A stretch of DNA of 32,810 bases, taken from NCBI GenBank assembly GCA_035285865.1, contig JAYKHS010000008.1, positions 1-32,810 on the forward strand, written 5' to 3'. The notes under the pieces were generated by a model. The model searched no databases. It had not been told where the DNA came from and worked only from the letters and a program-made list of their open reading frames with translations. Of the stretch, positions 1 to 32,810 are shown one piece after another. This DNA is from Candidatus Sericytochromatia bacterium. GTDB lineage: Bacteria > Cyanobacteriota > Sericytochromatia > S15B-MN24 > VGJW01. A program made the position numbers and the translations under genes. Within the stretch, counting starts at the first letter, position 1. Each line of letters begins with the position of its first letter.

Positions 1-81
1 TACAACGGACAACGCCCACACAGCTCCCTCGGCAACCTCACACCAGAGGAGTTTGCAACACGTCACCGACAGGTGGCATAA
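1..81 (+). CDS. IS3-family transposase OrfB, C-terminal fragment (runs off window)
   Basis: YNxxRPHSSLGxxTPxEF motif, TAA at 79-81. Not in the ORF track; translated by hand. Confidence 0.9.
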   Translation, partial: YNGQRPHSSLGNLTPEEFATRHRQVA

Positions 82-87
82 CCATGC

Positions 88-126
88 ATCCCGGTTTTGT
101 GTTGGACGATAAACGGGGGCAGGTCA
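88..126 (-). repeat. IS3 right terminal inverted repeat
   Basis: Reverse complement TGACCTGCCCCCGTTTATCGTCCAACACAAAACCGGGAT aligns with 32685-32724 at about 30 of 40 positions with one gap. Confidence 0.88.
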
Positions 127-1025
127 AAGGGATACGTGTAATTCACCGGATTTCCTGACGGATTCCGGAGCGTGCTGGCCGTGCCGTCAGGTGCGATGCG
201 GCGGATACGGTGGCCGTCGTGATCGGCCTGCCAGAAGTTGCCGCTGGCATCCATGCAGATGCCTATGGGCTCGGTGTAACGTGCGGTCGCTGCAGGACCA
301 TCCTGGCTACCTCGGATTCCACTACCCGAGAACGTCGAGACCAGCCCACCCGGTGTGATGCGGCGGATGCGGTTGTTCCAGTAATCGGAGATGTAGAGGT
401 TGTCGGCGGCGTCCACGGCCATGCCCGCCGGCCGATTGAATCGTGCCGCCGTGCCTTGTCCCTCGGCGAATCCGGGAGTGCCATCGCCCGCAAAGGTCGA
501 GACCGTCCCGTCCGTGGCGATTTTGAGGACCCTGCATCCGATGTGCTTCAGTGCGTAGAGATTGCCTCTGGAGTCGATGCCAGCCAATGCCGAGTCGAGG
601 AGAAGGGCGGATGTGGCGATGGTCTGGCTGCTTCCGTCCGGCAGAACCTTCACCACGGTCGTGCCGCTTGTTCCGTAGCGATTGCCTGAACCGTCCGTGA
701 CGATCCCGCCAACCGTGGATAGGGTCGAGATGCCGGGTGTCGGTGTGGGAGCGGGAGTAGGTGCGGGTGTCGGCGTCGGCACGGGGCCGGGCGTCACGCG
801 GGCCACGCGCGGGGTTGGTGTGGGGAGTCGCCGCCTGGGCGGAGGAGTGACCTTTCTCCGGGACTGCACGTGGCGCGTGAGGCTGGTTGCCATTTCCCCG
901 GCCGCCGTGAATGGTGCTGGTGTGGTTGGCTGAAGGCCGCTCATGCAGGCTGCCAGCAGCAGGGTGCACGACATACCGAGGAGTGCCGGCATCGCTGTCG
1001 AAATTGTCGTTTTTAAGGCGGTCAT
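127..1025 (-). pseudogene. NHL-repeat (beta-propeller) lipoprotein with Pro/Thr linker, 3'-truncated by IS3
   Basis: Lipobox-like LLLAAC, PTPTPAPTPAPTPTP linker, NHL repeats (ARFNRPAGMAVDAADNLYISDYWNNRIRRI; ARYTEPIGICMDASGNFWQADHDGHRIRRI). The last ~21 codons of ORF 63..1025 (DLPPFIVQ...) are read from the IS end. Confidence 0.8.
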
Positions 1026-1171
1026 ATGAACATGTCATGCCCAGAAAGGCCTTCTCTGCGTCGGGCTCTTGCATGATTTGGTTTCCGCCGCATGGCTGAA
1101 GTGGCCGTAGACGCCCCGCCATGTTTCCGTCGTGTCGCCGCGGCTTGCTGGGGTACCATGACGACAGCGTC

Positions 1172-3406
1172 ATGACCCCGCAGCTTGCCTTGGACATCGG
1201 CACCCGCAACATCGTCGGGTTGCTGGTCGAGCGCAATGCCGAGGGGCGTCTGCGTATCCTGGATGGGGAGGTTCTTGCTCACGAGGATCGGGCCATGCGC
1301 GATGGCCAGGTTCACGATATCCCCCGCGTGGGCCAGCGGTTGCGCGATGTCGTCATGGCACTGTCCCGGCGGAGTGGGGTGCCGCTGCAGGCCGCCACGG
1401 TAGCGGCGGCGGGTCGTGCGCTGCGTACCGTCGAGGTCGAAGTGCGTGCTGCGGTTCCTCGCCCTGGGCGGGTCGGGCATGAGCTGCTGAAACAGCTGGC
1501 CTTGCAGGGTATTGGTGAAGCCTCGGATCGCCTCGGTGGCGAGGTCAGGTCGGGTTTCCACTGTGTGGGGTACACCCTCGGGCGACACGTGCTGGACGGT
1601 GCCCCCCTCGACCAGCCTGTCGGTCAGACTGGCTCCGTCCTGGAGGCTCGTCTCATCGCCACGTTCCTGCCGAGGGTGGTCACGGACGCGCTCGTGGCTG
1701 TCGTCCGCGAGGCCGGCTTGGCCCTCGGGGGATTGACGCTCGAACCCATCGCGGCCGCCGAGGTCGCGATGCCGTCCACGATGCGTGCCCTGAATCTGGC
1801 CCTGGTCGATGTCGGTGCCGGTACGTCGGACATTGCCGTGACCCACGGTGGTGCCGTCATTGGCTATGCCATGGTTCCTCTTGCCGGCGACCTCGTCACG
1901 GAAGTCCTGGCTCAGCATCATCTTCTGGACTTCCCCGAAGCGGAAGCCATGAAGATCCGCTGGCAGCAGGCCGTCAGCCCGGTCGGCCCCCCGACCGTGC
2001 TCCTTGCCCGCGACGTGCTGGGTCTCGAGGTTCGTGTCCAGGCGGAAGACCTCCAGACGCTCGTCCGTCCCGCGCTTCAGCGGTGGGCCAAGGCCGTGGC
2101 CGAGGAGATCCTGCGATTGAACGGGGGGCGTGCACCTGCCGCTGTCCTTGCCATCGGCGGTGCTAGTCAGACGCCAGGCCTCTCCGAAGCCCTTGCGGAG
2201 GCGCTCGGCCTCCCCGCGCCCCGTGTGGGTGTCAGAGGCAGCGACATCGTACGGGATGTCGACTTCGGACTACTGGGGGCAGGTACCTCACTGACGGAGC
2301 TCTTGCGGGGACCGGCTGGGGTGACGCCCCTCGGTATCGCCTTCACGGCGGTGAGTGGACCCGGTTTCCGGCTGCGTGAAATCGGGGTCCGTCTTTCCCC
2401 GCCGTGGCAAGCTGGAGACCCCCTTGTCGAAAGGTATCGAGAGGAGCGCACCGTTCAGGTTCTGGATCTGGGTGCAGCCACCGTGTCGGATGGCCTGTTG
2501 GCGGCTGGTTTTGCGGCCCGAGACCTGACAGGACGACCTGGTCTGGGCCTGACCGTCACGGTGGACGAAGCACTCAAGTTGATCCCGGCCCCGCCGGGCC
2601 GGCCGGCGGAAGTTCGCCACGCCGATCGTCTCCTGACGCTTGACGAGCCTTTGCCCGAGGACGCGCATCTCGTCCTGAAGTTGGCGGTGGCGGCGCAGGG
2701 GCCGTCCGCCACTCTGGGAGACGTCTGGGGCAGAGAGAGAGAATTGACGGTTCTGGTCGAGGACCAGCTCGTCCGCCATGTGCTGGTCCCCCGCGTGGAG
2801 GGTCGTGTCGTGGACTGGGATGAGCGTCTGTCGGATGGCCAGGTCTGCCAGATCCTGCCGACGCTTTCCGAATTTGCCGCAGGCCTGTCAGTGCCTGCGG
2901 ATGCCGAATTGTTGTCCTTCGAGGTCGAGGGGATTCCTCAGGTGCTGCGGTTGGCTGATACGCGGTGGCTGGCGGATGGCCGTCCGATCGGCGATGCGGA
3001 GCGTGTTGTTCCCGGCATGGTCCTGTCGCGGAGTCGTGCGGTTCGGGACGTGCCTCGAGTTCGCGACGTGATGCCCGAGCCGCGCATCGTCGATGTGTCC
3101 GTATGGTGGGAGGGGCGTGTCCTGCGGGTTCCCGGCAGGCTACCGCCCATCGTGGACGCTTCGGGGGAAGCCATCGACCCGGATGGACCGGTACGCGAAG
3201 GGGGACGTTACCGGCATGGCGCGCCGCCGTTGCCGATTCTTGCCGACCTTTTGGCTTTGGTCCGGGATGACGTCACGCCGACGTCTCCCGGCGGTCAGCT
3301 CCGATTGGAGGTGGACGGCGTGCCTGCAGAGTTCACCACGCCCCTTCGCGAAGGCTGCAGGGTACTGGTTCGCTGGACCGAGCAAGAGCACCAGCCTCAA
3401 TCCTGA
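1172..3406 (+). CDS. Long FtsA/PilM-like actin-fold ATPase with ~330-aa C-terminal repeat extension
   Basis: ALDIGT, LTLEPIAAA, LVDVGAGTSD, PLAGDLVT and IGGASQTPGL actin-fold motifs. ATG 1172 is chosen because it directly precedes the first motif. Confidence 0.85.
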   Translation: MTPQLALDIGTRNIVGLLVERNAEGRLRILDGEVLAHEDRAMRDGQVHDIPRVGQRLRDVVMALSRRSGVPLQAATVAAAGRALRTVEVEVRAAVPRPGRVGHELLKQLALQGIGEASDRLGGEVRSGFHCVGYTLGRHVLDGAPLDQPVGQTGSVLEARLIATFLPRVVTDALVAVVREAGLALGGLTLEPIAAAEVAMPSTMRALNLALVDVGAGTSDIAVTHGGAVIGYAMVPLAGDLVTEVLAQHHLLDFPEAEAMKIRWQQAVSPVGPPTVLLARDVLGLEVRVQAEDLQTLVRPALQRWAKAVAEEILRLNGGRAPAAVLAIGGASQTPGLSEALAEALGLPAPRVGVRGSDIVRDVDFGLLGAGTSLTELLRGPAGVTPLGIAFTAVSGPGFRLREIGVRLSPPWQAGDPLVERYREERTVQVLDLGAATVSDGLLAAGFAARDLTGRPGLGLTVTVDEALKLIPAPPGRPAEVRHADRLLTLDEPLPEDAHLVLKLAVAAQGPSATLGDVWGRERELTVLVEDQLVRHVLVPRVEGRVVDWDERLSDGQVCQILPTLSEFAAGLSVPADAELLSFEVEGIPQVLRLADTRWLADGRPIGDAERVVPGMVLSRSRAVRDVPRVRDVMPEPRIVDVSVWWEGRVLRVPGRLPPIVDASGEAIDPDGPVREGGRYRHGAPPLPILADLLALVRDDVTPTSPGGQLRLEVDGVPAEFTTPLREGCRVLVRWTEQEHQPQS

Positions 3407-3461
3407 AGCTGCTCTCGGTGCCAAGGCACGGGCGTGTCGCCAGAGAGGCCTTCCTGGCAGA

Positions 3462-4910
3462 CTACTCGCCCTGGGCCTTGGAATACATCGCCTTGCCATC
3501 CATCGTGCGCAAGCGCTCGATGTGGACCCAGGTGCACACGTTGGCCACGGCTGAAAGGGCTGCCATGACATCAGCCTCGGATACGGCAGCGTCCGACACA
3601 TACCGGCAGCGATACCAGTTGACCATCCGGATGTCGGGCAGGGGCCCCGGCCAGACTTTGGTGCCACGGTTCGAAATCATGGCGAGGCGCATCCCGCCGG
3701 CTTCAGGAGGCACCGGCGGCAATACGGCCAGGTCCTGATGTTCGACGAAGATATCGAGACCGCGCGTCTCGAGCAGCCCAGAGTTTGGCGTGCGGGCCTC
3801 GGCTCGGCGCTGCATGACGGAACCGGCAGGCGTTGCAGGCAGGATGGCGGGGATGGACGTAGCCGGCAGATTCTCGATGAGGTTTGCCGTGAATGCGGCG
3901 GATGTGGCGCTGCCCCCCAGGTCTGCCGTCCGAACTCCTTCTGCCAGCGTGGTCTCAAGGGCCTTCTCGATGCGGCGGGCCGTTTCACCCAGCCCGAGAT
4001 GGCGAACCATCTGGATCGCCGCGAGCAGCAAGGCGGTCGGGTTGGCCACGCCCTTGCCGGCGATGTCCGGTGCGGAGCCGTGCACGGCCTCGAAGACGGC
4101 GATGCCATCGCCCAGGTTGCCCGACGGAGCCACGCCAAGGCCACCGACCAGCCCGGCACAGAGGTCGCTCACGATGTCTCCGTAGAGATTGGGCAACACC
4201 ACGACATCGAAGCGGGTCGGGTCTTTGACAAGCTGCATGCAGAGGTTGTCCACGAGGATGTCGTCGGCTGCAATCTCCGGGAACTGGGCGGCGACCTCAC
4301 GGAAACATTCGAGGAAGAGGCCGTCCGTCAGCTTGTGGATGTTGGCCTTGTGCACGCAGGTCACGCGCTTGCGGCCCTGGTCCCGCGCCATCTCGAAGGC
4401 GCGCAGGCAGGCAGCCGTCGAACCTGGGCGGGTAATGATCTTCAGGCCCTGGGCCACGTCCGGCGTCTGGAAGTGCTCGATCCCGCCATAGGTGTCCTCG
4501 ACATTTTCCCGAACCAGCAGAATGTCGATGTTCTCGTAGCGGCTCGGGATGCCCGGCAGCGACCGGATGGGGCGGACGTTCGCATAAAGTTCGAGCCCCT
4601 TGCGGATCGTCACGTTGACGCTCTTGTGGCCGCTGCCCGATGGCGTTTCGGTCGGTCCCTTGAGCGCGATGCGGTGCTGTGCGATGGCGGCCATGGTGCT
4701 GTCCGGGAGGCCGGTAGGATGCACGTCGGTACAGCAAAGGCCTGCAGGATGGACCTGCCAATCGATTGGCGCACCGGCGGCTTCGAGGATGTCCCGGACG
4801 CACGCCGTGATTTCCGGGCCGATGCCGTCGCCGGGGATGAGCACGACCGGAACGGTGGTGACGCCCCGGGGCGAGGTCGTGGCCGGATCGGATACGGACT
4901 GATCGGGCAT
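3462..4910 (-). CDS. icd: Isocitrate dehydrogenase (~482 aa, with C-terminal extension domain)
   Basis: IPGDGIGPEI, SVNVTIRK, VHKANI, NLYGDIVSD and EAVHGSAPDIAG motifs; C-terminal MISNRGTKVWP domain; GAGGAG RBS before ATG 4910. Confidence 0.92.
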   Translation of the reverse strand: MPDQSVSDPATTSPRGVTTVPVVLIPGDGIGPEITACVRDILEAAGAPIDWQVHPAGLCCTDVHPTGLPDSTMAAIAQHRIALKGPTETPSGSGHKSVNVTIRKGLELYANVRPIRSLPGIPSRYENIDILLVRENVEDTYGGIEHFQTPDVAQGLKIITRPGSTAACLRAFEMARDQGRKRVTCVHKANIHKLTDGLFLECFREVAAQFPEIAADDILVDNLCMQLVKDPTRFDVVVLPNLYGDIVSDLCAGLVGGLGVAPSGNLGDGIAVFEAVHGSAPDIAGKGVANPTALLLAAIQMVRHLGLGETARRIEKALETTLAEGVRTADLGGSATSAAFTANLIENLPATSIPAILPATPAGSVMQRRAEARTPNSGLLETRGLDIFVEHQDLAVLPPVPPEAGGMRLAMISNRGTKVWPGPLPDIRMVNWYRCRYVSDAAVSEADVMAALSAVANVCTWVHIERLRTMDGKAMYSKAQGE

Positions 4911-5042
4911 CGGGCACTCCTCTCGACTGGCCGTTGAGAGCGTCATGGTAAAGCCTGCACCGATCCCGGCGTCAAGCCGAACACGACGCTGGTGCGTACC
5001 CCGCTCATGTCGGCTGGGCTGGAGCCGCCAGGGCTCAGGCGG

Positions 5043-5048
5043 TATGAT
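5043..5048 (+). promoter_or_regulatory. Putative -10 box (TATGAT) 6 nt before the thioesterase ATG; leaderless
   Basis: TATGAT-cgcacc-ATG, no Shine-Dalgarno. Confidence 0.6.
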
Positions 5049-5054
5049 CGCACC

Positions 5055-5462
5055 ATGAGAGACGCGCTGGAGCATCTCGTAGGCCGCGTCGGCACGGCAG
5101 ACGCCCAGGTTTCCGATGCCTGCACTGCCGTATCGCAGGGGAGCGGGGCCTTGCCGCTGCTTGCGACGTCGCAGCTCGTCGCGCTCGCCGAGCAGGCCGC
5201 CGTCCAGGCGCTCGCTGGCGTGCTGCCCCTCGGCATGACCACGGTCACGACCCGAGTCAATCTCCAGCATCGTGTGGCTACCCCGCTCGGGCACCACGTT
5301 CAGGTCAGGGCGACCCTCGTCGCTGCAGAGGGCCGTCGCCTCTGTTTCGCCATTACGGTGGACGACGAGCGTGACCGGGTCGCGGAGGGCGAGGTGGAGC
5401 GATTCATGCTCGAGGCCGAGCGTCTGATGGCACGCCTGGCCGACAAGCGGCCAAAGACGTGA
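5055..5462 (+). CDS. FlK-like (fluoroacetyl-CoA thioesterase family) hotdog thioesterase
   Basis: GSGxLPLLATSQLVALAEQAA and NLQHRVATPLG, retaining the Thr/Glu/His triad positions. Confidence 0.85.
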   Translation: MRDALEHLVGRVGTADAQVSDACTAVSQGSGALPLLATSQLVALAEQAAVQALAGVLPLGMTTVTTRVNLQHRVATPLGHHVQVRATLVAAEGRRLCFAITVDDERDRVAEGEVERFMLEAERLMARLADKRPKT

Positions 5463-6361
5463 GTCCTGTCGAGGTCGTGCTGCAGGGCCGGATGGACGGC
5501 AAGGCGCTTGCCGCGACGTGGCGTTCGGCACTAGGGCATGAAGTCGCGGCGTGGACGACGGCCGGTGGTCGGCTACCCGGATTGGCCGTCGTGCGTGTCG
5601 GCAACGATCCTGCATCTGCCGTTTACGTTCGCCAGAAGACCGTAGCGGCGCGCGAGGCCGGTTTCTTGGTCGAGGACGCCATCCTGCCGGAGTCGTCCAG
5701 CATGGATGAGGTCCGTGCGGCGTTGCTTGCGCTGGCCGACCGGCCGGACATCGATGGTCTGATGCTGCAACTGCCTCTGCCGGGTCACCTCGATGCGGAT
5801 ATCCTGACGGCCTGCATCCCGGCGCACATGGACGTGGATGGGCTTGGCATCTGGCAGGCGGGTTGTCTCGGCGTGGGCCAGCCCGATCTCGCCCCGTGCA
5901 CCCCGGCAGGAGTCATGGCTTTGTTGCGCGCGCACGGGGTGCGCCTGGCCGGAGCGCGGGCGCTGGTCATCGGGCGCAGCCGCATCGTCGGGCGGCCCAT
6001 GGCCCAGTTGCTGCTGCACGCCGATGCCACCGTGACCGTGGCGCACAGTCGTACCCGCGATCTGCCTGCACGTGTGGCCGAAGCCGACGTGGTGGTCGTT
6101 GCGGCGGGCCGTGCCGGGATGGTCAAGGCCTCATGGTTCTCCCCGGGAGCCGTGGTCGTGGACGTGGGCATCCACGCTGTCCCTGGCGGAGGGTTCAGCG
6201 GCGATGTGGATTGGGAGGGTGAGGCGCCGAGGGTGGCGGCGTGGACGCCTGTTCCCGGCGGCGTCGGGCCCATGACGGTGGCGATGCTGCTGGTGAACGC
6301 GTGGCGGGCGCATGGCCGCCGGGAAGGCCATCCCCCACTGAATCTGCCGGCAAGCCCATGA
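5459..6361 (+). CDS. folD: Methylenetetrahydrofolate dehydrogenase/cyclohydrolase
   Basis: PGLAVVRVGNDPASAVYV, QLPLP, DVDG, PCTPAG, GRSRIVGRP and TPVPGGVGPMTVAML motifs; GTGA overlap with upstream stop. Confidence 0.96.
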   Translation: MSPVEVVLQGRMDGKALAATWRSALGHEVAAWTTAGGRLPGLAVVRVGNDPASAVYVRQKTVAAREAGFLVEDAILPESSSMDEVRAALLALADRPDIDGLMLQLPLPGHLDADILTACIPAHMDVDGLGIWQAGCLGVGQPDLAPCTPAGVMALLRAHGVRLAGARALVIGRSRIVGRPMAQLLLHADATVTVAHSRTRDLPARVAEADVVVVAAGRAGMVKASWFSPGAVVVDVGIHAVPGGGFSGDVDWEGEAPRVAAWTPVPGGVGPMTVAMLLVNAWRAHGRREGHPPLNLPASP

Positions 6362-6699
6362 GATTCCCGACGCCGACGTGGTGGCCCTTCCGGGGCGGAG
6401 GGCAACGTCAACTGCTTGCACTCCGCACCGATCGCCTCGATGGTCGGCCCGTGATGCTTGCCTTCGCGGAGCTTCCACCGGAGGAACATCTCTGCGTGGA
6501 ATGGGATGCCCCGGGGGGGACGGTTCTGGTCGAGGGGGCTTGGACAGGCAAGGCTTGGGTCCTCGAGGGGCCGCCAGAGGTTGCAGGGGCCGTGACCTTC
6601 CGGCTCAGGGCCCGTGCGGCTTCGGCGCTGCGGCGGGCCGCAGGTCCTCATGGTGGGCACCTTCTGGCAACGGGAACCTGGCAGACCGACGTTCACTGA
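6358..6699 (+). CDS. Hypothetical protein (113 aa)
   Basis: ATGA overlap with the folD stop; fills the gap to the next promoter; no family recognised. Confidence 0.6.
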   Translation: MRFPTPTWWPFRGGGQRQLLALRTDRLDGRPVMLAFAELPPEEHLCVEWDAPGGTVLVEGAWTGKAWVLEGPPEVAGAVTFRLRARAASALRRAAGPHGGHLLATGTWQTDVH

Positions 6700-6747
6700 T
6701 TCGGGCCCGCAGAAAATCCCAACTTGGGGATTGATTCTTGCTATCTG

Positions 6748-6775
6748 ATATGCATATATCTATACATCTGCATAT
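6748..6775. promoter_or_regulatory. AT-rich imperfect palindrome, probable ArsR/SmtB operator
   Basis: ATATGCA-tatatctatacatc-TGCATAT: 7-bp perfect outer arms plus further inner matches, immediately before the GAGGAG RBS of the ArsR gene. Confidence 0.7.
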
Positions 6776-6789
6776 TCGAGGAGCAGTCC

Positions 6790-7149
6790 GTGCCTCACAG
6801 AGGACTGGTAAGCAAGGAGTTTGCCGCTCTGCTGTCGGTCCTGTCCCATCCCGGCCGACTGCAGATTGTCGAAGAACTCCGCAACGGTGAACGGGATGTG
6901 GCGACGCTGCAGTCGGCATTGGGTCTGAGCCAGCCCCACACGTCGCAGTTGCTGGGGGTGTTGAAGGCGCATCGACTCGTGGCCGAGCGCAAGGAGGGAC
7001 GCAAGGTGCTTTACCACCTGACGCAACCCGAACTTGCTGCCTGGCTGGTGGCAGGTCTGGCTTTCGTGGCAGGTGCCGGGATTCCTTCCGAGGAGCTTCT
7101 GGCAGCCATCGAGGCGGTGCGGCAGTTGTGGTCAGACAGTCAGAACTGA
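6790..7149 (+). CDS. ArsR/SmtB-family transcriptional regulator
   Basis: LSVLSHPGRLQIVEEL...GLSQPHTSQLLGVLKAHRLVAERKEGRKVLYHL winged HTH; GTG start after GAGGAG. Confidence 0.92.
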   Translation: MPHRGLVSKEFAALLSVLSHPGRLQIVEELRNGERDVATLQSALGLSQPHTSQLLGVLKAHRLVAERKEGRKVLYHLTQPELAAWLVAGLAFVAGAGIPSEELLAAIEAVRQLWSDSQN

Positions 7150-7180
7150 GCTTGCGGTACTTACAGGAGGCGCGGCGGAC

Positions 7181-7840
7181 ATGAGAAAACTGGTCGAGGG
7201 TGTTCAGAAGTTCAAAAACCAGGTGTTCGATGAGCACCGGGAGCTGTTCGCCAAGCTGGCCTTGGGACAAGCGCCCGAAGCCCTCTTCATCACGTGCGCC
7301 GACTCGCGCATTAGCCCCAGCCTGCTGACGCAGTCCAAGCCGGGCGAGATTTTCATCATCCGCAACGCCGGCAACATCGTGCCGCCACACGGCGCGGCCA
7401 ACGGCGGGGAAGGTGCCACGGTCGAGTATGCGGTGGCGGTGCTCGGAGTCAAGGACATCATCGTCTGTGGCCATTCGGACTGCGGAGCCATGAAGGCCGT
7501 CCTCAAGCCCGAGACGCTCGATGAGCTGCCGACCGTGCGGGCTTGGCTGAACCACGCCGAGACCACCCGTCGGATCGTCCGGACCAAGCACGCCCATCTG
7601 GAGGGTCAGGACCGGGTGGATGCCGCGATCGAGGAGAATGTGCTCGTCCAGCTCGAGCACCTGCGTACCTTGCCTTCCGTGGCCGTCCGGCTTGCCAAGG
7701 GAGACTTGCGCCTGCACGCGTGGGTCTACCAGATCGATACGGGCGCGATTCGTTCGTTCGATGCCATGACCGGACGGTTTGTTCCGCTGACTGACTCGGG
7801 CACCGAAACGGATCGCGTCGCGGCGGGGGTCACGGCGTGA
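7181..7840 (+). CDS. Beta-class carbonic anhydrase (CynT/Can-like)
   Basis: CADSR and HSDCG zinc ligands, RNAGN, EYAV; AGGAGG RBS. Confidence 0.95.
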   Translation: MRKLVEGVQKFKNQVFDEHRELFAKLALGQAPEALFITCADSRISPSLLTQSKPGEIFIIRNAGNIVPPHGAANGGEGATVEYAVAVLGVKDIIVCGHSDCGAMKAVLKPETLDELPTVRAWLNHAETTRRIVRTKHAHLEGQDRVDAAIEENVLVQLEHLRTLPSVAVRLAKGDLRLHAWVYQIDTGAIRSFDAMTGRFVPLTDSGTETDRVAAGVTA

Positions 7841-9393
7841 GCATGGTCCAGTCAACTACCGGCGTGCCGCGGACGGGAGAGAAGAGCTACGCCCGCGATC
7901 TCCTCGCCTCCGTCGTGGTGTTCCTGGTGGCCTTGCCGCTCTGCATGGGCGTTGCCATCGCGTCGGGTGTGCCGCCTGCTCTCGGTCTGCTTTCGGGCAT
8001 CATCGGCGGCATCGTCGTCGGCAGCCTGGCCGGTGCGCCCCTGCAGGTCAGCGGACCTGCAGCCGGGCTGACGGTCATCATCTGGGAGATCGTCCAGGAG
8101 CACGGCTTGGCCGGGATGGCCATCATTGTCGTCCTGGCGGGCCTGATTCAGATCGCGGCTGGTCTGCTGCGCGTGGGCGGGTGGTTCCGAGCCGTCTCGC
8201 CGGCCGTGATCCACGGCATGCTCGGGGGTATCGGCTGCCTGATCATGGCCAGCCAGATCCACGTCGTCATGGACTCTAGTCCGAAGGGTGGCGGCATCGC
8301 GAACCTTGTCGCGCTGCCCGAGACCCTGGCCAAGGCCATCCTGCCGGTCGATGGCTCGACCCATCACCTGGCGGCTGGCATCGGCATCATGACGGTGCTC
8401 ACCATGATGGCGTGGTCCAGGTTCGCCCCGCGCAGCCTGAAGCTTGTTCCGGCGCCGCTCCTTGCCGTTGCCGGTGCCATTCTGGCTTCGTGGGCGCTTG
8501 GCCTCTCGATCAAGCATGTCACGGTCCCGGCCAACCTGGCCGAGGTCGTGCGCTGGCCGTCGTTGCAGGATCTTGGCTTGTTGAGCCAGATGAACATCTG
8601 GGCCGAGGCCCTCGCCGTCGCGGTGATTGCCAGTGCCGAGACCTTGCTGTGCGCCACGGCCGTCGACAAGCTGCATGACGGGCCTCGGACGAAGTACGAC
8701 CGCGAGATGCTGGCGCAGGGCGTGGGCAACACGTTGTGCGGCCTGGTCGGGGCCATCCCCGTCACGGGTGTCATCGTCCGCAGCTCGGCCAATGTCGAAG
8801 CCGGCGGCAAGACGCGTCTGTCTGCCATCCTTCATGGCGTGTGGATCCTGGCGTTCGTGGTCCTGCTGTCTCCGGTGCTGGAGCGCATCCCCGTAGCGAG
8901 TCTCGCGGCCATCCTGGTCTTCACGGGCTTCAAGCTGCTGAACCCCAAGGCCATCAAGGAACTGGCCGCCTACGGCAAGGCCGAGGTCGCCATCTACCTG
9001 GCGACGGTCGTGGCCATCGTGGCGACGAACCTGCTCGAGGGCGTCCTGATCGGCATCGGTCTCGCGCTGGTCAAGCTGCTGTGGACCTTCAGCCGCCTCG
9101 AGGTCGCGGTTCAGGGCGAAGGTGACGAGGGTGGCCAGGTCCTGCATCTGGCGGGCATCGCGACCTTCCTGCGCCTGCCCGTGCTTGCCCGGGCCCTCGA
9201 GGATGTGCGCCCCGGATCGCGGCTGCGTGTCGAAAGCGACGCGCTGGAGTACATCGACCCCGCGTGTCTCGACCTGATGCGGGATTGGGCTCAGCGGCAC
9301 CAAGCCATGGGCGGCCATGTCGAGGTGTCGTGGGAGCACTTGAGCGAGCGCTACCACTCTCGGCGCAGGACGCTGCAGGTGCGCGGAGCCTGA
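7837..9393 (+). CDS. SulP/SLC26 anion (probably bicarbonate) transporter with short STAS-like tail
   Basis: DLLASVVVFLVALPLCMGVAIASG, QVSGPAAGL, AQGVGN and GVIVRSSANV motifs; start is GTG 7837 (overlap) or ATG 7843. Confidence 0.93.
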   Translation: MSMVQSTTGVPRTGEKSYARDLLASVVVFLVALPLCMGVAIASGVPPALGLLSGIIGGIVVGSLAGAPLQVSGPAAGLTVIIWEIVQEHGLAGMAIIVVLAGLIQIAAGLLRVGGWFRAVSPAVIHGMLGGIGCLIMASQIHVVMDSSPKGGGIANLVALPETLAKAILPVDGSTHHLAAGIGIMTVLTMMAWSRFAPRSLKLVPAPLLAVAGAILASWALGLSIKHVTVPANLAEVVRWPSLQDLGLLSQMNIWAEALAVAVIASAETLLCATAVDKLHDGPRTKYDREMLAQGVGNTLCGLVGAIPVTGVIVRSSANVEAGGKTRLSAILHGVWILAFVVLLSPVLERIPVASLAAILVFTGFKLLNPKAIKELAAYGKAEVAIYLATVVAIVATNLLEGVLIGIGLALVKLLWTFSRLEVAVQGEGDEGGQVLHLAGIATFLRLPVLARALEDVRPGSRLRVESDALEYIDPACLDLMRDWAQRHQAMGGHVEVSWEHLSERYHSRRRTLQVRGA

Positions 9394-9416
9394 TCCGCGA
9401 CGGCGTGTCTCGATCG

Positions 9417-9953
9417 TCAGGGGGCCAGCGTGGCTGTTGCCAGGCTGGCCCCCGCCGCGATCAGCAGCATCAGGAGCAGGACGGCGTCACCCAGCGGCCG
9501 GATCAAGGCGGACAGGCATCGATCCGCGCCAACGCCTGAAACCACGGCGAGGTCCCGTGTGGCTCGGGTAACTTGCAGCGCCAGCAGGCCAAGCGCGAGA
9601 GCCCAAGTGCCCGGACCGGGCAGCACCCCCGAAAGGACAGGCCAGAGCAGCCATGGCCACGTTGCCGTGGCGAGGACCTCGTCGACCGCCTCGAGCGGGG
9701 CTTGCCCACCTGCCGCGAGCAGCCGCCGATAGACCTGCGTGCCGTGGGCACCCATAACCAGGAAGCCGAGGAGGGTCGTTGCCAGCGTCCAGACGACCGC
9801 TGCCGGCACCGGCAACCGCAGCACGGTGGCCAGGTGGAGGGCAGGCAGACCGAAGGCCAGCGCCGTGAGCACGCGCACGGCCAGCCAGGGCTTCTCGCCA
9901 GGCTTTGCCCAAGGCTTCCCGAGGCCGTCCCAGAGGACATCCAGCAGCATCAT
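9417..9953 (-). CDS. Multi-pass membrane protein, possibly Yip1-like
   Basis: About five hydrophobic segments; ATG 9953 overlaps the sppA stop (ATGA). Family call is tentative. Confidence 0.6.
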   Translation of the reverse strand: MMLLDVLWDGLGKPWAKPGEKPWLAVRVLTALAFGLPALHLATVLRLPVPAAVVWTLATTLLGFLVMGAHGTQVYRRLLAAGGQAPLEAVDEVLATATWPWLLWPVLSGVLPGPGTWALALGLLALQVTRATRDLAVVSGVGADRCLSALIRPLGDAVLLLMLLIAAGASLATATLAP

Positions 9954-10912
9954 GGCCACACCGCCAGCGGCACGCCCTTGGGCAAGGCAGAGACCTGCAG
10001 GCCGAGCTGTGTCGCCAACGGTCCCCCGATGCCACCCCGGCTGTCCATCTCGAAGAGGTTCTCGAGCCAGGAGCCCTTGTTGTAGCGCTTGATGCTGGGC
10101 GTCCCGACCACCCCTGCCAGGGCAGCCGCCTTGTCCAGAGCCTCTTGGGTCGTGCCCAGCGCATCCACGAGGCCGACGGCCTTGGCCTGTCGGCCGGTAT
10201 AGACGCGGCCATCCGCAAGGCCGCGCAGCTTGGCGAGCGGCAACTGCGGCCGGCCCTTGCGGATGGCCTCGAGGAACTGGTCGTAGCTGTCGTTGACCAG
10301 CGCCTGCAGGCTGGCCCTGTCAGCGGGTTCCATCGGCCGGAAGGGAGAGCCGACATCCTTTCGGGCGCCGCTCTTGATGGTGTTGTCCCGGATGCCGATG
10401 CGGCCCATGAGGCCAGAGACCTCCTGGACCTGCAGGATGACGCCGATGGAGCCGGTGGTGCTTCCGGGCAGGGCGACGATGTGGTTGGCCGCCGACGCGA
10501 TGTAGTATCCGCCGGAGGCCGCCACGTCTCCGAAGGATGCGACCACGGGAATCTTCGCCTTGGTGCGCAGGCGCATCAGCTCCTCATGGATGGCCTGCGA
10601 GGCCGCGACCGTCCCCCCGGGAGAGTTGATGCGGATCAGGATGGCGCGTGCCCCGTCTTTCTCTGCCTGCCGCAGCAGACGTACCGTGCGCTGGGCGCCG
10701 ATGCCCGCGCTGCCACCGGTCAGGCCGCCGTCCGGCCCCGCATCCGTGATGGGGCCTTGCAGGTCCAGCACGGCCACGTCGGGCGTACCGACCGACAGCT
10801 CCTCGCCACCCTTGATGGCCGGCACGGGCGTCCGCAGCCAGTTGCCGACCGTGCCGACCACGGCCAGCACGAGTATGGCACCGGCCCAGATGCGCTCCTG
10901 CAGGGTTGCCAA
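9950..10912 (-). CDS. sppA: Signal peptide peptidase SppA (S49, short 36K type)
   Basis: IRINSPGG, VAASGGYYIA, TGSIGV, KSGARKD and ADGRVYTGRQA motifs; TTG start after GGAGG; N-terminal TM. Confidence 0.93.
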   Translation of the reverse strand: MATLQERIWAGAILVLAVVGTVGNWLRTPVPAIKGGEELSVGTPDVAVLDLQGPITDAGPDGGLTGGSAGIGAQRTVRLLRQAEKDGARAILIRINSPGGTVAASQAIHEELMRLRTKAKIPVVASFGDVAASGGYYIASAANHIVALPGSTTGSIGVILQVQEVSGLMGRIGIRDNTIKSGARKDVGSPFRPMEPADRASLQALVNDSYDQFLEAIRKGRPQLPLAKLRGLADGRVYTGRQAKAVGLVDALGTTQEALDKAAALAGVVGTPSIKRYNKGSWLENLFEMDSRGGIGGPLATQLGLQVSALPKGVPLAVWP

Positions 10913-10941
10913 GGTGTTCCTCCCATCCCGGACGTGCCGGC

Positions 10942-10951
10942 AGGTTATCAT
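10942..10951. promoter_or_regulatory. Overlapping divergent -10 boxes for sppA and gmhB
   Basis: Plus strand: TATCAT (10946-10951), 6 nt before ATG 10958. Minus strand: TGaTAACCT (10950-10942). Confidence 0.6.
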
Positions 10952-10957
10952 GCCCAA

Positions 10958-11542
10958 ATGAAGGCCGCCGTTTTCCTGGACCGCGATGGCACCATCAACG
11001 AAGAGGTGGGCTACATCCGCGCATTGCCCGATCTTCGCCTGGTGCCGGGAGCCGGCCGTGCGATCTCTCGCCTGAATGCCGCGGGTGTTCCGGCCATTCT
11101 GGTGACGAACCAGTCCGGGCCGGCGCGGGGTTACTACCCCGAGTCGCATGTGCAGGCTTTGCATGAGCGGTTGCAGGAGCTGCTGCTGGAGGACGGTGCC
11201 ATACTCGACGACCTCTTCTACTGTCCGCACCTGCCCCCCGAGGAGGGAGGCACTGTGGCCCCCTATGCTGCATCTTGTGCGTGCCGCAAGCCTGGCACCG
11301 GCATGGTCGACGAGGCCTGTGCGCGCTGGGGCATAGACCCCGTTCAGTCCTACGTCGTCGGCGACAAGGCCTCGGACGTCGAACTCGGTCAGGCCTGCGG
11401 TGCTCGCACGGTCCTGTTGCTCAGCGGCTATGGCGAGCGTGTCGTGGCGGGCACCTACCAGCATCCGGTCCGGGCTGACCACGTTGCGGCCGACCTGCCT
11501 GCCGCCATCGATTGGATTCTTGCGGACTTGGGCCTTGCCTGA
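10958..11542 (+). CDS. gmhB: D-glycero-manno-heptose-1,7-bisphosphate phosphatase (HAD IIIA)
   Basis: AVFLDRDGTIN, VTNQSG, YCPH, CACRKPGTG and VGDKASD motifs. Confidence 0.9.
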   Translation: MKAAVFLDRDGTINEEVGYIRALPDLRLVPGAGRAISRLNAAGVPAILVTNQSGPARGYYPESHVQALHERLQELLLEDGAILDDLFYCPHLPPEEGGTVAPYAASCACRKPGTGMVDEACARWGIDPVQSYVVGDKASDVELGQACGARTVLLLSGYGERVVAGTYQHPVRADHVAADLPAAIDWILADLGLA

Positions 11543-13124
11543 CGGAGCGCCTGCTCGCCCCGGCCTGCTGCGTGCCGCCTCGATGGTGGCGGGCCTCGTG
11601 CTCGTCAGCAAGGGCTTCGGTTTCGCGCGCGAGGTGGTGATCGCGGGCGTGCACGGTGCCGGCGAGGTGCGCGATGCCTACAACCTTGCCTACCAGTTGC
11701 CCGCTTACGTTCTGGTGATGCTGGGTGGCCTCAATGGCCCTTTCCACAGCGCCGCGACCGCAGCCCTGACGCGTGGGCGTGCCGAAGGGCGGACCGACGG
11801 CGATTCGCTGGTGGCCTCATTGCTGCTCTGGGTGGGGCTCCTCATGGCGGGTGTGGCGGCTGCCGTGGCCTGGGCGGCCCCGTGGATCCTGAAGCTCCAG
11901 GGGCCGTGGGTCGATCCCGCGGTGCTCGAGCTCGCGGTGCCGATGTTGCGGTGGATGGCCCCGATCCTGGCACTTGGCGCGTGGATCGGCCTGCTGTCCG
12001 GATTGTCGCAGGATCGTGGGGACGTGGCCCTGCCCAGCTTGTCGCCCCTTGTCTCTTCGGTGGCCGTGGTGTTGGCCCTCGTGCTCCGGCCCGGCGATCC
12101 CATGGCCCTCGCCTGGGGCACGGCTGCAGGTGCCGCCCTCCAGGCACTCCTTCAAGGCCTGCCCGCATGGCGCCTGCTGGCCGGTCGCGGCGGACTGGAA
12201 TGGATTCGCCCGGACGATCCGCGGATGCGCGCGCTGCTGGCCCTGCTCTGGCCTGCCATCCTGTCCTCGAGCGTGGGGCAACTCAATGTCCTCGTGGGCA
12301 CGTTTTTCCTGTCCCGGGCCGGGACGGGCGCCATCGCGGCCTGGGGCTACGCCAACGTCATCTACCAGTTGCCGCTCGGTACCTTGCTTGCGGCGTTGCT
12401 CGTGCCCCTCTTCCCGAGGCTTACGGAGGCCGCGGCCAAGGGAGACATGGACGGTCTGCGCCACTGGCTGGCGCGCGGGGCCTCACTGGTGGGCGGGATT
12501 TGTCTGCCGCTTGCGGCCGGTCTGGTGGTGCTGGCCGGCCCGCTGGTCTCCGTCGCCTTCGCGCGCGGTGCGTTCGGGGCGCAGGACGTCGCACGGACGG
12601 CCCTGGTCCTGGCCTGTCTCGCTCTGGGTCTGGTGGCGTACGCCATGCGTGATTTGATGGTTCGCTGCTTTTATGCTTTGCATGATTCACGGACTCCGCT
12701 ACGAATCACTGTTGTATCTTTGTTGATAAATGTTCTTGTCAACGCAATTCTGACGTTTGCCTTCGACGCCGGGCTTGCCGGGATCGCAGCCGCCACCGTC
12801 CTCGTGACATGGGCCAACGCCCTGCAGGTCGCTTGGGCGCTGCGGCGTCGGATCGGCTCGCTGGGCCTAGCCACGATGTTGCAGCCCTTCCGGGACGGTC
12901 TGGTGCATGCCTTGGTCGCGGGAGCGGCCTCGTGGACCCTCATCGCTTGGCTCGAGGCACGCACCTGGTGGCCCGTGGGCTTCTGGGGGCAGCTCGGCCT
13001 GCTGACCCTCGGAGGCGGTCTGGGCATGTTCCTCGTCGCGGCCGGCCTTGTCGGGGTGCGGATCAGGCGAGGTGCTATGATGGCCACTGCGCCCATCGGC
13101 CGGGGCCCCGGTGACCCACCATGA
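11535..13124 (+). CDS. murJ: Lipid II flippase MurJ (MviN)
   Basis: SKGFGFAREVVIA, GGLNGPFHSA, YANVIYQLPLG, FARGAF and FYALHDSRTP motifs. TTG 11535 is inferred (ATG 11583 is an alternative). Confidence 0.92.
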   Translation: MPDGAPARPGLLRAASMVAGLVLVSKGFGFAREVVIAGVHGAGEVRDAYNLAYQLPAYVLVMLGGLNGPFHSAATAALTRGRAEGRTDGDSLVASLLLWVGLLMAGVAAAVAWAAPWILKLQGPWVDPAVLELAVPMLRWMAPILALGAWIGLLSGLSQDRGDVALPSLSPLVSSVAVVLALVLRPGDPMALAWGTAAGAALQALLQGLPAWRLLAGRGGLEWIRPDDPRMRALLALLWPAILSSSVGQLNVLVGTFFLSRAGTGAIAAWGYANVIYQLPLGTLLAALLVPLFPRLTEAAAKGDMDGLRHWLARGASLVGGICLPLAAGLVVLAGPLVSVAFARGAFGAQDVARTALVLACLALGLVAYAMRDLMVRCFYALHDSRTPLRITVVSLLINVLVNAILTFAFDAGLAGIAAATVLVTWANALQVAWALRRRIGSLGLATMLQPFRDGLVHALVAGAASWTLIAWLEARTWWPVGFWGQLGLLTLGGGLGMFLVAAGLVGVRIRRGAMMATAPIGRGPGDPP

Positions 13125-13591
13125 ACCTGAGACTCTCCAGCGACGACCCCGATGTCGTCACCCGCTGCGTGCTCGAGCTCGGGACTCCGGTGGATCAGGA
13201 TGGCCTGTGGCTCCCCTACGTGTTGACGTTGCAGTCCGGTGAACGGGAGATCCGGTTGGCTGACCCGGTCGAGGGAACCGTCGAAGGCCGCTGCCTGCTG
13301 GGGCTTGCGCCCCGGGACGAACTGGCGCTGCTGACGGAGGGGCTGGACGACCTGCTGGCCGGCCGCAGGACGCGCTGGGCCTTCGAACCCCAGGAGCCCA
13401 ACTTCTCCCTCGAGTTCGAGGCCGTGCCCGAGGGGTACGTGGTGCATGTCTGGGTGGATGCCGGCAACCAGCGATCCGACCACTTCACGTGGGATGGGGT
13501 GGGCATCCGATTCTTCACGACCGCGCAGGCGGTCCAGCGGTTCATCATGGACGGGCGCGCCGCCCGGGCCAAGACAGGCGCGGAGGTTTGA
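13121..13591 (+). CDS. Hypothetical acidic protein, loosely WapI-immunity-like
   Basis: Overlaps both neighbours; FEPQEPNFSLEF...VWVDAG...GIRF pattern. Family resemblance is from memory only. Confidence 0.7.
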   Translation: MNLRLSSDDPDVVTRCVLELGTPVDQDGLWLPYVLTLQSGEREIRLADPVEGTVEGRCLLGLAPRDELALLTEGLDDLLAGRRTRWAFEPQEPNFSLEFEAVPEGYVVHVWVDAGNQRSDHFTWDGVGIRFFTTAQAVQRFIMDGRAARAKTGAEV

Positions 13592-14436
13592 TGGGCACGA
13601 CCCTGCTCGAGGGCAACCTCGCATCGATCAGCTTTCCCAATCTGGTCCAGCTGATCAAGATGGAATCCAAGACGGCGCTGCTGGAACTGAACCGCATCGA
13701 GGTCAACCAGCAGGCCGAGATGTACTTCCAGAACGGGACGCTCAAGTACGCGGCCGTCAACGCCCTGCGTGGCGAGGATGCGATGTTCCGGATCATCTGC
13801 TGGTGGAACACGGGCGACTTCAAGGTCGTGTCCTGCACGCAGGAAGAGTTGCCGGCGGCCAACGTCACGCGGCAGATTGACTGGATTCTGCTCGAGGGCA
13901 TGCGCCGGATGGACGAGTGCAAGCCCTTCAAGGACCTGCTGCCTGACCTGACCAGCGCCGTGAGTTTCACTCAGGAAGCCCTCGATGCCTTCGAGTGGGA
14001 CCGCAACGACCCGCCCGAGTGGATTCCCCACTGGATGCGTCGTCTGCCGCGCAGCTTCTCGATGGCCCAGCTCTTCGAAGTCTCCTCGCAGGGCCACAAG
14101 GAAACCTGCGACTCCCTGAAGGCCATGCTCTACACCCAGGGGTCGATGGCCCACTCCCGCGACGGTGGTCTCGACCCGGCCCACGCACCCATCCAGAAGA
14201 CGCGCTTCGACTCGTTCGCGCTCATCTGCATGGAGGTGATGGGCTACGAGGCCGCGCGCCGGATGGTCGAATCGACCCTATCGGAGATGCCCAATCAGGA
14301 CATCGACGCCTTGGGCTTCACCCAGATGGTGGACTTGGCCGACCGCATCAGCATGGCGGTCTCACGTCAGGTCGGATTCGATCAGGGGCAGGAAATCAAC
14401 CGCAAGCTGCGGGCCCGGATCACGAGCCTGCTCTGA
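13591..14436 (+). CDS. DUF4388/PATAN-like domain protein
   Basis: LEGNLASISFPNLVQLI...KTALLEL...MYFQNG...GEDAMFRIICW..GDF...ILLEGMRRMDE; GGAGG RBS, TGATG coupling. Confidence 0.88.
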   Translation: MGTTLLEGNLASISFPNLVQLIKMESKTALLELNRIEVNQQAEMYFQNGTLKYAAVNALRGEDAMFRIICWWNTGDFKVVSCTQEELPAANVTRQIDWILLEGMRRMDECKPFKDLLPDLTSAVSFTQEALDAFEWDRNDPPEWIPHWMRRLPRSFSMAQLFEVSSQGHKETCDSLKAMLYTQGSMAHSRDGGLDPAHAPIQKTRFDSFALICMEVMGYEAARRMVESTLSEMPNQDIDALGFTQMVDLADRISMAVSRQVGFDQGQEINRKLRARITSLL

Positions 14437-14489
14437 GTCCGGCGTCATCGCCGGAAACGTGGGGTGCCCGAACCCCGGGAGGTCATGGG

Positions 14490-15590
14490 ATGCGTCGTCT
14501 GCTCCAGTCTGTCCTGCTGGTCTGCCTGTCCGGCGTCCTTGCGCTGCCCGTCGATGCGGCCGGCACGTGGAAGCTGGGCGTGGCCGCTCCGCTGACCGGA
14601 CCGTTGGCGAAGATGGGTGCTGACATCCGCCAGGGCGTGCAGGTGGCCGTGGACGAGGTCAATGCGGCCGGGGGCATCCGGGGCCAGAAGGTCGTGTTGG
14701 TGGTCGAGGACGACAAGGGCGATCCCCGCGAAGGCATGGTCGTCGCCAGCAAGCTCGTCCAGTCGGGCGTGCTGGGCGTGGTCGGGCACCTGAACAGCGG
14801 CATCTCGATCCCGGCCTCCAAGGAGGTCTATGCACCAGCATCCGTGGCCATGGTGACGCCGGCCTCGACCAATCCGCAGTTGACTGAGCGCGGCCTGAAG
14901 AACGTCTTCCGCACCATCGGTCGCGATGACCAGCAAGGCAAGGATGCGGCGGAGTATGTGCTGGGTCGGGGCTTCCGCAAGGTCGCCGTGCTCGACAACA
15001 AGAATGCCTACGGCCAAGGCTTGGCCGACGTCTTCCGCCGGACCTTCGTCAAGGGTGGTGGCGAAATCGTGCTTTCGGACAGCGTGACGACCGGCGACAA
15101 GGACTTCACGCCCATCCTGACGCGGATCAAGGCCAAGCGTCCCGATCTGCTCTACTTCGGCGGCGAGTATCAGGATGCCGGCTTGCTTGCCAAGCAGGCT
15201 CGCCGGGTCGGCATTCGTGTCCCGATGATGGGCGGGGACGGCATTCTCGACGGCACTTTCGTGACTCTGGCCGGACTCAAGGCTGCCGAGGGCACCCTGG
15301 CCACCGGTCCGGGCGGCACCTCCCAGAAGGGCTTCAACGTGGTCTACAGCAAGCGGTATGGTGAGCCCGGCGCATACTCGGCCTACTCGTATGACGCGGC
15401 CCACGTGCTCATGGCGGCGATGGGTCGTGCGGGCAAGCCCGAGCGCAAGGCCGTGCTTGCGGCCGTCGCCACGACGCGGAATCATCCCGGGGTCACGGGA
15501 CGGATCACGTTCAATGCCAAGGGTGATCAGCCCAACTTCAAGTTCTCGGTCTGGACGGTCGCGGACGGCCGTTTCCGGCTCGTGCAGTAG
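14490..15590 (+). CDS. livK: Branched-chain amino acid ABC transporter substrate-binding protein
   Basis: Signal peptide; APLTG, NAAGGI, EDDKGDP, VVGHLNSG, FRTIGRDDQQG and YSYDA motifs. Confidence 0.93.
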   Translation: MRRLLQSVLLVCLSGVLALPVDAAGTWKLGVAAPLTGPLAKMGADIRQGVQVAVDEVNAAGGIRGQKVVLVVEDDKGDPREGMVVASKLVQSGVLGVVGHLNSGISIPASKEVYAPASVAMVTPASTNPQLTERGLKNVFRTIGRDDQQGKDAAEYVLGRGFRKVAVLDNKNAYGQGLADVFRRTFVKGGGEIVLSDSVTTGDKDFTPILTRIKAKRPDLLYFGGEYQDAGLLAKQARRVGIRVPMMGGDGILDGTFVTLAGLKAAEGTLATGPGGTSQKGFNVVYSKRYGEPGAYSAYSYDAAHVLMAAMGRAGKPERKAVLAAVATTRNHPGVTGRITFNAKGDQPNFKFSVWTVADGRFRLVQ

Positions 15591-15602
15591 GCGGCCGTTC
15601 CG

Positions 15603-16520
15603 ATGGAGTGGGAATTGCTGGCCCAGCAGGTCTTGAACGGCCTGACCATCGGTTCGATGTACGCCCTGATCGCGCTGGGCTACACGATGGTCTACGGCAT
15701 CCTCCAGTTGATCAACTTCGCCCACGGCGAGGTCTTCATGGTGGGATCCTTCGCCGGCCTTGGCACGTTGCTCGTCATCGAGAAGGTGGCGCCCGGCCTG
15801 AGCCTGGTGCCGGCGTTGGCGCTCGCGCTGGTGGCGGCTATGGCCGCCGCAGCCGTTTTGGGGGTGCTCATCGAGCGGGTGGCCTACAGGCCTTTGCGAC
15901 ACAGCCCCCGTCTGTCGCTGCTGATCACGGCACTGGGGCTGTCCATCCTTCTCCAGAACCTCGTCATGTTGCTCGTGGGTACCGAAGACCGCGCCTATCC
16001 CGACCGATTCACAGAGGCCCTGCAGGAAGGCTTCGACCTCGGTGCGGTCCACGTGGCGTGGCAGCAGTTGCTGACGCTCGGTGTCGCCCTGGCCTTCATG
16101 GCCGGACTGACCTGGATGGTGCAACGCACGCGCTTGGGCAAGGCGATGAGGGCGACGGCGCAGGACCCTGTCACGGCCGGACTCATGGGCATCGAAGCGG
16201 ATCGCATCGTCGCGTTGACCTTCGCGATGGGCTCGGCCCTCGCCGCGGTCGGAGGCGTGCTTTTCGGCCTCAACTACTCGATCAACTTCTTCATCGGCAC
16301 CCAGGCCGGCCTGAAGGCCTTCATCGCGGCTGTCCTGGGCGGTATCGGCAGCCTGCCGGGTGCCGTGGTGGGCGGGTTGCTGCTGGGCCTGATCGAGGCG
16401 CTCGGAGCCGGCTATGTTTCCGGTACGTGGAAGGACGTCTTCGCCTTCGTCATCTTGGCCGTGGTGCTGGTATTCCGGCCTGCCGGGCTGCTGGGGCGGA
16501 CCGTGGTGGAGAAGGTCTGA
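15603..16520 (+). CDS. livH: BCAA ABC transporter permease
   Basis: NGLTIGSMYALIALGYTMVYGILQLINFAHGE, GLKAFIAAVLGGIGS. Confidence 0.95.
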   Translation: MEWELLAQQVLNGLTIGSMYALIALGYTMVYGILQLINFAHGEVFMVGSFAGLGTLLVIEKVAPGLSLVPALALALVAAMAAAAVLGVLIERVAYRPLRHSPRLSLLITALGLSILLQNLVMLLVGTEDRAYPDRFTEALQEGFDLGAVHVAWQQLLTLGVALAFMAGLTWMVQRTRLGKAMRATAQDPVTAGLMGIEADRIVALTFAMGSALAAVGGVLFGLNYSINFFIGTQAGLKAFIAAVLGGIGSLPGAVVGGLLLGLIEALGAGYVSGTWKDVFAFVILAVVLVFRPAGLLGRTVVEKV

Positions 16521-16521
16521 G

Positions 16522-17565
16522 ATGCGCGCCCTGGTTCTTCGTGTCCTGCTCGTCGCGGGCTTGCTGTTCCTGCCGGCGGTCCTGCTGGCCCTGCCGCAGG
16601 GCGAGTACCAGCTCGACGTGGCGATGACGATGCTGCTCTACGTGGCGTTGGCGCTCGGCCTGAATGTCACGGTAGGCCTCGCAGGCCTGCTGGACCTCGG
16701 GTACATTGCGTTCTTCGGACTCGGGGCCTATGCCACGGCAATCCTGATGCACGGCGGGCCTGCGCAGGCCGAGGCGTCCTGGGGGTGGTCCTACTGGATG
16801 GCCGTGCCTGCTGCCGTGGCCGTGGCTGGTCTCGCGGGCCTGGTCATCGGCCTGCCGACGCTGCGCCTGCGCGGCGATTACCTGGCCATCGTGACGCTGG
16901 CCTTCGGCCAGATCGCCAAGCTCACCGAGAACAACTGGGATGCCCTGACCAACGGCCCCCAGGGCATGGAGGTCGGCAAGCCGATCCTGTTCGGACTCGA
17001 GCTGCGGGCAGGGTGGCAGCTTTATTACATTTTGCTCTTGTTTGTTTTGCTGGTGTGGTGGTCTGTGCGCAATCTCAACAAGTCAGCAATTGGACGTGCG
17101 TGGGTAGCCATCCGCGAGGATGAGATCGCCGCGGCTTCCACGGGTGTCAACGTGCCGCGCGTCAAGCTGCTGGCCTTCGTGACGGGTGCGGCCATAGCCG
17201 GCCTCGTGGGCTCGTTCTTCGCCGTCAAGCAGGGTTTCGTCTCGCCCCCCTCGTTCGACTTCATCGAGACGGTGACCATCCTCGCCATGGTGGTTCTGGG
17301 GGGTATCGGCAGCCTGCCCGGTGTCATCCTGGGCGCTGGCCTGCTGGCGGCGCTGCCCGAGTTGCTCCGCAGCCTGCCCGGATTGCTGGGGCTCGAGGGT
17401 CAATTCGACGTCACGCCCTACCGGATGCTGCTATACGGGGCGGCGATGGTACTCATGATGGCGTGGCGGCCGGAGGGGCTTCTGCCTGACGCCCATCGTC
17501 GGGCCGAACTGCATCCCGAGGACCCCTCGGCGCTCCCGGACAAGACCGAGGAGGTGCGCGCGTGA
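16522..17565 (+). CDS. livM: BCAA ABC transporter permease
   Basis: GLNVTVGLAGLLDLGYIAFF, LRLRGDYLAIVTLAFG, GRAWVAIREDEIAA. Confidence 0.95.
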   Translation: MRALVLRVLLVAGLLFLPAVLLALPQGEYQLDVAMTMLLYVALALGLNVTVGLAGLLDLGYIAFFGLGAYATAILMHGGPAQAEASWGWSYWMAVPAAVAVAGLAGLVIGLPTLRLRGDYLAIVTLAFGQIAKLTENNWDALTNGPQGMEVGKPILFGLELRAGWQLYYILLLFVLLVWWSVRNLNKSAIGRAWVAIREDEIAAASTGVNVPRVKLLAFVTGAAIAGLVGSFFAVKQGFVSPPSFDFIETVTILAMVVLGGIGSLPGVILGAGLLAALPELLRSLPGLLGLEGQFDVTPYRMLLYGAAMVLMMAWRPEGLLPDAHRRAELHPEDPSALPDKTEEVRA

Positions 17566-18338
17566 CGGCGCCGGTCCTGCTCTCCCTGAGGGAGGTCACG
17601 CGGCACTTCGGGGGGCTGGTTGCCGTCGACAGGCTGAGCTTCGACGTTCCCGAAGGCGGCGTGTTCAGCGTCATCGGCCCCAACGGGGCAGGCAAGACCA
17701 CGGCCTTCAACCTGATCTCGGGCCTGGTGCCGCTGTCTTCCGGCGAACTCGCGTTCCGGGGGCAGGCGATTGCGGGCGCGAAGCCTTATCATCTGGCCGA
17801 ACTTGGCCTTGCGCGCACGTTCCAGAACATCCGGCTCTTCGGTGGGGCCACCGTCTGGGAGAATGTGGCCATCGCCGCCGCGTTACGGGCTCCGACGGGC
17901 TTCTTCCAGGCGATGTGGCGGCTGTCGGGCTTCACGGAGTCCCGCGAGGCGCAAGAGAAGGCGGCGCTCGAATGGCTCGACTTCGTAGGCCTTGTACACC
18001 TGCGCAACGAGCTCTCGCGCAACCTTGCCTACGGCCAGCAGCGTCGCCTCGAGATCGCGCGGGCGCTCGCCACCAAGCCGTCCTTGCTGTTGCTCGATGA
18101 ACCGGCTGCCGGCATGAACCCGCGTGAGACCGAGGACCTGGTCGCGCTCATCGGTCGGATCCGGGAGCTTGGCCTGACGGTTTTGCTCATCGAGCACGAC
18201 ATGCCACTCGTCATGCGCCTTTCCGACCGGATTGCCGTGATGAACTTCGGCCAGAAGATTGCCGAAGGCACGCCTGCCGAGGTCCAGGCCCACCCCGAGG
18301 TCATCCGGGCGTACCTGGGCGACGGAGACGAGGGATGA
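17562..18338 (+). CDS. livG: BCAA ABC transporter ATP-binding protein
   Basis: GPNGAGKT, RTFQNIRLF, LAYGQQRRLEIARAL, LLLDEPAAG. Confidence 0.95.
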   Translation: MTAPVLLSLREVTRHFGGLVAVDRLSFDVPEGGVFSVIGPNGAGKTTAFNLISGLVPLSSGELAFRGQAIAGAKPYHLAELGLARTFQNIRLFGGATVWENVAIAAALRAPTGFFQAMWRLSGFTESREAQEKAALEWLDFVGLVHLRNELSRNLAYGQQRRLEIARALATKPSLLLLDEPAAGMNPRETEDLVALIGRIRELGLTVLLIEHDMPLVMRLSDRIAVMNFGQKIAEGTPAEVQAHPEVIRAYLGDGDEG

Positions 18339-19066
18339 CGGCCATGGCACTGCTGCAACTTCGCGGCCTGACGGCACGCTACGGCAAGATTCAGGCGCTG
18401 TCGGACGTCACCCTCGACGTCGGCGCGGGCGAGATCGTCACCCTCATCGGAGCGAACGGTGCCGGCAAGAGCACGACGTTGCGGGCCATCACCCGCATGA
18501 TCACGACGACGACAGGCGGCATCCTCTTCGAGGGGCAGCCTCTCGACCGCCTGCGTGTCGCCGAGGTCACGGCTCGCGGAGTCATTCACGTCCCCGAGGG
18601 GCGGCGGGTGTTCGCGCGGATGTCGGTCCTCGAGAACCTCGAACTCGGGGCCTACCTGCGGACCGACAAGGCCGCCATCGCGCAGGACCTCGCGGCCCAG
18701 ATGGAGCGTTTCCCGATCCTGGGCCAGCGTCGCAACCAGCCTGCGGGGACCTTGTCGGGCGGCGAGCAGCAGATGCTGGCCATGGCGCGAGCCCTGATGG
18801 GACGCCCCCGTCTGTTGCTGCTGGACGAGCCCTCGATGGGCCTTGCCCCGCTCATCGTGAGGCAGATCATGCAGACCATCGTGGCCATCAATCGGGAAGG
18901 CATGCCGATCCTGCTGGTCGAGCAGAACGCGCGCCAGGCGCTCGCCATCGCGCACAGGGCTTACGTGCTGGAACACGGCAAGGTCGGGCTTTCGGGCACC
19001 GGGGCCGAGTTGCTCGCCTCGGAGGACGTGCGCCAGGCGTACCTGGGCGCGCATGCCCACGACTGA
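18335..19066 (+). CDS. livF: BCAA ABC transporter ATP-binding protein
   Basis: GANGAGKS, VPEGRRVF, LSGGEQQM, LDEPSMGLAP. Confidence 0.95.
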   Translation: MTAMALLQLRGLTARYGKIQALSDVTLDVGAGEIVTLIGANGAGKSTTLRAITRMITTTTGGILFEGQPLDRLRVAEVTARGVIHVPEGRRVFARMSVLENLELGAYLRTDKAAIAQDLAAQMERFPILGQRRNQPAGTLSGGEQQMLAMARALMGRPRLLLLDEPSMGLAPLIVRQIMQTIVAINREGMPILLVEQNARQALAIAHRAYVLEHGKVGLSGTGAELLASEDVRQAYLGAHAHD

Positions 19067-20279
19067 GGGCCGCCTCGCTGCGGCAGCCCGTCGCTTGGCC
19101 GGGGCGGAGGGCGTGGCCGAACTCTGGCCTTTGCTTCCGGAGGACACCTGGCTGGTCGGCGGCTGTGTCCGCGATGCCGTGCTGGGGCGGCCGCTGCATG
19201 ACGTGGATCTCGTGGTGCCGGAGCCGGTGGCTGCACTCTGCCGGGGCTTGGCGCGACGACTTGGCGCGACGCATGTGGTGCTCGACGAGGTCTTCGACAG
19301 CCATCGGCTGATCCTGGCCGGGGGGAGCCATGTCGATCTGACGCGCCAGCAGGGTGTCACTCTGGACGAGGACTTGAGGCGTCGCGACATGACCATCAAC
19401 GCGGTGGCCTTCCGATGGCCGTCGGATCGCGCGGTGGGGTACGGCTGTTGGCAGGATCCTTGCGGAGGCCTCGACGACATGGCGGCCGGCCGGCTCCGGT
19501 CGGCCGATCCCGAAAACTGGCGGGCAGACCCTTTGCGCCTCGTGCGCCTGTACCGGCTGGCTGCAGAACTGGGCTTCGCTCTGCCCGAGGACACGCGGGC
19601 CGAGGTGCGGTCCCTTGCGCCGCTGCTCGAAGCCGTGCCTGGCGAGCGGCTGTGGACCGAACTGCTTCGGCTGGTGGCGGCTGCCGATGGGGAGCGGTGC
19701 TGGCAGGCGATGGGCGAGGACGGGATGCTGGCAGGCCTCGGTTGGCCGGAGGCTGGACGTGCGTGGCGCGCCGCCGACCCCCCGTTGGCGCCCGTGGCAC
19801 GCATCCGCATCCAGGCCGTGGCTCCCGAGGCCGTGCTGGAACAGCTGGCGGATCGTTTGCGCTGGTCCCGCGCCGAGCGTCGGGGTGCCTTGGCTCTGGT
19901 GCGTGCGCTCGAGGGTTGGCAGGCTTTCCCCCCCGAGGGAGGTGTCTCCAGGCTGCGTTGGCTCTACAGATTGCGGGAAGCCCTGCGGCCTCTGGGGCTT
20001 GAGAGTGCCGCCGAGCTCCGGGCCGTGGCTGGTGGCGACCAGGCGCTTGCGTGCTGCCTCGCCGAGGTTGCCGACCCCGCGCTCAGGCCGTTGCAGCCCC
20101 CCTTGCTGCGCGGGGACCAGATCGTGGCGCGCTCGGGTCGGTTGCCGGGCCCGTGGCTGGGCCGCTTGCTGGAGGCGCTGGCCGAGGAGCAAGCCGTCGG
20201 CACCCTTGTGGATGCCGACGGCGCGTGGACCTGGGTCGAGGCCCGCCTTAGCGGAGCGTCGCCTGAAGGCGCTGCATGA
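19053..20279 (+). CDS. Class II tRNA nucleotidyltransferase, probably CC-adding type
   Basis: VGGCVRD..DVD, EDLRRRDMTINA and DPLRLVR motifs; flexible loop very short; no HD domain evident. Confidence 0.88.
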   Translation: MPTTEGRLAAAARRLAGAEGVAELWPLLPEDTWLVGGCVRDAVLGRPLHDVDLVVPEPVAALCRGLARRLGATHVVLDEVFDSHRLILAGGSHVDLTRQQGVTLDEDLRRRDMTINAVAFRWPSDRAVGYGCWQDPCGGLDDMAAGRLRSADPENWRADPLRLVRLYRLAAELGFALPEDTRAEVRSLAPLLEAVPGERLWTELLRLVAAADGERCWQAMGEDGMLAGLGWPEAGRAWRAADPPLAPVARIRIQAVAPEAVLEQLADRLRWSRAERRGALALVRALEGWQAFPPEGGVSRLRWLYRLREALRPLGLESAAELRAVAGGDQALACCLAEVADPALRPLQPPLLRGDQIVARSGRLPGPWLGRLLEALAEEQAVGTLVDADGAWTWVEARLSGASPEGAA

Positions 20280-22395
20280 CCACCTCGAGGGTGCGGCGGT
20301 CGGCGTACTCGTTCACGGCTGGCTGCCCGTTGGCTGCCAGATAGCGCTGGCTGATGCCGTTCGCCCGCTTGAAGGCGATGACGGCCTGTGCCGTGGCACC
20401 GTCGTACTGGCCGGAAGGCGAGACGGCATAGCCGAGGCGTCCGAGCGCGGCCTGCAGGTCGCGAATGGCGTCCGTCTGGGGTGAGCCGGGGCCCAGGGTG
20501 CCGTCCTGGGTGTAGCTGCGGATCTCGCCTTCGAACGCTGCCACGTTCGCTGCCGTCGCCAGCAGTCCGTACTGATTGGCCAACGCTTGCTGCCTCGCGT
20601 CGATGCCGCCGGAGGGCGTCGAGGGCATCGGGGCCGAGGGCGGAGTCGTGCTGGGCACGAGGCCCGAATCCGCGACGGGGATCATCGGGTTCGCCGCAGG
20701 GCGGGAGGGCGTGGGCGTCGGAGCCGGGCTACCGGTCGAAGGCACCATGCTGCCGACGGCCACGGGGATCATCGGATTGACCGGAGGAGCCGAGGGGGCC
20801 GGCGAGGGCACGAACGGAGCCTGGGGTTGCGTCGGCGGCTGGATCGGAGCCTGAGGCACCATCGGGGCTTGCGGCACGACGGGTGCGGCAGGCGCGGCCT
20901 GCAGCTTCTGGATCAGGCGCTGGAGGACCACCGGGCTGGCGTACTCGTTGATGGCCCACTGGCCGTCGGCTGCCTTGTAGGTCTGGCGCAGGCCCTCGGC
21001 CCGCTTGAAGGAGATGACGGCCTGGATCGTGGCGCCGTCGTACTGGCCCGTGACGGCGACGGGGAAGCCGAGGCGGGTGAGGGCCGTCTGCAGATCGCGG
21101 ACACCATCGGCCTTCCCGGTGCCGGGCCCGAGCGTGCCCTCGGCCTCATAGCCCTTGACCTCCGAGAGGAAGGCCTGGACGTTCTCGGCGGTTGCCAGCA
21201 GGCCATACTGCCGAGCGACGGCCTGGAAATCCGTCGCGCCGGGTGTGGCGGGCGGCTGGGTCGGTTGGGTCGGCGCCACAGGTGGTACGGGGGCGGGCGT
21301 GACGGGTGCAGGTGGCACGGGGGCCGGATTGGTCGGAGCAGGCTGCGTCGCGAGGGCGGACAGTTCACGCATGATCGACGCCAGCGTGTTGGGGTCGGCG
21401 TACTCGTTGATGGCCCACTGGCCATCGGCGGCCTTGTAGGACTGCTTGATGCCCCTCGCCTTCTTGTAGGCAATGACGGCCTGTCCGGTCGCGTCGTCCC
21501 ACGTCTTGCTGTCCGGGGCGGCGAACCCGAGCCGGCGCAGCGCGGCCTGCAGGTCGGCGACAGCCTGCTTCTGCGAGGTTCCGGGGCCGAGGGCTCCGCC
21601 AGCCTCGTAACCCTTGACCTCCGTCAGGAAGGCCTGGACGTTCTCGGCGGTGGCGAGGAGACCGTACTGGCGGGCAACGGCCTGGAAGTCGGTGGCACCG
21701 GGCGTTGCCGGAGGCTGCGGCACGGGCTGGGGTTGGGGAGTCGGCTGGGGCTGGGGCTGCGGCGCGGGCGAGCCCTGAAGGCGCGCCAGAATGGCCTGCA
21801 TCGTGCGGGGCTCCACGTACTCGTTGATGGCCCACTGCCCATCGGCACTGCGGTAGTTCTGCTGGATGCCGTTGTCGCGCTTGAAGCGCATCACCGCATC
21901 GGCCGTGGCTGCATCGAACTGGCCGTTGGCCTGCAGGGGATACCCGAGGCGCGCGAGGGCCGTCTGGAGGTCACGGACGGCTTCGGGGCTACCCGAGCCG
22001 GGGCCGATGACCTGCTGCTGCTGGTAGGATGCCACTTCGGCCCTGAAGGCCAGGATGTTCTCACGGGAGGGCCACAGCTTGTACTGCGTGGCAAGCGCCT
22101 GCTCCTCGGGGGACAGGGCAGGCTGGCCGGGCTGGGTCGGCTGCGCGGGCGGGGTCGCCGGCTTGCCGAAGAGGCCGGCAATCCAGTTGAAGATGCCGCG
22201 GAACAGCGAGACGATGCCGTTGACGATCGACGCGAAGACGTCTCCCGCGCCTTGGGGTGCCACGGCAGGCGGCTGCTGCTGGATGAGGTTCTGGTCGCCC
22301 GGGATCTGCCCCGGGGCGCCCGGCTGGGCCGGCATGCCGGCGCGGTTGTATCCGTACTGGGGGTTCGGCGAACCGCCGGGCGTTCCGGAAATCAT
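20248..22395 (-). CDS. Pro/Gln-rich protein with four peptidoglycan-binding (PGBD-like) repeat units
   Basis: Four copies of AVxDLQxALxRLGF/Y...AT..AV..F/YK...G, separated by Pro-rich linkers; no catalytic domain recognised. Confidence 0.85.
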   Translation of the reverse strand: MISGTPGGSPNPQYGYNRAGMPAQPGAPGQIPGDQNLIQQQPPAVAPQGAGDVFASIVNGIVSLFRGIFNWIAGLFGKPATPPAQPTQPGQPALSPEEQALATQYKLWPSRENILAFRAEVASYQQQQVIGPGSGSPEAVRDLQTALARLGYPLQANGQFDAATADAVMRFKRDNGIQQNYRSADGQWAINEYVEPRTMQAILARLQGSPAPQPQPQPTPQPQPVPQPPATPGATDFQAVARQYGLLATAENVQAFLTEVKGYEAGGALGPGTSQKQAVADLQAALRRLGFAAPDSKTWDDATGQAVIAYKKARGIKQSYKAADGQWAINEYADPNTLASIMRELSALATQPAPTNPAPVPPAPVTPAPVPPVAPTQPTQPPATPGATDFQAVARQYGLLATAENVQAFLSEVKGYEAEGTLGPGTGKADGVRDLQTALTRLGFPVAVTGQYDGATIQAVISFKRAEGLRQTYKAADGQWAINEYASPVVLQRLIQKLQAAPAAPVVPQAPMVPQAPIQPPTQPQAPFVPSPAPSAPPVNPMIPVAVGSMVPSTGSPAPTPTPSRPAANPMIPVADSGLVPSTTPPSAPMPSTPSGGIDARQQALANQYGLLATAANVAAFEGEIRSYTQDGTLGPGSPQTDAIRDLQAALGRLGYAVSPSGQYDGATAQAVIAFKRANGISQRYLAANGQPAVNEYADRRTLEVVMQRLQATLR
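20260..22105 (-). repeat. Four intragenic ~110-codon repeats (approx. 22105-21775, 21700-21360, 21240-20900, 20600-20260)
   Basis: Units 2 and 3 share QPPATPGATDFQAVARQYGLLATAENVQAFLxEVKGYEA. The DNA motif GTACTCGTTGATGGCCCACTG recurs near 20941, 21400 and 21817. Confidence 0.88.
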
Positions 22396-22532
22396 GCAGG
22401 GACCCTCGGGATGCAGGGGGAAAGGGGACTTGTCCAGTCTATAGGCTGCGCAAGGGCGCGGCCCGGTAAATCAGGACGGAAGAAGAGGTTAAGCTTCCCT
22501 GTGGATTGACGGCCGGCGGCCGAGGGAGTCCC

Positions 22533-25529
22533 ATGCCCGTCATGGGGGCGGAATCGAGCGGATGCGCGCGGGGGCGGGCCCCGGCGGGTACGCTGCGCGC
22601 CTGGGCTCTGGCGGTCGCCCTGGCGTTCTGCACGGGGGTTCTGAACCTGCCCGAGCCGTGCCGTGCCGCCACGCTGTACGACCCGGCGCTCGGCTGGCGG
22701 ACGCTGGCCACCGAGCACTTCCGCATCCACTATCCCGCAGCGGAGGAGCAGCGTGTCCAAGGCTACGCGCGAACGATGGAGCAGGTGCACCGCCGGCTGG
22801 TGGCGTGGCTCGGTGTCACGCCCTCGCAGCCGACGCAGGTGGTGTTGCTGGACCACGAGGATGTGGCCAACGGCTTCGCGCTGCCTCTGCCCAACAACGC
22901 GGTCTATGCCTACCTGACGCCGCCCGATGCGGACAAGCGCGAGTTCGGGTCCAACGCGTCCTGGTTCGAAGCCCTGTTCACCCATGAGTACACGCACGTC
23001 CTGCATTTCGAGACGACCGGCGGCCTGCCTGCCCTGGCGAATCGCATCCTTGGTCGGGTGCTGTACCCCAATCTCTCCCTGCCCTTCTGGATGTTCGAAG
23101 GCACGGCCGTCCTGGGGGAAACGGCCTTTTCGCAGGGGGGGCGCGGCGCAACGCCCTATTACGACATGGTGGCCCGGATGGCGGCACTGGCCGGTGATCT
23201 GCCCGGGTTGGATCGGGTCGGCTCCTACGGGGTCGGCCATTGGCCACAGGGCCTCGGCGTCTATGCCTTCGGGACGTTGTTCATGGAGTGGGCCGTCCTG
23301 CGGTGGGGGCCGGGCTTTCCGCGGCAACTGGCCGAAGCCTACGGCAGCGAACCGTGGCTGACGATCGAAGGGGTCTTTCGCAAGCAGACCGGTCTTTGGC
23401 TGTCCGAGGCTTGGGAGGCGTGGCGCTCCGACCAGCTCCGCCGGGCCACCCGCCAGCGCGACGCCTTGCTCGCGCAAGGCTCCCTGACGTCGTTCACGCG
23501 CGTGACGGACAAGGGCGTCCATCAACGCCGTCCCTTCCATCTTCCGGACGGGACGCTCGGTTGGCATGACTGGGACGGTCACGACTTTGCGCGCGTCGCG
23601 GGCGAAGCGGCATGGCCCGAGCGCCTGGCGCAGTGGGGCAAGGTCTTCGACACGCCGGTGCACCGCGATCCGGACGGCAATCGCCTGCTCTACACGGGCT
23701 TCGCGTCGCTCGATCGCTTCAGGCGTCATCGGGATCTCTTCGCGCTCGACCTGGCGGACGGGACCGTACGGCGTCTGACCCATGGGCTTCGGCTCGTCGA
23801 TGCCTTGCCGCTGCCCGGCGGACGGATCGTGGGGGTGGCCATCCGGGACGGTCGCCATGAGGTGGTGCGCTTGGACAGGGGAGGCAGCGTGCTGGGCTGG
23901 TCGGCCCTGCCCGAAGGCACCCAGCAGGCAGATGGCCTCGCGTGGGATGGCACGGCGGGTCGGGTGGTGGCCTCGCTTGCCGTCTCGGGAGTCCGGGACC
24001 TTTGGACCTGGACGCCGGGGGACGAGGCGTGGCGCCCGCTCACGCGCGATGCCGCGACAGACCATGATCCGTGCGTGGCCCCCGACGGTACGGTGTTGTA
24101 TGCCTCCGACCGGAACGGGGTCTGGAACCTCTACGCCCTGCCGCCCGGACAGTCCGCGTCCCTTCAGGTTACGCACGTGCTCGGGGGCGCGTTCGAGCCA
24201 GCCATTTCCCCGGATGGCCGGACGATTGCCTTCGTGCACTACGACGCCCGCGGCCACGACATCGTCACGGTGCCCTACGCGCCGTCATCCTGGCGACAGG
24301 TTCCGGGCCCCGTACAGGGTGTGCCCGACGGGGAGGGCGTCTTCGCCCCCCGTGCGGGAGGGGAAGCCGGGGCGGCGATCGCGGCCCACGTGGGCGTCGT
24401 GCGTGGGGCTCCCCCGGATGAGTCGGCGTGGCGCGTGGCCCCGTATGATCCCTTAGACTCGCTGCTTCCTAAGGCGTGGGTCGGCATCCTCGGCCAGGCC
24501 GACGAGGGTGGTGTCGGTGCAGGGGTGCAGTTGCTGGGCTCGGATGCCTTGCTGCAGCACGCACTCAGTCTGTCGCTGGGTGCCGGCCTGCTCAGCGGCC
24601 GCCCGTTCGCCGGGGTCTCCTGGACCTATGACGGGCTGCCGCCAACCATCGGCCTTGCTGCCGGCACAGGGACCCAACTCTACCCCGGTACGCCCGAGGA
24701 GGCCCGGTTGCAGGATCGGCTCGGGGTGTCCGTGACGCTGCCGGGTCTGCCCAGTCGCCTGCTGGCGATTCTGCGCCAGGACGGGGGATTCTGGACGTTG
24801 GCTGCCGATGCGGTCCGCAGCCGGGTCCTGCCCGGACGCGAGGCGTTGGTCAATCCGACGGATGGCCTGCCGATTCCGGGCACGACGACGACACTCTCCC
24901 TGCGGTACCAGTACGGGGACTCCCTGCGCTTCCTGCGATCCGTCTCGCCGGAGCTCGGTCGCCTGGCCGTTGCCGAGGTGACGATGTCGGATCCCCTCTG
25001 GGGTTCCGTCAGTCGGTACCTCAGGGTCGGAACGGAGGGCCGGGCCTTCGTCCGACTTCCGTGGCCGCATCACGTGCTCGCCTTGCGGGGGCTGGTCGCC
25101 GCGACGGAGGGGCCACAGGCCGGGCAGTTGGCCGTGGGGGGCTACGGTGCTTCCTCGGCGCTCGACAATGTGGACGTCCGGGCCATGGGAGACGTGCGCG
25201 CGCTTCCGGTCCGGGGCCATCCGGCACGGGCGGCCGGGCGCGTGGCGGGGGGCACCATGGAGTGGAGGATGCCCTTGTTCGAGGTGCAAGCCGGCCTCGG
25301 CATCCTGCCGGTCTTCGTCGATCGCCTCGCGGGTGCCCTGTTCGTCGACGGGGCCTGGTTCCGGTCCGACAACCGACCGGATGGCGCCTTCCTGGTCGGC
25401 GGGGGGGGCGAACTGCGCCTGAAGATGCAGGTCAGTTCCGTGCCCATCGAGTGGCGTCTGGGGGCGGCGATGCCCGTGCCGGAGGGTGGCGTGCCGCAGG
25501 TATTCCTGCAACTCGGGACGTTCTTCTGA
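22533..25529 (+). CDS. Outer-membrane fusion: HEXXH metallopeptidase + TolB-like (PD40) propeller + Omp85/BamA-like barrel
   Basis: WRTLATEHFRIHY, FTHEYTH...WMFEG, YASDRNGVWNLY, GAFEPAISPDG, LPVRGH (VRGY-like) and a C-terminal QLGTFF beta-signal. Start uncertain (22506/22533/22542). Confidence 0.85.
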   Translation: MPVMGAESSGCARGRAPAGTLRAWALAVALAFCTGVLNLPEPCRAATLYDPALGWRTLATEHFRIHYPAAEEQRVQGYARTMEQVHRRLVAWLGVTPSQPTQVVLLDHEDVANGFALPLPNNAVYAYLTPPDADKREFGSNASWFEALFTHEYTHVLHFETTGGLPALANRILGRVLYPNLSLPFWMFEGTAVLGETAFSQGGRGATPYYDMVARMAALAGDLPGLDRVGSYGVGHWPQGLGVYAFGTLFMEWAVLRWGPGFPRQLAEAYGSEPWLTIEGVFRKQTGLWLSEAWEAWRSDQLRRATRQRDALLAQGSLTSFTRVTDKGVHQRRPFHLPDGTLGWHDWDGHDFARVAGEAAWPERLAQWGKVFDTPVHRDPDGNRLLYTGFASLDRFRRHRDLFALDLADGTVRRLTHGLRLVDALPLPGGRIVGVAIRDGRHEVVRLDRGGSVLGWSALPEGTQQADGLAWDGTAGRVVASLAVSGVRDLWTWTPGDEAWRPLTRDAATDHDPCVAPDGTVLYASDRNGVWNLYALPPGQSASLQVTHVLGGAFEPAISPDGRTIAFVHYDARGHDIVTVPYAPSSWRQVPGPVQGVPDGEGVFAPRAGGEAGAAIAAHVGVVRGAPPDESAWRVAPYDPLDSLLPKAWVGILGQADEGGVGAGVQLLGSDALLQHALSLSLGAGLLSGRPFAGVSWTYDGLPPTIGLAAGTGTQLYPGTPEEARLQDRLGVSVTLPGLPSRLLAILRQDGGFWTLAADAVRSRVLPGREALVNPTDGLPIPGTTTTLSLRYQYGDSLRFLRSVSPELGRLAVAEVTMSDPLWGSVSRYLRVGTEGRAFVRLPWPHHVLALRGLVAATEGPQAGQLAVGGYGASSALDNVDVRAMGDVRALPVRGHPARAAGRVAGGTMEWRMPLFEVQAGLGILPVFVDRLAGALFVDGAWFRSDNRPDGAFLVGGGGELRLKMQVSSVPIEWRLGAAMPVPEGGVPQVFLQLGTFF

Positions 25530-25680
25530 CGGAAGAACCGCGTGCATCCGGTTCCCCCGGCCGGAGTCGCGGCCGCTTGCCGCGTCGTGACGATTCCCGG
25601 TCTGCAGGGCACAGAGGGTAGGTGCAGCCAACCGGTGGTCACGGCCACCCGTGCGTCCTTTTCCGGGAGTCCAAGGAAAC

Positions 25681-26607
25681 ATGCTTGTCGGCAGATCGGT
25701 GCCGTTGCGATTCGTCATTCGGCACTCCTGGCGACGGCAACTCCTGCTCGTCGTGCTGTCGGCGTTGCTGATTCTCTCGGGTGTGGCCGGAGAGGACCCG
25801 TTGGTCGCCATCGTCGGTCGCATCGAGTCCATCCTGGGTACCGCAGTCTCGATTCTGCTGGGCTTCCGGGTGAACGCGGCCTATGACCGCTGGTGGGAAG
25901 CACGCCGGGCGTGGGGTGCTTTCGTCAACGAGTCGCGGACCCTGGGCCGACAGGTCGTGAGCCTGCTTTCGGGCCATTTTCATGCCGATGCGGACGAGGC
26001 TGCCATCGCCGAGACGCGGAGGACCCTGCTGCTGGGCCAGGCCGGGGTGGCCCATGCCCTCAAGAACCATCTCAGGCGTCAGCCTGACCTGCAGGCCACG
26101 GAACTGGGCCGGTTCCTGCCCCCGGACGCGATGGCCCGTGTCCTGTCGTCACAGCACGTGCCGTTGGCCATTCTGGTCTGGATGGCCAAGACGTTGCAGT
26201 TCGCCTTTGAGGACAGGCACACCGAGGATTTTCGCCACATGCAGATTGATGCGACCTTCAGTCGCATCACGGATGCCATCGGGGCCATGGACCGCATCAA
26301 GACGACCGTCTTTCCGCGTCAATACGCCGTGTTCGGGACGATGTTCACCGCCTTGTTCGTCTACCTGCTGCCCTTGGCCCTCGTGCCCTCGGTCGGCTGG
26401 CTTGCCGTGCCCTTTGTGATGAGCGTGGGGTTCATCTTCTTTGCGCTGGACGGGGTGGCATGGGGTATCGAGAGTCCCTTCGAAAACACCTACAACGACA
26501 CGCCCATGGCCAGCCTCGCCCGTGGGGTCGAGATCCACATGCGCGAGTTGCTCGAGGAGACGGATCGACCCCAGGCCCTCGAACCGGTCGATGGCATCCT
26601 GATGTAG
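25681..26607 (+). CDS. Bestrophin-family anion channel (YneE/VCCN-like)
   Basis: LLGFRVNAAYDRWWEARRAWG, DRIKTTVFP, IESPFEN; AAGGA RBS before ATG 25681. Confidence 0.92.
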   Translation: MLVGRSVPLRFVIRHSWRRQLLLVVLSALLILSGVAGEDPLVAIVGRIESILGTAVSILLGFRVNAAYDRWWEARRAWGAFVNESRTLGRQVVSLLSGHFHADADEAAIAETRRTLLLGQAGVAHALKNHLRRQPDLQATELGRFLPPDAMARVLSSQHVPLAILVWMAKTLQFAFEDRHTEDFRHMQIDATFSRITDAIGAMDRIKTTVFPRQYAVFGTMFTALFVYLLPLALVPSVGWLAVPFVMSVGFIFFALDGVAWGIESPFENTYNDTPMASLARGVEIHMRELLEETDRPQALEPVDGILM

Positions 26608-26625
26608 CACGCCGCCCGGTCCGGA

Positions 26626-26654
26626 TTGACGGAGGCTCCGCCGGTCGCTACGAT
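26626..26654 (+). promoter_or_regulatory. Sigma70-type promoter TTGACG-N17-TACGAT; leaderless start at 26662
   Basis: -35 at 26626-26631, -10 at 26649-26654, ATG 7 nt downstream. Confidence 0.75.
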
Positions 26655-26661
26655 GCCCGGA

Positions 26662-27234
26662 ATGAGCGATGCCCCGTCCCCCCTGCGGTTGAACCTCGAC
26701 GAGGCCGTCATCCTGCTCATCGGTGTCCGTCTGCTTGGCGAGATGGTGGAGACCATCGAGATCAACGGCCGGTCGCAGGAGCGCCTGATTCCCGCCCTCA
26801 TCGACAAGCTGGCGGGTGTCGTCCCCCAGGAGCTGCAGCGGATCACGGGCGAGATCATCGAGGAAATCCTCGTCAGCCACTGGGACGAGAGTGGCGGGCG
26901 TCCCGCCCAGGATGACGAGGAATCCTTTCCGGGCCCGATGTACGCCATCGAGGAGACGCTGCCGGTGCTGTTCGAGGCCATCGCTGCCGGGCGAACGGTG
27001 GCGGTCGACTATTACTCGATGGCCAGCGAGGACGTGGGCACAGTCCATCTGGACCCTTACGGCATCAAGCAGGTCGGCGATCTCTACTGGGTGGTCGCCT
27101 ATGCCCACGAGCGGGGCGAGCGCAGCGTCTTTCGCGTCGATCGCATCAAGTCGCTCGAAATCACGCAGAAGACCTTCGACAAGCCTGATGCCTTCCGCAT
27201 CGACGAGTTCTTCTCGGACGAATCCGCAAACTGA
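26662..27234 (+). CDS. WYL-domain protein without recognisable HTH or WCX domain
   Basis: LFEAIAAGRTVAVDYYS...LDPYGI...YWVVAY...RSVFRVDRIKSL...FDKP. Confidence 0.88.
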   Translation: MSDAPSPLRLNLDEAVILLIGVRLLGEMVETIEINGRSQERLIPALIDKLAGVVPQELQRITGEIIEEILVSHWDESGGRPAQDDEESFPGPMYAIEETLPVLFEAIAAGRTVAVDYYSMASEDVGTVHLDPYGIKQVGDLYWVVAYAHERGERSVFRVDRIKSLEITQKTFDKPDAFRIDEFFSDESAN

Positions 27235-27314
27235 GGCGGGAATTCCGGCAGGTGACCTGCGGCTGGTCTCCGGCGGGGCTGGCCCTTCACCCGGGCGTCT
27301 GTGGCGCAAGACGA

Positions 27315-27342
27315 AGCCCCCCGGCCGTCAGGCCGAGGGGCT
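27315..27342 (-). terminator. Probable intrinsic terminator after the cytochrome c gene
   Basis: Minus strand AGCCCCTCGGCC-TGAC-GGCCGGGGGGCT hairpin followed by TCGTCTT, about 14 nt after the stop; the U-tract is weak. Confidence 0.65.
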
Positions 27343-27356
27343 CCGGTTCTTGAAGG

Positions 27357-27722
27357 CTACTTCTTCTTGAACTGCAGGACGTAGGCGACGACGTCCTTGC
27401 GGTCCTGCGGCTTCAGGAAGCCCCAGGCGGGCATCTGGGCGGAAGCGCCGCCACCGTAGCCGGCGCCGCCCTTCTCGACCATCTTGGCCACGTTGGCCTC
27501 GACGCCCTTGGTGCGCTTGAACTCGCCCTTCCAGAAGTTGGCCGCGTTTGCGAGGACGGGCTTCTTGGTGGCCTCGCTGCCGTGGCAGGTGGCGCAGTTG
27601 GCCTGGAATACCTTCTTGCCGTTGGCGACGTTGCCACCCGCGGCGTGGGCGGGCTGGACCGTCAGGGCGAGGGCGATGGCCAGGGGCGTGACGACGCCGC
27701 TGGCGGCAAGGATGTGGCGCAT
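27357..27722 (-). CDS. Periplasmic monoheme cytochrome c (c6/c553-like)
   Basis: Signal peptide ending AHA; NGKKVFQANCATCH (CxxCH); QMPAW axial Met; DVVAYV; AGGAG RBS. Confidence 0.92.
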   Translation of the reverse strand: MRHILAASGVVTPLAIALALTVQPAHAAGGNVANGKKVFQANCATCHGSEATKKPVLANAANFWKGEFKRTKGVEANVAKMVEKGGAGYGGGASAQMPAWGFLKPQDRKDVVAYVLQFKKK

Positions 27723-27759
27723 GATGCTGGCTCCTGCTAGGTGGGTGCGACTGTCCGCG

Positions 27760-27765
27760 ATTGTA
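27760..27765 (-). promoter_or_regulatory. Putative -10 box TACAAT for the cytochrome c gene
   Basis: Near-consensus hexamer 37 nt upstream of the ATG in a GC-rich intergenic region. Confidence 0.55.
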
Positions 27766-27789
27766 CACCACGCTTGCCTGTCGGTGGCA

Positions 27790-29514
27790 TCAGCGGGCCG
27801 TCTCCGTCGGCGTCGTCCACGCGGAACGGCTGGTCAGGTGAAGGCCGAGCCAGCTCCGCAGACCTCCGGCCTCATGGATGGCAGCGTGGATCGTATCCAG
27901 AGGGTCCGTCACCCGCATCCGCTCGGCCGGGCCGCCCTCCGGCCGGCGCAGCACCAACTCCTGGTTTCCGCCTCGGGTCCACGGCCGGACGCCCGCTCCG
28001 GCAAGTGCCTCAGGAACGCCGGGGGCCCATTCGTCCGCGATGACGACCACCACGCCCAAGGACGCGAGCGCTTGCGCCCAGGCCTCTGCCCGAGGCCCGA
28101 GATCCAGGGTGCGCGGCAGGCGCAGGGCCGCAAAGACCCCGGGGGGCGGACCCAACTGCCCCTGCAAGCTGCGGGCGGCGTCCGTAACCGTCACGCGCTG
28201 TTTCTCGGCAGGCACCACAAGTGTGCATTCAGGCTCCCAGAGCACGGGGGGATCGCCGGCATCGGGCTGTCGTGCCTCAATCCACGTGCCTCGATGGCTC
28301 GGGAGATGCTTGCCTGACCACGGCACGGGCAAGGGCGACAGGTGGGGCTCCCCGGACCAACGAGCCAGCATCCATCGCCCGATTGTCTCCGGAGAGGCCA
28401 GCCAGGCGTCGGTCCCGGACCATGCCCCGGTGCCCAGCCAAGTCCCGCCGGCCGGACCAGGAGGCAGCGGTTCATCGGCGCCAGTCAGCATCCCGCCTGC
28501 CCGCAGCCACGCATCCAGATGGCCGACGGCGGCCACGCGGCGCAACTCGAGCGGGCTGGCCATCATCAGGCGCAGCGGACCCGCCTGCCAGGGGGAACGC
28601 GGTGCGCTGGCCTCCAGCCATCGGGCCACGAGGTCGGCCGTGCCGGTTCCCGACTCGCCCAGCAGGACGCCGGCATCCGTCAGGCCATCGAGCGCAGCCA
28701 CGCCTTGGGGGACCGCAGCCGCGCCGGGTGGCAGCACGCGCGGAACGCAGGCTGACCAGGCAAGGCTCAGGGCGTGTTCCGGTCCTTCCCGCCACGGCGT
28801 GGGCGGGGTGCCGCGTCCGAGTGTCTCGAGCGCGTCTCCTGCCATGCCATCGCCCGGGAAGACGACCGACACGGCGCCCCCGCGGATTAATGCATGGATG
28901 CACCGGACCCGGTCCTCGACGGGAAGGCCTGCGGCACCCGGTCCCTCCATCAGCACGATGTGGCCTTGCCAGGCCCCCGGATCAGCCGTCGCCCACAGCG
29001 CGAGCGCCAGATCCGTGCCATCCGGACTTTGTGCGCGATCGGCCCTGACATGCACGGGGCAGAGCGGTGGCACGGTCACGGTCATCGGGAGGCCGCGATC
29101 GAGGTGCAGCAGGTCGGCGGTCCGGGCCGGTAGTACCAGGCACCCGAAGGCACCACCGGCGGTCAGTTCGGGATGGTTGCCGACGATCAGGCGCCCCGGG
29201 GCCGCGAGATTCTCCAGCACGACGCGACCCGGCGAAGCACCGCCGGCCTCCGTGACCCACCAGCCTTCCTCGCGCAGCGTCACGGCTGCACCGACGATCT
29301 CGGGGCGATGCGTGCCGCGATCGAGGATGGCGAGGCGCAGCGCGCCGTGCAGCGGGCTCGGGTGTCGGGCCGGCAACTCCCCCAGGCCCTCGGCCAGATC
29401 CAAGGAACCCGCGGCATCGACGACCACGGCGTCCGGGCTCAGCGCCACCGGTGCCCCGGGGATCAGGATGCCCCCGGCCCAGGCCCGATCCAGGATGCGG
29501 TCGACGCTACGCAT
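27790..29514 (-). CDS. Aconitase-family homologue (574 aa) lacking Fe-S ligands and catalytic motifs
   Basis: Colinear aconitase scaffold motifs: AAPGRLIVG..., GGAFG, EGPGAAGLPVEDR, GAVSVVFP, WLASPET, LGVVVVIA, GVRP, EAGGL. ATG overlaps the RluA stop by 8 nt. Confidence 0.8.
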   Translation of the reverse strand: MRSVDRILDRAWAGGILIPGAPVALSPDAVVVDAAGSLDLAEGLGELPARHPSPLHGALRLAILDRGTHRPEIVGAAVTLREEGWWVTEAGGASPGRVVLENLAAPGRLIVGNHPELTAGGAFGCLVLPARTADLLHLDRGLPMTVTVPPLCPVHVRADRAQSPDGTDLALALWATADPGAWQGHIVLMEGPGAAGLPVEDRVRCIHALIRGGAVSVVFPGDGMAGDALETLGRGTPPTPWREGPEHALSLAWSACVPRVLPPGAAAVPQGVAALDGLTDAGVLLGESGTGTADLVARWLEASAPRSPWQAGPLRLMMASPLELRRVAAVGHLDAWLRAGGMLTGADEPLPPGPAGGTWLGTGAWSGTDAWLASPETIGRWMLARWSGEPHLSPLPVPWSGKHLPSHRGTWIEARQPDAGDPPVLWEPECTLVVPAEKQRVTVTDAARSLQGQLGPPPGVFAALRLPRTLDLGPRAEAWAQALASLGVVVVIADEWAPGVPEALAGAGVRPWTRGGNQELVLRRPEGGPAERMRVTDPLDTIHAAIHEAGGLRSWLGLHLTSRSAWTTPTETAR

Positions 29515-30391
29515 GCGCAGCCAGCTCCCGGAGGCTGGTCGGCAGGGGGGGCAGGTCGTCGGGCCAATGCGCCTCGAAGTTCGTCGCCGCCCCGGTGCGC
29601 GGGTGGGGGAACGTGAGGCGGTGCGCATGCAGCGCCATTCGTCCCGCGGAGCCTCCGGGACCGTAGCGCGTGTCCCCGACCAAGGGGTGCCCCAGGTGCG
29701 CCATGTGGACACGGATCTGGTGGGTCCGACCGGTTTCGAGCGTCAGCAAGAGCCACGTGCCCGAGGTCCGGGGACAAGGGGCCGAGGCGAGGATGCGGGT
29801 GCGGGCCTCCTGCCCGCCCGCAGGATCGACACGACGGTCGCCCGTCTCGGGATCACGGCCGATGGGGGCATCCACCTCGGCGGGCCAACTGGTGCGCGTG
29901 CCGGGGACCAAGGCCACGTAGGTGCGGCGGATCTCGCGTCGGGTCATGGCCTGCCCCAGCAGGGAAGCCGCCCAAGGATGGCGCGCGGCCAGCAGCAGGC
30001 CCGAGGTCTCCCGGTCGAGGCGTTGCGCGAGGTGCGCGGCCCCGTAGCGTTCGGCCAGGGCATCCGCGAGCGTGCCGGAGGCCACGCCATGCGTCGGGTG
30101 GCAGACGAGGCCCGCCGGCTTGTCGAGCACGATGACGTCCTCGTCCTCGTGGACGACGGTGAGGGGGACCACGGTCTGTCCGGAGGGACGGGCGGGTTCC
30201 CAGCGCACCTCGATGCGGGCTCCGGGGGTCGGGCGATGCCAGGGCAGGGCCGACACGCCGTCCTGAGTGATGCCTCCCTCGGCCCAGATCCGCCGCAGCA
30301 GGCGCCGCGGCAAGCCCACGCGCTCGCGCAGCAGGGCGTGCAGCGTCAGCGCGGCCTCGGCCTCGCCCGCCGTCAGCTCCAGCAGCCTCAT
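29507..30391 (-). CDS. RluA/RluD-family pseudouridine synthase
   Basis: DKPAGLVCHP, QRLDRETSG (catalytic Asp), LETGRTHQIRVH, GHPLVGD..YG and ALHA motifs. Confidence 0.94.
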   Translation of the reverse strand: MRLLELTAGEAEAALTLHALLRERVGLPRRLLRRIWAEGGITQDGVSALPWHRPTPGARIEVRWEPARPSGQTVVPLTVVHEDEDVIVLDKPAGLVCHPTHGVASGTLADALAERYGAAHLAQRLDRETSGLLLAARHPWAASLLGQAMTRREIRRTYVALVPGTRTSWPAEVDAPIGRDPETGDRRVDPAGGQEARTRILASAPCPRTSGTWLLLTLETGRTHQIRVHMAHLGHPLVGDTRYGPGGSAGRMALHAHRLTFPHPRTGAATNFEAHWPDDLPPLPTSLRELAAHA

Positions 30392-30397
30392 GGCGCC

Positions 30398-30414
30398 ATT
30401 GTACGTGTTACGCT
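30398..30414. promoter_or_regulatory. Back-to-back -10 boxes for two leaderless divergent genes
   Basis: Minus: TACAAT (30403-30398) + 6 nt + ATG 30391. Plus: TGtTACGCT (30406-30414) + 7 nt + ATG 30422. The intergenic gap is only 30 bp. Confidence 0.72.
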
Positions 30415-30421
30415 GGGCCTG

Positions 30422-31339
30422 ATGAGGCAGGTCTTCGTGACGGGCGCGGCAGGCTGCGTGGGTCACTACGTCCTGGAGCACCTGCTCGACCTGCCCGACT
30501 GCCATCCCGTGGTGCTGCTCCGGGACCCGAGTCGCCTGCGGGCCGACCTGCGCGAGCGGGTCACGTGCATCGAAGGCGATTTGGCCCGGCCGGAACCGTG
30601 GTTGCCCCGCCTGGCCGAGGTCGATGCCGCCGTGCTGGTCGCGACCAGCTGGGGTGGTCCCTTGGCCCGGCAAGTCAACGTGGAGACGACCCACGCGATG
30701 CTGAAGGCGATGCCGCGCGCCGGCCGGATCGTCTACTTCTCGACGGCGAGCATGCTGGACCCCGACGGTTCGCTTGACCCGGCTGCCGGCGTGCTCGGCA
30801 CCGACTACATCCGCACGAAGCACGAAGCGATCTCTACCTTGGATGACGGCCGGGTGGTGCCGGTCTTCCCCACCGTCGTCCTCGGGGGAGACGATCGGCA
30901 TCCCCGTTCGGCCGCAACGGCCGGTCTGCCTGGCCTGAAGCCTTGGCGTCCCCTGCTCGCCCGGTTGTCCTTCGACGGGGTTTTTCATGTCATCCATGCC
31001 AGCGACCTCGCGCGGTTTGCCGTCTGGTTGCTGGATCATCAGCCTCCGGAGGGTCGGCTGGTCGTCGGCCTGCCCGCCCTGACGGTCCGGGAGGTGGCGA
31101 GCACGCTTGCCGGAGTGCTCGGGGCACGGCCTGCGGGACCGTGGGATCTGTCCGCCCTGCTCGAGCGCCTGCCGCGCCTGATTCCCTGGAAGTTCACGTC
31201 CTGGGACCTGCATTGCCTGGCGAGACGCCACTTTCGCTATCCCGTGGTGGATCTGGCTGGCCTGACAGGGCGGCTGGATTATCCGGACCTGATGGCGATC
31301 TTGAGGTCGGATCCGCGGTTGGTTCCCGAGAAGGGGTGA
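30422..31339 (+). CDS. NAD-dependent epimerase/dehydratase (extended SDR)
   Basis: VFVTGAAGCVG Rossmann motif, YFSTAS, YIRTK (YxxxK), IHASDLA. Confidence 0.88.
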   Translation: MRQVFVTGAAGCVGHYVLEHLLDLPDCHPVVLLRDPSRLRADLRERVTCIEGDLARPEPWLPRLAEVDAAVLVATSWGGPLARQVNVETTHAMLKAMPRAGRIVYFSTASMLDPDGSLDPAAGVLGTDYIRTKHEAISTLDDGRVVPVFPTVVLGGDDRHPRSAATAGLPGLKPWRPLLARLSFDGVFHVIHASDLARFAVWLLDHQPPEGRLVVGLPALTVREVASTLAGVLGARPAGPWDLSALLERLPRLIPWKFTSWDLHCLARRHFRYPVVDLAGLTGRLDYPDLMAILRSDPRLVPEKG

Positions 31340-31617
31340 CGGGGCGGCCAGTCACTCGCCGCTCAACGAGGTCGAATCCTCGGACCGTTGGCGAGGGTAG
31401 CGCGTGAGATGACGACCACCTGCGGGGAGGTTCGGTCAATCCCGGTGAAGTTTGGTGGCCGGGGGGCCGATCCGTTGAACGCCTGCAGGTGCCGGAAACG
31501 TCGACGGGCGTAACCGGCAGCACGCTGGTGGCCGAGATTCCTGCAGCAGGTTGCTGCAGAGAACCGCGGTGACACGCCATTGGCTGAAGCGTTCCTGTCG
31601 GGCAAGGCGTGGGTGAA

Positions 31618-31653
31618 CGGCCCCGCCGGGGCAGTCCTGCCCCGGCGGGGCCG
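31618..31653. repeat. Perfect 17-bp GC-rich inverted repeat
   Basis: CGGCCCCGCCGGGGCAG-TC-CTGCCCCGGCGGGGCCG. Confidence 0.9.
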
Positions 31654-31767
31654 ACTTCGCTGCTGCGGGCCTCGGTTCAGCGGCCACACCGAACGAGCGC
31701 CGTTTCGTGAGGAGCTTGCCCGTCCATCTGGATCGATGTTCCTGCCAGATGACACCAAGGAATCCGA

Positions 31768-32684
31768 GGTCAAGTCCCAAGACGTGGTGTAACTTCCGCA
31801 ATCCTCTCTGGGGATGACTGTACCTCTCAGGCCACGAGCATCATCGGCTCCTCCTTGGCGTTGCCGTCCAGAAGCTCGAGACTGACGAGGCTCAGGTAGC
31901 GCTTGCCCACCAGCCACTCGTCCGACTGCTCGGCAAGCACCATCCCGACGAGGCGCGTCATCGCCTGACGGTTCGGGAAGATCCCCACCACCGCACATCT
32001 GCGGCCGATCTCTCGGTTCAGGCGCTCAAGGGGATTCGTGGACCGAATCTTCCGCCAATGCGCTTGCGGGAAGGCCATGTACGCCAGGATGTCCTCCTCG
32101 GCCTCGTTCAGCAACCGGGACACATTGGGGAACGACCGCGCAAGCTTGTCCGCCGTCCGCCGCAACTGGGCACGCGCAGCCTCCTTGTCCGGCTGCGAGA
32201 AGACCGTCCGCACCGCCGCACCCACCATCCCCTGCTGATGCTTGCCCACCCGCGACAGCACGTTGCGCATGAAGTGCACCGTACAACGCTGCCAAGTCGC
32301 CCCGGTGAGCACCTCGGCAATCGCACGCTGCAGTCCGGCATGGGCATCGCTGATGACCAGCTGCGTCCCGTGCAGCCCCCGTCCCACAAGCCCGCGCAGG
32401 AAGTTCACCCACGCCTCGTGGCTTTCTGCTGCACCCACCTCGAGACCCAGGACCTCGCGGTATCCCTCGCTGTTCACGCCATAGGCCACCACCACGGCAC
32501 TCGAGACCACCCGCTTCCCCTCACGGACCTTCTCTACCGTGGCATCCAGCCACAGGTACGGATACGCCTTGTCCAACGGGCGCTCCCGAAACGCCGATAC
32601 TTCCTCATCCAGTCCTTGGCAGACCCGGCTGACCTCGCTCCGGGAAAGGCTCTCGACTCCCAGAGCCTGCACCAGGTCCTCCAC
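31768..32684 (-). mobile_element. IS256-family element, 3' part, interrupted by IS3
   Basis: Transposase fragment plus a typical IS256-like end TTACACCACGTCTTGGGACTTGACC (minus strand, ending about 31768). Confidence 0.9.
31827..32684 (-). pseudogene. IS256 (Mutator-like) transposase, N-terminus cut off by IS3 insertion
   Basis: YLWLDA, LVISDAH, QRCTVH and STNPLERLNREI (DDE) motifs. The first 17 residues of ORF 31827..32735 come from the IS3 IR. Confidence 0.92.
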
Positions 32685-32810
32685 TGACCTGCTCCCCATA
32701 AACCGCCCCATCCAAAACTGGGATTTCCCGGGCACAAGCCCAGAAGGAGATCCAGATGAAGACCAGCAGGTTCAGCGAGGAGCAGATCATCAAGGCCATC
32801 AAGGAGGCCG
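32685..32810 (+). mobile_element. Left end of an IS3-family (IS407-like) element
   Basis: IR TGACCTGCTCCCCATAAACCGCCCCATCCAAAACTGGGAT at 32685-32724, AAGGAG RBS, then the OrfA start. Confidence 0.92.
32756..32810 (+). CDS. IS3-family OrfA N-terminus (runs off window)
   Basis: MKTSRFSEEQIIKAIKEA, typical of the IS407-group OrfA start. Confidence 0.9.
   Translation, partial: MKTSRFSEEQIIKAIKEA

Follow-up and report, generated by a model that had tools for sequence, protein, structure and literature searches.

Why should a bacterium preserve a full-length aconitase homologue whose active site has gone, and what could such a protein do directly behind the gene of a pseudouridine synthase? The question arose from a genome of Sericytochromatia, whose members are non-photosynthetic relatives of cyanobacteria. 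The window, that is, the whole stretch of DNA analysed, comprises 32,810 nucleotides, and the following features were considered.

27357..27722, minus strand: monoheme cytochrome c gene, downstream context
27760..27769, minus strand: GGTGTACAAT, extended -10-like element past the pseudo-aconitase stop, present in 4/4 genomes
27790..29514, minus strand: pseudo-aconitase gene, 574 aa, open throughout; four-domain aconitase fold with linker and swivel domain shortened, without cluster ligands or catalytic residues
29507..29514, minus strand: 8-nt start/stop overlap ATGCGTAG, identical in 4/4 genomes of the genus
29507..30391, minus strand: RluA/RluD-family pseudouridine synthase gene, 294 aa
30398..30403, minus strand: TACAAT, -10-like hexamer, 6 nt ahead of the start codon (ATG) of rluA, kept in 4/4 genus genomes
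30422..31339, plus strand: NAD-dependent epimerase/SDR gene, divergent; synteny marker, also in G027 and G022

The original prediction of a 574-codon frame whose start overlaps the RluA stop agreed with our results: the translation was free of stops, and ATGCGTAG contains the pseudo-aconitase start and the TAG stop of rluA together. From this overlap of 8 nt, translational coupling of the two genes is predicted. The RluA protein scored 203.7 bits against TIGR00005 (cut-off 192.7) and has the catalytic Asp126 in QRLDRETSG, which was invariant in 13/13 aligned relatives. The genome has a second RluA-family member on contig C30. A strict scan for promoters and terminators was empty, with no full sigma-70 promoter upstream of rluA; the rluA promoter would be a leaderless one. 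The element GGTGTACAAT is probably a promoter belonging to the cytochrome c gene itself, and the pseudo-aconitase gene would thus be the last of its transcript.

Aconitase homology and loss of the active site

The homology of the protein to aconitases is beyond chance. Pfam PF00330 matched it at E 1.4e-5 (24.7 bits, under the cut-off of 28.7) and the best family match was PRK07229 (E 8.1e-8), with scores below the PRK07229 and TIGR01342 cut-offs (31.3 vs 612 and 25.8 vs 719 bits, respectively). A match to 1aco (E 4.6e-4) aligned GNHPEL with GTDSHT, and profile-profile comparison (hhalign) with a clade of family-level relatives covered 549 columns at a probability of 98.6%. The AlphaFold model, biased by an input alignment that included intact aconitases, had a pLDDT of 78.7 and a pTM of 0.75. 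Foldseek matched mitochondrial aconitase (E 1.8e-23, TM 0.70-0.72), LeuD-type proteins at probability 1.0 and, as an IRP/CitB-type comparison, 2b3x, 3snp and 6vcd; the ESM Atlas search from its own model of the protein gave a TM of 0.64. The aconitase scaffold that had been predicted from end to end, with four domains of which the C-terminal one is the swivel domain, is supported by the profile, profile-profile, Foldseek and AlphaFold results, the fold being found by both profile search and structure prediction.

Five peptides had been named as standing at the places of the aconitase motifs, and all were located (GNHPE at 112, GESGT at 286, GADEP at 345, GTGAW at 361 and GPRAE at 473), the placements of GADEP and GTGAW being less secure as the alignment there is poor and has gaps. 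That the ligands are gone does not hinge on this part of the alignment, because the five Cys lie at 125, 152, 205, 256 and 430 and none lies between residues 257 and 429. These positions confirmed that no Cys stands as a ligand, and CxxC, DSH, GSC, NRN and GSSR were all absent from the sequence. The columns of the catalytic Ser (GSSR) and His (DHN, HQ, DSH) hold P474, R66, G96 and E116, three of the four substrate-arginine columns hold G357, T362 and A476, and the fourth, R448, varies within the genus. None of five pseudo-aconitases kept more than 2 of the 22 columns of the active site, compared with 20-22 in nine intact relatives. Invariance at the old active-site positions (6/21) did not exceed that of the whole protein (42%, p 0.15), indicating no extra constraint on the old cleft.

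Descent from PRK07229-type aconitases

The family-level relatives are PRK07229-type proteins in which His, Ser and mostly Cys were lost and the substrate arginines were kept. Among them, P0008 (622 bits) and P0053 (742 bits) remain above the PRK07229 cut-off of 612. In P0053 the three Cys are present and the catalytic His and Ser are gone, whereas the P0008 group is Cys-free with the arginines retained. P0008 is an annotation trap, since it bears the name 'aconitate hydratase' and scores above the NCBIfam cut-off without any Fe-S ligand; its ESM Atlas model (pTM 0.90) reached a TM of 0.97 to aconitases, and its AlphaFold model from a 7-row alignment was of too low a quality to be used (pLDDT 55.5). 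Under residue labels that we take to be right, R447, R452 and R644 occur in 7/7 sequences of the family-level clade and R580 in 6/7, and D100 and D165 are kept too. The genus clade was nested within the family-level clade (SH-aLRT 100; stem of 6.2 changes per site) and had 16 columns in common with it, compared with 6 in common with the intact enzymes (p 0.026); adding other long-branch rows pulled the two clades apart.

As judged from these sequences, a graded series ends in the genus protein, the genus having lost the arginines too. The prediction of an intact but dead aconitase stood as to the dead fold and had missed the PRK07229 descent and the series. The ancestor would have been a PRK07229-type aconitase whose catalysis was made redundant by AcnA, with residues lost stepwise, His and Ser first, Cys next and Arg last. 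On the genus stem a burst of change may have been followed by renewed constraint, the outer surfaces presumably being used in place of the old cleft. No shorter or split homologue was found among 7996 candidates of 30-313 residues, and the second, weak PF00330 matches in family f3 were rejected as pseudoenzymes, being AcnB enzymes. The clade of the window's protein is narrow (one genus). The natural series from intact enzyme through P0053 and the P0008 group to a protein with no cleft residues allows one to ask at the bench which moonlighting property of aconitases (ligand, RNA or protein binding) outlasts catalysis.

Another lineage of dead PRK07229 aconitases was found upstream of obgE in 17/17 genomes, as the direct neighbour in 14 and separated from it by icd in 3; two of the 17 copies are split. 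Beside 27 intact PRK07229 loci, neither rluA, obgE nor icd was found in the flanks examined, some of which were short. Where an essential gene follows, as in the obgE lineage, polarity alone can keep the preceding gene in frame. In G051 an intact copy lies behind the same aspC neighbour as in the obgE lineage, which favours separate losses over one origin of the dead forms; at a support of 91, a single origin of all of them was neither established nor refuted.

Selection on the reading frame

All four genomes of the genus carry the pseudo-aconitase intact, at identities of 51-65%. Its NG86 dN/dS was 0.19-0.28 in 6/6 pairs (dS 0.42-1.98) and that of rluA was 0.14-0.24; the controls excluded window positions 22392-24257 and 24453-25832, which are shadow frames of the gene at 22506-25529. 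Contigs from three other runs covering the gene had no indel, and the 26 changed codons listed in those runs comprised 14 synonymous, 12 missense and no stop changes. Within the genus 243/574 positions were invariant, Trp at 20/23 sites, and new invariant patches had appeared, e.g., R510-W512-T513-R514-G515-G516 and R523-R524-P525-E526-G527-G528. Since the next gene downstream carries a conserved -10-like element of its own, polarity does not account for the open frame. The predicted preservation of the frame under selection was thereby upheld, and the orthologues pointed to purifying selection and not to a young, neutrally evolving pseudogene. On the sequences and the model, we consider it highly probable that this pseudoenzyme is kept by selection.

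The gene could also be a slowly decaying relic, expressed with rluA and selected merely for harmless folding. Among 325 G000-G024 pairs the gene ranked at the 17th percentile in identity and at the 85th in dN/dS, a constraint weaker than that of most genes, and its composition is extreme, with an F+Y+M+I+N+K content of 5.4% in the lowest 2% of the 325 genes. Furthermore, it has ten deletions of 6-22 residues each relative to an intact relative, a search of the sister genus yielded no copy, and split copies exist in the obgE lineage. However, neither stops nor frameshifts occurred over four species to a dS near 2 in genomes of 2.7-2.9 Mb, the dN/dS differs little from the rluA values, the gene is likely the last in its transcript, and the number of invariant positions is large; useless genes are usually deleted by bacteria long before divergence of this size. 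Decay of this kind is thus distinctly unlikely, and retention of a selected pseudoenzyme remains our preferred reading.

Candidate roles and known systems

Binding of another molecule is the likely mode of action of the pseudo-aconitase, the adjacent RNA-modifying enzyme being a putative partner. Co-translation with this RluA-type synthase is predicted, and the protein may aid it in the maturation of the large ribosomal subunit. The position of the second dead lineage next to obgE and, as a precedent, Aco2 of S. pombe (see below) speak for such a role. In 6/7 located copies rluA lies directly upstream or one small ORF away, and it also adjoins two family-level relatives, so that the synteny extends beyond the genus. 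However, the functional coupling to RluA that had been proposed is weakly supported at best. Gene order in the genus is conserved across a much larger block, so adjacency to rluA there says little. In the sister genus (G023) the RluA orthologue is followed by sucC. In G027 and L105 a 95-aa ORF, with no Pfam or NCBIfam match and no clear match within the genus, and a separate GGAGG ribosome-binding site stand between the two genes. The copy of G021 is a 47-residue fragment with the TQDATG motif intact, and it adjoins galT rather than rluA. RluA-family synthases act as stand-alone enzymes. The RluA link is therefore suggestive only; that the job of the protein is tied to RluA or to 50S maturation is a tentative suggestion to which we give somewhat less than even chances, and the identity of the partner is the least certain element of our explanation. 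A broader version, in which PRK07229-type aconitases were recruited repeatedly as dead 50S-maturation accessory factors, for an RluA-type synthase in Sericytochromatia and for ObgE elsewhere, seems improbable; if true, the Sericytochromatia series would preserve intermediates from enzyme to scaffold. The rluA/obgE parallel was noticed post hoc.

Non-catalytic regulation of the TCA cycle was considered as well, by binding of AcnA, isocitrate dehydrogenase or citrate synthase, or by citrate sensing in the family-level form. As had been proposed for checking, the genome encodes a separate, intact AcnA, which was found in 7/8 genomes of the family. Its absence in G025 coincides with a contig end: the idea that G025 lacks a real aconitase and uses the pseudo-aconitase as the enzyme was rejected, as one AcnA neighbour lies 349 bp from the contig start and the other is missing. 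The arginines retained by the family-level clade would suit such a regulator, though 27 of the 57 arginines of P0008 are invariant anyway and the genus lost its own. The obgE lineage adjoins icd in 3/17 genomes, but icd is absent from the locus in the other 14 and the dead gene stays. In the genus the gene is not beside acnA, icd or the citrate synthase gene, icd lying about 23 kb off, and G022 (98% complete) and G023 (86%) carry AcnA with no pseudo-aconitase copy found. The PDB holds an AcnA-IDH model (9a4j), and AcnSP, an acnB-derived peptide, is described as changing aconitase kinetics in Synechocystis (PMC7336809). On balance, a role in the TCA cycle appears rather unlikely.

A constitutive, apo-type RNA-binding regulator resembling IRP or CitB had been the original prediction for the role. 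The family-level relatives have no Cys ligands yet keep the cleft arginines, and the swivel domain of the genus protein holds an invariant Arg-rich patch where, we assume, R741/Q745 of CitB lie too. These CitB residues are reported to be RNA-binding; RNA is also bound by apo-aconitases, and IRP2 is an aconitase homologue without enzymatic activity (PMC3048577, PMC11317140). The protein falls outside the AcnA/IRP subfamily (PRK12881 9.5 bits, no TIGR01341 match), the AcnA of the genome is available for the role, and no Rfam family was found in the window and three related loci (4 sources). IRP1 residues were transferred to the pseudo-aconitase through a motif-based mapping that is presumably correct. 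The equivalents of T438/N439, R536, R541 and R780 were lost and variable in the genus, and IRP1 is reported to contact RNA with residues 436-442, 534-544 and Arg780 (PMC3048577), with Arg536 and Arg541 called critical (PMC7181819; see also PMC4184891). The RNA-binding idea is weak for the genus copy because IRP1 uses these lost cleft residues on RNA, and it would fit the arginine-keeping relatives better. A net charge of -13 to -19 and a pI of 5.2-5.7 weigh only slightly against RNA binding, since an earthworm IRP is given a pI of 6.15 (PMC4184891). Such an RNA binder is quite unlikely in the genus.

A further possibility is catalysis or ligand binding without a cluster, at a putative new site in domain 1. 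This domain is the most conserved (58% invariant), and its invariant residues include D33, R97, N113-H114-P115 and R211, which occupy or adjoin positions of the old active site. However, the cleft walls in domains 3 and 4 vary, conservation of the old site taken together does not rise above background, a Cys or His cluster is absent, and the match to Aconitase X is weaker (TM 0.37-0.40). We regard a new site of this kind as very unlikely, and binding of a partner remains the reading that we prefer.

In our literature search no description of a bacterial full-length pseudo-aconitase was found, and non-catalytic aconitases are known from animals (IRP2). Among the closest known systems is the single-chain aconitate hydratase of PRK07229/TIGR01342 (~640 aa), which has the same domain order and fold; the pseudo-aconitase is ~20% identical, ~65 residues shorter, and without its cluster ligands, catalytic Ser/His and substrate arginines. 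Aconitase X (7cnq, 7cnr) is alike in combining the superfamily fold with a rewired active site, but its Foldseek match was at E ~1e-7 and the AcnX Pfam domain gave no match in the pseudo-aconitase at E up to 1. Aconitase X retains Cys ligands. IRP2, apo-IRP1 and CitB of B. subtilis and S. aureus likewise show the scaffold without catalysis, as described in PMC3048577 and PMC11317140, but they belong to the AcnA/IRP subfamily and the pseudo-aconitase does not. AcnSP of Synechocystis PCC 6803 is another non-catalytic, aconitase-derived protein, a regulator in a cyanobacterium; however, it is given as a 44-aa AcnB fragment (PMC7336809), whereas the pseudo-aconitase has all four domains and belongs to another subfamily. 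Finally, Aco2 of S. pombe, an aconitase fused to bL21 (Mrpl49) and described as essential for mitochondrial translation (PMC8258696, citing Jung et al. 2015), links an aconitase to the large ribosomal subunit; that case is eukaryotic and fused, while in Sericytochromatia there is gene adjacency only and the aconitase part is dead.

Frame, fold and constraint of the pseudo-aconitase gene

The pseudo-aconitase gene encodes 574 residues in a frame without a stop codon, and its start overlaps the last 8 nt of the 294-aa RluA-family pseudouridine synthase gene (rluA). The gene and the other features of the window are as follows.

3462-4859, minus strand: isocitrate dehydrogenase gene, PRK09222 type, below the cut-off
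22506-25529, plus strand: 1007-aa PD40-repeat gene, the true frame; two long ORFs on the minus strand (22392-24257 and 24453-25832) are its shadows and were rejected as genes
26626-27234, plus strand: stand-alone WYL-domain protein with about 90% identity within the genus; its gene converges on that of cytochrome c
29514-27790, minus strand: pseudo-aconitase gene
29507-30391, minus strand: rluA
30392-30421: merely 30 bp between the divergent start codons of rluA and an epimerase/SDR gene (SDR)
31827-32735, minus strand: Mutator-family transposase at the contig end

The five peptides that the original prediction had quoted at the active-site positions, its five cysteines and the absence of CxxC all matched the translated protein. 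Single-sequence searches gave weak matches to Pfam aconitase (E 1.4e-5), PRK07229 (E 8.1e-8) and 1aco (E 4.6e-4). Homology was clear at the profile level (hhalign, 98.6% over 549 columns), and the AlphaFold model (pLDDT 78.7, pTM 0.75; low confidence in residues 389-419, the linker, and in the C-terminal tail) was matched by Foldseek to mitochondrial aconitase (E 1.8e-23, TM 0.70) and to LeuD-type proteins. Profile and fold comparison thus bore out the predicted aconitase fold.

The NG86 dN/dS of the pseudo-aconitase was 0.19-0.28 in all six pairs within the genus (0.19 at dS 0.42 in the unsaturated pair, G024-G026), compared with 0.14-0.24 for RluA and 0.10-0.20 for SDR. Among 325 gene pairs of genomes G000 and G024, which cover about 0.4 of the 2.9 Mb of G024 and include a few false frames, the median was 0.11 and the pseudo-aconitase lay at the 85th percentile. 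No indel was found in covering contigs from three of the four sequencing runs, and among the variant places listed, 30 in the gene altered 26 codons (14 synonymous, 12 missense, no stop), with 39 further rows over the whole stretch lying beyond that list. Because of these dN/dS values and the lack of indels and stop codons, the constraint read from the alignments is real but moderate, and the young pseudogene envisaged as an alternative did not hold. It is very probable that the protein is a pseudo-aconitase kept by selection.

Across the four species 243 of 574 positions were invariant, with the share highest in domain 1 (58%), low in domain 3 (34%) and lowest in the linker (18%), the domain bounds being estimated. 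Former active-site columns were invariant in 6/21, which is not above background (p 0.15), while 20 of the 23 Trp were invariant and new invariant motifs appeared (GNHP, PWQ, SPLE-RR and, within the swivel domain, RPWTRGG...RRPEGG). The protein has a net negative charge and is strongly depleted in F, Y, M, I, N and K, a composition suggesting GC-driven drift on the stem of the genus, after which constraint would have been renewed.

Distribution and graded loss of active-site residues

A protein search returned four relatives among 7993 candidates, one of them labelled Candidatus Sericytochromatia. Among 47 genomes of the class, full-length copies (51-65% identity) were present in all four genomes of the window's genus, with the identical order SDR, rluA, pseudo-aconitase, cytochrome c, WYL. 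The check for a separate intact aconitase was positive: the window's genome encodes a 907-aa AcnA with DSH, SCTN, CTTC, NRNF and GSSRD all there. AcnA occurred in seven of the eight genomes of the family, the exception (G025) having a contig break at that place; nothing in the window's genome, which is 83% complete, matched LeuC. Aconitase type differed between families of the class (loci L029-L071), with AcnA in f1, f6 and f7, a mitochondrial-like enzyme of roughly 750 aa in f2 and f3, and additional AcnB in f3; genome G020 carried a PRK07229-type aconitase with intact motifs. The isocitrate dehydrogenase gene lies on the same strand ~23 kb downstream of the pseudo-aconitase, and G024 and G025 show much the same spacing. 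An isocitrate dehydrogenase paralogue with KAEIMR, KSEVMR or KAEVMR plus SNLFGD, replacing KANIMK plus PNLYGD, was seen in G021, G022, G023 and G027 (L191, L194, L197, L201); it accompanies the normal paralogue in three of these four genomes and is possibly a regulatory subunit.

In G027, from another genus of the same family, SDR and rluA are followed by a 95-aa ORF and the 645-aa PRK07229-type P0008 (L061:5642-7579), which lacks all three Cys ligands. P0008, its six relatives P0050-P0055 (55-79% identity) and metagenome locus L105 (rluA, small ORF, aconitase) formed one clade. Of 22 active-site columns, 20-22 were kept in nine intact relatives, 14 in P0053 (all three Cys kept; H101, H147 and S642 equivalents lost), 7-10 in the other six family-level sequences and 0-2 in the five sequences of the window's genus. 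Columns follow mitochondrial aconitase numbering: the alignment to 1aco bears out H147 and D165-H167, S642 and R644 are named in titles of PDB entries, and the remaining labels are presumptive. His101 is replaced by Arg in all seven family-level sequences and in many forms of the second lineage described below. These seven are annotated 'aconitate hydratase' yet lack catalytic residues, and P0008 exceeds the PRK07229 cut-off despite having zero Fe-S ligands. The 95-aa ORF (L061:5296-5583 and L105:357-641; 76% identical), which in L061 begins with an ATG that overlaps the stop codon of rluA, had no family match and no clear counterpart in the window's genus.

In a 23-row tree, with other degenerate rows left out, the window's genus nested within the P0008 clade (SH-aLRT 100, stem of 6.2 changes per site); in a 60-row tree taking in 15 such rows it was pulled towards long branches, with a tool warning. 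Both were quick searches without bootstrap. The genus shared 16 columns with the family-level clade versus 6 with intact enzymes, and this, together with synteny, favours orthology.

Association with rluA and a parallel beside obgE

The predicted coupling to RluA found weak support. The same 8-nt overlap was present in 4/4 genomes of the genus, and rluA lay upstream of the dead aconitase in six of seven located copies. Against the link, rluA is followed by sucC in G023 (sister genus), no copy was found in G022 or G023, the G021 fragment lies elsewhere, away from rluA, and gene order within the genus is kept over the whole block. TACAAT stands 6 nt 5' of the rluA ATG in all four genomes and a distinct conserved -10-like element precedes the cytochrome c gene, both recognized by eye; a strict promoter scan found none for either. 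Together with the overlap, these elements predict a two-gene transcript ending with the pseudo-aconitase. Each of the genomes G000, G025 and G026 (2.7-2.8 Mb) also has 18-22 matches to the subtilase family.

Additional degenerate forms of PRK07229 came up in the representative search, and the commonest phyla among the nearest ESM Atlas clusters by features were Eisenbacteria and Myxococcota. G047, the genome of P0009, also has a high-scoring AcnA-like gene. Among G047 and 30 relatives, 22/31 gave a match (17 full-length without DSH, GSC and CxxCxG, 4 with intact motifs, 1 fragment). Downstream of the motif-less form lay obgE in 17/17 genomes (L238-L254, L260-L262), directly in 14 and with icd between in three; two of the 17 had split copies. 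In G051 an intact copy stands behind the aspC neighbour that the obgE lineage also has. At 27 intact PRK07229 loci, rluA, obgE and icd were absent from the flanking DNA examined. Thus two dead-aconitase lineages adjoin 50S-maturation genes, a parallel that we noticed after the fact; in the obgE case polarity alone could account for it. In S. pombe an aconitase is fused to bL21 (PMC8258696).

Possible roles and comparison with IRP1

The pseudo-aconitase may act as a non-catalytic partner of RluA or of 50S maturation, a mechanism that we propose tentatively, with the conserved overlap on its side and the G022, G023 and G021 exceptions against it. A regulator or sensor of the TCA cycle seems unlikely. 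A functionless relic is a rather improbable reading, and a new enzyme is slightly more doubtful still. The literature searched, mostly open-access and judged at title/abstract level, gave no description of a bacterial full-length pseudo-aconitase and no aconitase-pseudouridine synthase link.

RNA binding of the apo-aconitase type had also been proposed. In IRP1 the catalytic and RNA-binding sites overlap, the IRE being contacted by residues 436-442, 534-544 and Arg780 (PMC3048577; PMC4184891), and Arg536 and Arg541 are termed critical (PMC7181819). The family-level forms (P0008 group) retain cleft arginines equivalent to IRP1 contacts and are the likelier candidates to bind RNA or citrate, although in P0008 27 of the 57 Arg are invariant in any case. 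That the window's protein binds RNA as IRP1 does has little probability: in contrast to IRP1, the equivalents of the IRE-contact residues are absent from its genus, which makes an IRP-type mode unlikely. It would act like a pseudoenzyme scaffold and lies outside the active PRK07229 and IRP families.
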